Below, piece by piece: positions 1 through 64,000 of a stretch of DNA of 64,000 nucleotides (within the stretch, counting starts at the first letter, position 1; each line of letters opens with the position of its first letter). The position numbers and the translations under genes were made by a program. Under the pieces are notes generated by a model that saw only the letters and a program-made list of their open reading frames with translations, ran no database searches and was not told where the DNA came from. This DNA comes from a phage: assembly GCA_016389475.1 (NCBI GenBank), contig GCA_016389475.1_3042.1. One strand, written 5' to 3'.

Positions 1-121
1 TATCTGAACGAAAAATGTTTTCAACCATATCTTTATGACTTACCCCATCAGGAGCTTTACGCTTTCCGAAATAGTCATAATCACGAACTTTCAAGTCTTT
101 ACGACGATACGTTTTACCCAT
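1..121 (-). CDS. hypothetical protein, N-terminal 40 codons only (gene runs off the window start)
   Basis: ATG at 121..119 opens a minus-strand frame (MGKTYRRKDLKVRDYDYFGKRKAPDGVSHKDMVENIFRSD...) that reaches position 1 without a stop. Start overlaps the stop of the upstream small ORF. No recognisable domain. Confidence 0.25.
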   Translation of the reverse strand, partial: MGKTYRRKDLKVRDYDYFGKRKAPDGVSHKDMVENIFRSD

Positions 122-290
122 GGAGTTTAATTTCCTTAGCAACTGAACTAAATACAGCACGGTCACAAATCATACGTTTGTTCCATTTAATCACAGTATA
201 ATGAACATCTAAATCATCGACTGCTGTAACAATAACGATATGTCCGTTAACACGATAGTACTGGTCAATTTTAATCTCTTTATCAACCAT
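114..290 (-). CDS. hypothetical small protein (58 aa)
   Basis: Hand-translated ORF, ATG 290..288 to TAA 116..114 (MVDKEIKIDQYYRVNGHIVIV...). Below the ORF-track size cutoff. Compact overlap with the neighbouring start. Confidence 0.3.
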   Translation of the reverse strand: MVDKEIKIDQYYRVNGHIVIVTAVDDLDVHYTVIKWNKRMICDRAVFSSVAKEIKLHG

Positions 291-420
291 ATCAATTCCT
301 CAAAGGTAATTCATATGTTAATAATACCACGGTTTGAACTTCTTGTAAACAACTTTGTGAAAATTATTTTAGGGAATGATAAGAAGTGAACGATAGCTTA
401 GAATGGTAATATACAGAATG

Positions 421-445
421 TGAGAAAGAAAGGCCCAGAGGGCCC
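421..445 (-). terminator. rho-independent terminator-like hairpin downstream of the glutaredoxin-like gene
   Basis: GGCCC-aga-GGGCC stem-loop at 432-444, followed on the minus strand by a U-rich run. Confidence 0.4.
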
Positions 446-448
446 GTC

Positions 449-762
449 TTAGTCTTCTATGATATCTCTATCATATCCAAGTGAAATGAGAGTTTCTTTG
501 AAGTGTTTAATGTTCTTTTGTCTAGAATCATTAATGAAAATGACTGGATAACGAATGTTAAGAGATGTGAATCCGGCGCGTTTGGCAAGAGATACAATCA
601 GTGGACGATCATACTCAATCTTACCATTATTTGTAAGAACTTTATAGAAAGTAAAAGGAGCACTGAGCTCCTTTAGAAGTTTTGTAACTGATTGACATCC
701 AGGACAACGACCTACTTCATCTGGAATTCCATAGACTTCAATCTTATTCTTTAAGTTCGAGT
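449..762 (-). CDS. glutaredoxin/NrdH-like redoxin (about 104 aa); start assigned to GTG at 762
   Basis: CPGC redox motif after a short beta-strand (KIEVYGIPDEVGRCPGCQ). AAGGAA Shine-Dalgarno 9 nt upstream of the GTG. Lies beside nrdG/nrdD, where I recall T4 carries nrdH. The longer track ORF (to 901) would overlap the next gene by over 100 nt. Confidence 0.55.
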
Positions 763-1055
763 TTTGTTCCACGAGAAATAATTCCTTGATAAGCCCAGTA
801 TGGCGGGTTAACAGAATCCTCACCAGAGTTTTCTTCAGGAAAATAAACCTGGATAACGAAGCCGGATTCATCAAAGGTGAAATAAGTAGTAGGCAGTTCA
901 CCTAACAAATCAGCACGAGCGTTGATTTCTTCGAGGTCTTGTTCACGTCCAGCCCAGAAGCTTGGGTTCAGACTACATTCATAGAAATAATAGTCATTAC
1001 CGAACATATCAAAACCATTCCAACTCTCTACTACATACCGCTCAAAACTAATCAT
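744..1055 (-). CDS. hypothetical protein (103 aa)
   Basis: Clean ORF with protein-like composition in the early-gene orientation. Confidence 0.5.
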   Translation of the reverse strand: MISFERYVVESWNGFDMFGNDYYFYECSLNPSFWAGREQDLEEINARADLLGELPTTYFTFDESGFVIQVYFPEENSGEDSVNPPYWAYQGIISRGTKLELKE

Positions 1056-1057
1056 AA

Positions 1058-1273
1058 TTAAGCCTTTTTATCAAGAACAGCATTCAGCTTATTAGTAATT
1101 TTATCCAGACGCTCATTGAACTCACTAGAAGATAAGCCCTTTTCTGGAGAAATCAAACTAATTACGAAAAATATAACAATAAAAGGAATAAGGAAAATAG
1201 CTCCAACTGCCATGAACAAAAAGAATGTTACAGTTGTAAGAAAATCAGCTAAACCTTTACGAAATTTATACAT
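1058..1273 (-). CDS. small membrane protein (71 aa)
   Basis: ORF with a long hydrophobic segment (FLFMAVGAIFLIPFIVIFFVISLI). Confidence 0.5.
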   Translation of the reverse strand: MYKFRKGLADFLTTVTFFLFMAVGAIFLIPFIVIFFVISLISPEKGLSSSEFNERLDKITNKLNAVLDKKA

Positions 1274-1388
1274 ATTTTACCCTTAATTGATTAACCAAGC
1301 ATTGATAAGCACTAAACTATATTGCGAATAAAATTCTGGACCAAAATGAAAAATCATATCATTTATAGTATCCATAATGTAATTCAAT

Positions 1389-1859
1389 TTAATCATGTTT
1401 CCACACCCCATCGGTATTTGACCAAAGTCGCTGATTATCTGATCCTCGCCACAGCTTTTTGGTCGGAAGATTTTTCTCATACTTCCCATCAATAATAACA
1501 TCAACATATTTAAGCATTTCTAGTTGTTTAATATCTTCAAACTTATATCCTGTCCACAACCAAATGCTTTTATTGGGATAAAGATTTTTAATAGTTTGAA
1601 CCACAGAGTGAATCATGTCTCTGTTATCAGGATAAAGAGGGTCACCTCCAGTTATAGTTAATCCTTCTATATAATCATTATTCAAACATTCAATTAATTG
1701 CTCTAGTGTCTCTCCAGTGAATGGAATACCATTTCTAGCATTCCATGTTGATTTATTATAACACCCTTCGCATTTATGCAAACAACCTGTAACGAAAAGA
1801 ACGACCCTGCAACCAGGGCCATTAACAAAATCGCAAGGATAAAATCTATCATAATTCAT
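1389..1859 (-). CDS. nrdG: anaerobic ribonucleotide reductase activating protein (radical SAM)
   Basis: 156 aa with CxxxCxxC cluster motif (CLHKCEGC). Immediately upstream of nrdD on the same strand. Length matches T4 NrdG as I recall it. Confidence 0.9.
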   Translation of the reverse strand: MNYDRFYPCDFVNGPGCRVVLFVTGCLHKCEGCYNKSTWNARNGIPFTGETLEQLIECLNNDYIEGLTITGGDPLYPDNRDMIHSVVQTIKNLYPNKSIWLWTGYKFEDIKQLEMLKYVDVIIDGKYEKNLPTKKLWRGSDNQRLWSNTDGVWKHD

Positions 1860-3673
1860 TGGTGTTTAACCCTATGCATGATTTCTTTATTTTTACCGAG
1901 ATTAAATCCGCGCTCGTTCGGATTTCCCAAATAACCACATGTTCTTCTTATGGTATTCATCTTTTTAGGATCAGTTTCTCCACAAATAGAACAAACAAAT
2001 CCGTTTTCAGTAGGAGTCATTTCATGGGTACTTCCACACGTAAAACATTTATCTACCGGCATATTAACACCAAAATAATCTAAATGTTGTGCAGCATAAT
2101 CCCACACGGCCTCAAGACCTTTTAGGTTATTTTTCATATCAGGAAGTTCAACATAAGAAATGTGACCACCTGTCGCAATGAAATGATATGGCGCTTCACG
2201 AGAAATCTTTTCAAACGGAGTAACATTTTCTTCTACTGAAACGTGGAAACTGTTAGTGTACCAACCTTTATCAGTAACATCCTTTACACTTCCATATTTT
2301 TCTGTATCAAGTTTACAGAAGCGATAGCAAAGGTTTTCAGCAGGAGTAGAATACAAGCTAAAAGCAAACCCAGTTCTTTCAGTCCACTGTTTAAGATGAG
2401 CATTCATTTTAGTTAAAATTTCCTGTCCAATATCACGACCGATAAGAATATTCAATTCGTGAATACCAATGTATCCTAAAGACACTGAACTTCTACCGTT
2501 TTTAAATAACTCAATTATGTCGTCATCAGGTTTAAGACGAACCCCGAATGCACCTTCTTGGTAAAGAATAGGAGCAACAGTCGCTTTAACTCCTTTTAAG
2601 GAACTAATTCTGCACATCAAAGCTTCAAAACATAAATCCATTCGTTCATTGAACAATTCGATAAATTTCTGTTCATTGAACTGTGTTCCAATATAAGAAT
2701 CTAACGCGATGCGAGGAAGATTCAGTGTTACAACACCAAGATTATTACGTCCATCAAGAATTTCATTGCCAGTCGAATCTTTCCATACGCTCAAGAAACT
2801 ACGACAACCCATTGGAGAAACAGGAATAGATGAGCCGGTGATAGCTTTATTGTTCTTAGCTGAAATAATATCAGGATACATTCTTTTGCTTGCGCACTCT
2901 AGAGCAAGCTGTTTAATATCATAGTTCGGATCGTCTTTATAAAGATTAACACCTTCTTCAACGAACATAACAAGCTTAGGGAAAATAGGAGTTATCCCAT
3001 CACGACCAAGACCTTTAATACGATTTTTCAGAATTGCTTTCTGAATCATTCGTTCAGTCCAGTCAGTTCCCGTACCAAATGTAATTGTTACAAAAGGCGT
3101 TTGTCCGTTTGAACTAAAGAGAGTATTTACTTCATATTCATAAGCTTGGAATGCATCGTATACGTCTTTTTCTGTTTTAGATTGAGCATAATTCAACGCA
3201 TCAGCGATTTGCCATTTTTCTGCATCCTCAATATGTTTTGCATAGGTGCGTTTAACATAAGGAGAAAGTACTTTATCTACATTAGCAAAAGTCGTTCCGC
3301 CGTATTGATGGGAAGCAACCTGTGCAGTAATTTGTGCCATAATTGCAGTAGCAACACCGATTGATTTAGGAGTTTCAATCTGTGCATTACCAAGCTTAAA
3401 TCCATTCTCAAGCATTCCTTTTAAATCTACTAAACAACAATTAGTAAATGGAAGAGCAGGGGAATAATCAATATCATGGAAATGGATAATTCCGCTTTCA
3501 TGCGCTTTCATAATAAAAGACGGGACCATATTTTTGGCAATGTGTTTAGACACAATACCAGCCATAAGGTCCCGTTGAGTTGGAAAAACACGAGAATCTT
3601 TATTAGCATTCTCGTTTAAAAGGTCTTTATTAGTTTTATGAATCAATCCTTCAATTTCTTTTTCAATTGTCAT
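1856..3673 (-). CDS. nrdD: anaerobic ribonucleoside-triphosphate reductase (glycyl radical enzyme)
   Basis: 605-aa uninterrupted ORF. C-terminal glycyl-radical motif RTCGYLG and C-x2-C zinc ribbon (CFTCGSTHEM...CSICG). No intron interrupts the frame. Confidence 0.95.
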   Translation of the reverse strand: MTIEKEIEGLIHKTNKDLLNENANKDSRVFPTQRDLMAGIVSKHIAKNMVPSFIMKAHESGIIHFHDIDYSPALPFTNCCLVDLKGMLENGFKLGNAQIETPKSIGVATAIMAQITAQVASHQYGGTTFANVDKVLSPYVKRTYAKHIEDAEKWQIADALNYAQSKTEKDVYDAFQAYEYEVNTLFSSNGQTPFVTITFGTGTDWTERMIQKAILKNRIKGLGRDGITPIFPKLVMFVEEGVNLYKDDPNYDIKQLALECASKRMYPDIISAKNNKAITGSSIPVSPMGCRSFLSVWKDSTGNEILDGRNNLGVVTLNLPRIALDSYIGTQFNEQKFIELFNERMDLCFEALMCRISSLKGVKATVAPILYQEGAFGVRLKPDDDIIELFKNGRSSVSLGYIGIHELNILIGRDIGQEILTKMNAHLKQWTERTGFAFSLYSTPAENLCYRFCKLDTEKYGSVKDVTDKGWYTNSFHVSVEENVTPFEKISREAPYHFIATGGHISYVELPDMKNNLKGLEAVWDYAAQHLDYFGVNMPVDKCFTCGSTHEMTPTENGFVCSICGETDPKKMNTIRRTCGYLGNPNERGFNLGKNKEIMHRVKHQ

Positions 3674-4143
3674 TTTAAACTCTTTCTAAGCTGCTTCTTA
3701 AATGAAGCTATTAATTGTGTTTTAGTGTCAGATTCATTATATTCAAATCCTCTTTGAAGCATCTCAGCCATCATTTCCTCTTTTCCTAAACGAGAAAATT
3801 CCTTTGATTTATCTCCAACAAAGTTAGGGTGAATATTATTTTGGGTGTAATCGGATTTTAAATAAGTAAGTAAATTTTCTAACCATTCAAGATAATCAAC
3901 ACCTTGCCCCTTTAAGCCAGAACGATTAAATTTATGCTTCATTTGACCTTCTGCGGCATTGCAGAGATTACAAAGCAATCCACGCACCTTTCCTGCTTTT
4001 GGTCCATTTAATTCATGGTCATGATCAAGATGATTAGCTTGAACATCAGGATTTAGTTCTCGTTGGCAAATTAAGCATTTACCATTTTGTGCATCATAAA
4101 ATTTCTGTTTTTCTTCTTTGTATAATTTGCCAGTCAATAACAT
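3670..4143 (-). CDS. 49: endonuclease VII (Holliday junction resolvase)
   Basis: 157 aa beginning MLLTGKLYKEEKQKFYDAQNGKCLICQRELNPDVQANHLDHDHE, which I recognise as T4 gp49. Conserved position after nrdD. Confidence 0.85.
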   Translation of the reverse strand: MLLTGKLYKEEKQKFYDAQNGKCLICQRELNPDVQANHLDHDHELNGPKAGKVRGLLCNLCNAAEGQMKHKFNRSGLKGQGVDYLEWLENLLTYLKSDYTQNNIHPNFVGDKSKEFSRLGKEEMMAEMLQRGFEYNESDTKTQLIASFKKQLRKSLK

Positions 4144-4184
4144 AATAAACCCTTACCTTAAATAGATAAGGGTATTTATTATTT

Positions 4185-4361
4185 TCAAGTATTGTAAAAG
4201 GCTCGATGCAATCGCTTATATTGTCGAATCATCTTTTTAGTAGGACGAGAATAAGTTCCTACACAAGTGGTCATATTAGGGTCGGTAGGACTTCCTTTAA
4301 TAAAAAGTTTCCAAACCTTACCGCCATTTAACTTTTCAGTATAAATCAATTCAGTTTTCAT
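4185..4361 (-). CDS. hypothetical small protein (58 aa)
   Basis: Hand-translated ORF (MKTELIYTEKLNGGKVWKLF...). Its ATG overlaps the stop of the upstream gene (TAATG). Confidence 0.35.
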   Translation of the reverse strand: MKTELIYTEKLNGGKVWKLFIKGSPTDPNMTTCVGTYSRPTKKMIRQYKRLHRAFYNT

Positions 4362-4807
4362 TAAAACGCTCGGTCAGAAAAAGAAATTTGAGTTTCAAGC
4401 CATTCAATATATTCTGCCGCGGCTTGCATTAAATTTCCTTCGTAATCATCAATATCTTTTTTCAACGCCGATTTAGATAATGCATATGAAATGCGTTCAC
4501 CCTGAAATCCAGCTTTAGGTTTATGAAGAACTTGATCAATTCGTTCTACAACTTCTTCAATTTCGCCATTTTCTGCGGATTCAGTATTCCACAAGCACCA
4601 ATACGTAATTGGCTTATCGTAGATGTTAATAATCTTTCCATCAGAAAGTTCAATTTCAATAATTCCAGTATCAGGTTCTATATCATCTTCGCATTCTTTT
4701 GCAAGTTCACGAACTTTAAAGACAGTACCTGCACTAAGTTCCGGCCAGTAATTACACAGCCCTTTATCAGCACGATTAATTCTAAACCACTTATCTACTG
4801 CAATCAT
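4361..4807 (-). CDS. hypothetical protein (148 aa from ATG at 4807); occupies the position of pin in T4
   Basis: ORF with GGAG 8 nt upstream of the ATG at 4807. The track start at 4825 is a TTG. Assigned by synteny only. Confidence 0.5.
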   Translation of the reverse strand: MIAVDKWFRINRADKGLCNYWPELSAGTVFKVRELAKECEDDIEPDTGIIEIELSDGKIINIYDKPITYWCLWNTESAENGEIEEVVERIDQVLHKPKAGFQGERISYALSKSALKKDIDDYEGNLMQAAAEYIEWLETQISFSDRAF

Positions 4808-4930
4808 ATCCCATCTCCATATCAATTAAGTCATTTATCGTCGGTTCATTATATATTGTTTCTTCATCAGTGTAAACCGGTTCTTCCGGCTCTGGCTCTG
4901 CAGTTTCCCATCTAGCCGCCCACCAAGGTT

Positions 4931-5251
4931 TTATAGCGTAATCCATTCTCGTACTATCTGAGTTACTACACGTTCACGGGGCTCGACTAGTTCAACAGTC
5001 GGAACTGCATAATACCAGTCAGAATGATAAGAACCTGACCGAGATTCATTTACCGCTACATGTACATTATGTTTTGGACTAAAGTAAACACACTGACGAT
5101 ATTGACATTTACCATCTTGCACCCAGTCTTCTATTTCGACAGGTTTAAGATAATCGGAAAAATCGAAATCATAGTTTTCCGAAAATGCATCATGGTCTTC
5201 AATGATTTCGCTCAGAACTGCATCAACATCTAATTTATTTTCAATAGTCAT
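4931..5251 (-). CDS. hypothetical protein (106 aa)
   Basis: Clean ORF, acidic protein, early orientation. Confidence 0.5.
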   Translation of the reverse strand: MTIENKLDVDAVLSEIIEDHDAFSENYDFDFSDYLKPVEIEDWVQDGKCQYRQCVYFSPKHNVHVAVNESRSGSYHSDWYYAVPTVELVEPRERVVTQIVREWITL

Positions 5252-5261
5252 TTTTCACCAA

Positions 5262-5432
5262 TTAATTTCGCAATTTATTAAGTTCTTCATCATCAATCCA
5301 GGATTCTAGTCCTGATGGCAGGTCACATTCAATTTCCCAAAGAAGTTCTTCAATTTTCTGAAGACGATCTAATTCTTCGGCTGGAATAGTAACCATTGAC
5401 GGAGCTCGTGATACATTAATATCGTAAATCAT
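5262..5432 (-). CDS. hypothetical small protein (start probably the internal ATG)
   Basis: The track ORF 5262..5471 overlaps the upstream gene. The internal Met (MIYDINVS...) gives a compact junction. Confidence 0.4.
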   Translation of the reverse strand: MIYDINVSRAPSMVTIPAEELDRLQKIEELLWEIECDLPSGLESWIDDEELNKLRN

Positions 5433-5434
5433 AT

Positions 5435-5650
5435 TTACCCCAGTTTGACCATGCAATCGCCGTATTTCCACTTAGAAATAGACTTTTCACCATTAGAATA
5501 ATAAACTTCGAGTTTAGCACGATTATTTTTAATTTGAATAACCTTGGCTGTCATCAAAGTTCCATACCCATAATAAACTGCAACCTCATCACCTACATAT
5601 ACCGCGCTTCCGCGGTAGTCATGGATATAATCGGTTCCTTCGAGCATCAT
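5435..5650 (-). CDS. hypothetical protein (71 aa)
   Basis: ORF whose ATG overlaps the nrdC stop (ATGA junction). Confidence 0.5.
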   Translation of the reverse strand: MMLEGTDYIHDYRGSAVYVGDEVAVYYGYGTLMTAKVIQIKNNRAKLEVYYSNGEKSISKWKYGDCMVKLG

Positions 5651-5910
5651 TTAAAGTATTCCCGCAATTGGTCAAATCCACCAATATGACTTCCATCTGG
5701 AGCGAATACCTGCGGCATTGTCAATCCAATTTGAGTATCACGACCTAGTTTAGTCAGAAGCTCAGCGATTTTCTCATCATCAAAAACACCTTTTTCCGGC
5801 ATAATGTTGATAAATTCAAACGGCTGTTTCTTCACGGTCAAAAGACGTTTTGCATTATCGCAATACACACATTTATGAATGTTGCTATCATAACCATATA
5901 CTTTAAACAT
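5647..5910 (-). CDS. nrdC: phage thioredoxin/glutaredoxin
   Basis: 87 aa, MFKVYGYDSNIHKCVYCDNAKRLL..., CVYC active site; matches T4 thioredoxin as I recall it. Confidence 0.9.
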   Translation of the reverse strand: MFKVYGYDSNIHKCVYCDNAKRLLTVKKQPFEFINIMPEKGVFDDEKIAELLTKLGRDTQIGLTMPQVFAPDGSHIGGFDQLREYFK

Positions 5911-5911
5911 A

Positions 5912-6154
5912 TTATTCCTTAATTCCTAATACTTGTTTAAAAGTCTCGTCGTAATCAAGACTTTGGCCCGTTTGTTCTTTATGTTTGTATATAATATCAC
6001 TTACTTCTGATAGCATATTTTTATATGAACGAGTTAAAGCAGATTTAAGCACGCTGTATCTATCAGGAAATTTACCATGTTCATTATAATAAGCTATTGC
6101 TAATTCACGGACTGCCTTTTCAGCAGCCTCCATATATTCTTTACGCTTGGTCAT
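5912..6154 (-). CDS. hypothetical protein (80 aa)
   Basis: ORF tightly packed after nrdC. Confidence 0.5.
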
Positions 6155-6156
6155 TT

Positions 6157-6546
6157 TTAATCCAAAATATTATTAGGCATTGGTTGAACACTCACAAGTT
6201 CTTTAAAGAACTCAGTAGAGTCAGGCAATTTAACCATTTCCGGAGCATGCTTACTGAATTTATGTTTACATTGACGGCATTTATATTCAAGCTCTGGTTT
6301 ACGCCAGTTAATCAATTGAACTTGTTCAGTACCGCATTCAGGGCAATTAGGAACGTTTTTAGAAGCTCTTTCACGTCGTTCAACCATAGCCATAATAGCA
6401 TCCCATGCTGGAGGTTTAAAATCTAAATCGTCGCAGCCGTGAATCTTTCCACGCATTTCCATATCATCTTCCTCACCAGCCATAATAATTTTAATTAAAC
6501 TGGAATTACTTGAAGCTGCAATGTCTTCTAATAAACGCTTTTTCAT
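6157..6546 (-). CDS. hypothetical protein with putative zinc ribbon (129 aa)
   Basis: CPECG ... CRQCKHKF cysteine pairs. ATGA overlap with the upstream gene. Confidence 0.5.
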
Positions 6547-7469
6547 TTCAATACCTCAATAGCATTACGTAAACCATTTGCTTTGGCGGTTAAAGCCTTA
6601 AGAACTTTAGTATGCTCTTCAATTTGTTTTTCAACTTCAGTCAAACGGACATTGAGATATTCACGTTCTTCTTTCATAGTATCATTTCCATGATTGGATT
6701 TTGGTATAGGTTTAAATTCACTAGGGTCCTTTAATTTAATAACAAATTTAGTTTCAAACAGTGAAAGACCATAATTCGTATTATCATCAAAGGATTTGAC
6801 TACATCCATATCAGATAATAACACGCGCAAATTATAAGCCAAAGAACTAATAGTTTCATTGTGTTTATTAGCTTCGCGTGGTTTCATATACGGAAGATTT
6901 TTATATATCTCATGCGGAGCGCAAACGATAATTGACAATTCAAATTGTCCATTCTGGGACGATGGAATGAATTTAGCCGTAACCCAGTCTTTTACATTCA
7001 CATTAATAGTACGGTTATCACCATGACAAAACAGTCTACGAGAATGCTTAAAAAGCATATTCACGTTATTATTGAATTCGTGTGAAAATTCACTAGCAAA
7101 TTTTTCTTTACTATCTTTAGAAAACCATTCTTCTAAATAAGTTCTTTTCACGTCGTTAATAATATTAAATGTAACAACACTAGCATTTGATACATTAGTC
7201 TTAATGTAGCTTGGATACATAAATTTTTTAACATTATTAACAGCTATCACAGAAGATAGTAATCGGGAACGTTTGAACCACTCGAGCAAAGAACCAAGAG
7301 AATGTGAATACGCATTTTGTGTATCTTTACAAATATGGTTTTCCCATCCAATATAGTCTAAAAAATCACGAAGAATATTATTGATTACTGCTCTGTGTCC
7401 GATTTGATAATTACGGTGTTTAGTAATAAGACTGTCAAAATAATCAATATAATGTTTACGAGTTTTCAT
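6543..7469 (-). CDS. hypothetical protein, paralog-family member 1 (308 aa) with C-terminal coiled-coil tail
   Basis: N-terminus MKTRKHY... resembles the neighbouring ORFs. Heptad-like C-terminal 40 aa. No recognisable catalytic motif. Confidence 0.6.
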   Translation of the reverse strand: MKTRKHYIDYFDSLITKHRNYQIGHRAVINNILRDFLDYIGWENHICKDTQNAYSHSLGSLLEWFKRSRLLSSVIAVNNVKKFMYPSYIKTNVSNASVVTFNIINDVKRTYLEEWFSKDSKEKFASEFSHEFNNNVNMLFKHSRRLFCHGDNRTINVNVKDWVTAKFIPSSQNGQFELSIIVCAPHEIYKNLPYMKPREANKHNETISSLAYNLRVLLSDMDVVKSFDDNTNYGLSLFETKFVIKLKDPSEFKPIPKSNHGNDTMKEEREYLNVRLTEVEKQIEEHTKVLKALTAKANGLRNAIEVLK

Positions 7470-7520
7470 GTTCTTCTCACTTGTTAATGATTTATACTCC
7501 GAGCCATCCTTGGCTTTAAA

Positions 7521-8522
7521 TTACTTAATTAACTGTAAAGCTTGTTCAAGACGATCCAAGCGATTAACAGATTCTTCCCAAATCTTTTTAGCCTTCTCAT
7601 ATTCTTTCTGCGCTTTATTAGAAATTTCTAGAACTTCTTTATAAGCTTTTTCTAGTGCAACAACTTCTGGACGAATTTCTACCGGTTCAAGTGAATCGTC
7701 AAGATTATCCATTAGTTCCTCAAGGGTAGTTTCTTCTTTAGGAGTATTCACAATTTCTTCGCATTTTTGTTGGTAAATTTCTTTATCAGTTAGTGAATAA
7801 GCACATTTCACTTCACGAAGACTAATTACAATTTTATATCCTTCCCAACCACCAATATTTTTGAAAGGATATGTATGAATACTTTTTACAGTTTCCATAC
7901 AATCCAAAGCCGTCTCTAATTGATGAGTTATAGTGCTAGCAATTGAGAAAAATTTATTAATATTCTTTTGGTTAGCTTCTGGTGTAAAAAATTCATAATT
8001 CACAAAAATAGCTACTTTATTTTTATCAAGCTCATATTCTTTTACGATAATCATATCAGAAGCCAAAGGATGAATTTGACGATAATCGCCATAACATAAT
8101 TTAGAAGCTGATTTTAGAATTTGTCCTTTAAAAAGTCTGAAATTACTAATCCAACGACGAGTAAAAATATTCTTAGGGTCTTCTTTGATATTAAGATGAT
8201 AAGAATTAACATCACCGAACCAATTGTATCCTATTACACCTTTAGTTCGTTTAATTTCTTTCCCAAAATTACCAAGAATATCCCGATTAACTAAATATGA
8301 AAGAAGACGAGACCCTTTAAAGATTATCTTAATATCATCTTTATCTACACGGCTAGAAATTTCACGAACTTCATGAATAAATTTACTGGAAGAAACAATA
8401 CTTGCATCAATACTGCTGAGCCATTGATTGATAATAGAAAGAACAGCATTCTGACTAGACATGGGTTTAACTTTATCATCAATAACCCTATTGAATGATT
8501 TGATATATTCGTTACGAGTCAT
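7521..8522 (-). CDS. hypothetical protein, paralog-family member 2 (333 aa from ATG 8522) with C-terminal coiled-coil tail
   Basis: GAGGAG Shine-Dalgarno before the ATG at 8522 (MTRNEYIKSF...). Early promoter immediately upstream. Confidence 0.6.
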   Translation of the reverse strand: MTRNEYIKSFNRVIDDKVKPMSSQNAVLSIINQWLSSIDASIVSSSKFIHEVREISSRVDKDDIKIIFKGSRLLSYLVNRDILGNFGKEIKRTKGVIGYNWFGDVNSYHLNIKEDPKNIFTRRWISNFRLFKGQILKSASKLCYGDYRQIHPLASDMIIVKEYELDKNKVAIFVNYEFFTPEANQKNINKFFSIASTITHQLETALDCMETVKSIHTYPFKNIGGWEGYKIVISLREVKCAYSLTDKEIYQQKCEEIVNTPKEETTLEELMDNLDDSLEPVEIRPEVVALEKAYKEVLEISNKAQKEYEKAKKIWEESVNRLDRLEQALQLIK

Positions 8523-8544
8523 ATTAATCTCCTCAGTAGAAAGT

Positions 8545-8585
8545 AAGAACATTATACCACATCCTTGTGGCAAAGTAAACTAGTT
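8545..8585 (-). promoter_or_regulatory. early sigma70-type promoter (GTTTAC-N18-TATAAT)
   Basis: Minus-strand GTTTAC at 8580..8575 and TATAAT at 8556..8551 with an 18-nt spacer and TGn extended -10; SD and ATG follow. Confidence 0.6.
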
Positions 8586-9599
8586 CAGTGCATTTAATGC
8601 ACTGTTCAGTTTAGAACGTTGCTTTGTCAGATTTTGAACCCTTGACTGAGCTTGTTCTAACGCCTTTTCAGCTTCTAGCACTTCATTGGTCGCTTTAACG
8701 AGTTCATCATCTACTGCCTTGATAGACTTCTCAATCGCATCCGCGTGCCATTTTTCAACAGGTTTAAGACTCGGATTTTCAACAGGAAGAAAATTCACTT
8801 TATTGAATTTCCATGCATCATTATTACCTGAACTATACATCCAAAATTTAGGATCGTTTGATAAGTAATTGGATAAATTTAAGTTATCTTGTACTTCCTG
8901 CTTTTTCTCTTGCGGGACTTCGTCCTTTCTCAAAAAATCGTATTTAAATGAAACGATCATATCAAGTTCATATGATGTTGTATCTAACTTAAATCGTTCA
9001 AAACGAGGTAAAATCTTAGACTGAACAGCGGCAACAACATCCATATACTTAAATGCTTCTGTCAACTGTGATTTAAGGCATTCACAAATTGAAAGAGAAT
9101 TTTTTGTATTAGGTTTAAAGCTAATTCGTGCAGTTCTATTATTTTCTTTTAATGGTCTTACTTCCATCTGAAGAGTATAACCATCAAATTTCAGGTTCTT
9201 TAAGTTATTGTCAGAACCTTTTAATCGACTAGCTGTCGACAAAATTTGCTTTAACTGTTTACGGAATAGAGCAATAAATCTCCATTCAATACGATAATGA
9301 TTGGGATTGAAAAATCCAGATGATAAATCAACCTTACTCTGACCAACACCTTGAACAAATAGAGGATTTTTATAATCAATAGTTTTACAGAAATCGGTGA
9401 GCTGCTCACGAGCAGTCATTTGTGTAATATATCCCGCTTTACTAAAATGACGTAACCATTCACTGCTATTCATATACTTAAAGTGAATGGAACTATTAAC
9501 TCTATCAGGGTCTAAATTATTTTGGCACAAAAATGTCATAACATCACGAGTATAGCTGGCATTACGAACCATATCTTCAATTTGAGAACGAGTTTTCAT
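8580..9599 (-). CDS. hypothetical protein, paralog-family member 3 (339 aa) with C-terminal coiled-coil tail
   Basis: N-terminus MKTRSQIEDMV... C-terminal heptad-like region. Confidence 0.6.
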   Translation of the reverse strand: MKTRSQIEDMVRNASYTRDVMTFLCQNNLDPDRVNSSIHFKYMNSSEWLRHFSKAGYITQMTAREQLTDFCKTIDYKNPLFVQGVGQSKVDLSSGFFNPNHYRIEWRFIALFRKQLKQILSTASRLKGSDNNLKNLKFDGYTLQMEVRPLKENNRTARISFKPNTKNSLSICECLKSQLTEAFKYMDVVAAVQSKILPRFERFKLDTTSYELDMIVSFKYDFLRKDEVPQEKKQEVQDNLNLSNYLSNDPKFWMYSSGNNDAWKFNKVNFLPVENPSLKPVEKWHADAIEKSIKAVDDELVKATNEVLEAEKALEQAQSRVQNLTKQRSKLNSALNALN

Positions 9600-9607
9600 A
9601 GTGTTCC

Positions 9608-10495
9608 TTAAGATTTAAGTAAATCAACAATTTTAATTAACTTTTCACGCTCAGATTTAGCTTTACTACTCAATCCAGATAGTCTAAAGATTTCATCGTC
9701 ATATTGTTGAATAGAAATATTCAGCTCTTCAATTTGCTTATTAAAATAATCAATTTGCTCAGAATGTTTTTCGTTACTACGAACTGGTACAGGTTTTGTA
9801 GGCAATTTAGTTGAACTGGATTCATCCGGGCGATAAATTAAAATACAACTTGAACCAATTGGACATTTTGCACCAGATGAATATTCTAATGTTCCAGATT
9901 CTTTTAAAACTTCAAAAGCTAAACAGAGATGATGACCCATATTGACATAATCAGTAGAGCAAGCTCTGATGTAATAATCATCTCCACGAGTACTAAATTT
10001 AAAGCATTTAAGGTCTTCTGTATTATTGGTCTTAAAAATCATTTGTTTATCTAGACCTTTAGCTAATCGAGCGCCTAATGCTAATAATCGTCGTTGATTT
10101 TCCCACAAATCTGCAATCATTTGGTCAAATGATAATTTTGGCATTAGTCGACCATAAAGGTCATATCCTTTATTATAATTACGAAGAATTTCACTCGCAT
10201 TAATACGAGACAATGCTCCAATTTTATTAAGGGCTTTCATGATGCGATTAGATAAACTCATTCCAGATCCGTTTGTTCGCTGTAAATGTTTTTCTAATCC
10301 AAATCCAATATCAACTTTAAATTTATCTAAAATTTCAGCATGAACATCTCTGTCAATAACATTCAAATCCAAAGTTGGGTTAAATCTATGAAAAAATTTA
10401 TCTGGCTCTCCACGACGAAGTACAGTCCATTCATTCAATTTTTTATTAACTAAAGATTTAATTACTGTATTGACATTATTAATTACTACTGACAT
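9608..10495 (-). CDS. hypothetical protein, paralog-family member 4 (295 aa from ATG 10495) with C-terminal coiled-coil tail
   Basis: GAGG before the ATG at 10495 (MSVVINNVNTVIKSL...). The track start at 10531 would overlap the upstream gene. Confidence 0.55.
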   Translation of the reverse strand: MSVVINNVNTVIKSLVNKKLNEWTVLRRGEPDKFFHRFNPTLDLNVIDRDVHAEILDKFKVDIGFGLEKHLQRTNGSGMSLSNRIMKALNKIGALSRINASEILRNYNKGYDLYGRLMPKLSFDQMIADLWENQRRLLALGARLAKGLDKQMIFKTNNTEDLKCFKFSTRGDDYYIRACSTDYVNMGHHLCLAFEVLKESGTLEYSSGAKCPIGSSCILIYRPDESSSTKLPTKPVPVRSNEKHSEQIDYFNKQIEELNISIQQYDDEIFRLSGLSSKAKSEREKLIKIVDLLKS

Positions 10496-10502
10496 ATTTT
10501 CC

Positions 10503-10910
10503 TCACTCAATTTCAATTTTACTAAATACACAGAATATGATGGAAAAGACTATATAAGCACCGCATACAGATTGAACTAATACCATTCCAAAGAACCAAA
10601 CGATATTATCAAACAATGTCTGTTTTACGTCGAAAGGACGTAAACTTACAGTAATATTATCACCTTTTTCTATTGAAGAATACATCTCTGGGGAAATATA
10701 TTCACTAAATCTATAACCGTCTTTGAGTTCATATACGGCAATAAACGATAAACTAGACCCCTTTCCTTGAGTTCCTGTAATGGTATTAACTACAGTAACA
10801 TCATAATCTTTATAATGCATATAATCATTAATAGCATAATAACCATATGCAATTACTATACATAAACAACATATCAATAAATTCAATCTTTTAATTATCA
10901 ACTGTTTCAT
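10503..10910 (-). CDS. membrane protein (135 aa), N-terminal and C-terminal hydrophobic helices
   Basis: ORF with LLICCLCIVIAYGYYAI and WFFGMVLVQSVCGAYIVFSIIFCVF segments. Confidence 0.5.
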   Translation of the reverse strand: MKQLIIKRLNLLICCLCIVIAYGYYAINDYMHYKDYDVTVVNTITGTQGKGSSLSFIAVYELKDGYRFSEYISPEMYSSIEKGDNITVSLRPFDVKQTLFDNIVWFFGMVLVQSVCGAYIVFSIIFCVFSKIEIE

Positions 10911-10965
10911 AATAATCTCAATTAAAAGGGCTTAGAACCATTATACCATCCTTGGTATAAAGCGG

Positions 10966-11493
10966 TTATGCGAGTACCGTCTTTAACCGTTCTTCAAATT
11001 TCCGAAGAGTGTTCTGGCGTTCAGCTCTTTGCTTTTTGTAAGTTTCAATACGCTCTGAAATGAGAGTGTATCGTTCATTTACTGATTCTTTCATAAAATC
11101 AGGAATTTCACGAGAAGCTTTAATCTCATCAAATTTATCAATAACAGCTTGCTCTTCAGCAATTAAGTTATCATACATTAAAATATCTTTCTTGATGAAC
11201 TCAATATCTTCTTGAGTTACACGAGATAATTTAGATGCTTTATCCTTTTTGTACTGTTCGTTAGTATCACGAGACCAGTGTAATGTACGATTTTTATTCG
11301 TATTTTTGTAAATTTCTACAATACCAATTTCATCAATAATAACGATCCAATTCCAACGGGATTTGTAAATTTGTCCTCCATCAACAGTGATTTCACCTCC
11401 GATTGAGATGTCATTAAAGAACTTGCTTTGTGCTTCAGATTTAAATTTACCGTCGTTATAATTTACCAGGTTGAAAATATCTTTAGCGTTCAT
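10966..11493 (-). CDS. hypothetical protein (175 aa) with C-terminal coiled-coil
   Basis: ORF preceded by a promoter-like element and GGAGG Shine-Dalgarno. Confidence 0.55.
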   Translation of the reverse strand: MNAKDIFNLVNYNDGKFKSEAQSKFFNDISIGGEITVDGGQIYKSRWNWIVIIDEIGIVEIYKNTNKNRTLHWSRDTNEQYKKDKASKLSRVTQEDIEFIKKDILMYDNLIAEEQAVIDKFDEIKASREIPDFMKESVNERYTLISERIETYKKQRAERQNTLRKFEERLKTVLA

Positions 11494-11551
11494 GTTTTAC
11501 CTCCAGTAGTTGATAGGTCTATAATAACATAACCATAGACCTTGTAAACAA

Positions 11552-11839
11552 CTAAAAGAAACTTTTTTCGGTATTTTTTCCACTGAACCAAACAGACTTC
11601 GGGATTTTTTGTAATTTTTCAGATTTAAGTTTCTCTTCCTGTTCTTTCTTATATACACTCTTGTCGTACTGGAGCATCTCTAGGGCATTCTTTTGCAAAC
11701 GATCTAAGGTAATTAAGGCTTTAGTTTTTCCTTTCAAGGAAGAGTCCTGGCGAACTTCCTCGCTATATTGCATCGTAGAACTAACCATACGATGTGCATA
11801 CAGTTCGACTGCGGCTTTAATTTTTTGCATAAAATCCAT
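11552..11839 (-). CDS. hypothetical protein (95 aa), lysine-rich
   Basis: ORF in early orientation. Confidence 0.45.
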   Translation of the reverse strand: MDFMQKIKAAVELYAHRMVSSTMQYSEEVRQDSSLKGKTKALITLDRLQKNALEMLQYDKSVYKKEQEEKLKSEKLQKIPKSVWFSGKNTEKSFF

Positions 11840-11977
11840 AACATATCCTCTTTGATTTGTACATCATTATTTTTAAATATTTCTATGCCCTCAGTAGGTT
11901 CCTGGTGTCCTTCTTTGAGGTAAGCCATATGATTATTCATCTTTATGGCTTTTGTTACCTCAGAACTTCCTATAAGC

Positions 11978-12946
11978 TTATTTCAGTAAAGTAACTTCCG
12001 AGATTTCTTCCCAACCATCTTTATCAGTTGAAATAAAATCTGCTACATAAAGAGCCGTACGTAATGATACATTGCGAAGACGAGATACGTTAGCCTTCAT
12101 CCAGGACAATGCTTTATACGTTTCTGCATCCGTCAGACCACGTTTCTGCATCATGTCAGTAGATAATATTACATCTTCAACTCGAACCATAATCTCTTCA
12201 TTAGAGTGTACTCCAAGGTCGAGATACACTGAACGAGATACTAAAGCTTGAAGGTGTGGAGCAAGTTTCGAACCCCGTTCTAACTCTTTATCGATATCAA
12301 CGTTTGTAATGAAAACGATAGTACCTTCAAACTCAAATTCTTTATCAATACCCTTATCCTCGAGATAAGATGACGCAGTGCTCCAACAAACTTTGCGTTT
12401 ATCTCCGGTATCTAATGCTGCTTTAAGAAGGTTCAGGATGTCCATATCTGAGAATACGTCAACGTCATCGATTAAGAGAACGCTGTCTTCATCACGGTTG
12501 AGCCAAAGTTGTTCGTAAAGGCCAATACCAGAGATTTTACCATTAATGCTTTTGTATTTGATGAAACCGTTATCATTAGCATTATTAAGTGCTTTATCCA
12601 GAGAATACGTTTTACCAATACCTGCTGCTCCCGAGATAATTAATGAACGAATGTTTCCGTTAATAATACCATTCGTCATCATTCCCATAACATTAAATCT
12701 TTTATTAATGCGGGTTTTCATATCTTCATACGATTCTTTAACTTCTTCAACTTTTACACCATCATATGAAATGTCTGATTTGTAAACCCAAACACCGCGA
12801 CGCTTACCGTCAATTTCAACAAAAACTTTACCATCTCCTTGTGCATCTACCGGAGCATTATCTGGGAACCATTCACCTAAGAGCTCAAAAGTTCCAGAGA
12901 TTTCTTTACCGAAGTAGATACCCTTATTGATAGTTACAGTTTTCAT
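11978..12946 (-). CDS. P-loop NTPase (AAA-like ATPase), 322 aa from ATG 12946
   Basis: Walker A GAAGIGKT(Y)S and Walker B-like hhhhDDVD (VLLIDDVDVF). GGAG before the ATG at 12946. Confidence 0.65.
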   Translation of the reverse strand: MKTVTINKGIYFGKEISGTFELLGEWFPDNAPVDAQGDGKVFVEIDGKRRGVWVYKSDISYDGVKVEEVKESYEDMKTRINKRFNVMGMMTNGIINGNIRSLIISGAAGIGKTYSLDKALNNANDNGFIKYKSINGKISGIGLYEQLWLNRDEDSVLLIDDVDVFSDMDILNLLKAALDTGDKRKVCWSTASSYLEDKGIDKEFEFEGTIVFITNVDIDKELERGSKLAPHLQALVSRSVYLDLGVHSNEEIMVRVEDVILSTDMMQKRGLTDAETYKALSWMKANVSRLRNVSLRTALYVADFISTDKDGWEEISEVTLLK

Positions 12947-12974
12947 TTTATTCTCCAAATCCGTATCAGTTGAT

Positions 12975-13012
12975 AGTTGTATAGTACCATAAAGCTTTAT
13001 GCTTGTAAACCG
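12975..13012 (-). promoter_or_regulatory. early promoter (GTTTAC-N18-TACTAT) driving the ATPase gene
   Basis: Minus-strand GTTTAC at 13010..13005; -10 TACTAT at 12986..12981; shared leader motif CAACTATCAACTGA before the SD. Confidence 0.55.
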
Positions 13013-13027
13013 TTTTGTGAAAAATTT

Positions 13028-13058
13028 TTGAAATAAAAAAGGGAGCCCGAAGGCTCCC
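13028..13058 (-). terminator. rho-independent terminator
   Basis: GGGAGCC-cgaa-GGCTCCC hairpin followed on the minus strand by TTTTTTATTTC. Sits 3 nt past the stop of the 13061..14074 gene. Confidence 0.7.
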
Positions 13059-13060
13059 TA

Positions 13061-14074
13061 TCATTTATAATAACTTCGGTGGTTTTCAAGATAGACCTTC
13101 TCAAGGAAGTCATCCCAGAAACCCATGTCTACTTTTTGCTGCATACCGTTCTTAGAAGCTTCAGTAGATGCTGCTTCTACTTGATCGACCACATCTTCCA
13201 AAAACTCTTGAACTGTTTTAAATGGATGTTTACCCAACTTCACGTCGAGAATAAATGGAGCATCTTGGAGTGGATAAACCAAGTCACCAGTTTTGTAAAT
13301 TTCCAATAGTTGGAGTCCACCACGACAAGCATGACTCAGAGCTTTCCAGTCAATGCCTTCATTAGCTTCGGCTTTACGAGCACGTTCACCATATTCAGCA
13401 TCTAATTTATTCAGTGACTGCTTAAGCTCAATAAGAGAAAGTGTTGTCTGATATTTACGACCCAACACAGTGTAGAACGTTTGCGGGCCTGTTTTCTCGT
13501 GATTATGGAACACCCATTCACAGAATTCGTTTTCTGGAAGACGATGCTTAATATCTTCAACTTTAGTGCGACGCTGCTTAATAGAACCATCTTCTTGGTA
13601 ATCAACCCATTGCTCGGGGATTTGATTAACTACTTTCAATACATCACGTAATGCAGCCAAACGAGAACCCTTGACACCGTATTTAGAAGCTTGCTTGCGA
13701 ACATATCCTAAATAGGATTTCATGTTAGTCGTATAAAAACGAGAACGGTTGTCTTGAATAAACTTCCACACATCAGGCAAATCAGATTTAACCACTAGTT
13801 CAGGTGGAGTGTGAAGCATATCCAATGCTACAGTTTCACCATCTGCTGCTAATTTAAAGAAATATTTAAGACTGTATAGTTCATGGTCAATATCATCTTT
13901 AGTGTTTTTAGATGATGTGTTGTTAGTGTTTTTACTCATGTGCTCTTTGACATTTCCGATAAGAATATCACGAGCAGGAGGAACAAAAATTTCTTTAAAA
14001 TCTACATCAGATTCTGGGGTAGAAGTTCCATAAAGATGACTACCAAAATAGCTTTTCATTACTGTTTTCATCAT
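13061..14074 (-). CDS. Pol-beta-superfamily nucleotidyltransferase-like protein (337 aa)
   Basis: N-terminal G-S-x10-D-V-D (FGSHLYGTSTPESDVDF) with a downstream acidic residue in a hydrophobic strand (ETVALDMLH), followed by a roughly 230-aa helical region. ATGA overlap with the upstream membrane-protein gene. Confidence 0.55.
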   Translation of the reverse strand: MMKTVMKSYFGSHLYGTSTPESDVDFKEIFVPPARDILIGNVKEHMSKNTNNTSSKNTKDDIDHELYSLKYFFKLAADGETVALDMLHTPPELVVKSDLPDVWKFIQDNRSRFYTTNMKSYLGYVRKQASKYGVKGSRLAALRDVLKVVNQIPEQWVDYQEDGSIKQRRTKVEDIKHRLPENEFCEWVFHNHEKTGPQTFYTVLGRKYQTTLSLIELKQSLNKLDAEYGERARKAEANEGIDWKALSHACRGGLQLLEIYKTGDLVYPLQDAPFILDVKLGKHPFKTVQEFLEDVVDQVEAASTEASKNGMQQKVDMGFWDDFLEKVYLENHRSYYK

Positions 14075-14532
14075 TCAGCCTTATATTCAATAACAGGACA
14101 TACTTTAGCTTTACGAGCTTTTAAAAATTCAACGATAATCGATTTCTTGGGTTGAATAGGAGGTAAACCTTTATACGCCCTATCAATATTTTCTACGTGT
14201 AAAGCATAATCCTTTTTCCATTTATAATCTTTATATTTTTCACGCAAATGTGCAGGAATAACAAATGAACCGATAATAAGTAAAACAACCAAAAGCGCAA
14301 GTATAAATGCTGATGGAAGCAAAGTCCATAAACTACCAAAAATAAGCCAACGCTGTAGGCTTTCTGCACAAATAATTGTTAGCCCTACGAGTATAGCACA
14401 TCCAAAAATAGAAACGAAAAATGTAGGAATGGCAATAGACCAAAAATATGCGCATAGTGTCTTAGGTCGTTGCCATTCATCGTTAAACAATTTGAATAAT
14501 TTATAGTGCCAAGAGTTTTCATTAATAATCAT
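14071..14532 (-). CDS. multi-pass membrane protein (153 aa)
   Basis: Three hydrophobic segments (SIAIPTFFVSIFGCAILVGLTIIC; LIFGSLWTLLPSAFILALLVVLLIIGSFVI). Confidence 0.6.
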   Translation of the reverse strand: MIINENSWHYKLFKLFNDEWQRPKTLCAYFWSIAIPTFFVSIFGCAILVGLTIICAESLQRWLIFGSLWTLLPSAFILALLVVLLIIGSFVIPAHLREKYKDYKWKKDYALHVENIDRAYKGLPPIQPKKSIIVEFLKARKAKVCPVIEYKAE

Positions 14533-14534
14533 AA

Positions 14535-15056
14535 TTATCCTTTCATTGAAGGCGTAACGGTTGTTAAATACTTAATCATAGCTTCAGCTTCTGATTTTGA
14601 CAATGAAATTTCTTCATTGTTTTGACGAATAGAAATAAAATCCGGATGACGGTCACCACCAGCTTTTAAAACACACATATAAGTATCAACTTCATCTTCA
14701 ATATTTGAAATGATTGAAGCAGTTCCACATGAATGCGGTTTTTGATAAATCAATGCAGCTTTTCTTCCGCCATTTGACTGTTCATAAACTTTTAATACAT
14801 CAAACAAATCACTTCTTTTATCAATAGCTAAAATGTTATTTTCATCTTCAATGTTAAATCCTTCGGATACTTCATAAAGTGTCACCCATAAATCGCCAAT
14901 ATCAATAACAGCATTTACTTTTCCATGACTTTCAAGAGCATGACAAATTTTCTTGATTTCGTCATAACTCATTTTAATAATATCATCTCCTTGACTAAGA
15001 AAGATGTCATTTTTAAATTCAACACGAATTAAACCGCTTCCACTTGAAATAAACAT
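14535..15056 (-). CDS. hypothetical protein (173 aa), paralog of the next gene
   Basis: Shares GFNIE..., DxFDxxKxY and a C-terminal ...KYLTTVTPSM motif with the 15063..15620 product. Confidence 0.55.
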   Translation of the reverse strand: MFISSGSGLIRVEFKNDIFLSQGDDIIKMSYDEIKKICHALESHGKVNAVIDIGDLWVTLYEVSEGFNIEDENNILAIDKRSDLFDVLKVYEQSNGGRKAALIYQKPHSCGTASIISNIEDEVDTYMCVLKAGGDRHPDFISIRQNNEEISLSKSEAEAMIKYLTTVTPSMKG

Positions 15057-15062
15057 ATTTCC

Positions 15063-15620
15063 TCACTTTGAAATCATAGTTGGAATAACAGAATCAAGAT
15101 AAGTCTTTAGTGCAATAGTTTCGTCTTTGGTAAATGTGACAATATGTGCTCGAAAATCATCAATTTGACGAATAGTTAAGACATCTCCATCTTCATAACA
15201 TTTTGATACGTTTAAAACAGTTTCATCATTCTGATTGCAAGCGTTAGTAATAATAGCATTGCAATTTTTAAACCATTTTAAACTATGTTTTCTTTCATTA
15301 GAATAATAAAAATATTTAATCTTATCTATAAAACTATCCCAATGGATAACTGATAAGCATATTGACTCGCTTTCAATATTAAATCCTGGGCATGAAGAAT
15401 AAAAATGAATTTTATGCTCATCATTAATGCTTATAATTTTATCAGTATAAGGATTTTCAATTTTGGTTAAATGAATGATTTCACTAGGCGTAAAATACAG
15501 CATATCGTCTTCTTGTGTCAAACGATACATATTATTTACTTTTTCTATAGCCAATTCACCAAAAAGTGAACTAACTTCTAATACTAATCGTTTCATATTG
15601 ATTCTCTTCGACTCGCTCAC
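15063..15620 (-). CDS. hypothetical protein (185 aa), paralog of the previous gene; start codon uncertain (GTG 15620 or ATG 15596)
   Basis: C-terminal ...KTYLDSVIPTM and internal GFNIE motif parallel to 14535..15056. Confidence 0.5.
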   Translation of the reverse strand: MSESKRINMKRLVLEVSSLFGELAIEKVNNMYRLTQEDDMLYFTPSEIIHLTKIENPYTDKIISINDEHKIHFYSSCPGFNIESESICLSVIHWDSFIDKIKYFYYSNERKHSLKWFKNCNAIITNACNQNDETVLNVSKCYEDGDVLTIRQIDDFRAHIVTFTKDETIALKTYLDSVIPTMISK

Positions 15621-15749
15621 AATTACATACTCCTTTGAATAATATCAATAATGTTGTTCACCAGATTATAGGTAAACAAAGGATAATTATATTGAATCAT
15701 CACATACACAACAAACAAAATTTTCATTCTCTTCTCCTCAGTAGTTGAC

Positions 15750-15787
15750 AAGATTACTATACCATAACCTTGCCAACTTGTAAACCA
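15750..15787 (-). promoter_or_regulatory. early promoter (GTTTAC-N18-TATAGT) at the head of the cassette
   Basis: Minus-strand GTTTAC at 15785..15780, -10 at 15761..15756, then the shared leader TCAACTACTGAGGAG. Confidence 0.55.
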
Positions 15788-15957
15788 TTAAATGGCGTTT
15801 TCAATAAAATTCTGAAGCTTTGTGTGAGCATCAACCATGATTTTCATTTCTTCTTTGGCGAAAGCTGTACCTCTTTCCCGAGAAGAACATTCATAGTCAG
15901 AAACTGCATTAGCATATTCTTCGATTAGTTTCATTAAAAACATCTGTTTTTCAGTTT
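15787..15957 (-). CDS. hypothetical small protein (56 aa)
   Basis: Hand-translated ORF (MKTEKQMFLMKLIEEYANAVSDYECS...). ATGA overlap with the upstream gene stop. Confidence 0.3.
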
Positions 15958-16145
15958 TCATTATTCCACCTAATCATTTCAAGATATTGAACTAACTTAG
16001 CTTTAGATTTATCCAAATCCTTTTTAGCTGCTTCTATACCGTCGTATGAATATCCTTCACAATGCTCAACTGCTAATTGATATGAATCTATTTCAATATC
16101 ACGTGCTAATTTAATGATTTTTTCAAACTGTTCGCGTGTTAGCAT
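15951..16145 (-). CDS. hypothetical protein (64 aa)
   Basis: Track ORF in early orientation. Confidence 0.45.
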   Translation of the reverse strand: MLTREQFEKIIKLARDIEIDSYQLAVEHCEGYSYDGIEAAKKDLDKSKAKLVQYLEMIRWNNEN

Positions 16146-16147
16146 AC

Positions 16148-16351
16148 TTACACTCTCGTATTATGATCGATAATTTCATCAAGAAACATATCTAACGCTT
16201 CTATAGCATTATCCACTTTAGTTTCAAAGTCTTTAATGCCTTTATTCGAAATACCCGATGAATACCAAGCAAAGTCAATCAGCTCTTCATCTGCTTTACG
16301 AATTGAAGCCACTAATTCCTTGATTTTATCTGCTTGCTCTATACTAATCAT
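16148..16351 (-). CDS. hypothetical protein (about 67 aa from the internal ATG)
   Basis: The internal Met gives an ATGA junction with the upstream gene. Confidence 0.4.
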   Translation of the reverse strand: MISIEQADKIKELVASIRKADEELIDFAWYSSGISNKGIKDFETKVDNAIEALDMFLDEIIDHNTRV

Positions 16352-16539
16352 TATTCCACCACATATGACAGAGAGAATATTGCGCACGCCATGTGAGTTG
16401 CAACTTCATCACACATATTATAACGTTTCTTAAGAAGTTCTACAAGTTCTTCACTAGTAACTTCATCCATGTCGACGAAAAAATCACCATTAATGATGAC
16501 GTAGATATTTCCTTCTTGATTGAGTGCTTCAATTTTCAT
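16351..16539 (-). CDS. hypothetical protein (62 aa from ATG 16539)
   Basis: GAGGAG Shine-Dalgarno before the ATG at 16539; promoter just upstream. Confidence 0.45.
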
Positions 16540-16561
16540 GATATTCTCCTCTTTATCTGAT

Positions 16562-16599
16562 AGTTGTATAGTATCACAGCTCAAACGGAAAGTAAACCG
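16562..16599 (-). promoter_or_regulatory. early promoter (GTTTAC-N18-TACTAT)
   Basis: Minus-strand GTTTAC at 16597..16592; -10 at 16573..16568. Confidence 0.55.
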
Positions 16600-16634
16600 G
16601 TAAAATGAAAAAAGTCTCCCGAAGGAGACTAATG

Positions 16635-17021
16635 TTATTCGAGGGAAAGAAGATACTTACTCTGGTAAAACATTCCAGTAATATCATCTATCGTGCTTTG
16701 AATGGCTGGAGGCATTTCTTTATAAATGCTGTTAGATTGGTCTAGTATGCGATCAATCATTTTAATTGTGTCGGTAGGAAGTTTACTGGCATCTGGAATT
16801 GAAGGCGTGTATTTTCTACCAGAATACCCCAAATATTGCTCACCAAATTTATCAATCAAATCTGGCAACTCGGAGAAAATAAAATCGTATGCTTTGTGTC
16901 TAGCATAACTTTTAGTTTCAAAATGTGCAGAATGAAAATAAGCTTGTGCAGCCATTAATAAACCTAAGTATTCATCTGCCTTTGAAGGTTTTCCACTTTG
17001 TGAAAAGTCGCTGAATTTCAT
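16635..17021 (-). CDS. hypothetical protein at the rI.-1 position (128 aa)
   Basis: ORF immediately downstream of rI with ATGA overlap. Assigned by synteny. Confidence 0.55.
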
Positions 17022-17311
17022 TCAGTCTCCAATTTAATGTTCATAATTCTAGCGTATGATTGTGCCATCTCCGCGCCTCGTTCTATACATTCAAAATCAG
17101 AAGAGCACGGGTCATTTTTATAGGTCGTTCTCATAAAACTATAGAACTGTTCAGATGATTCTACGCTTTTATTTTCAAAAAGCATATAAACATGTCTAAT
17201 ACCAGATTCCATAAATTTATCAAAATGAGGATCGACATTCGCTTCAATCGGTGGAGATAAAGCAAACGCTAATCCTAGCATGGCAAATAGTGCCGTTGCT
17301 TTTAAGGCCAT
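17018..17311 (-). CDS. rI: lysis inhibition regulator RI (membrane-anchored periplasmic protein)
   Basis: 97 aa with N-terminal signal-anchor (MALKATALFAMLGLAFALSPPIEA). Length and position next to tk match T4 RI. Confidence 0.8.
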   Translation of the reverse strand: MALKATALFAMLGLAFALSPPIEANVDPHFDKFMESGIRHVYMLFENKSVESSEQFYSFMRTTYKNDPCSSDFECIERGAEMAQSYARIMNIKLETE

Positions 17312-17323
17312 AAAGGCCTCCTA

Positions 17324-17536
17324 TCATTTTTGTCCTGTATTTACTTTATGCCGATGCACGGCCTTAACTTTATCAAGGTATTTTTCAAAATTTCGCAATC
17401 TAGTATAGTCTGCCGGAGATTGGTTGAGTGATACTTCTCGACGCAAAGCTGAAATGATATTTCCAACTTTCCTACGAATTTCATCTAATTGAAGCACAGT
17501 AAGATTGCGAAGTTGCTTTTCAGTTAATTGTAGCAT
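17324..17536 (-). CDS. hypothetical protein (70 aa), basic
   Basis: ORF between tk and rI. Confidence 0.5.
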
Positions 17537-17578
17537 ATATACCCCTTTAGTTAGATAAACCTATTTATAACTTTTGCA

Positions 17579-18160
17579 CTAACCAAGCTTTTTAGTTAAT
17601 TCATTCCAATGTTTTCTGCACAAAGAAACATAAATTTCATCACCAATACAGATTTGATTACCTTCTTTAACTGGTGTTCCATCTTCCATTAATCGAGCTG
17701 TCATAATCGCTTTTTTGCCGCAATGACAAACTGCCTTTAGTTCAATAAGTTTATCTGCAATCGCTAAAAGTTCTTTAGAACCTTCAAACAATTTTCCAGC
17801 GAAATCAGTCCTTAATCCATAAGCCATAACAGGAACATTATATGTATCAACAATTCGGCTTAATTGGTGCACCTGTTCAGTTTTTAAAAATTGGGCTTCA
17901 TCCACAAATACGCAATGAATATCTTTTTGTGCTTCAGCCCATTTATAGAACTCGAAAATATCCATATCATCTGTAATAATATTCGCTTCCTGTTTAATTC
18001 CAATGCGAGAAACAACTTCACAGACAGAATCGCGAGTATCAATAGCAGGCTTAAGAACTAATACACTCATTCCACGTTCTTTATAATTATGTGCAGCAGT
18101 CAAAAGAGAAGCAGATTTTCCAGCATTCATTGCTGCATAAGTAAAAATTAAACTCGCCAT
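17579..18160 (-). CDS. tk: thymidine kinase
   Basis: 193 aa; P-loop AAMNAGKS; C-terminal zinc-binding cysteines (CHCGKKA...CRKHW). Confidence 0.9.
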   Translation of the reverse strand: MASLIFTYAAMNAGKSASLLTAAHNYKERGMSVLVLKPAIDTRDSVCEVVSRIGIKQEANIITDDMDIFEFYKWAEAQKDIHCVFVDEAQFLKTEQVHQLSRIVDTYNVPVMAYGLRTDFAGKLFEGSKELLAIADKLIELKAVCHCGKKAIMTARLMEDGTPVKEGNQICIGDEIYVSLCRKHWNELTKKLG

Positions 18161-18169
18161 ATCACCTTC

Positions 18170-18355
18170 TTAAAGCGTATTCACATAAGCTATTAATTCA
18201 TTTTCTTTCTTATCAAACCGATCAGCAAATTCTTCCTGCTGTTCAGGAGATAGCGGGCCGTATTCATCATAAAAGGTGTTTGCTTCTGTATGCTCATCTA
18301 GAAGTTCATGGATAAGCTCAAACAATTTATCTTTTTGTTCTTTACTCAGACTCAT
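18170..18355 (-). CDS. hypothetical acidic protein (61 aa)
   Basis: Track ORF. Confidence 0.5.
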   Translation of the reverse strand: MSLSKEQKDKLFELIHELLDEHTEANTFYDEYGPLSPEQQEEFADRFDKKENELIAYVNTL

Positions 18356-18523
18356 ATATTAATTTCCAGGAGTTTTAAAATAATTCGCTTTTGCTTAAAT
18401 ATTTCCATAGTTAAATGACTAGTATCTTTTTGACCGATTCCAATGGCAAAACCTTTATTAACAGCGAGTTCAATTAAATTATCAAGCTCACGTAACACTT
18501 CGTATTGTAACTCAAAACTATTC
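18352..18523 (-). CDS. hypothetical small protein (57 aa)
   Basis: Hand-translated ORF (MNSFELQYEVLRELDNLIELAVNKGF...) with ATGA overlaps at both ends. Confidence 0.35.
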
Positions 18524-18749
18524 ATTTTGGTTTACCTTCTTTAACGAAATCAGGATAAGGATAAAATCCTGAATAAAATCCTTCACCTTTATGATTGATG
18601 CATCCTTTATTAGAACAATAGCACCAATAATCGAAATCACAAGCCATTTCATCATTACATAAAGCAAAAACAACAGGCCACTTACACTTTTCACAGTGGG
18701 CATTTTTAAGAATACTAGTTTGGCTCATAACCATGTAACCTTTAAGCAA
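18522..18749 (-). CDS. cysteine-rich small protein (75 aa)
   Basis: CEKCKW...CNDEMACDFDYWCYCSNKGC pattern, possibly metal-binding. Confidence 0.5.
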   Translation of the reverse strand: MLKGYMVMSQTSILKNAHCEKCKWPVVFALCNDEMACDFDYWCYCSNKGCINHKGEGFYSGFYPYPDFVKEGKPK

Positions 18750-18937
18750 TATTCTTCTACATGTTGTTTACGACCTTTCTTATCAATAAAGGTATATTCA
18801 ACGAATGTTCCAATGTAGTCTTTATCTACATCATGTGGACTATTAATTGGACATTTAGTACGGCAAATGCGTTCCCATTGACGAATAATTTCCACTTTGT
18901 TTTTAGGATCAAACGGATGTGGGTAATGTACTTTCAT
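18725..18937 (-). CDS. hypothetical protein (70 aa)
   Basis: Track ORF. Confidence 0.45.
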   Translation of the reverse strand: MKVHYPHPFDPKNKVEIIRQWERICRTKCPINSPHDVDKDYIGTFVEYTFIDKKGRKQHVEEYCLKVTWL

Positions 18938-19388
18938 AATCCACCACTATTAAATCAATATCAGGAGTAAACATGTCGATTAATTTAGAAACCTTATCCC
19001 AATCGCCGCCAGCAATACCACAACCTATGCGTGGAATGTAAATTACTGGTTTAAACAAAAGGGTTTCTGCCTGTAGATTTAATTCTATCATGCAGTTTAC
19101 TAAAGCACCATAATCAAGATTAGGACCTGGTTCGTATTGCGTATACAAGTTATAACATATGCCAAAACCATTAGGTTTATGTTTAAAAACTATAGACATA
19201 TCGCCTAATTTATCACGAGAACCGTACTCAGTAGTGGTTTTATCTATTTCTAAAATTTTGGGATAGGCTCTTGCTAATTGACCCGCTACACCTGAACCCA
19301 TAGTATGAAAACAATTGCACCCGTGCGCAATAATATTACCTTGAAGAAATAGGGCGACAATATCGCCCTTGATATATTTTACAATCAT
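18909..19388 (-). CDS. macro-domain-like protein (159 aa)
   Basis: N-terminal GDIV...IAHGCNCFHTMGSGVAGQLAR parallels the macro-domain signature GDI...NAAN...GGGV. Confidence 0.5.
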   Translation of the reverse strand: MIVKYIKGDIVALFLQGNIIAHGCNCFHTMGSGVAGQLARAYPKILEIDKTTTEYGSRDKLGDMSIVFKHKPNGFGICYNLYTQYEPGPNLDYGALVNCMIELNLQAETLLFKPVIYIPRIGCGIAGGDWDKVSKLIDMFTPDIDLIVVDYESTLPTSV

Positions 19389-19726
19389 CTAGTACTCAAT
19401 CCTCGATTATAAGAATCTACCAAACGGTCAACCATTGAATGACAAGCGGCTTTATCTTTCTCCTCCGCAACTGAACATTCTAAAGTATTCCACTTTTTAG
19501 CATATCGTTTTAACAATGTATCGTTTTTGTATCTACTTGATTTATCTCTTTCTCCGTCTTTATATGCATATATTAATTTCTGCGCAAATTCAGCTTGGCA
19601 TGCTTTATTTTTCCCGCAATAATCCGCTGCAGTACGGTTTACATACTCTCTAATTTCAGTATATGATGTATCTGCTAACGCAGAAAATGAAATTAATCCT
19701 ATACATAAAACCAAAATTTTAGTCAT
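19385..19726 (-). CDS. secreted small protein (113 aa) with N-terminal signal peptide
   Basis: MTKILVLCIGLISFSALA signal-like N-terminus; four cysteines. Confidence 0.5.
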   Translation of the reverse strand: MTKILVLCIGLISFSALADTSYTEIREYVNRTAADYCGKNKACQAEFAQKLIYAYKDGERDKSSRYKNDTLLKRYAKKWNTLECSVAEEKDKAACHSMVDRLVDSYNRGLSTR

Positions 19727-20264
19727 TTACTATTTCCAAAAGTTTATTATTTTTAAGGTAATTAGCCTTTTCTAGGACTTCAGAAGCATATTTAGAACCT
19801 GCTTTAACATTCCATCCCGAATTATAAGAGGATATTGCTTTTCTTATATCGCCCTTATGTATATTTAACCAATAAGAAAGTTCAATGTACGCCCAGGAAG
19901 CTGAATTGGACCGTTTATTCAACATTCTTTTTATTTCAGCATCGGTCATATTATAACCAAGTTCCTTAACTCTTGCTCGCATAGTAGGCAAATAATTTTG
20001 GAACATTCCGTAGGCGTGATGCTTTGGTTTAGATTTTAAATTAACTCCGCCAGAGCTTTCTTGCCATAAAATAGCAGCCATTATATGACCTAATCCACTC
20101 TTGTGGATGTTTTTATGTGTTTTATATTTTCCATCCTTAGAAAATTGTTCCCCGAATTGATACGCGTAACGCATGTTATCGAGTTGGACATTACTGAAAG
20201 TATGCTCGGAGCTATGTGCCATCATTGAAATGGCCAATAGACCAGCGAGTAGTGCTTTTCTCAT
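19719..20264 (-). CDS. periplasmic lytic-transglycosylase-like protein (181 aa)
   Basis: Signal peptide (MRKALLAGLLAISMMAHS). WQESSGG ... AYGMFQ resembles the SLT family-1 catalytic E-S and GLMQ motifs. Confidence 0.5.
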   Translation of the reverse strand: MRKALLAGLLAISMMAHSSEHTFSNVQLDNMRYAYQFGEQFSKDGKYKTHKNIHKSGLGHIMAAILWQESSGGVNLKSKPKHHAYGMFQNYLPTMRARVKELGYNMTDAEIKRMLNKRSNSASWAYIELSYWLNIHKGDIRKAISSYNSGWNVKAGSKYASEVLEKANYLKNNKLLEIVND

Positions 20265-20271
20265 GCTTACC

Positions 20272-20733
20272 TCATTGAGTTTTAATTACTGCTTTAGAAG
20301 CCTTTCCTGGTAAACGACGACTGTTGATAATTGCCATCCTGCATTGGAGTGACGGGTCTTTGAACTTCTCATTAGGTTTACAAACTGTAAATCCAAGCCA
20401 AAGATTTCCATCTGTGATTTCTAAACGTCCAGGACGATATTCAACCCCATCAATAAAATCCTCGTCAATGTCAGGACGCGGAGGCATACTCAGGAATTCA
20501 TTAACTTCTAAAACATGGTCTTTTATTTTGTGGAATAATTCAAAAACATATGTCTCATCAATCTCCCGTTGAATTGCACGATCAAGAAGATGTTGAGAAT
20601 ATTTTAGATGAAACGATGAGACTCCTGCTGCTTTTGATGCCTCACGAATCTCATTGTTAATTTGACGAAACTCCGACTCAAAATGACGACGAAGCTTATT
20701 TCGACGGATAAAAACTTCTGTATTGATAGTCAT
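20272..20733 (-). CDS. regB: sequence-specific endoribonuclease RegB
   Basis: 153 aa, MTINTEVFIRRNKLRRHF..., recognised as T4 RegB; canonical early promoter directly upstream. Confidence 0.8.
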   Translation of the reverse strand: MTINTEVFIRRNKLRRHFESEFRQINNEIREASKAAGVSSFHLKYSQHLLDRAIQREIDETYVFELFHKIKDHVLEVNEFLSMPPRPDIDEDFIDGVEYRPGRLEITDGNLWLGFTVCKPNEKFKDPSLQCRMAIINSRRLPGKASKAVIKTQ

Positions 20734-20754
20734 GTTGTTCTCCTCTTAACTGAT

Positions 20755-20795
20755 AGAAAAATTATACCACAGTCAAGAGGAAAAGTAAACAGTTA
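20755..20795 (-). promoter_or_regulatory. early promoter (GTTTAC-N18-TATAAT) for regB
   Basis: Minus-strand GTTTAC at 20790..20785, TATAAT at 20766..20761 with TGG extended -10, then GAGGAG SD and ATG. Confidence 0.7.
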
Positions 20796-21071
20796 TTCTT
20801 TAAATCTAATCAATTTATTCATAGACTTTGAAACTTCTGCACGAACCTCATGTAAGTTTTTAAGCTGTTCAAGACGCTGCTCATAGTAAGCAATTTCATC
20901 TTCTTCGAGACAGTCCTGTGAATCTTCTTTAAGATAACGTGCATAGTCCTGAAAAGCTTTACGGACTACTTCCTGGAAGTCATCAAGACTTTGAATTTTC
21001 TTAGGAGCGGCAGATACACGACGAGGTGCAGTATAATACTCATAACCAAACCCTGCGCTTAATTGAGCCAT
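20793..21071 (-). CDS. hypothetical protein (start probably the internal ATG at 21071)
   Basis: Track ORF 20793..21113; internal Met gives a compact junction. Confidence 0.45.
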
Positions 21072-21337
21072 TAGTATTTTTCCTCTGGTTGGAACACTGC
21101 GCGACAAGCCCACATACTAGCTTCTTTGAGTTTCGTTTTAGCAATAGTTAACTGATCGAGGCTTTCAGCATAATTCTTCGCGAGTTCATCATCTTCACAG
21201 CTATCGAATGCTTCCCAGAATTCATCGTATAAAGCATCAAAGATAAGTCCTAAACGAACTTCAGCGTCTTTGATAGCATTCACTTTACCGATTTTCTCTT
21301 CAGTATGCGGCTTATAACCTTTAATGTCTTCAATCAT
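21071..21337 (-). CDS. hypothetical acidic protein
   Basis: Track ORF 21071..21373 trimmed to the internal Met. Confidence 0.4.
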
Positions 21338-21551
21338 ATTTGACTTCCTCACCAGTACATAAATCATATTCAACTAAACGAATAGGTTCATGAATGCCAT
21401 ATCCTTGAACAGAAATTTCTGTCGTAGGATAAATTCCATCAATATCACCCATATTCCAGGCTTCATTAAATTGCTGTTCGCCTGAATTACTAAACCACTC
21501 GGCGAAAGCATTTAGCACATCTTCAGAACCTTCAATAATTATCTTTGCCAT
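21330..21551 (-). CDS. hypothetical protein (73 aa)
   Basis: Track ORF. Confidence 0.45.
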   Translation of the reverse strand: MAKIIIEGSEDVLNAFAEWFSNSGEQQFNEAWNMGDIDGIYPTTEISVQGYGIHEPIRLVEYDLCTGEEVKYD

Positions 21552-21913
21552 TACAAACTCTCGGTGAATGTACGAGCGATAACGTCGCGCTGCTGTTCCG
21601 GAGTCAGAGAGTTAAAGCGAACTGCATAACCTGATACACGGATGGTCAGCTGCGGATATTTTTCCGGATGCTTAACTGCATCTTCCAGAGTTTCACGACG
21701 CAGAACGTTAACGTTCAGGTGTTGACCACCTTCAATTTTAACTGCAGGCTGTTGCTCAATTTCAATTTCACGGGCATGCAAACCATAGAAAATTTCTGGG
21801 TCTACAAAAGAGTCCTCTTTAAAGGTTTTAGAAACGATAATTCGTGCTTGAATACCATCTTCAAAATAAATAGTACCTTTGTGTATGCCTTCAAGAATTT
21901 GATATGCTTTCAT
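21551..21913 (-). CDS. autonomous glycyl radical cofactor (GrcA/YfiD-like)
   Basis: 120 aa. C-terminal ...[59 protein letters not shown] is near-identical to E. coli GrcA as I recall it, with the RVSGY glycyl-radical motif. T4 carries a homolog (Y06I). Confidence 0.85.
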
Positions 21914-21920
21914 ATAAACC

Positions 21921-22301
21921 TCAATTAGAAAATAAATTTATCCAAGATTGTTCTTTAATTAAAAACGGCTCAGAATCATATGCCATTAAACTTTGCGTAA
22001 TTAATCCTTTAAAAGGTCCATCAATAAATTCCATGGTAAAATATGGAATTTTATTCATTAGCCGTGCATTAGGAGCAGTACATAAAACTCTGCATCCTTT
22101 GAATACACCTTTTTGTAATTTGTATTGCTTGGGATAAAATTCGCTCAAAATGTTATTATTTGCTAAAATTTCAAAATGATTCACCAATTTATTTTTAATA
22201 GTTTTTGGCGAAAAATAAAGATATTCGAAAAGTTGCGTATCTGTCATCATTGCATTCCAATTACGAAAAACTGCGGACGAGTAATACCACCAATACAGCA
22301 T
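21921..22301 (-). CDS. hypothetical protein
   Basis: Track ORF; start likely at an internal Met. Confidence 0.4.
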
Positions 22302-22837
22302 TTACTATTGCAGCAATATTGCACAGTTTCAATATGAATATCGTAAATTTTATCCATATCAGGAGATTTAACAGGCTCATCGATTATATACAAAATTCGA
22401 GAAAGCGATAAACCTCTGAACTTGCTACCTCTATTACCAACAAAACTACGGACAGAATCAGTAAATAAACGGAATCGAATATCATCGCTAGAATAACGAG
22501 AAAATTCTTTTTTAATGCGGCCCACAGAAATTTTAGCGTAAGCTGAAGTATTAGAAAGAACAATAACTGTTCCACCATCATACAACCAATTAGCGGCAAA
22601 ATTAGTTACTGCAGTTGATTTACCGGATTGTCTGCCACCATCTAAACGAAGTGTACAATATTCTTTAAATAAATACGACGAATCAGGTACATAAAATCCA
22701 CTATTACAAATTTCTTCTACTCTAGCGTCAGAATGGTGTGTAAAAGCATTCATCAGGGATAGATAAGGACCAGTTAAAAATGTTCTCATTTTATTCTCTC
22801 TAAATTTGGGCCATTCCATGGCGCATGAATTGTCCAT
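22247..22837 (-). CDS. P-loop-containing protein (196 aa)
   Basis: Walker A-like GGRQSGKST and hhhhDE (ILYIIDEP). Confidence 0.45.
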   Translation of the reverse strand: MDNSCAMEWPKFRENKMRTFLTGPYLSLMNAFTHHSDARVEEICNSGFYVPDSSYLFKEYCTLRLDGGRQSGKSTAVTNFAANWLYDGGTVIVLSNTSAYAKISVGRIKKEFSRYSSDDIRFRLFTDSVRSFVGNRGSKFRGLSLSRILYIIDEPVKSPDMDKIYDIHIETVQYCCNSKCCIGGITRPQFFVIGMQ

Positions 22838-22930
22838 TTCTGTATTTACCCATTACCGCACTTGGGCTCGACCTTATTACAGGTTGGCGGGAATCCCTCA
22901 CAGAATCATGAGGTCCAGCTTGTTCCCATA

Positions 22931-23404
22931 TTATTTGAACGATTTAACGTACTGAATAGAACCTTTACTATTTACAAAGGCAATTTTACCATTTTTATTA
23001 TACATGGTAGCAGTACGCTGATAGCCATAAGTTTGCTTACCAGATTGATAACCAACTAATGCAAAATTATCTTCACCCATTTTATTCTGTTTAGCGCGAA
23101 TGCGTTCATGACCATGTGCCATAAGAACCTTAGCATCACCAGTTACAATGGATCGACGAGTTTTTTCATCTTCAACTGTATTAACAAAGTCGTCAAATGA
23201 ATCAAATTTAGCATGAGATTTATTATACAGTTTTCCATCTACTGCATAATTATATCCCTGTACATCCATCTCAACTTCTGTACCATCATCCAATACAGCA
23301 GTAATTTTCTGTCCTTTTTTAAATTTCAAAAGATCAGTAAAAGATTCAGCAATAATTTGAGAATTAATAGCTGCTTCAGTGATAAATTCTTGATATGTTT
23401 TCAT
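22931..23404 (-). CDS. capsid internal protein (IP family) with N-terminal capsid-targeting sequence
   Basis: N-terminus MKTYQEFITEA matches the T-even internal-protein CTS. Basic 157-aa protein at the ipIII/ipII position upstream of e. Confidence 0.65.
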   Translation of the reverse strand: MKTYQEFITEAAINSQIIAESFTDLLKFKKGQKITAVLDDGTEVEMDVQGYNYAVDGKLYNKSHAKFDSFDDFVNTVEDEKTRRSIVTGDAKVLMAHGHERIRAKQNKMGEDNFALVGYQSGKQTYGYQRTATMYNKNGKIAFVNSKGSIQYVKSFK

Positions 23405-23454
23405 GTGTTTCCTTTAAATATTTTAATTAGTAATTTGTCTCTTCAAGCAACTGT

Positions 23455-23490
23455 GAATATACTATCACAATTCTAGGAGAAAGTAAACAA
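23455..23490 (-). promoter_or_regulatory. early promoter (GTTTAC-N18-TAGTAT) for the internal-protein gene
   Basis: Minus-strand GTTTAC at 23488..23483; -10 at 23464..23459. Confidence 0.5.
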
Positions 23491-23492
23491 CT

Positions 23493-24023
<531 letters not shown>

Positions 24024-24479
24024 TTAAAAGAGGCTGTTCATTATTCGGTAAAGTGAAGGACCCATCACATATTGCCACTGAGTACGAGGAATAAGAGCAA
24101 AAGCATCCATCTCTGGAATCATAACGCCATCTTTATTTTCAAAATAAGACTCGCAATGGCAATTTCTGAACATCTCATGCTCTACTGGAATCGTATAATA
24201 AAATAACTGTAAGTCTTTATTACTAGAATATTTAAATATACCTAGGTCTTCTAGAAGGTCTGGATTATAATTGCTAAAACCGGTCTCTTCTAAGCATTCT
24301 CTTTTTGCAGCTTCCAGTGCATTCAAATCAGAACTTTCTACACGCCCCTTTGGAATATCCCAGCGATGTGCCATCATTCCAGGCTTACGAGAACCAGTAA
24401 CCCGACCCATAAATAAATCTTTATCTTCTGTCATAAAGATAATACCAGCTGATAGTGTTTTCATTTTAATTTCCTGCAT
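24024..24479 (-). CDS. nudE: Nudix hydrolase
   Basis: 151 aa with Nudix box GRVESSDLNALEAAKRECLEETG; position after e as in T4 e.1. Confidence 0.8.
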   Translation of the reverse strand: MQEIKMKTLSAGIIFMTEDKDLFMGRVTGSRKPGMMAHRWDIPKGRVESSDLNALEAAKRECLEETGFSNYNPDLLEDLGIFKYSSNKDLQLFYYTIPVEHEMFRNCHCESYFENKDGVMIPEMDAFALIPRTQWQYVMGPSLYRIMNSLF

Positions 24480-24949
24480 TCAGTGATAAAGTTATTTAAA
24501 TTTTGAGTATATTTCTTTTCATCAAAAATCTTTTGTTGTCTGCGTAGTCGCCATGGCATTTCAATGAACGTGTACCATATCCCAGATAATATTGCTGCAG
24601 TAAAAATATTAACAAGTATAGTTAAAAGAATCCAATCTCCTATTCTGTCCATTGGATTTTTTATAAAAAAGTAAAATACGAATGATGTCACAGGAAGACT
24701 AATAATATACCACAGAATCATAATTTTATCTGTGAACCAATCAGCGTTCGTTAACTTAGCGCGACCATTATGAATACACACGAATTTATCATCTGTTATA
24801 ATAGATGGCTTAGCTGCTTGATATCCCATTCTAAACTCCCTAATCAACAAATTTTTCATATCTTCGGAACAACCATTCCAGTCAACTCTATCAACTGAAA
24901 TGCCATCATCCCCATCATCTAAATCATACCAGCGAGTTTTTAAAATCAT
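24461..24949 (-). CDS. membrane protein (162 aa)
   Basis: Two hydrophobic helices (IMILWYIISLPVTSFVFYFFI; WILLTILVNIFTAAILSGIWYTFI). Confidence 0.5.
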   Translation of the reverse strand: MILKTRWYDLDDGDDGISVDRVDWNGCSEDMKNLLIREFRMGYQAAKPSIITDDKFVCIHNGRAKLTNADWFTDKIMILWYIISLPVTSFVFYFFIKNPMDRIGDWILLTILVNIFTAAILSGIWYTFIEMPWRLRRQQKIFDEKKYTQNLNNFITECRKLK

Positions 24950-25320
24950 TTAATTTTCCTACAATCACTCACAAACTCTTCCATTGATTCTTTTTCAATA
25001 TAAGACATGTAGCTATTATATTCCTTTAATTGTATTTTGTAATCTTTTTTTCTTTGCCAATTTATTTTAAAATTATCATAATGAAAATATAACATGGTAC
25101 CAAAGAATGAAAATAATGAAATCGCTATAGTATAATGAAGTTCACTCCAAACTTCTATTATATCTATTATACCGCTGACGTTACTACGGATGTTTAAAAT
25201 AAGACAGTCAATTAACAATCCAAAAAGACTACCCGCAAGAGCTGCAGCCAACGCTACAGCAAAAATTAAAAATGACTCAGGAAGAGAATATTTGACTTTA
25301 TTTAGTTTTGGCTTTTGCAT
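24946..25320 (-). CDS. membrane protein (124 aa)
   Basis: Hydrophobic helices; ATGA overlap downstream. Confidence 0.5.
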   Translation of the reverse strand: MQKPKLNKVKYSLPESFLIFAVALAAALAGSLFGLLIDCLILNIRSNVSGIIDIIEVWSELHYTIAISLFSFFGTMLYFHYDNFKINWQRKKDYKIQLKEYNSYMSYIEKESMEEFVSDCRKIK

Positions 25321-25715
25321 CGTGATTCCTTAACAAATTTCATAATTTCATCAAATTCATGCGCAGCAAGTTTAAGCTGATGTTCCTTTTTAATCTTTTT
25401 ACACTGAGCTTTCCAATCACGTACACGTTTACGATAGTGTCTTCCTTGATACCAATATCCTATCCAATTTATAGGTACTAATAAAAGCGGAACTACCAAC
25501 GGAAGAATTAGTGTTGCTCCAAATATTGCACCAGATTCAATATCAGTCATAACGTCTATAACCATTCCAGCAATCACCAGAATCACAAATGATACAACTA
25601 CCACAGGACCTATTAACACATCAGTAGAAATTATCTGACGCTTTAATTCATACTTCAACGGTTTACTTGGAAGGTATAGTGATGGTTTTGACATATTCTC
25701 TACATTCCTTAACAA
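25302..25715 (-). CDS. membrane protein (137 aa)
   Basis: Hydrophobic helices (VLIGPVVVVSFVILVIAGMVI; IFGATLILPLVVPLLLVPINWIGYWY). Confidence 0.5.
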   Translation of the reverse strand: MLRNVENMSKPSLYLPSKPLKYELKRQIISTDVLIGPVVVVSFVILVIAGMVIDVMTDIESGAIFGATLILPLVVPLLLVPINWIGYWYQGRHYRKRVRDWKAQCKKIKKEHQLKLAAHEFDEIMKFVKESRCKSQN

Positions 25716-26265
25716 ATTTTTCTAATAATAAATCGCTTTCAAAATTGGGATTTTCTACGAATTTATCAAAAAGATCATCGACAATAGTTAAGATATTCTT
25801 TTTACTAAGAATACGTTTATTTTCATATTTTGTTTCAGAGTCAACTATAAGAGTAAAGAAATATTTCTTGCCCTGAAATTTTACAGTAGTATCAATATAG
25901 AATAAATTTGACTTTTGTAAATTACGTTTAAACCATGCATCACTTAAACTATAAACGCCAAGATAATCATAATCGTCGTTTAAATAACAGACCGTCCATT
26001 CAGGAGAAACAAAATCAGTAAATTCAACGTCAAAATCGCATGTTAATGAATGAATTGATTCAATACTGTTAATAAGTATTCCAGGACGTATTAAAGACTT
26101 TTTACCTCTAGAAAATCTTCCAGAAAGATTTTCATCAGTTTCATATGAAGAACCCCAATAATAATTACGTCCTTCTGCCATACGTTTAAGAGCATTTAAT
26201 AATTGGTCTGGAACATCAACTTGTCTTTGGAATTCTTCAAACATTGAATTGAAATCACTTTGCAT
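25663..26265 (-). CDS. hypothetical protein (200 aa)
   Basis: Track ORF. Confidence 0.5.
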   Translation of the reverse strand: MQSDFNSMFEEFQRQVDVPDQLLNALKRMAEGRNYYWGSSYETDENLSGRFSRGKKSLIRPGILINSIESIHSLTCDFDVEFTDFVSPEWTVCYLNDDYDYLGVYSLSDAWFKRNLQKSNLFYIDTTVKFQGKKYFFTLIVDSETKYENKRILSKKNILTIVDDLFDKFVENPNFESDLLLEKFVKECREYVKTITIPSK

Positions 26266-26313
26266 TTTTCATTCCTATTTACTCCAAGTAATAGGGGCCG
26301 AAGCCCCTTATCA

Positions 26314-26907
26314 TTATTTCAGAGAATTAATATATTCCTGAACATCGGCAGAGGTAGTTTCAACCCCAGAAATATTGCCATTAAAGGTTTCAACTCGGGC
26401 AAGAGTATCTTCAATATCAACCTTAGTCAGCGCTGCAATTTCAACTACATCATCAGCAGTACTAATTCCGAGGGCATTCGCGGCGCGAGTTTCACGGATA
26501 TATTCCAATTTAACTGCAAGTTCTTGGCGAGCATCATCTAACTCAACTACTTTCTTGGCGATTTCAATTCGCATTTCAGCATAACCATCAGCTTTAGTAG
26601 TCAGCTGCTCAGCTGTTCGACGATATAGTAAACCGAGTTTAGCATGCATTGTTACATCTTGACCTTCAGAAAGGAGCTTGCGAATTTCGCGCTCTTTTGA
26701 TTCGGCCTGCTTATTCTTTTCGACAATAAGTTCACGAATACGCTTTTCTTCGTTAATAGATTTAATGGAAGCAGTTTTTAGGTCTTTAATCTTATCAAGT
26801 AGTTTTGCTGCTGCAGCAGTATACTGTTCTTCAACAGATAGATTTTTAGCCATAACAGAACCAAGTTTAGTGCGAATAAACTCAACAATTTTCTTCAGTG
26901 TGTTCAT
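26314..26907 (-). CDS. coiled-coil protein (197 aa)
   Basis: Extended heptad-rich sequence rich in E/K/R/L. Confidence 0.5.
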
Positions 26908-26949
26908 AGTATTTCCTTAGGTTGATTAAAATTAAAATCCACAGAAAAA

Positions 26950-27483
26950 TTATATCATGCTATTTAAGAGATGTAAACTATTTTTAATTTTACAAATTCG
27001 TTCAGCTTCTTCAACAGCGGCAGTGATAATGCTTTTAGCTATAGGAGTACTAATACTAGTAGCTTTTACACTTAACACGATTTCTTTATCTTTACCAGGC
27101 CAACCCCACGATTTTTCACCATGAGTGCCTTTAATTACAGCAGACACCTCAAGTGAGCATCCATTATCACATGTTTTTACATTAACAACCCAAGTGTCAC
27201 TTTTCTCAACCGGTTTATCCCAGTAAATATTGAGAATACGCGGGACATCAAATTTAGCAGGGCAAATCTTAACCGTAAGACCTTCGCTTTCTAGCCAATT
27301 AATAAGAGGACGTTCATACATGCGGCGATGTGGGCTTTGAACTCGACAAGCCTTGTACCCATTGCTTGCGGCTTCACTAAGCTCTTCTAATACCTGCTTT
27401 TGCATTATTGATAAGATACCATCAAAAGATTTTTCGGAAGTTTCATTCAGTTCGGTATAAAGAGACATAACAGTTTTCCTCAA
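26950..27483 (-). CDS. hypothetical protein (177 aa)
   Basis: Track ORF. Confidence 0.5.
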   Translation of the reverse strand: MRKTVMSLYTELNETSEKSFDGILSIMQKQVLEELSEAASNGYKACRVQSPHRRMYERPLINWLESEGLTVKICPAKFDVPRILNIYWDKPVEKSDTWVVNVKTCDNGCSLEVSAVIKGTHGEKSWGWPGKDKEIVLSVKATSISTPIAKSIITAAVEEAERICKIKNSLHLLNSMI

Positions 27484-27524
27484 ATTATAGGCTCATAATA
27501 TCTCAATCATGAGCCTATGTAAAC

Positions 27525-27800
27525 TTATTTCATATTATTGAAATATTCTTCTGCAATTTCGTCGTTATCATGATAAACTTTAGAAGACAGTTTAACATAA
27601 CCTTCAGCAGTGAACATGTTAATCACAACCTTTACAGTATACCACTGACCATCTTCATTACCCATTACTGCGTAAGTTTCAAACATCGGATGATCAGGAC
27701 CGATAACTTTAATATCATTCACTGTACGACCAAAATCTTCTGAAACACATTTCATAAAGAAGTTGAACAGTTCGCCGTAATTATCCATTTCATTCTCCAA
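27525..27800 (-). CDS. hypothetical acidic protein (91 aa)
   Basis: ORF preceded by an early promoter and GGAG SD. Confidence 0.5.
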   Translation of the reverse strand: MENEMDNYGELFNFFMKCVSEDFGRTVNDIKVIGPDHPMFETYAVMGNEDGQWYTVKVVINMFTAEGYVKLSSKVYHDNDEIAEEYFNNMK

Positions 27801-27824
27801 GTTGTTTTCTGTATCAGTAGTTGA

Positions 27825-27862
27825 TAGTTGTATAGTACCATGGAAGAACAGGGATGTAAACA
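27825..27862 (-). promoter_or_regulatory. early promoter (GTTTAC-N18-TACTAT)
   Basis: Minus-strand GTTTAC at 27860..27855; -10 at 27836..27831; shared leader TCAACTACTGA. Confidence 0.55.
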
Positions 27863-27990
27863 GTTTTGTGAAAAATTTTTTAAAAAGTTTTGGGGAATTC
27901 TAGGGCAAGGAGGGGAAATCAAAGGATAGGATAATATATTATAAAGGGTAGAAACTAAATGATGCCTAGAGAGGCCTGGAAAGGCCTAGA

Positions 27991-28022
27991 TACCAAAAAG
28001 CCCCAACCTTTTGGTCGGGGCT
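27991..28022 (-). terminator. rho-independent terminator (copy A of a duplicated hairpin)
   Basis: AGCCCCGACC-aaaa-GGTTGGGGCT hairpin followed by a U-run on the minus strand, just downstream of the 28030..28503 gene. Confidence 0.6.
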
Positions 28023-28029
28023 AAGAATG

Positions 28030-28503
28030 TTATTTGATTTGTTTAGCAGACCAAATGCGGTCTTTAATAATTTTTTGGATGTCTTCAACATACTCTAGGT
28101 CATGAGCATGTGGGTTATCTTTAAAGCTATGAGCACGAGCTAGCTTTTGGCCTTCAGTTTTGATTACTAAAAGCTCTTTAAGGATAGCTTCATATTTGGA
28201 GATAATTCCTTTAACGATATTTTTTTCTTGTGCGACTTTAGGATCTGCTTTAGGAGCAGGTTTACCCGAAGCCTTTGCAAAAGCAGCGCCAGTAGCAACT
28301 AAACTTTTCCAGGCCATACTAACTGCATTTCCCGTAAATCCTTCCGCTTTCATGTCGCGTGCGAACTGAAATCGCGATTCATCAGAAGCATCTTTGTAAG
28401 AATATTTACCCGCTGCAATGGCTGCTTTTGCGACAGCTTGAATTTCGGTGCTAGATGCTTCATTTAACACCGCTTCATTTAAAAATTGAGTATATGATTT
28501 CAT
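28030..28503 (-). CDS. internal-protein-like protein (157 aa) with CTS-like N-terminus
   Basis: N-terminus MKSYTQFLNEAVL resembles the MKTYQEF capsid-targeting sequence. Alanine/lysine-rich basic protein. Confidence 0.5.
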   Translation of the reverse strand: MKSYTQFLNEAVLNEASSTEIQAVAKAAIAAGKYSYKDASDESRFQFARDMKAEGFTGNAVSMAWKSLVATGAAFAKASGKPAPKADPKVAQEKNIVKGIISKYEAILKELLVIKTEGQKLARAHSFKDNPHAHDLEYVEDIQKIIKDRIWSAKQIK

Positions 28504-28544
28504 CTTATTTCCTGTTTTAATTCGTGGATTTAATATACTTATTT

Positions 28545-28577
28545 ATACTAAAAAGCCCCAACCTTTCGGTCGGGGCT
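28545..28577 (-). terminator. rho-independent terminator (copy B of the duplicated hairpin)
   Basis: Same hairpin as 27991..28022 (loop tttc instead of tttt), followed by a U-run on the minus strand. Confidence 0.55.
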
Positions 28578-28589
28578 AAGCCTTGCGGC

Positions 28590-28700
28590 AACCTTGTCGG
28601 GGTTCCACCTGCTAAGGCAAGTGTTTGTACGAAACGCCGGGATTCGAACCCGGTTATTAAGCAGTTGACGCTACTCAATATTTTTAAAAGGCCATATCTC
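28590..28700 (-). ncRNA. tRNA-like fragment or stable structured RNA
   Basis: Perfect T-arm (CCGGG-UUCGAAU-CCCGG) on the minus strand, but I could not pair a 7-bp acceptor stem or find a convincing anticodon arm. Confidence 0.25.
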
Positions 28701-28884
28701 GACCATATCCGAACGTTCCGTCAAAAACGCTACTCGGTTTACTGCAAAGATATTTCCTCGAATCGATAATTCGGTGCGCCGTTTCTGCTGTGATAGTAAA
28801 GAGCCAGAACACAGTAAAACTGTGGGAGGAAACTATACTCCAGGGAACATCAGTCCGACGACTTACCGGTAGCGACCCGGTTTC

Positions 28885-29235
28885 TTAGTATTCTTTTAAA
28901 GCATCAACCTGTTCACGACGTTTACGCCATAAATCAATTACTTCATACGCAGATTCAGCATTTCGAATTGGACGGCATTTATATAAAGACTTGTGATTTT
29001 GATATTGTGTAGATAACGGAATTTTATCTAAAAGGTCTTTACGTTCAAAATATTCGTAACCATCTAAACCAAATGAACGATTTTTGAGAAATTGCCAATG
29101 ACCAAATTCGTTTTCGACATAAACATAATCTGCATGCTGATAAAGCAAATTAATTACGCGTTCAGAAATAACAGTATCATTATGATTAAAATAGAATGTT
29201 AAATCATGAACTACTAAATAAACATTACCTTTCAT
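28885..29235 (-). CDS. hypothetical protein (116 aa)
   Basis: Track ORF between the tRNA-Arg gene and the structured RNA region. Confidence 0.5.
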   Translation of the reverse strand: MKGNVYLVVHDLTFYFNHNDTVISERVINLLYQHADYVYVENEFGHWQFLKNRSFGLDGYEYFERKDLLDKIPLSTQYQNHKSLYKCRPIRNAESAYEVIDLWRKRREQVDALKEY

Positions 29236-29253
29236 ATTTTCCTCACTTATAAT

Positions 29254-29329
29254 TGGTCGAGGCAGTAGGGATCGAACCTACGACCCAGGACTTAGAAGGT
29301 CCTTGCTCTTCCTTCTGAGCTATGCCCCG
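29254..29329 (-). tRNA. tRNA-Arg (anticodon TCT), CCA encoded
   Basis: Manually folded cloverleaf: acceptor CGGGGCA/TGCCTCG, D-arm GCTC/GAGC, anticodon loop CTTCTAA, T-loop TTCGATC. Confidence 0.8.
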
Positions 29330-29333
29330 TAAT

Positions 29334-29409
29334 TGGGGTGACCGATGGGAGTCGAACCCATGACTACGAGAATCACAATCTCGAGTTCTACCAACTGAAC
29401 TACGGCCAC
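29334..29409 (-). tRNA. tRNA-His (anticodon GTG), CCA encoded
   Basis: Acceptor GTGGCCG/CGGTCAC, anticodon stem CGAGA/TCTCG, loop TTGTGAT, T-loop TTCGACT, discriminator C. Confidence 0.7.
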
Positions 29410-29523
29410 ATTAATACCTACTCCAACAATCATGATGTCTTCACACGAAATTAAGAGAAGAGTGATCAGTTCAACCCCTATAATCGCGTCAAGTAGATAT
29501 TAATGTGACAGTTGTCACAAATT

Positions 29524-29598
29524 TGGCGGACGTGATAGGATTCGAACCTATAACCAATCGCTTAACAGGCGATCGCTCTGCCATTGAGCTACACATCC
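29524..29598 (-). tRNA. tRNA-Asn (anticodon GTT), CCA encoded
   Basis: Acceptor GGATGTG/CACGTCC, anticodon stem ATCGC/GCGAT, loop CTGTTAA, T-loop TTCGAAT. Confidence 0.7.
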
Positions 29599-29602
29599 AA
29601 AT

Positions 29603-29689
29603 TGGTGGGGAGTGATGGAGTCGAACCACCCGAGTCGCAATGACAATGAATTTACAGTCCACACCGCTACCTCTACGGGATAACTCCCC
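29603..29689 (-). tRNA. tRNA-Tyr (anticodon GTA), long variable arm, CCA encoded
   Basis: Acceptor GGGGAGT/ACTCCCC, anticodon loop CTGTAAA, about 15-nt variable arm, T-loop TTCGACT. Confidence 0.65.
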
Positions 29690-29701
29690 TAATTCATAAT
29701 T

Positions 29702-29776
29702 TGGTGGCCCTGGGTGGAATTGAACCACCATCTGGCGATTATGAGTCGCTTGCTTGAACCTTCCAGCTACAGGGCC
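29702..29776 (-). tRNA. tRNA with CAT anticodon (Ile-lysidine type as in T4, or Met)
   Basis: Acceptor GGCCCTG/CAGGGCC, anticodon loop CTCATAA, T-loop TTCAATT. Confidence 0.7.
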
Positions 29777-29777
29777 T

Positions 29778-29853
29778 TGGTGCTGATTGACGGAATCGAA
29801 CCGCCGACATCCTCATTACAAGTGAGGTGCTCTACCTACTGAGCTAAATCAGC
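29778..29853 (-). tRNA. tRNA-Thr (anticodon TGT)
   Basis: Acceptor GCTGATT/AATCAGC, anticodon stem CCTCA/TGAGG, loop CTTGTAA, T-loop TTCGATT. Confidence 0.8.
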
Positions 29854-29858
29854 AAAAC

Positions 29859-29948
29859 TGGCGGAGGCGATAGGATTCGAACCTATGAGTCGCCGGAGCG
29901 ACTGCCGGTTTTCAAGACCGGTGCATTCAACCACTCTGCCACGCCTCC
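29859..29948 (-). tRNA. tRNA-Ser (anticodon TGA), long variable arm
   Basis: Acceptor GGAGGCG/CGCCTCC, anticodon stem CCGGT/ACCGG, loop CTTGAAA, T-loop TTCGAAT. Confidence 0.8.
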
Positions 29949-29950
29949 AG

Positions 29951-30024
29951 TCTCCATACAAGGATTTGAACCTTGGACCTCCTGATCCCAAATCAGGCGC
30001 TCTACCAAACTGAGCTACACGGAG
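29951..30024 (-). tRNA. tRNA-Pro (anticodon TGG), no encoded CCA
   Basis: Anticodon stem CCTGA/TCAGG, loop TTTGGGA, T-loop TTCAAAT. Only 2 nt separate it from tRNA-Ser (Pro-Ser dimer arrangement known from T4). Confidence 0.8.
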
Positions 30025-30034
30025 TAAATTAAAT

Positions 30035-30108
<74 letters not shown>

Positions 30109-30113
30109 AAATT

Positions 30114-30200
30114 TGGTGCGAGAAGTGGGACTCGAACCCACAAGGAAATCATTCCGCAGCATTTTAAGTGCTGTGCCTTTACCAATTTGACCATTCTCGC
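30114..30200 (-). tRNA. tRNA-Leu (anticodon TAA), long variable arm, CCA encoded
   Basis: Acceptor GCGAGAA/TTCTCGC, anticodon stem CAGCA/TGCTG, loop CTTAAAA. Confidence 0.8.
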
Positions 30201-30201
30201 G

Positions 30202-30274
30202 CTGGGAATAAAGGATTCGAACCTTTGCATCCTGGAATCAAAATCCAGTGCCTTACCAACTTGGCTAATTCCCA
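30202..30274 (-). tRNA. tRNA-Gln (anticodon TTG), no encoded CCA
   Basis: Acceptor TGGGAAT/ATTCCCA, anticodon stem CTGGA/TCCAG, loop TTTTGAT. 1 nt from tRNA-Leu (Gln-Leu dimer arrangement known from T4). Confidence 0.8.
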
Positions 30275-30371
30275 ATTATTAACAAAGGCTCTTTAGCAAG
30301 AACCCTTGATGATAGAGGGTATTAATCAGTGCGGTATGAGTTAATAATAACAAATAATTCTTAAAGCATAT

Positions 30372-30659
30372 TTACCATTTATGATAATACATATTTACGA
30401 TGCATTCAAGATCTAAAGGATTCTTGAAAATATCATATTCAAGAGGACCTTTTTCTGTTTCAATAAAGAAATCAAAATTTACTGTATTAAATTTACGATC
30501 TTCCTTCACTAATTTAACTTGAGAAGATGAACGGTCAACATAAACCTTTTCAACTTCAAAACATGTTAAAACGCCATAATCATCAATCAAGGCTTTAGCC
30601 GCGTCTTGATCATATTTATATCCATTTTCAATGGACGATACTTTAGCATAAAGAATCAT
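30372..30659 (-). CDS. hypothetical protein (95 aa)
   Basis: Track ORF. Confidence 0.5.
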   Translation of the reverse strand: MILYAKVSSIENGYKYDQDAAKALIDDYGVLTCFEVEKVYVDRSSSQVKLVKEDRKFNTVNFDFFIETEKGPLEYDIFKNPLDLECIVNMYYHKW

Positions 30660-30661
30660 TA

Positions 30662-31081
30662 TTACCCTTCATCAACAATAGTATGAGTGTGGGCATTTAC
30701 AATTTGCCACCAATCAAAGCGATTAGAACCATACATTGGTTTGTTCTCATTTTCTTTGATAATGTCACGGAGTTCATCTTCAGTAGCGGCTTTCGCGATT
30801 AAATCAGCATACCCACCGCGAGGATAATAATTATCACCCGCAAAAAGTAAAAAGTTTGGTTTAATATTATTAAACTCTTCAAGAGTAATAACTTTTCCTG
30901 TCGGTTGAACAATCTCTACATATTTATATCCTAATTTTTGAGCAGCATCTACTGCTTCAAGCAAAGTATCATGAGCCCATCCAATTTGACAATCTGGCTT
31001 TTCAGATGGATTAGCCTGATAATCCGCGTACACTTTATACATTCTATTCACCTTTAGAAATTTTATCCATAACGATAGCAA
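30662..31081 (-). CDS. hypothetical protein (139 aa; start may be the internal Met)
   Basis: Track ORF. Confidence 0.5.
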   Translation of the reverse strand: MLSLWIKFLKVNRMYKVYADYQANPSEKPDCQIGWAHDTLLEAVDAAQKLGYKYVEIVQPTGKVITLEEFNNIKPNFLLFAGDNYYPRGGYADLIAKAATEDELRDIIKENENKPMYGSNRFDWWQIVNAHTHTIVDEG

Positions 31082-31229
31082 TTAAACCAATTAAAAATGC
31101 TACTACAAGTGAAAATACATTTTCTGCTGTAGTTAATAATCCGCATATAAATCCAACAAACATTGAAAAACTAAAAGCAGAAGCAGAAATTGCAATAGCA
31201 ACATTTCGAATTAATTCACAACGTTTCAT
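31044..31229 (-). CDS. small membrane protein (61 aa)
   Basis: Two hydrophobic helices; promoter and GAGGAG SD upstream. Confidence 0.45.
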   Translation of the reverse strand: MKRCELIRNVAIAISASAFSFSMFVGFICGLLTTAENVFSLVVAFLIGLIAIVMDKISKGE

Positions 31230-31251
31230 TTTATTCTCCTCAGTAGTTGAT

Positions 31252-31289
31252 AGGGTAATAGTATCACAACTAAAACCCTATGTAAACAA
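31252..31289 (-). promoter_or_regulatory. early promoter (GTTTAC-N18-TACTAT)
   Basis: Minus-strand GTTTAC at 31287..31282; -10 at 31263..31258; leader TCAACTACTGAGGAG. Confidence 0.55.
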
Positions 31290-31305
31290 CTTTGTGAAAA
31301 ATTTA

Positions 31306-31590
31306 TTACAAAAGATTTTTAGCAATAATTTTAAGCTGAGCTACTGAAATATGCTTGGCTTTAAACAAAGCAGTTTCTTCAGCAGGGGAGATAACGATTG
31401 TAGCACCATCTTTCTTAGCGGACCATCCATCACCCAGGTAAACAGTACCTTTGACTTCTTCGCCATCAACCAGGCTAATCATCGGTTTACCTTCACGTCC
31501 TTTGTTTGCTTTAATAACTTCAGAAGTAAGGGTCGCTTCAGTCAAAGTAGAAGCGTTAGTGGTTGAAGTGAATTCTTGATAAGTTTTCAT
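31306..31590 (-). CDS. ipI: capsid internal protein (IPI-like) with capsid-targeting sequence
   Basis: 94 aa with N-terminus MKTYQEFTST; located between the tRNA cluster and 57B as ipI is in T4. Confidence 0.6.
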   Translation of the reverse strand: MKTYQEFTSTTNASTLTEATLTSEVIKANKGREGKPMISLVDGEEVKGTVYLGDGWSAKKDGATIVISPAEETALFKAKHISVAQLKIIAKNLL

Positions 31591-31614
31591 TTTTATTTTC
31601 CTAATTAATTTTGA

Positions 31615-31653
31615 TGAGGTAATAGTATCACTACCTCATCAGCATGTAAACAA
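31615..31653 (-). promoter_or_regulatory. early promoter (GTTTAC-N18-TACTAT) for the ipI-like gene, embedded in a 9-bp inverted repeat
   Basis: Minus-strand GTTTAC at 31651..31646; -10 at 31627..31622. Inverted repeat GATGAGGTA / TACCTCATC flanks the -10. Confidence 0.5.
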
Positions 31654-31663
31654 CTTTGTGAAA

Positions 31664-32348
<685 letters not shown>

Positions 32349-32349
<1 letters not shown>

Positions 32350-33074
32350 TATAGTACCTTTAGTGTATTTTTAATTTTAGAAAAAAGTTCTTCAAGAGAA
32401 CCATCGTTTGTAATTACTAAATCACCATCACGAATTGGCAATCCAGCTTCTGTAATATGTGTATCATTGGATTTTTGACCAGGACGAACTACATGAATTA
32501 CTGTAGCACCCATCGCCCTAGCCGCATCCATTTCATGATCTTGACGGGTATCAGGAACGATATAATAATCATAACCTGAGTTAAATTTATCAAGATAATC
32601 TAAAGCAAATAATTTTACCCAGTACATGCGGTCGAAGTTATTAACAATCAAATCCGTACCTAGGGCTTGCATCAGACGACGGACTGACCATTGATCTTCA
32701 ATATTATTTATAACGTCAATAATCTTGTTAAATGCTACGGAATTAACTGATTCTTGTCCTTCGTCATCAAAAACAAACACACCCTTAATTGGGCTTTTAC
32801 CATTAAGATAGCAAAATGCTTGTTCCATAATCGTGATTACTTCTAATTTAGTCAGATTTAAATTAGTCTCACGATCATAGTCAATTCCTTCAAACTCTTT
32901 ACGAGTTAAGCAAGGATAGCCAGTGTTTGCTGCAAATACTCCCCATGCATAAGCCAATGCATCCTTAATAGGACCAGCAAGTTGGTATTTAACTGCAGAA
33001 TAATTGCTCATGATAAAATCAGCAGTAGTATCTTTTCCACTACGCTTTACACCGCTTAAAAAGATTAGTTTCAT
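32349..33074 (-). CDS. 1: deoxynucleoside monophosphate kinase
   Basis: 241 aa from ATG 33074 (GAGGAG SD); P-loop GVKRSGKDT; matches T4 gp1 length. Confidence 0.85.
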
Positions 33075-33099
33075 GTGTTTCTCCTCAAATTTAATTAAG

Positions 33100-33123
33100 A
33101 TTATAACACACAAAACTGAAGCA
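33100..33123 (-). promoter_or_regulatory. middle-promoter-like element (MotA box plus -10) upstream of gene 1
   Basis: Minus-strand TGCTTCA at 33123..33117, 11-nt spacer, then TATAAT at 33105..33100. Confidence 0.45.
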
Positions 33124-33654
33124 TTAAACTTCTGCTATAATTTTTCCATCTTTTTCTACTTGAAAATAGGTGTAAGGAATCGTTGCAGTACATACTAAAG
33201 CCGGGTCTGAATCTTCCGTATAGCTAAATTCTACTTCAGATAGGTCAGAAACCCAAGGCTTATAAAAATTTATTGACATCACGATTTCAGTTTTGCTATT
33301 ATCTAAGATGTAAAGCGTAATGTACTCAGGACCCGTTTTTTGGGCAGTATTTTCACCTGTAAGATAGTTGCTAGTTCCTAGCATCCATTCATACATTCCT
33401 ATCCATGACTTAAGTTCTTCATCAACTATAAATCTCACAATGAGTGGATCATACTCAAATGTAACACCTGGACGTTGTGCTCGGCCCAGTCCAAACGGCC
33501 CAGTCACGGTATCAGTAACAGGTATTCTAATTCCTGGAATAGGAACTGACTGAGCATTTAAAGTAAAAGCAGATGTAGTATTACTATGTGGTATTGATAC
33601 TACAAAGTTAGTTGTATTTGCTTGGTTAAAAATTTGTTGCAGAGCTTGCGACAT
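33124..33654 (-). CDS. 3: tail completion / sheath stabiliser protein
   Basis: 176 aa from ATG 33654 (GAGGAA SD), matching T4 gp3 length; synteny 1-3-2-4. Confidence 0.75.
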   Translation of the reverse strand: MSQALQQIFNQANTTNFVVSIPHSNTTSAFTLNAQSVPIPGIRIPVTDTVTGPFGLGRAQRPGVTFEYDPLIVRFIVDEELKSWIGMYEWMLGTSNYLTGENTAQKTGPEYITLYILDNSKTEIVMSINFYKPWVSDLSEVEFSYTEDSDPALVCTATIPYTYFQVEKDGKIIAEV

Positions 33655-33760
33655 ATATTCCTCATAATGCTTTATAACTGTTGGTGGTATAATGGGTCTA
33701 AGTCCCTTCCATTCAATTCCATTTAGAACAAACAACAGAAAAGAATGGAAGATAATAGAA

Positions 33761-34585
33761 TTAGATATTTGACCAGACTTTGTTTGCAGAGAAACGTTTT
33801 CCTTTTGAAACGAACTGCTGAAGTGGCATCAACACAACGTTCGCCCAGTCTTTCGGGGCGATTTCAACAAGGCTACCCATAATATTACCGGGTATATATG
33901 CCTTAATCATTTGGTCTGCACCCCTAAATCCTTTCACTTGACTCCAATCAATTTTTAATTTCGTTTTATTAGTAATAGTAGGTGTATTTGCATATTGCTT
34001 TAAAAGCTCTTCTAGAAATTGCTGACGAGCTTTAGGTGGAATATAGTGCAAGTTTAATCCGTACATTAAATTATGCTTACCTAAACCAAGGTAAATTATC
34101 AAAGGAAATTTATCCCAGTAAGGAAGAGTTTCCTTGTGTTTAGCATCATAAGCAAAAGCATATATTCGTCCCGGCTGCGGGCGAACAACTTTATGTCCTT
34201 TTACTTGCTTAATAGTTTCAGCAAACCATTTTCTGGTTTTATTATTAATTGCTGCGCCTTCATTACGAATTTTATCACGCAATGTTTGTCTGAATGAATT
34301 TATCATAAGCAGTTGTCTTTCTTGCTTATTGAGCTTATTCATTGGTTTTGATTCAAGCTTTTGAATCTTTTCAGCTGTTTTAATTCCTGAAGCATATTTT
34401 GACATTGCCGAAGTAAACGTAGAGTATTTGATTCCTCTTTCTTCAGCAAATTGCTTTCCTGTCATTCCTTTTGCTTTGGCCTTTTTATATTCAAGACCTA
34501 TCTGAATCCATTTCTTTTCGTTTAATGATTGCTTAACCTTTGGAACTTGGGGAGTGCTTTCATTAATTATTTGAAAAATAGCCAT
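33761..34585 (-). CDS. 2: DNA end protector protein
   Basis: 274 aa as in T4 gp2; TAATG junction with gene 4. Confidence 0.8.
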
Positions 34586-35037
34586 TATGCCCCCTTAAAG
34601 CCAAGAGCTCGTAATCCATCTTCTGTTAGAATTCTAAATTTTATTCCACGCTTTTCAGCTAAAGATTGTGCTGCTTTCCATTTGTCAGCGTTCACAGACC
34701 AGGTATAAATTTCATTCATAAATCTTTTCTTCGCTGCAGTTGTTAGATGTGCTGGTTTAACTGGTGGTTGTGTTTCTTTTTTAGGTTTTATTTCAATAAA
34801 AAATTCTTGTCCAGAAGAATCTTTCATCCAAATATCCATGAAGTATCTACGTTTTTTCCCTTCTGCATTACAAAAATAAGGAATTACTGCTGTTTCACTA
34901 CCCCATGCAATAATTTCTGGATTTTTATCTAACCATTCAAAAAAGAATTTTTCCCAATTTGATCTATACGTAATTTTTTTAGGGTCACCTCTATATTTTG
35001 ATATATTTTTAGGAACCCATTTTCCAGAATATGCCAT
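34585..35037 (-). CDS. 4: head completion protein
   Basis: 150 aa as in T4 gp4; divergent from gene 53. Confidence 0.8.
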
Positions 35038-35048
35038 TGGATTCTCCT

Positions 35049-35056
35049 TATAAATA
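35049..35056 (+). promoter_or_regulatory. late promoter TATAAATA for gene 53
   Basis: Exact TATAAATA 29 nt upstream of the gene 53 ATG. Confidence 0.6.
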
Positions 35057-35063
35057 GATAATA

Positions 35064-35071
35064 TATTTATA
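35064..35071 (-). promoter_or_regulatory. late promoter TATAAATA (minus strand) for genes 4-2-3
   Basis: Plus-strand tatttata reads TATAAATA on the minus strand, 27 nt before the gene 4 ATG. Confidence 0.55.
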
Positions 35072-35084
35072 AACAGGAGGGCCC

Positions 35085-35675
35085 ATGCTCTTTACATTTT
35101 TTGATCCGATTGAATATGCGGCCAAAACGGTGAATAAAAACGCGCCGACTATTCCTATGACAGATATTTTTAGAAACTATAAAGACTATTTCAAACGTGC
35201 TCTTGCGGGATACCGCTTACGTACTTATTATATTAAAGGTTCACCACGCCCGGAAGAATTAGCAAATACTATATATGGAAATCCACAGTTGTATTGGGTT
35301 TTATTGATGTGTAATGATAATTATGATCCATATTATGGATGGATTACTTCACAAGAAGCTGCTTATCAAGCATCTATACAAAAATACAAAAACGTAGGTG
35401 GAGACCAAATAGTATATCATGTAAATGAGAACGGTGAAAAATTTTATAATTTAGTATCATACGATGATAATCCATATGTTTGGTATGACAAAGGTGATAA
35501 AGCTAGAAAATATCCTCAATATGAAGGAGCACTTGCTGCTGTTAATACGTATGAAGCTGCTGTTCTTGAAAATGAAAAACTTCGTCAAATAAAAATAATA
35601 GCAAAATCAGACATCAATTCATTTATGAACGACCTTATACGTATAATGGAGAAATCTTATGGAAATGATAAGTAA
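35085..35675 (+). CDS. 53: baseplate wedge protein gp53
   Basis: 196 aa; first gene of the plus-strand late block; AGGAGG SD. Confidence 0.85.
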   Translation: MLFTFFDPIEYAAKTVNKNAPTIPMTDIFRNYKDYFKRALAGYRLRTYYIKGSPRPEELANTIYGNPQLYWVLLMCNDNYDPYYGWITSQEAAYQASIQKYKNVGGDQIVYHVNENGEKFYNLVSYDDNPYVWYDKGDKARKYPQYEGALAAVNTYEAAVLENEKLRQIKIIAKSDINSFMNDLIRIMEKSYGNDK

Positions 35676-37386
35676 TAACCTTAATTGGTTTGTTGGTGTT
35701 GTTGAAGATAGAATGGACCCATTAAAATTAGGTCGTGTTCGTGTTCGTGTGGTTGGTCTGCATCCACCACAAAGAGCACAAGGTGATGTAATGGGTATTC
35801 CAACTGAAAAATTGCCATGGATGTCAGTTATTCAGCCTATAACTTCGGCAGCTATGTCTGGAATTGGAGGTTCCGTTACCGGACCGGTAGAAGGAACTAG
35901 AGTTTATGGTCATTTTTTGGACAAATGGAAAACTAACGGAATTGTTCTTGGCACGTATGGTGGAATAGTTCGCGAAAAACCGAATAGACTTGAAGGATTT
36001 TCTGACCCGACTGGGCAATATCCTAGACGTTTAGGAAATGATACTAACGTACTAAACCAAGGCGGAGAAGTAGGATATGATTCGTCTTCTAACGTTATCC
36101 AAGATAGTAACTTAGACACCGCAATAAATCCCGATGATAGACCACTATCAGAGATTCCAACTGATGATAATCCAAATATGTCAATGGCTGAAATGCTTCG
36201 CCGCGATGAAGGATTAAGACTAAAAGTTTATTGGGATACCGAAGGATATCCGACAATTGGTATTGGTCATCTTATCATGAAGCAGCCAGTTCGTGATATG
36301 GCTCAAATTAATAAAGTTTTATCGAAACAAGTTGGTCGTGAAATTACTGGAAACCCAGGTTCTATTACAATGGAAGAAGCGACGACTTTATTTGAGCGTG
36401 ATTTGGCTGATATGCAACGTGATATTAAATCACATTCTAAAGTAGGACCAGTCTGGCAAGCTGTCAACCGTTCTCGTCAAATGGCGTTAGAAAATATGGC
36501 ATTTCAGATGGGTGTTGGCGGTGTAGCTAAATTTAACACAATGTTAACTGCTATGTTAGCAGGAGATTGGGAAAAAGCATACAAAGCCGGTCGTGATTCA
36601 TTGTGGTATCAACAAACAAAAGGCCGTGCATCCCGTGTTACCATGATTATTCTTACGGGGAATTTGGAATCATATGGTGTTGAAGTGAAAACTCCAGCTA
36701 GGTCTTTATCGGCAATGGCTGCGACTGTAGCTAAATCTTCTGACCCTGCTGACCCTCCTATTCCGAATGATTCAAGAATTTTATTTAAAGAACCTGTTTC
36801 TTCATATAAAGGCGAATATCCTTATGTGCATACAATGGAAACTGAAAGTGGACATATTCAGGAATTTGATGATACCCCTGGGCAAGAACGATATAGATTA
36901 GTTCATCCAACTGGAACTTATGAAGAAGTATCACCGTCAGGGAGAAGAACAAGAAAAACTGTTGATAATTTATATGATATAACCAACGCTGATGGTAATT
37001 TTTTGGTAGCCGGCGATAAAAAGACTAACGTCGGTGGATCAGAAATTTATTACAACATGGATAATCGTCTTCACCAAATAGATGGAAGCAATACAATATT
37101 TGTACGTGGCGATGAAACTAAGACGGTTGAAGGTAATGGAACTATCCTAGTTAAAGGTAATGTTACTATTGTAGTTGAAGGTAATGCTGACATTACAGTT
37201 AAAGGAGATGCTACCACTTTAGTTGAAGGAAATCAGACTAATACAGTAAATGGAAATCTTTCTTGGAAAGTTGCTGGGACAGTTGATTGGGACGTTGGTG
37301 GTGATTGGACAGAAAAAATGGCATCTATGAGTTCTATTTCATCTGGTCAATACACAATTGATGGATCGAGGATTGACATTGGCTAA
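35659..37386 (+). CDS. 5: baseplate hub and tail lysozyme gp5
   Basis: 575 aa; internal lysozyme domain closely resembling gene e (EMLRRDEGLRLKVYWDTEGYPTIGIGHL); C-terminal beta-helix repeats (VEGNGTILVKGNVTIVVEGNADITVKGD). Confidence 0.95.
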   Translation: MEMISNNLNWFVGVVEDRMDPLKLGRVRVRVVGLHPPQRAQGDVMGIPTEKLPWMSVIQPITSAAMSGIGGSVTGPVEGTRVYGHFLDKWKTNGIVLGTYGGIVREKPNRLEGFSDPTGQYPRRLGNDTNVLNQGGEVGYDSSSNVIQDSNLDTAINPDDRPLSEIPTDDNPNMSMAEMLRRDEGLRLKVYWDTEGYPTIGIGHLIMKQPVRDMAQINKVLSKQVGREITGNPGSITMEEATTLFERDLADMQRDIKSHSKVGPVWQAVNRSRQMALENMAFQMGVGGVAKFNTMLTAMLAGDWEKAYKAGRDSLWYQQTKGRASRVTMIILTGNLESYGVEVKTPARSLSAMAATVAKSSDPADPPIPNDSRILFKEPVSSYKGEYPYVHTMETESGHIQEFDDTPGQERYRLVHPTGTYEEVSPSGRRTRKTVDNLYDITNADGNFLVAGDKKTNVGGSEIYYNMDNRLHQIDGSNTIFVRGDETKTVEGNGTILVKGNVTIVVEGNADITVKGDATTLVEGNQTNTVNGNLSWKVAGTVDWDVGGDWTEKMASMSSISSGQYTIDGSRIDIG

Positions 37387-37420
37387 TATACTTCCAATGA
37401 GCGCTGATTTAGGAGAATCC

Positions 37421-37915
37421 ATGGAAGGTTCTTCTATCGACGTCACCTTTACCGCTCAATTAGAAACAGGTGAAACGTTAGTATCTATAAATATAACTAG
37501 TTACGAAGAAACTCCTGGGGTTTTAGTAGAAGAAAATCGCTTATATGGAACATATGAATCTGTGTTTGGATTTGGAAATGACGCGTTGAAATATCGTTTA
37601 GGCGATGAATTTAAAATTGCTGCTTCATGGGAAGAACTTCCTACTGATTCTGATACTCAGCTGTATTTGTGGAAAGCTCCTCAAAATCTCCAGAAGACAT
37701 TCACTTACGAAGTAACATTAATATATGACTACCAAGAACAAAGTGAATCTGGGGGTTCTGGCAGTAATTCTAGGTCATCTTCTGATACTACTGAACCGAC
37801 GGATCCTCCTGCTCCAGTAAGAAAAACTCTCGTTAAAAATTATACTAAAACTATAGTTGGAAATTGGAGTCGTTGGGCTAATAAACTGAGAAGCTATGTA
37901 TATGAGAGGCCATAA
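37421..37915 (+). CDS. 5.1: gp5.1-like protein (164 aa from ATG 37421)
   Basis: AGGAG 5 nt before the ATG at 37421; alternative ATG at 37397; Ser-rich linker. Confidence 0.55.
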
Positions 37916-38209
37916 ATGTCAGGATTAAGTTATGATAAGTGTGTTACTGCTGGCCATGAAGCGTGGCCTCCAACAGTTGTGAATGCTACACAAAGTAAAG
38001 TATTCACTGGAGGAATTGCTGTTCTAGTAGCAGGCGATCCAATTACAGAACATACAGAAATTAAAAAGCCATATGAAACACATGGCGGAGTGACACAACC
38101 TAGAACTTCTAAGGTATATGTCACTGGAAAGAAAGCTGTTCAAATGGCTGATCCAATATCATGCGGTGATACTGTGGCTCAGGCATCATCTAAAGTATTC
38201 ATTAAATAG
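37916..38209 (+). CDS. 5.4: PAAR-repeat spike tip protein gp5.4
   Basis: 97 aa, [22 protein letters not shown]...; size and position as in T4. Confidence 0.85.
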
Positions 38210-38217
38210 GATTTAAA

Positions 38218-40200
38218 ATGGCAAATACCCCTGTAAATTATCAATTAACAAGAACAGCAAATGCTATTCCCGAGATATTCGTCGGGGGTACGTTTGCTGA
38301 AATAAAACAAAACCTCATTGAATGGCTTAATGGCCAAAATGAATTTTTGGATTATGATTTTGAAGGCTCAAGATTAAACGTTCTGTGTGACCTTTTGGCT
38401 TATAATACATTATATATTCAGCAGTTTGGTAATGCTGCTGTGTATGAAAGCTTCATGCGTACTGCTAACTTACGAAGTTCAGTTGTTCAAGCTGCACAAG
38501 ATAACGGATATTTACCTACTTCAAAATCCGCTGCGCAGACCGAAATTATGTTAACGTGTACAGACGCATTGAATAGAAATTACATTACTATTCCTCGCGG
38601 AACTCGCTTTTTAGCATATGCAAAAGATACTTCTGTTAATCCATATAACTTCGTTTCTACCGAAGACGTTATTGCTATTCGTGATAAAAATAACCAATAT
38701 TTTCCACGTTTAAAATTGGCCCAGGGACGTATAGTAAGAACTGAAATCATTTATGATAAATTAACACCTATTATCATTTATGATAAAAATATTGATAGAA
38801 ACCAAGTTAAGCTGTATGTTGATGGAGCAGAATGGATTAACTGGACAAGAAAGTCAATGGTCCATGCTGGTTCTACATCAACAATTTACTACATGCGTGA
38901 AACTATTGATGGAAACACTGAATTCTATTTTGGCGAAGGTGAAATTTCTGTTAATGCGGCAGAAGGAGCTCTAACTGCTAACTATATTGGAGGTCTTAAA
39001 CCTACCCAGAACTCTACTATTGTTATTGAGTACATCAGTACTAACGGTGCAGATGCGAATGGTGCAGTCGGATTTTCATACGCAGATACATTAACAAATA
39101 TAACTGTCATCAATATTAACGAAAATCCAAATGATGACCCAGATTTTGTTGGGGCCGATGGCGGTGGCGATCCAGAAGATATTGAGCGTATTCGCGAATT
39201 GGGTACTATTAAGCGCGAAACCCAGCAACGCTGCGTAACTGCGACCGACTATGATACATTCGTTTCAGAGAGATTTGGTTCTATTATTCAAGCTGTTCAG
39301 ACTTTCACTGATTCTACTAAACCTGGGTATGCATTTATTGCTGCTAAACCTAAATCAGGACTATATTTAACTACTGTGCAACGTGAAGATATTAAAAATT
39401 ATCTCAAAGACTATAATTTAGCGCCTATTACACCGTCAATTATTTCTCCTAATTATCTTTTTATTAAGACTAATTTAAAAGTCACATATGCTTTAAATAA
39501 ACTACAAGAATCCGAACAGTGGCTTGAAGGTCAAATAATTGATAAAATTGATCGCTATTATACCGAAGATGTAGAAATTTTTAACTCATCTTTTGCCAAG
39601 TCTAAGATGTTAACTTACGTAGATGATGCAGATCATTCTATCATTGGTTCATCAGCGACTATTCAAATTGTTCGTGAAGTACAAAACTTCTATAAAACGC
39701 CTGAAGCAGGTATTAAATACAATAATCAAATAAAAGATCGTTCTATGGAATCTAATACGTTTTCATTTAATTCTGGACGAAAGGTTGTAAATCCTGATAC
39801 TGGTTTAGAAGAAGATGTATTATATGACGTTCGTATAGTATCAACAGACCGAGATTCTAAAGGAATTGGTAAAGTTATTATTGGTCCATTTGTTTCTGGC
39901 GATGTTACAGAAAATGAAAACATTCAGCCGTATACGGGCAACGATTTTAACAAATTAGCAAATTCTGATGGACGCGACAAATACTATGTTATCGGTGAAA
40001 TAAATTATCCAGCTGACATGATTTATTGGAATATCGCTAAAATTAATTTAACATCTGAAAAATTTGAAGTTCAGACTATTGAATTATATTCTGACCCAAC
40101 CGATGATGTTATCTTTACTCGCGATGGTTCACTGATTGTATTTGAAAATGACTTACGTCCACAATACTTAACTATCGATTTGGAGCCTATATCACAATGA
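38218..40200 (+). CDS. 6: baseplate wedge protein gp6
   Basis: 660 aa as in T4. Confidence 0.9.
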   Translation: MANTPVNYQLTRTANAIPEIFVGGTFAEIKQNLIEWLNGQNEFLDYDFEGSRLNVLCDLLAYNTLYIQQFGNAAVYESFMRTANLRSSVVQAAQDNGYLPTSKSAAQTEIMLTCTDALNRNYITIPRGTRFLAYAKDTSVNPYNFVSTEDVIAIRDKNNQYFPRLKLAQGRIVRTEIIYDKLTPIIIYDKNIDRNQVKLYVDGAEWINWTRKSMVHAGSTSTIYYMRETIDGNTEFYFGEGEISVNAAEGALTANYIGGLKPTQNSTIVIEYISTNGADANGAVGFSYADTLTNITVININENPNDDPDFVGADGGGDPEDIERIRELGTIKRETQQRCVTATDYDTFVSERFGSIIQAVQTFTDSTKPGYAFIAAKPKSGLYLTTVQREDIKNYLKDYNLAPITPSIISPNYLFIKTNLKVTYALNKLQESEQWLEGQIIDKIDRYYTEDVEIFNSSFAKSKMLTYVDDADHSIIGSSATIQIVREVQNFYKTPEAGIKYNNQIKDRSMESNTFSFNSGRKVVNPDTGLEEDVLYDVRIVSTDRDSKGIGKVIIGPFVSGDVTENENIQPYTGNDFNKLANSDGRDKYYVIGEINYPADMIYWNIAKINLTSEKFEVQTIELYSDPTDDVIFTRDGSLIVFENDLRPQYLTIDLEPISQ

Positions 40201-43200
40201 CAGTAAAAGCACCTTCAGTCACTAGTCTCAGAATTTCCAAGTTATCCGCTAATCAGGTGCAAGTACGCTGGGATGACGTTGGTGCTAATTTCTACTACTT
40301 TGTAGAAATCGCTGAGACAAAATCAAACTCGGGAAAAAATCTCCCGAGTAATCAATATCGTTGGATTAATTTAGGATATACAGCAAATAATAGTTTCTTT
40401 TTTGATGATGCTGATCCACTGACATCATATGTTATTAGAGTAGCTACAGCTGCGCAAGATTTTGAGCAGTCTGATTGGATTTATACCGAAGAGTTTGAAA
40501 CTTTTGCTACAAATGCTTATACATTTCAAAACATGATTGAAATGCAATTAGCCAATAAATTCATTCAGGAAAAATTTACTCTTAATAATTCTGATTATGT
40601 TAATTTCAATAATGACACAATAATGGCTGCGTTGATGAATGAATCATTTCAGTTCAGCCCATCGTATGCTGATGTCTCATCAATCAGTAATTTTATTATT
40701 GGTGAAAACGAGTATCATGAAATACAAGGTTCTATTCAGCAAGTATGTAAGGATATTAACCGAGTTTATTTGATGGAATCAGAAGGGATTCTATATCTTT
40801 TTGAGCGTTATCAACCCGTAGTTAAAGTATCCAATGATAAAGGACAAACCTGGAAAGCTGTAAAGCTCTTCAATGACCGTGTAGGATATCCTTTATCTAA
40901 GACTGTATATTACCAATCTGCAAACACAACATACGTTCTAGGATACGATAAGATTTTCTATGGCCGTAAATCGACTGACGTTAGATGGTCAGCAGATGAT
41001 GTCAGATTCAGTTCACAGGATATAACATTTGCTAAATTAGGAGACCAACTTCATTTAGGATTCGATGTTGAAATCTTCGCTACTTATGCGACTTTACCAG
41101 CGAATGTATATCGTATAGCTGAAGCCATTACTTGTACGGATGATTATATCTATGTTGTTGCCAGAGATAAAGTTAGATATATAAAAACGAGTAATGCACC
41201 TATAGATTCTGACCCGTTATCACCAACATACTCGGAAAGACTTTTTGAACCTGATACAATGACTATAACTGGAAATCCTAAAGCTGTATGCTATAAAATG
41301 GATTCTATTGGTGATAAAGTTTTTGCTCTTATTATTGGTGAAGTTGAAACATTAAATGCTAATCCTAGAACATCAAAAATAATTGATTCCGCTGATAAAG
41401 GAATATATGTTTTAAATCATGACGAAAAAACATGGAAAAGAGTTTTTGGTAACACTGAAGAAGAAAGAAGACGTATTCAACCTGGATATGCGAATATGTC
41501 AACTGATGGTAAATTAGTTTCTCTGTCTTCGAGTAATTTTAAATTTTTAAGTGATAACATTGTTAATGACCTTGAAACTGCAGCGAAATATCAGTTAATC
41601 GGTGCTGTTAAATATGAATTTCCTCGCGAATGGTTAGCTGATAAACATTATCATATGATGGCATTTATAGCAGATGAAAAATCTGATTGGGAAACTTTTA
41701 CGCCTCAGCCGATGAAATACTATGCAGAACCATTCTTTAACTGGTCTAAAAAATCTAACACGCGCTGTTGGATAAACAACTCTGATAAAGCTGTTGTAGT
41801 TTATGCAGATTTGAAATACACCAAAGTTATTGAAAATATTCCAGAAACGTCACCAGATAGATTAGTGCATGAATACTGGGATGATGGCGATTGCACTATA
41901 GTAATGCCAAATGTTAAATTCACTGGATTTAAAAAATACGCATCAGGAATGCTTTTTTATAAATCTTCTGGTGAAATAATTTCTTATTATGATTTTAACT
42001 ATCGTGTGAGAGATACAGTAGAAATTATTTGGAAGCCGACTGAAGTATTTTTAAAAGCATTTTTACAAAACCAAGAGCGTGAAACTCCTTGGTCACCAGA
42101 AGAAGAACGTGGATTAGCTGACCCTGATTTAAGACCATTAATTGGCACAATGATGCCTGATTCTTATTTGTTACAAGATTCTAATTTTGAGGCATTTTGC
42201 GAAGCATATATTCAGTATCTTTCTGATGGATATGGAACTCAGTATAACAATTTACGAAATTTAATTCGTAACCAATATCCACGAGAAGAGCATGCGTGGG
42301 AATATTTATGGTCAGAAATATATAAAAGAAACATTTATTTAAATGCTGACAAACGCGATGCAGTTGCAAGATTCTTTGAATCACGTAGTTATGATTTTTA
42401 TTCTACTAAAGGAATTGAAGCATCATATAAATTTCTTTTTAAAGTTCTTTATAATGAAGAAGTTGAAATTGAAATTGAATCGGGAGCAGGTACTGAATAT
42501 GATGTAATCATTCAATCTGATTCTCTTACAGAAGATTTAGTAGGACAAACTATCTATACTGCAACTGGAAGATGTAATGTTACTTATATAGAAAGAAGTT
42601 ATTCTAATGGTAAATTGCAATGGACTGTGACTATACATAATCTTTTGGGGCGGTTAATAGCAGGACAAGAAGTTAAAGCAGAAAGACTTCCGGGCTTTGA
42701 AGGTGAAATTATTCGTGGGGTTAAAGGAAAAGATTTGCTTCAAAATAATATAGACTATATTAATAGAAGTAGATCATATTATGTAATGAAAATTAAATCC
42801 AATTTACCTTCTTCCCGCTGGAAATCTGACGTTATTCGTTTTGTTCACCCAGTAGGATTTGGATTTATAGCAATCACGCTTTTAACTATGTTTATTAATG
42901 TCGGTTTAACTCTTAAACACACAGAGACAATAATTAATAAATATAAAAACTATAAATGGGATTCTGGATTGCCTACTGAATATGCTGATAGAGTAGCTAA
43001 ATTGACTCCAACTGGTGAAATTGAGCATGATTCGGTAACAGGCGAAGCAATTTATGAGCCTGGCCCAATGGCTGGTGTAGAATATCCTCTTCCTGATGAC
43101 TATAATGCTGAAAATAACAATTCAATATTTCAAGGTCAATTGCCGTCTGAACGACGTAAATTAATGAGTCCTTTATTTGATGCATCTGGAACAACATTTG

Positions 43201-43295
43201 CGCAATTTAGAGATTTAGTTAATAAACGTCTAAAAGATAATATAGGAAATCCAAGAGACCCTGAAAATCCAACACAGGTTAAAATAGATGAATGA
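40197..43295 (+). CDS. 7: baseplate wedge protein gp7
   Basis: 1032 aa as in T4; ATGA overlap with gene 6. Confidence 0.9.
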   Translation: MTVKAPSVTSLRISKLSANQVQVRWDDVGANFYYFVEIAETKSNSGKNLPSNQYRWINLGYTANNSFFFDDADPLTSYVIRVATAAQDFEQSDWIYTEEFETFATNAYTFQNMIEMQLANKFIQEKFTLNNSDYVNFNNDTIMAALMNESFQFSPSYADVSSISNFIIGENEYHEIQGSIQQVCKDINRVYLMESEGILYLFERYQPVVKVSNDKGQTWKAVKLFNDRVGYPLSKTVYYQSANTTYVLGYDKIFYGRKSTDVRWSADDVRFSSQDITFAKLGDQLHLGFDVEIFATYATLPANVYRIAEAITCTDDYIYVVARDKVRYIKTSNAPIDSDPLSPTYSERLFEPDTMTITGNPKAVCYKMDSIGDKVFALIIGEVETLNANPRTSKIIDSADKGIYVLNHDEKTWKRVFGNTEEERRRIQPGYANMSTDGKLVSLSSSNFKFLSDNIVNDLETAAKYQLIGAVKYEFPREWLADKHYHMMAFIADEKSDWETFTPQPMKYYAEPFFNWSKKSNTRCWINNSDKAVVVYADLKYTKVIENIPETSPDRLVHEYWDDGDCTIVMPNVKFTGFKKYASGMLFYKSSGEIISYYDFNYRVRDTVEIIWKPTEVFLKAFLQNQERETPWSPEEERGLADPDLRPLIGTMMPDSYLLQDSNFEAFCEAYIQYLSDGYGTQYNNLRNLIRNQYPREEHAWEYLWSEIYKRNIYLNADKRDAVARFFESRSYDFYSTKGIEASYKFLFKVLYNEEVEIEIESGAGTEYDVIIQSDSLTEDLVGQTIYTATGRCNVTYIERSYSNGKLQWTVTIHNLLGRLIAGQEVKAERLPGFEGEIIRGVKGKDLLQNNIDYINRSRSYYVMKIKSNLPSSRWKSDVIRFVHPVGFGFIAITLLTMFINVGLTLKHTETIINKYKNYKWDSGLPTEYADRVAKLTPTGEIEHDSVTGEAIYEPGPMAGVEYPLPDDYNAENNNSIFQGQLPSERRKLMSPLFDASGTTFAQFRDLVNKRLKDNIGNPRDPENPTQVKIDE

Positions 43296-44292
43296 TTCAA
43301 GTGTTATCTATCGTGCGATAGTTACTTCAAAATTTAGAACAGAAAAAATGTTGAATTTTTATAATTCAATTGGAAGTGGTCCGGATAAAAACACTATCTT
43401 TATCACATTTGGAAGATCAGAACCGTGGTCATCAAATGAAAATGAGGTGGGCTTTGCCCCACCTTATCCTACCGATTCTGTATTAGGTGTAACTGACATG
43501 TGGACTCATATGATGGGAACAGTAAAAGTTCTTCCATCAATGCTTGATGCAGTTATTCCTCGTCGAGATTGGGGAGATACTAGATATCCGGATCCATACA
43601 CATTTAGAATTAACGATATTGTAGTGTGTAACTCAGCTCCTTACAACGCTACTGAATCAGGCGCGGGATGGTTAGTGTATCGCTGTTTAGATGTTCCTGA
43701 TACTGGAATGTGCTCAATAGCATCTTTAACTAATAAGGATGAATGCCTTAAGTTAGGTGGAAAATGGACTCCTTCTGCTAGGTCAATGACTCCTCCTGAA
43801 GGTCGAGGAGATGCTGAAGGAACAATTGAACCTGGGGATGGATATGTTTGGGAATATTTATTTGAGATTCCGCCTGATGTATCTATAAATAGATGTACGA
43901 ATGAATACATCGTGGTTCCTTGGCCTGAGGAATTAAAAGAAGACCCGACTAGATGGGGGTATGAAGATAATCTCACTTGGCAACAAGATGATTTTGGATT
44001 AATTTACCGTGTTAAGGCAAATACTATCCGTTTTAAAGCATATTTAGATTCAGTTTATTTTCCTGAAGCTGCATTGCCGGGAAATAAAGGATTTAGACAA
44101 ATATCAATAATTACGAATCCTCTTGAAGCTAAAGCTCATCCAAATGACCCAAATGTTAAAGCTGAAAAGGATTATTATGATCCGGAAGATTTAATGAGGC
44201 ATTCGGGCGAAATGATTTATATGGAAAATAGGCCACCTATTATTATGGCAATGGATCAGACAGAAGAAATCAATATTCTGTTTACATTTTAA
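43288..44292 (+). CDS. 8: baseplate wedge protein gp8
   Basis: 334 aa as in T4. Confidence 0.9.
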   Translation: MNDSSVIYRAIVTSKFRTEKMLNFYNSIGSGPDKNTIFITFGRSEPWSSNENEVGFAPPYPTDSVLGVTDMWTHMMGTVKVLPSMLDAVIPRRDWGDTRYPDPYTFRINDIVVCNSAPYNATESGAGWLVYRCLDVPDTGMCSIASLTNKDECLKLGGKWTPSARSMTPPEGRGDAEGTIEPGDGYVWEYLFEIPPDVSINRCTNEYIVVPWPEELKEDPTRWGYEDNLTWQQDDFGLIYRVKANTIRFKAYLDSVYFPEAALPGNKGFRQISIITNPLEAKAHPNDPNVKAEKDYYDPEDLMRHSGEMIYMENRPPIIMAMDQTEEINILFTF

Positions 44293-44297
44293 ATTAA

Positions 44298-44321
44298 GGG
44301 AGCCCATGGGCTCCCTTTTTC
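44298..44321 (+). terminator. rho-independent terminator after gene 8
   Basis: GGGAGCCC-at-GGGCTCCC hairpin followed by TTTTT. Confidence 0.7.
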
Positions 44322-44323
44322 TT

Positions 44324-44331
44324 TATAAATA
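44324..44331 (+). promoter_or_regulatory. late promoter TATAAATA for gene 9
   Basis: Exact TATAAATA 25 nt before the gene 9 ATG. Confidence 0.65.
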
Positions 44332-44355
44332 CTATAAACTCATAAGGAAACCGCT

Positions 44356-45222
44356 ATGTTCATTCAAGAACCAAAGAAATTGATTGATACCGGCGAAATT
44401 GGTAACGCTTCTACTGGTGATATCTTATTCGACGGTGGTAATAAAATTAATAGTGATTTTAACGCAATTTATAACGCGTTTGGCGATCAACGTAAAATGG
44501 CAGTAGCAAATGGCACTGGAGCAGATGGTCAAATTATCCATGCTACTGGATATTATCAAAAACACTCTATTGCAGAGTATGCAACTCCAGTAAAAGTTGG
44601 CACTAGGCATGATATTGATACCTCTACTGTAGGTGTTAAAGTTATCATTGAAAGAGGCGAACTTGGCGACTGCGTTGAATTTATTAACTCAAATGGATCA
44701 ATATCAGTTACTAATCCTTTAACGATTCAAGCTATTGATTCAATTAAAGGCGTTTCAGGTAATTTAGTAGTAACTAGTCCATATAGTAAAGTTACCTTAC
44801 GTTGTATTTCATCTGATAATTCTACGTCGGTTTGGAATTATTCTATTGAAAGTATGTTTGGTCAAAAGGAATCACCTGCTGAAGGTACATGGAATATTTC
44901 TACATCTGGATCAGTTGACATTCCACTATTTCATCGCACTGAATACAATATGGCTAAATTGCTAGTTACGTGCCAATCAGTAGATGGAAGAAAAATTAAA
45001 ACAGCAGAAATAAATATTCTTGTGGATACTGTTAATTCAGAAGTTATTTCTTCTGAGTATGCTGTCATGCGAGTTGGAAATGAAACAGAAGAAGACGAAA
45101 TCGCTAATATTGCATTTAGTATTAAAGAAAATTACGTAACGGCGACTATAAGTTCTTCAACTGTCGGCATGAGAGCAGCAGTTAAAGTTATCGCTACGCA
45201 GAAAATCGGGGTGGCTCAATAA
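44356..45222 (+). CDS. 9: baseplate protein gp9 (long tail fiber socket)
   Basis: 288 aa as in T4. Confidence 0.9.
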   Translation: MFIQEPKKLIDTGEIGNASTGDILFDGGNKINSDFNAIYNAFGDQRKMAVANGTGADGQIIHATGYYQKHSIAEYATPVKVGTRHDIDTSTVGVKVIIERGELGDCVEFINSNGSISVTNPLTIQAIDSIKGVSGNLVVTSPYSKVTLRCISSDNSTSVWNYSIESMFGQKESPAEGTWNISTSGSVDIPLFHRTEYNMAKLLVTCQSVDGRKIKTAEINILVDTVNSEVISSEYAVMRVGNETEEDEIANIAFSIKENYVTATISSSTVGMRAAVKVIATQKIGVAQ

Positions 45223-47027
45223 TGAAACAAAATATTAATATCGGTAATGTTGTAGATGATGGTACCGGTGACTACCTGCGTAAAGGTGGTATAAAAATAA
45301 ATGAAAACTTTGATGAGCTTTATTATGAACTTGGTGATGGTAATGTTCCATATTCAGCCGGTGCCTGGAAAACTTATAATGCTTCATCTGGGCAAACATT
45401 AAAAGCTGAATGGGGAAAATCATACGCTATTAATACTTCGTCTGGAAGAGTAACACTGCAACTTCCTAAAGGAACTGTTAATGATTATAATAAAGTAATT
45501 AGAGCTAGGGATGTATTTGCAACATGGAATGTTAATCCAGTTACTTTAGTAGCCGCTTCTGGTGATACTATCAAAGGTTCATCGTCATCGGTTGAAATTA
45601 ACGTTCAATTTAGTGATTTAGAGCTAGTTTATTGCGCTCCGGGTCGTTGGGAATATGTCAAAAATAAACAAATTGACAAAATTATTAGTTCAGACATTAG
45701 CAATGTAGCTCGTAAAGAATTTTTAGTCGAAGTTCAAGGACAAACAGACTTTTTAGATATTTTCCGTGGAACTAGTTATAATGTTAATAACATCAGAGTA
45801 AAACACCGCGGTAATGAATTGTATTACGGCGATGTTTTTAGCGAAAACAGTGACTTTGGCTCTCCAGGGGAAAATGAAGGAGAATTGGTTCCTCTTGATG
45901 GATTTAATATTAGATTAAGACAGCCTTGTAATATTGGTGACACTGTTCAAATTGAAACATTTATGGACGGTGTATCGCAGTGGAGAAGTTCATACACAAG
46001 ACGTCAAATAAAAGTATTAGATTCAAAATTAACATCAAAAACTTCTTTGGAAGGAAGTATTTACGTTACTGATTTATCGACAATGAAATCAATTCCATTC
46101 TCCGCATTTGGATTAATTCCAGGAGAACCTATTAATCCTAATTCTCTTGAAGTTCGTTTTAATGGAATTTTACAACAACAAGCTGGAACAGCCGGATATC
46201 CTCTGTTTTTATGTGAAGGCGCTAATTCAGATACACAAGAAGGATGTATATCTCTTGGTGGTGAATGGAAAGAATCAAACACAGATTATTCTATAGAATA
46301 TGAAGATGGAAAACCGATCAGTCTTTTATTTGATAGAAAATTTGAATCAGGTGATATAATCGTTATAACATGGTTCAATAATGATTTAGGAACTCTTTTG
46401 GAAAAAGATGACATCATTGAATTAACTGATGAACGCTATGTTAGCAAAGGATCATCTACTGAAGTTACTGGTGATGTAGCCTTAACTGATTTTGATAAAA
46501 TCGGTTGGCCAAATGTTGAAAAAGTTGATTCTTATACTAGAACATATAATTCAATATCATCTATTTTCGATAGCATTTATCCTGTAGGTTCAATTTATGA
46601 AAATGCTATAAATCCAAATAATCCGGTGACTTATATGGGATTTGGTTCATGGAAATTATTTGGTAAAGGACAAGTTTTAGTAGGATGGAATGATGATGTT
46701 ACGGATCCAAACTTTGCTTTAAACAATAATGATTTAGATTCTAGCGGAAATCCTTCACATACTGCCGGTGGAACAGTTGGAACAACATCAGTGACACTTG
46801 AGAACGCAAATCTTCCTGCGACTAAAACTGATGAAAAAGTTTTAATTGAAGATGAAAACGGATCAGTTATTATTGGAGGTTGCCAATATGACCCAGATGA
46901 AACTGGTCCTATATATACAAAATATCGTGAAGACTACGCAACAACAAACTCTTCACATACTCCTCCTGCTAATATTAGTAATATTCAACCGTCTATTACT
47001 GTATACCGTTGGATAAGGATTGCATAA
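45222..47027 (+). CDS. 10: baseplate wedge / short tail fiber attachment protein gp10
   Basis: 601 aa (T4 gp10 is about 602). Confidence 0.9.
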
Positions 47028-47686
47028 TGAGTTTACTTAATAATAAAGCGGGAGTTATTTCCCGCTTAGCAGATTTTCTTGGTTTTAGAACTAAGAAAAA
47101 TGATATTTCGGTTATGAATAATCAGCCAGTAGGTGCTGTAACAATTTCACAAATAGCAAAAGGTTTTTATGACCCAAATGTAGAATCTGCTATCAATGAT
47201 GTTAGAAATATGGCAGAGCAACAGGTTGGAGCTGTATTAGTTAATATAAGTGGCGTATCTCCTACTGGCGTGCAGCAAACAGACTATTGGTCATTTGAAG
47301 GAACTGTTACTGATACTTCAGCCAAACCAGGTGACCCAGTTATTGTTAATATGTTTGGCATTCCTGTTAAAGCTACTAATGGAATGACTTCAATCGAATT
47401 TACCAGTGCCGTTAGAACAGCTCTGCAGGAAATGGTTGCAAAATTTATTGCAATTGATTCATTTGAAGACCATCCTACCATAGGAAATAAAATACAAGTT
47501 AAGTATTTAGATAACCAAGAACATATCTTAGAACAATACTCTGATAAAGGAATTACTTTCAAACAGGAAATAATTTCTCCTTCTAAACCTGGATACGGAA
47601 CTTGGCAATTATTAGGTGCGCAAACTGTTACGCTAGATAGTCACACCCAACCTACAGTATTTTATTATTTTGAGAGAATAGCATGA
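47027..47686 (+). CDS. 11: baseplate wedge protein gp11
   Basis: 219 aa from the ATG overlapping the gene 10 stop (TAATG). Confidence 0.85.
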
Positions 47687-49233
47687 GTAACAATACATAT
47701 CAGCACGTATCAAATGAATCAAAATACGTTAAATTCGATCCTGTAGGATCGAATTTTCCTGACACTGTCACGACAGTGCAGTCTGCATTATCAAAAATAA
47801 GTAATATCGGCGTAAATGGTATTCCTGATGCAACTATGGAAGTTAAAGGAATAGCAATGATTGCGTCAGAGCAAGAGGTTTTAGATGGAACTAATAATTC
47901 TAAAATCGTTACACCAGCTACATTAGCAACAAGATTATTGTATCCAAATGCTACTGAAACTAAGTATGGTTTAACGCGCTATTCAACAAATGAAGAAACA
48001 TTAGAAGGCTCAGATAATAATTCATCAATAACGCCGCAAAAACTGAAATACCATACTGACGATGTGTTCCAAAATAGATATTCGTCTGAGTCATCAAACG
48101 GGGTTATTAAAATATCATCTACACCTGCAGCTTTAGCTGGTGTAGATGATACTACGGCAATGACTCCGCTAAAAACACAAAAACTTGCAATAAAATTAAT
48201 TTCGCAAATAGCTCCTTCAGAAGACACAGCATCAGAATCTGTTAGAGGCGTAGTTCAGTTATCAACTGTCGCTCAAACTCGTCAAGGAACTCTCCGCGAA
48301 GGATATGCAATTTCTCCGTATACCTTTATGAATTCTGTTGCAACACAAGAATATAAGGGTGTTATACGTTTAGGAACACAATCGGAAATTAACAGTAATT
48401 TGGGAGATGTTGCTGTAACAGGTGAAACATTAAATGGTCGAGGAGCTACCGGTTCTATGCGTGGGGTAGTAAAATTAACGACGCAAGCCGGTATTGCCCC
48501 TGAAGGTGATAGCTCTGGAGCATTAGCATGGAACGCAGATGTAATTAATACTCGCGGTGGACAAACTATTAATGGTTCTTTAAATTTAGATCATTTAACA
48601 GCAAATGGAATTTGGTCACGCGGCGGAATGTGGAAAAATGGCGATCAACCTGTTGCCACTGAAAGATATGCGTCCGAAAGGGTTCCAGTTGGAACTATTA
48701 TGATGTTTGCTGGAGATTCAGCTCCTCCTGGTTGGATTATGTGCCATGGTGGAACTGTGTCAGGAGATCAATATCCTGATTATAGAAACACAGTTGGAAC
48801 GAGATTTGGTGGCGATTGGAATAATCCTGGCATTCCTGATATGCGAGGTCTTTTCGTCAGAGGAGCTGGTACTGGTGGTCATATTTTAAATCAACGAGGG
48901 CAAGATGGTTACGGGAAGGATAGACTTGGTGTAGGATGTGACGGAATGCATGTTGGCGGGGTTCAAGCACAACAGATGTCATACCATAAACATGCTGGCG
49001 GTTGGGGAGAATACCAAAGACATGAAGCTCCATTTGGCGCGTCCGTTTATCAAGGATATCTTGGAACTAGAAAATATGCCGACTGGGATAATGCTTCATA
49101 CTTCACTAATGATGGATTTGAATTAGGTGGGCCGAGAGATGCCCTTGGTACACTTAATCGCGAAGGATTAATTGGTTATGAAACTAGACCATGGAATATA
49201 TCATTAAACTATATTATTAAAATTCATTACTAA
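47683..49233 (+). CDS. 12: short tail fiber protein gp12
   Basis: 516 aa; repetitive N-terminal segments; C-terminal receptor-binding region with HxH-like motifs. Confidence 0.9.
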
Positions 49234-49242
49234 GGATTACAA

Positions 49243-50700
49243 ATGATTGAATTAAAAGATTTACCTTTTGTTGATAGCGTTCCTGGCGAAGGTCAGGAAC
49301 GTATTTCATGGATTAAAAATGGTGAAGAAATACTAGGAGCTAGTACTAAGTATGGAAACGATGGATCAATGAATAGACCAACTGTGTCCGTATTTAAAAA
49401 TGTTGAGGTTCTTGATGAAAATATAGGAATTCTTAAAACTGCCGTTGAAACATCACAGGAAGATATTAAAACAATTCAAGGCATTTTGGATGTATCTGGA
49501 GATATCGAAGCACTATCACAGATTAGCGTTAATAAAAATGACATATCAAATTTAAAGACGCTTACGAATGAACACACTGATATATTAAATGGTACAAATA
49601 CTACGGTTGATAATATTCTTTCTGATATTGGTCCATTTAATTCGCAAGCAAATTCAGTTTATAGAACGATTAGAAATGATTTGTTATGGATTAAAAGGGA
49701 ATTAGGACAATATGCTGGGCAAGATATTAATGGTCTTCCTGTTGTAGGAAATAGCAGCACGGGGATGAAGCACCGTATCATTAATAATACAGATGCTATA
49801 ACTTCCCAAGGAATACGTCTAAGTGATTTGGAAGAAAAATTTATTGAATCTGATGTAGGTTCACTGACAATTGAAGTTGGAAATCTTAGACAAGAACTTG
49901 GACAAAGACCATCTTCATTTAGTGAAAGCATATATTCACGTGTGCATAATTTAGATCAATCACAGATTAATCTTAGTTCCGAAATTAAATCTATCAAAAC
50001 TTCTATTGGATATCCAGGAAATACTTCAATAATCACAGATGTCAATGTCAACAGTCAAGAAATTTCAGCTTTAAATGATGAACTAAATAAAAGTGGCGGC
50101 GTTAAACAGCGATTAACTGTTATTGAAACATCGATTGGTTCAGATGATATTCCTTCTAGTATTAAAGGTCAAATTAAAGATAATACCACTTCTATTGAAT
50201 CTTTAAATGGAATTGTAGGTGAAAACACCTCGTCCGGTTTAAGAGCTAACGTTTCATGGCTAAATCAGATAGTTGGAACTGATTCTAGCGGAGGTCAACC
50301 TTCTCCTCCGGGGTCTCTTTTAAATAGAGTTTCAACTGTTGAAACCTCTGTTAATAGACTTAACAATGATGTTCAAAACTTACAGGTTGAAATTGGTAAT
50401 AACAATTCCGGAATTAAAGGGCAAGTTGTAACACTAAATAAATTAGTAAATGGAACAAATCCGAATGGTTCAACTGTCGAAGAACGCGGATTGACTAATT
50501 CAATAAAAGCTAATGAGACTAACATTTCTTCAATTAATCAAGAGATTCGTAGTATTAAAGGTAATGTGTCCTCATTGCAGAGGGATGTCCAGACTTTACA
50601 AGAAGCTGGTTATATTCCTGAAGCTCCAAAAGATGGTCAAGCTTACGTTCGTAAAGACGGCGAATGGGTATTGCTTTCTACCTTTTTATCACCAGCATAA
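49243..50700 (+). CDS. wac: fibritin (whisker antigen control)
   Basis: 485-aa coiled-coil protein ending in the foldon [30 protein letters not shown]. Confidence 0.92.
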
Positions 50701-50731
50701 CATGGGGCCGCAAGGCCCTAAAGGATTTTAA

Positions 50732-52433
<1,702 letters not shown>

Positions 52434-52474
52434 TAAATATTATAAACTAATTAAAGCCCAGATTAGGAGAAATC

Positions 52475-55615
<3,141 letters not shown>

Positions 55616-55643
55616 TATTAAAGCATATTAAAGAGGATTAAAA

Positions 55644-57623
55644 ATGACTTTATTATCTCCGGGCATTGAGCTCAAAGAAACTACGGTTCAAAGCACCGTG
55701 GTTAATAACTCTACTGGTACAGCAGCTTTGGCCGGTAAATTCCAGTGGGGTCCTGCTTTTCAGATTAAACAGGTTACAAATGAAGTAGATTTAGTTAATA
55801 CTTTTGGTCAACCAACCGCTGAAACTGCTGACTATTTTATGTCTGCGATGAATTTCTTGCAGTACGGAAATGACTTACGAGTAGTTCGTGCTGTTGATAG
55901 AGATACCGCTAAAAACTCATCGCCAATTGCTGGTAATATTGAATACACAATTTCTACCCCAGGTAGTAACTATGCAGTTGGAGATAAAATCACGGTCAAA
56001 TATGTTTCAGATGATATTGAAACTGAAGGTAAAATTACTGAAGTAGACGCAGATGGAAAAATTAAGAAAATTAATATTCCTACTGCAAAAATTATCGCTA
56101 AAGCTAAAGAAGTTGGCGAATACCCAACATTAGGTTCTAATTGGACTGCAGAAATTTCTTCATCTTCTTCCGGTTTAGCTGCAGTAATAACTCTTGGAAA
56201 AATTATTACTGATTCCGGTATTTTATTAGCTGAAATCGAGAGCGCTGAAACTGCTATGACAGCAGTTAATTTTCAGGAAAATCTTGAAAAATATGGAATT
56301 CCAGGAGTAGTAGCTCTCTATCCAGGCGAATTAGGCGATAAAATTGAAATTGAAATCGTATCTAAAGCTGACTATGCGAAAGGCGCTTCTGCATTACTCC
56401 CAATTTATCCTGGCGGTGGTACTCGCGCATCTACTGCTAAAGCAGTGTTTGGATATGGACCACAAACTGATTCACAGTACGCTATTATAGTTCGTCGTAA
56501 TGATGCTATTGTTCAAAGCGTTGTTCTTTCAACTAAGCGTGGTGAAAAAGATATTTACGATAGTAACATCTATATCGATGACTTTTTCGCAAAAGGCGGC
56601 TCAGAATATATTTTTGCAACTGCACAAAACTGGCCAGAAGGCTTCTCTGGAATTTTAACTCTGTCTGGTGGATTATCATCAAATGCTGAAGTAACAGCAG
56701 GAGATTTGATGGAAGCTTGGGACTTCTTTGCTGACCGTGAATCTGTTGACGTTCAACTGTTTATTGCGGGTTCTTGTGCCGGTGAATCTCTAGAAACAGC
56801 ATCTACTGTCCAAAAACACGTCGTTTCAATTGGGGATGCTCGCCAAGATTGCTTAGTATTGTGCTCACCACCACGTGAAACTGTAGTTGGAATTCCTGTA
56901 ACTCGTGCAGTAGATAATTTAGTTAACTGGAGAACTGCAGCAGGTTCATACACTGATAATAACTTTAATATCAGTTCAACCTATGCAGCAATCGATGGCA
57001 ACTACAAATATCAGTATGACAAATATAATGATGTGAATCGTTGGGTTCCATTAGCAGCTGATATTGCTGGTTTATGCGCGAGAACCGATAACGTTTCTCA
57101 GACTTGGATGTCTCCAGCTGGTTATAATCGTGGCCAGATTCTTAACGTTATTAAACTTGCTATTGAAACTCGCCAGGCTCAGCGCGACCGTTTATACCAA
57201 GAAGCTATCAACCCGGTAACTGGTACAGGTGGTGATGGTTACGTATTGTATGGTGATAAAACAGCTACTTCTGTTCCTTCTCCATTTGATCGTATTAACG
57301 TTCGTCGTCTGTTTAATATGTTGAAAACGAATATCGGACGTAGTTCAAAATATCGTTTGTTCGAATTAAACAATGCGTTTACTCGTTCATCATTCCGCAC
57401 GGAAACTGCCCAGTACTTACAGGGAATTAAAGCTCTCGGTGGAATTTATGAATATCGTGTAGTTTGCGATACAACAAATAACACTCCGTCAGTAATTGAT
57501 AGAAATGAGTTTGTTGCAACATTCTACATCCAACCGGCTAGAAGCATTAACTACATTACCTTAAACTTCGTAGCAACTGCTACCGGTGCAGATTTCGATG
57601 AGTTAACTGGTCTTGCAGGTTAA
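55644..57623 (+). CDS. 18: tail sheath protein gp18
   Basis: 659 aa as in T4. Confidence 0.95.
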   Translation: MTLLSPGIELKETTVQSTVVNNSTGTAALAGKFQWGPAFQIKQVTNEVDLVNTFGQPTAETADYFMSAMNFLQYGNDLRVVRAVDRDTAKNSSPIAGNIEYTISTPGSNYAVGDKITVKYVSDDIETEGKITEVDADGKIKKINIPTAKIIAKAKEVGEYPTLGSNWTAEISSSSSGLAAVITLGKIITDSGILLAEIESAETAMTAVNFQENLEKYGIPGVVALYPGELGDKIEIEIVSKADYAKGASALLPIYPGGGTRASTAKAVFGYGPQTDSQYAIIVRRNDAIVQSVVLSTKRGEKDIYDSNIYIDDFFAKGGSEYIFATAQNWPEGFSGILTLSGGLSSNAEVTAGDLMEAWDFFADRESVDVQLFIAGSCAGESLETASTVQKHVVSIGDARQDCLVLCSPPRETVVGIPVTRAVDNLVNWRTAAGSYTDNNFNISSTYAAIDGNYKYQYDKYNDVNRWVPLAADIAGLCARTDNVSQTWMSPAGYNRGQILNVIKLAIETRQAQRDRLYQEAINPVTGTGGDGYVLYGDKTATSVPSPFDRINVRRLFNMLKTNIGRSSKYRLFELNNAFTRSSFRTETAQYLQGIKALGGIYEYRVVCDTTNNTPSVIDRNEFVATFYIQPARSINYITLNFVATATGADFDELTGLAG

Positions 57624-57717
57624 TACGGTGCATTCTAAAGGCCTGTTTCGGCAGGCCATATAAATACACTATATCCTTAATTCTTTAATTCTATATGCCC
57701 TAGGTTAAACATAGGGA

Positions 57718-57725
57718 TATAAATA
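57718..57725 (+). promoter_or_regulatory. late promoter TATAAATA for gene 19 (second copy at 57659..57666)
   Basis: Two exact TATAAATA motifs in the 18-19 intergenic region; the proximal one is 14 nt before the ATG. Confidence 0.6.
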
Positions 57726-57739
57726 CTACAGAGGCTAAT

Positions 57740-58231
57740 ATGTTTGTAGATGATGTAACACGAGCGTTTGAATCTGGTGATTTTGCTCGACCTAACTTAT
57801 TCCAAGTAGAAATTTCTTATCTTGGACAAAATTTTACGTTCCAATGTAAAGCCACTGCTTTACCAGCTGGTATTGTAGAAAAAATTCCAGTCGGATTTAT
57901 GAACCGTAAAATTAATGTGGCAGGCGATCGTACATTCGATGACTGGACTGTTACAGTAATGAACGATGAAGCTCATGATGCTCGCCAGAAGTTTGTTGAT
58001 TGGCAAAGCATTGCCGCAGGACAAGGAAACGAAATTACTGGTGGAAAACCTGCAGAGTATAAAAAGAGCGCTATTGTTCGTCAATATGCTCGTGATGCTA
58101 AAACAGTAACAAAAGAAATTGAAATTAAAGGTCTGTGGCCTACTAACGTGGGTGAACTTCAATTAGATTGGGATTCAAACAATGAAATTCAAACCTTTGA
58201 AGTAACTCTTGCTCTCGATTATTGGGAATAA
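57740..58231 (+). CDS. 19: tail tube protein gp19
   Basis: 163 aa as in T4. Confidence 0.92.
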   Translation: MFVDDVTRAFESGDFARPNLFQVEISYLGQNFTFQCKATALPAGIVEKIPVGFMNRKINVAGDRTFDDWTVTVMNDEAHDARQKFVDWQSIAAGQGNEITGGKPAEYKKSAIVRQYARDAKTVTKEIEIKGLWPTNVGELQLDWDSNNEIQTFEVTLALDYWE

Positions 58232-58263
58232 AATGAATGGGGAGAAATCCCCATCCTGCTTAA

Positions 58264-59888
<1,625 letters not shown>

Positions 59889-59889
<1 letters not shown>

Positions 59890-60125
59890 TGGAAGGTTTA
59901 ATTGAAGCTATTAAATCAAACGACCTCGTAGCCGCTCGTAAATTATTTGCTGAAGCCATGGCTGCAAGAACGACTGATTTAATCAAAGAAGAAAAAATCA
60001 CTATCGCTCGTAATTTCTTAATCGAGGGTGAAGAACCTGATGACGAGGATGACGACGAAGATAGCGATGATGATAAAGACGACAAAAAAGACAAAGACTC
60101 TGATGAAGACGAGGATGATGAATAA
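59889..60125 (+). CDS. 67: prohead core protein gp67
   Basis: 78 aa with poly-acidic C-terminal tail ([31 protein letters not shown]). Confidence 0.85.
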
Positions 60126-60550
60126 TGATTCTAATCCCTGAAACTCATGAATTAGTTCTCGAGAATGTCGAAGCACTTATTCCTGAAGCACAGGGTCGCT
60201 TTGACGAGTTGTCTTCTGCTTTAAATAAAGACGATATAAATAAAATTATCGAGAATATGCTTGATGATGAAACTGATTTAGCGGTTGCATTAGCTTCTAT
60301 TAATGAAAATATGCCGTTAAATGAATTTATCGTTAAACATGTTTCTGCCCGTGGTGAAATTACTCGCACTAAAGATCGCAAAACCCGCGAACGTAATGCA
60401 TTTCAAACTACCGGGTTGTCTAAAGCAAAACGTAGACAAATTGCTCGTAAAGCTACCAAAACGAAGATTGCCAATCCAGCAGGTCAATCTCGTGCTCAGC
60501 GTAAGCGTAAAAAAGCTCTTAAACGCCGTAAAGCATTAGGATTAAGCTAA
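60125..60550 (+). CDS. 68: prohead core protein gp68
   Basis: 141 aa as in T4; basic C-terminus. Confidence 0.8.
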
Positions 60551-61188
60551 TGAATGAACCCCAATTGCTAATTGAAACTTGGGGTCAACCTGGCGAAATT
60601 ATTGATGGTGTGCCAATGCTTGAATCTCATGATGGAAAAGACTTAGGTTTAAAACCTGGTTTATACATCGAAGGAATATTTATGCAAGCGGAAGTCGTCA
60701 ATAGAAATAAACGTCTTTATCCAAAACGTATATTAGAAAAAGCGGTAAAAGACTATATCAATGAGCAAGTTTTAACTAAACAAGCTCTCGGAGAATTAAA
60801 TCATCCTCCACGCGCTAATGTTGACCCGATGCAAGCCGCTATCATTATAGAAGATATGTGGTGGAAAGGAAATGACGTATACGGACGAGCTCGTGTTATT
60901 GAAGGTGACCATGGTCCTGGAGATAAATTAGCAGCTAATATTCGTGCCGGATGGATTCCAGGAGTTTCTTCTCGTGGATTAGGTTCATTGACTGACACAA
61001 ATAAAGGTTATCGTATCGTAAACGAAGGATTCAAATTAACTGTAGGTGTTGATGCAGTATGGGGTCCAAGTGCTCCAGATGCATGGGTAACTCCTAAGGA
61101 AATTACAGAATCACAGACGGCGGAAGCCGATACAAGTGCCGATGACGCCTATATGGCTCTCGCAGAGGCCATGAAAAAAGCGTTATAA
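60550..61188 (+). CDS. 21: prohead protease gp21
   Basis: 212 aa as in T4. Confidence 0.9.
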   Translation: MNEPQLLIETWGQPGEIIDGVPMLESHDGKDLGLKPGLYIEGIFMQAEVVNRNKRLYPKRILEKAVKDYINEQVLTKQALGELNHPPRANVDPMQAAIIIEDMWWKGNDVYGRARVIEGDHGPGDKLAANIRAGWIPGVSSRGLGSLTDTNKGYRIVNEGFKLTVGVDAVWGPSAPDAWVTPKEITESQTAEADTSADDAYMALAEAMKKAL

Positions 61189-61191
61189 ATA
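61184..61191 (+). promoter_or_regulatory. late promoter TATAAATA for gene 22
   Basis: TATAAATA overlapping the gene 21 stop codon. Confidence 0.55.
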
Positions 61192-61218
61192 TTATTATCT
61201 AAACAACAGGACTACAAA

Positions 61219-62028
61219 ATGCTTAAAGAACAACTGATTGCCGAAGCGCAGAAAATTGATGCTTCCGTTGCTCTTGATAGTATTTTCGAATCAGTTAATA
61301 TTTCTCCGGAAGCAAAAGAAACTTTCGGCACTGTATTCGAAGCTACCGTCAAGCAGCACGCCGTTAAATTAGCTGAATCTCATATCGCTAAAATTGCTGA
61401 AAAAGCAGAAGAAGAAGTAGAAAAAAATAAAGAAGAAGCAGAAGAAAAAGCTGAGAAGAAAATCGCTGAGCAAGCTTCTAAATTCCTTGACCATCTTGCA
61501 AAAGAATGGCTCACTGAAAATAAATTAGCAGTAGATAAAGGCATCAAAGCCGAACTGTTTGAATCCATGCTTGGTGGATTGAAAGAGCTCTTCGTTGAAC
61601 ACAACGTTGTTGTTCCAGAAGAATCAGTTGATGTTGTAGCTGAAATGGAAGAAGAACTGCAAGAACACAAAGAAGAATCAGCTCGTCTGTTCGAAGAACT
61701 CAATAAGCGTGACGCATATATCAATTATGTGCAGCGTGAAGTGGCATTGAGCGAAAGTACTAAAGATCTGACTGAGTCTCAAAAAGAAAAAGTCTCTGCT
61801 CTGGTCGAAGGTATTGATTATTCAGATGCATTCTCAAGCAAATTGAGTGCCATCGTAGAAATGGTGAAGAAATCTAATAAAGATGAAAGCACTATTACTG
61901 AGAGTATAAATACTCCTGATACTGAAGCAGCCGGACTGAATTTCGTCACTGAAGCTGTAGAAGATAAATCTGCGCAAGGTGCAGAAGATATTGTAAGTGT
62001 ATATGCGAAAGTCGCATCTCGTTTCTAA
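61219..62028 (+). CDS. 22: prohead scaffold core protein gp22
   Basis: 269 aa, highly acidic coiled-coil, as in T4. Confidence 0.9.
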   Translation: MLKEQLIAEAQKIDASVALDSIFESVNISPEAKETFGTVFEATVKQHAVKLAESHIAKIAEKAEEEVEKNKEEAEEKAEKKIAEQASKFLDHLAKEWLTENKLAVDKGIKAELFESMLGGLKELFVEHNVVVPEESVDVVAEMEEELQEHKEESARLFEELNKRDAYINYVQREVALSESTKDLTESQKEKVSALVEGIDYSDAFSSKLSAIVEMVKKSNKDESTITESINTPDTEAAGLNFVTEAVEDKSAQGAEDIVSVYAKVASRF

Positions 62029-62046
62029 TTTTAAAGGTTAACACAA

Positions 62047-63666
62047 ATGACTATCAAAACTAAAGCTGAACTTTTGAACAAATGGAAGCCATTACTGGAA
62101 GGTGAAGGTTTACCGGAAATTGCTAATAGCAAACAAGCGATTATCGCTAAAATCTTTGAAAACCAGGAAAAAGATTTCCAGACAGCTCCGGAATATAAAG
62201 ACGAAAAAATTGCTCAGGCATTCGGTTCTTTCTTAACAGAAGCTGAAATCGGTGGTGACCACGGTTACAATGCTACCAACATCGCTGCAGGTCAGACTTC
62301 TGGCGCAGTAACTCAGATTGGCCCAGCTGTTATGGGTATGGTACGTCGTGCTATTCCTAACCTGATTGCTTTCGATATTTGTGGTGTTCAGCCAATGAAC
62401 AGCCCGACTGGCCAGGTATTCGCGCTGCGCGCAGTATATGGTAAAGATCCAATCGCTTCCGGCGCTAAAGAAGCATTCCACCCAATGTATGGTCCAGATG
62501 CAATGTTCTCTGGTCAGGGTGCTGCTAAGAAATTCGCTGCTTTGAAAGCAAGTGATACTCTTGAAGTCGGAACTATTTACACTCACTTCTTCCAGGACAC
62601 TGGTACTGTGTATCTGCAAGCTACAGCAGCTAAACAAATTGATTCAGGCGCATCTGACGCAGACAAATTAGATGCTGAAATTAAGAAACAAATTGATTCA
62701 GGCGCATCTGACGCAGACAAATTAGATGCTGAAATTAAGAAACAAATGGAAGCTGGTGTACTGGTAGAAATCGCTGAAGGTATGGCTACTTCTATCGCTG
62801 AACTTCAAGAAGGTTTTAACGGTTCTACCGATAACCCGTGGAATGAAATGGGCTTCCGTATCGATAAACAAGTTATCGAAGCTAAATCTCGTCAGCTGAA
62901 AGCTGCTTACTCTATTGAATTAGCACAAGACCTCCGCGCTGTTCATGGTATGGATGCTGATGCTGAACTGTCTGGTATTCTGGCTACCGAAATTATGCTG
63001 GAAATCAACCGTGAAGTTGTTGATTGGATTAACTACTCAGCACAGGTTGGTAAATCTGGTATGACCCTGACTCCGGGTTCTAAAGCTGGTGTATTTGACT
63101 TCCAGGACCCAATCGATATTCGTGGTGCTCGCTGGGCTGGTGAATCCTTTAAAGCTCTGTTGTTCCAGATTGACAAAGAAGCAGTTGAAATTGCTCGTCA
63201 GACCGGTCGTGGTGAAGGTAACTTCATTATCGCTTCCCGTAACGTAGTTAACGTTCTGGCTTCAGTTGATACCGGCATTTCTTATGCTGCACAGGGTCTG
63301 GCAACTGGCTTTAACACTGATACTACCAAGTCAGTATTTGCCGGTGTTCTGGGTGGTAAATACCGTGTATATATCGACCAGTATGCTAAACAGGATTATT
63401 TCACTGTAGGTTATAAAGGTCCGAACGAAATGGATGCTGGTATTTACTACGCTCCATATGTAGCTCTGACTCCACTGCGTGGTTCTGATCCGAAGAACTT
63501 CCAACCGGTAATGGGGTTCAAAACTCGTTACGGTATCGGTATCAACCCATTTGCAGAATCCGCTGCTCAGGCTCCGGCTTCTCGCATTCAGAGTGGTATG
63601 CCTTCTATCCTGAACAGCCTTGGTAAGAACGCTTACTTCCGCCGTGTATATGTTAAAGGTATCTAA
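62047..63666 (+). CDS. 23: major capsid protein gp23, carrying an 18-aa in-frame tandem duplication
   Basis: 539 aa; T4 gp23 is 521 aa as I recall it. The extra 18 residues equal a perfect 54-bp tandem repeat at 62635..62742 (QIDSGASDADKLDAEIKK twice). Confidence 0.95.
   Translation: MTIKTKAELLNKWKPLLEGEGLPEIANSKQAIIAKIFENQEKDFQTAPEYKDEKIAQAFGSFLTEAEIGGDHGYNATNIAAGQTSGAVTQIGPAVMGMVRRAIPNLIAFDICGVQPMNSPTGQVFALRAVYGKDPIASGAKEAFHPMYGPDAMFSGQGAAKKFAALKASDTLEVGTIYTHFFQDTGTVYLQATAAKQIDSGASDADKLDAEIKKQIDSGASDADKLDAEIKKQMEAGVLVEIAEGMATSIAELQEGFNGSTDNPWNEMGFRIDKQVIEAKSRQLKAAYSIELAQDLRAVHGMDADAELSGILATEIMLEINREVVDWINYSAQVGKSGMTLTPGSKAGVFDFQDPIDIRGARWAGESFKALLFQIDKEAVEIARQTGRGEGNFIIASRNVVNVLASVDTGISYAAQGLATGFNTDTTKSVFAGVLGGKYRVYIDQYAKQDYFTVGYKGPNEMDAGIYYAPYVALTPLRGSDPKNFQPVMGFKTRYGIGINPFAESAAQAPASRIQSGMPSILNSLGKNAYFRRVYVKGI
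62635..62742 (+). repeat. perfect 54-bp direct tandem duplication (2 copies) inside gene 23
   Basis: 62635..62688 and 62689..62742 are identical (caaattgattcaggcgcatctgacgcagacaaattagatgctgaaattaagaaa). Confidence 0.95.
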
Positions 63667-63681
63667 TCTTTGACGATTTAA

Positions 63682-63703
63682 GGGACCTTCGGGTCCCTTT
63701 AGT
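63682..63703 (+). terminator. rho-independent terminator after gene 23
   Basis: GGGACC-ttcg-GGTCCC hairpin followed by a T-rich run. Confidence 0.7.
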
Positions 63704-63714
63704 TGTTTTTATGG

Positions 63715-63722
63715 TATAAATA
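63715..63722 (+). promoter_or_regulatory. late promoter TATAAATA for gene 24
   Basis: Exact TATAAATA 28 nt before the gene 24 ATG. Confidence 0.6.
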
Positions 63723-63749
63723 AATCATATAAACTGAAAGGAAAGCGCA

Positions 63750-64000
63750 ATGGCTAAAATCAACGAACTTCTGCGCGAATCAACCACAACGAATAGCAAC
63801 TCAATCGGTCGCCCAAATCTCGTTGCTTTGACTCGCGCTACCACTAAATTAATATATTCTGACATTGTAGCAACGCAAAGAACTAATCAACCCGTTGCTG
63901 CTTTTTATGGTATCAAATACCTTAACCCAGACAACGAATTTACATTTAAAACTGGTGCTACTTATGCTGGCGAAGCTGGATATGTAGACCGAGAAAAAAT
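63750..64000 (+). CDS. 24: capsid vertex protein gp24 (5' part; runs off the window end)
   Basis: MAKINELLRESTTTNSNSIGRPNLVALTRATTKLIYSDIVATQRTNQP... recognised as the T4 gp24 N-terminus. Confidence 0.85.
   Translation, partial: MAKINELLRESTTTNSNSIGRPNLVALTRATTKLIYSDIVATQRTNQPVAAFYGIKYLNPDNEFTFKTGATYAGEAGYVDREK

Follow-up and report, generated by a model that had tools for sequence, protein, structure and literature searches.

A perfect 54-bp in-frame tandem duplication in the major capsid gene 23 of a T4-like phage is probably a recent and tolerated slippage product

The analysed stretch of DNA (64,000 nucleotides; hereafter the window) is a segment of a Tequatrovirus (T4-like) genome. Gene 23 (62047..63666, + strand), encoding the major capsid protein, was assigned on the basis of the list of open reading frames (ORFs), phmmer, the Pfam family PF07068 and gene order, and its product comprises 539 aa including the duplication described below. 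The head genes are arranged in the order 20-67-68-21-22-23-24, and the ORFs of the window are collinear with those of the annotated phages Sa45lw, SfPhi01 and T4. The Pfam profile PF07068 (Gp23) gave a score of 404 bits (cut-off 24.4), and a phmmer search against PDB matched residues 1-539 to residues 1-521 of T4 gp23 with E=0. The alignment with T4 gp23 (521 aa; 6UZC/7VS5, PDB sequence 6uzc_a) runs from end to end and contains one 18-residue gap, in agreement with the first-pass annotation of this DNA, which had set a gene 23 product of 539 aa against 521 aa in T4.

The window gp23 is thus a full-length homologue of T4 gp23 (PF07068; PDB 5VF3, 7VS5, 6UZC), with 92% identity, gaps included (Foldseek). 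The first 134 residues of the two proteins are identical, including the prohead-protease cleavage site before residue 66. The mature T4 chains deposited in PDB align from residue 66 of the window protein, and removal of its propeptide by the gp21 protease is predicted. A structural model of the 539-aa protein (mean pLDDT 64.7) matched T4 gp23 chains in Foldseek with E ~1e-59 and TM values of 0.65-0.8, and the modelled fold is HK97-like with an inserted I domain. Gene neighbourhood and HK97 fold with I domain are therefore common to both proteins, while the I-domain loop of the window gp23 (539 aa, compared to 521 aa in T4) is longer by 18 residues.

In the phage collection, the best match to the window over 25 kb was Shigella phage SfPhi01 (98.7%), and no record identical to the window was found there. 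The best match to gene 23 was Escherichia phage vB_EcoM-Sa45lw. An identical 539-aa protein has been deposited as MBI9930166.1 ('phage capsid protein [Escherichia coli]'), located on one 165,853-bp contig. The window is therefore part of a phage contig that is near-complete and belongs to an E. coli whole-genome assembly, i.e. a nearly complete lytic T4-like genome resides in a bacterial WGS assembly. The protein clusters of MBI9930166.1 also contain gp23 fragments under the labels Enterococcus faecalis, Bacillus cereus and Salmonella, suggestive of a carry-over of T4-like DNA into unrelated assemblies. In the phages reached via look-ups of gp22 and gp8, gp23 has 521 aa wherever a gene was called.

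Analysis with Tandem Repeats Finder revealed a perfect array at 62632..62747 (period 54, 2.1 copies, 100% matches, 0 indels, score 232); no other tandem repeat in the 64-kb window is perfect. A script comparison showed that 62635-62688 and 62689-62742 are the same letter for letter. These two copies of a 54-bp unit, both on the + strand, are placed head to tail without a spacer and in frame within the 539-aa ORF (62047..63666, +); copy 1 (62635..62688) covers codons 197-214 and copy 2 (62689..62742) codons 215-232. The added peptide is QIDSGASDADKLDAEIKK, present at residues 197-214 and again at 215-232. The perfect in-frame 54-bp duplication that the first-pass annotation had reported at 62635-62742 was hence recovered by both procedures. 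The expectation for a perfect 54-nt repeat arising by chance is ~4^-54 per position, so that chance is no explanation.

The self-match at offset 54, which starts at 62632, is 62 nt long and not 54 nt, because the 8-bp sequence AAACAAAT occurs three times in the window, at 62632, 62686 and 62740, each time on the + strand. The first occurrence (62632..62639) forms the left endpoint of the array, the second (62686..62693) lies at the novel junction between the copies, and the third (62740..62747) follows copy 2 as the right endpoint, where it encodes the codons KQM of the native KQMEAG; the direct repeat was located at gene nt 586, with a spacing of 54 and a length of 8. Owing to this flanking 8-bp repeat the edges of the unit are ambiguous within 8 nt, and the true repeated stretch is 62 nt. 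The junction sequence between the two copies is GAAATTAAGAAACAAATTGATTC, while the single-copy path runs from the left flank into ...AAGAAACAAATGGAAGC.

The ancestral state of the locus can be read from close relatives. In the single-copy genes of Sa45lw, ESh24 and SfPhi01, AAACAAAT is present twice, exactly 54 bp apart, at the endpoints of the later duplication, with the first occurrence at the same position as in the window. When one copy of the unit was deleted, gene 23 differed from that of Sa45lw by 1 synonymous base, and the protein did not differ from the gp23 of Sa45lw and ESh24. These values point to a very recent event on a common allele. The first-pass annotation had named a very recent event as one reading of the identical copies, and comparison with related gp23 proteins, which have one copy fewer, supports it.

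Short direct repeats at the endpoints are the classic anatomy of slippage or illegitimate recombination. At a randomly placed 54-bp duplication, we estimate the probability of at least 8 extra matching bases at ~1e-4. The location of the endpoints on the 8-bp repeat would accordingly be a signature of slippage or illegitimate recombination and not of a contig-end overlap. The repeat resembles a microhomology-mediated tandem duplication, with head-to-tail copies lacking a spacer, an endpoint repeat already present in the unduplicated relative and one repeat retained at the junction; there is nothing unusual in this anatomy. As judged from it, a nascent strand or a broken end may have re-paired between the two AAACAAAT copies during replication or recombination. 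The ancestral copies, 54 bp apart and encoding K196-Q197 and K214-Q215, would in this way have delimited the interval that was copied twice.

The presence of such repeats is not a peculiarity of this site. Gene 23 contains 6 direct repeats of at least 8 bp within 150 bp of each other, compared to 6.6 expected from codon-shuffled controls, and as a substrate for mutation the site is thus unremarkable; the remarkable point is that an in-frame product can survive here. No significant DNA hairpin that could promote slippage was detected at the duplication (z = -1.2 and -0.35). With a probability of about 0.8, we regard the locus as a true tandem duplication of very recent date, in frame within gene 23 of this T4-like phage (Tequatrovirus) and a tolerated product of slippage.

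The first-pass annotation had also raised the possibility of an assembly artefact. According to this explanation, the true copy number is one, and the second copy was left by the handling of the assembly or the record, either as a k-mer overlap at the ends of a circularly permuted contig or as a mis-join. The complete identity of the copies, with zero divergence, would be expected in such a case. Moreover, k=55 is a common assembler setting, the period of 54 equals k-1 (55-1), an overlap that some de Bruijn assemblers leave behind, and T4-like genomes assemble as circles. However, the match runs over 62 nt with its endpoints on a pre-existing 8-bp repeat, which an overlap does not predict (~1e-4 by chance). 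Furthermore, an end-overlap artefact requires a position at a contig end or at an origin rotated by hand, whereas the duplicate lies within continuous sequence, 62.6 kb and 1.26 kb from the ends of the window; the contig comes from a WGS assembly labelled E. coli, and contigs of this kind are seldom rotated manually. To be assembled at all, the novel junction requires k-mers in the reads that span it. The duplication is also in frame and located in the one loop known to accept insertions. Over 25 kb the only other indels relative to the closest relative are +9 and -3 nt, without frameshifts, and the window contains no ambiguous bases. A bubble or allele chimera produced from a mixed sample was ruled out, since the copies are identical rather than allelic.

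Searches for the junction in other data yielded a single public record. Among the collections scanned, the exact junction is present only in MBI9930166.1, and this uniqueness is compatible with an artefact. The exact 26-mer spanning the junction was absent from IMG/VR. A 23-mer with two degenerate positions gave six matches in the metagenome and GTDB genome collections, all of them AT-rich chance matches without gp23 similarity. No phage record carrying the junction in one piece was found among the matches listed. When IMG/VR was scanned for KLDAE codons recurring within 24-54 nt, 19 matches were retrieved, none of which was gp23-like. Taking both sides together with the independent occurrence of the same anatomy in the phages AV112 and AV113 (see below), we regard an artefact as unlikely, and the genuine tandem duplication remains the preferred reading.

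The duplicated segment belongs to the insertion (I) domain of gp23, assigned to residues ~161-241 (approximately 62527..62769, +) from the published linker and domain description, the elements of the models and sequence variability. In T4, gp23* consists of an HK97 fold and a globular I domain of ~60 residues that follows linker 1 (aa 132-160); on the capsid surface this domain is visible as bumps, and it is supported by the neighbouring subunit (PMC9546572, PMC9958956). The I-domain loop is solvent-exposed and accepts insertions, and a T4-type head contains 930 copies of gp23 (PMC10229621). In the engineered 9DE-T4 capsid (Zhu et al. 2023, PDB 8GMO) the insert was placed between G201 and A202, and six inserts ring each hexamer (PMC10229621). 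Alignment with the PDB sequence places the 8GMO insert site (…IDxG/A…, at the slash) inside the unit duplicated here. The extra residues of the window gp23 thus map to the solvent-exposed I-domain loop, which answers, by reference to PMC10229621 and PDB 8GMO, the question of their structural location that the first-pass annotation had raised.

The 9DE-T4 capsid and the window gp23 share an insertion in the same exposed I-domain loop, and phage production was retained in 9DE-T4. The two inserts differ in nature: that of 9DE-T4 is artificial, CRISPR-made and composed of 9 residues, all acidic, while that of the window is natural, comprises 18 residues with a net charge of -2, and consists of the protein's own loop and most of the following helix. 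The possibility of an engineered display insertion of the 9DE-T4 type was rejected, as the insert is an exact copy of adjacent native sequence and only the site is common to both.

The variability of this region was assessed in an alignment of 116 homologous sequences with at least 68% identity to the first sequence, P0002. Variability among these homologs is by far the highest in the I domain, with a mean column entropy of 1.6-1.95 bits compared to 0.25-0.7 over most of the remaining mature protein. Within residues 186-231, the aligned C-terminal segment of the I domain to which this statement applies, natural indels were found only at 199-207, mostly at 199-204. The segment is 36-44 residues long in all of 118 sequences except two with 60 residues, namely the window gp23 and that of AV112.

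Some other length variants were noted in the gp23 set. P0004 (Logan, 529 aa) carries +5 aa after gp23 residue 167 (numbering of the first sequence; I domain) and +3 aa near the C-terminus. P0008 and P0009 (ENA, 506 and 490 aa) have in-frame internal deletions, possibly gaps of metagenome assembly. The 705-aa members of the gp23 cluster, P0145 and P0146 (Logan), were rejected as duplications: P0145 is a GST-TEV-gp23* expression construct, and P0146 was discarded because of its identical length.

AlphaFold models were obtained for the protein with two copies and with one copy of the unit, with moderate overall confidence (mean pLDDT 64.7 and 58.5). The single-copy model contains strands at 177-182 and 186-192, a loop, a helix at 205-217 and a strand at 221-223, with an I-domain pLDDT of 72-86. 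In the 539-aa model, strands 177-182 and 186-192 are found at the same positions, while the helix (223-235) and the last strand (239-241) are shifted by +18, and copy 1 is modelled as a low-confidence loop over residues 197-212. Its low pLDDT results partly from near-empty alignment columns and is weak evidence for disorder. According to these models, the core of the I domain would be kept and the extra copy extruded.

The 18 residues, with their net charge of -2, would thus enter a flexible solvent-exposed loop, with the beta-hairpin and the helix keeping their native context. Most likely, the additional segment protrudes from the exterior of the capsid, once per gp23 subunit, and forms a ring around each hexamer. 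As gp23 is essential, only in-frame events at a tolerant site would be expected to persist, and the loop appears to be such a site; a duplication at this place would accordingly be tolerated and probably close to neutral. The viability of the phage carrying it we infer from the duplication being the consensus of an assembled contig.

A second duplication in this segment was found in Escherichia phage AV112, whose gp23 (540 aa) is among the top homologs and contains its own 18-residue tandem duplication, GATDAAKLDAEVKKQMEA x2. The AV112 unit is offset from that of the window by four residues towards the C-terminus. At the DNA level, the AV112 duplication (L020 2102..2220; OR352942.1) comprises two identical 54-bp copies, in frame and bounded by CTGGTGC repeats 54 bp apart. 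Two deposited genomes, those of AV112 and AV113 (OR352943.1), contain the AV112-type junction without interruption. Both are Mosigvirus phages isolated from wastewater on different hosts, whose host ranges were determined by plaque assays (PMC10844046). The duplication is not described in the searched text of the AV112/AV113 paper (PMC10844046), and no earlier account of tandem duplications in gene 23 was retrieved in our literature searches.

The gp23 of AV112/AV113 (540 aa) and that of the window thus have in common a perfect 54-bp in-frame duplication in the same loop-helix segment, associated with a short repeat 54 bp apart. However, AV112/AV113 belong to another genus and carry another gp23 allele (522-aa base), and their microhomology is CTGGTGC (7 bp), compared to AAACAAAT (8 bp) in the window. 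The two duplications are clearly separate events.

A comparable repeat is found in T4 itself. T4 gene 23 (NC_000866 104945-106510) contains the 8-bp repeat GCTGGTGC at nt 598-605 and 652-659, at the same 54-bp offset, and an AV112-type duplication could therefore arise in T4; the predicted unit between the GCTGGTGC repeats is GATDAAKLDAEIKKQMEA. The T4 repeat exists because the loop is preceded by a peptide (KQIDSGA; IDAGA in T4) similar to that following the helix (KQMEAGV; MEAGA in T4). Repeats of 7-8 bp at a 54-bp offset occur in three alleles, T4 included. Similar motifs 54 bp apart thus make the segment a predictable hot spot for duplications of this length across Tevenvirinae, situated in an essential and highly conserved capsid gene. 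The duplication in the window is a new length variant and not a new kind of feature, notable for the recurrence at one hot spot. Duplication variants are rare, accounting for 2/118 sequence clusters.

The AV112/AV113 pair also bears on a further explanation, namely that the duplication is confined to a sub-population or a defective variant whose path was followed by the assembler, the infectious phage being single-copy. Tandem repeats of ~50 bp would be expected to be readily gained and lost in the recombination-dependent replication of T4-type phages. In addition, the T4 loop is reported to tolerate 'up to 9' acidic residues, and the 18 residues added here are twice this engineered limit (PMC10229621). 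Since AV112 and AV113 form plaques, however, infectious virions can evidently be built with a duplication of 18 residues in this segment. Moreover, it is the contig consensus that carries the duplication, on a contig whose 165,853 bp is near the 166-170 kb of relatives, and a lethal mutation in an essential gene would not be expected to prevail among lytic phages. We therefore consider this explanation highly improbable, more so than an artefact. If the duplication is real, as we favour, nature tolerates in the I-domain loop an insertion twice the 9-residue maximum engineered in T4, which is of relevance to capsid engineering, where the loop serves as a display site with 930 copies per head.

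The first-pass annotation had proposed that the inserted charged segment could alter the surface properties of the capsid or the binding of decoration proteins. The first proposal is reasonable: the loop is exposed (PMC10229621), and the net charge of -2 per unit amounts to ~ -1,860 per head if all 930 subunits carry the duplication. The second found no support. Hoc contacts gp23 at Gly326-Arg344 near the hexamer axis (PMC10385173), and the published contact sites of Hoc and Soc exclude the I-domain loop. Direct disruption of decoration-protein binding would therefore not be expected, steric effects of an 18-residue loop aside.

Exposure at 930 copies per head is also in line with an adaptive reading, in which the duplication is real and has been selected, the larger loop being of help in charge, adhesion, antibody recognition or escape from CmdTAC sensing. 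The occurrence of two independent 18-residue duplications in the same loop-helix segment, in two genera, is consistent with selection; however, this recurrence is equally well explained by the mutational hot spot (7-8-bp repeats in three alleles), and the rarity of the variants (2/118 sequence clusters) argues against selection. As regards CmdTAC, the system is triggered by Gp23, for which no single-step escape mutants were obtained, suggesting that 'complex mutations' may be needed (PMC11618068). Yet a link between CmdTAC and the I-domain loop is pure speculation. Selection is accordingly an unlikely explanation.

It is similarly doubtful that the 54-bp-spaced motif pair KQIDSGA/KQMEAGV (IDAGA/MEAGA in T4) repeatedly expands the loop by 18 residues and that such expansions are retained as useful, for instance through an altered surface charge or adhesion, or through weaker recognition of Gp23 by capsid-sensing defences such as CmdTAC. 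If true, the T4-type capsid would possess in this loop a 'display site' that is natural and evolvable. The locus offers a testable case of whether length variants of the capsid surface affect stability, adhesion or the sensing of Gp23 by bacterial defences. Most likely, the event in the window is a real but ordinary slippage mutation, that is, a strain-level polymorphism and a new length variant of a very well known protein.

Several further features of the window were recorded. Gene 8 (43288..44292) contains at 44140..44148 a 9-bp unit, CCAAATGAC, followed by CCAAATG; the closest relative SfPhi01 lacks one unit, whereas the common form is that of 334 aa, and this is another small in-frame indel of the slippage type between close relatives. 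In gene 67, a 3-bp indel relative to SfPhi01 is located at 60069, in the Asp/Glu-rich acidic tail of gp67. The scaffold gene 22 carries an imperfect GAA-rich repeat at 61399..61460; the repeats of genes 67 and 22 both lie in low-complexity acidic coding sequence. An imperfect 24/48-bp tandem repeat is present at 37126..37257, near the 3' end of a 575-aa ORF (35659..37386), which, from its size and position, may be gene 5, the product of which has a C-terminal beta-helix of octapeptide repeats. Another imperfect tandem repeat (30 bp, 2 copies, 78% identity) was found at 21708..21768. The window also contains a cluster of 11 tRNA genes at 29254..30274 (-), for Arg, His, Asn, Tyr, Met-CAT, Thr, Ser, Pro, Gly, Leu and Gln, compared to 8 in T4. 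Finally, a GC-rich inverted repeat (gggaccttcgggtccc) followed by a T-run is located at 63676..63705, just after the stop codon of gene 23, and looks like a putative intrinsic terminator between genes 23 and 24.
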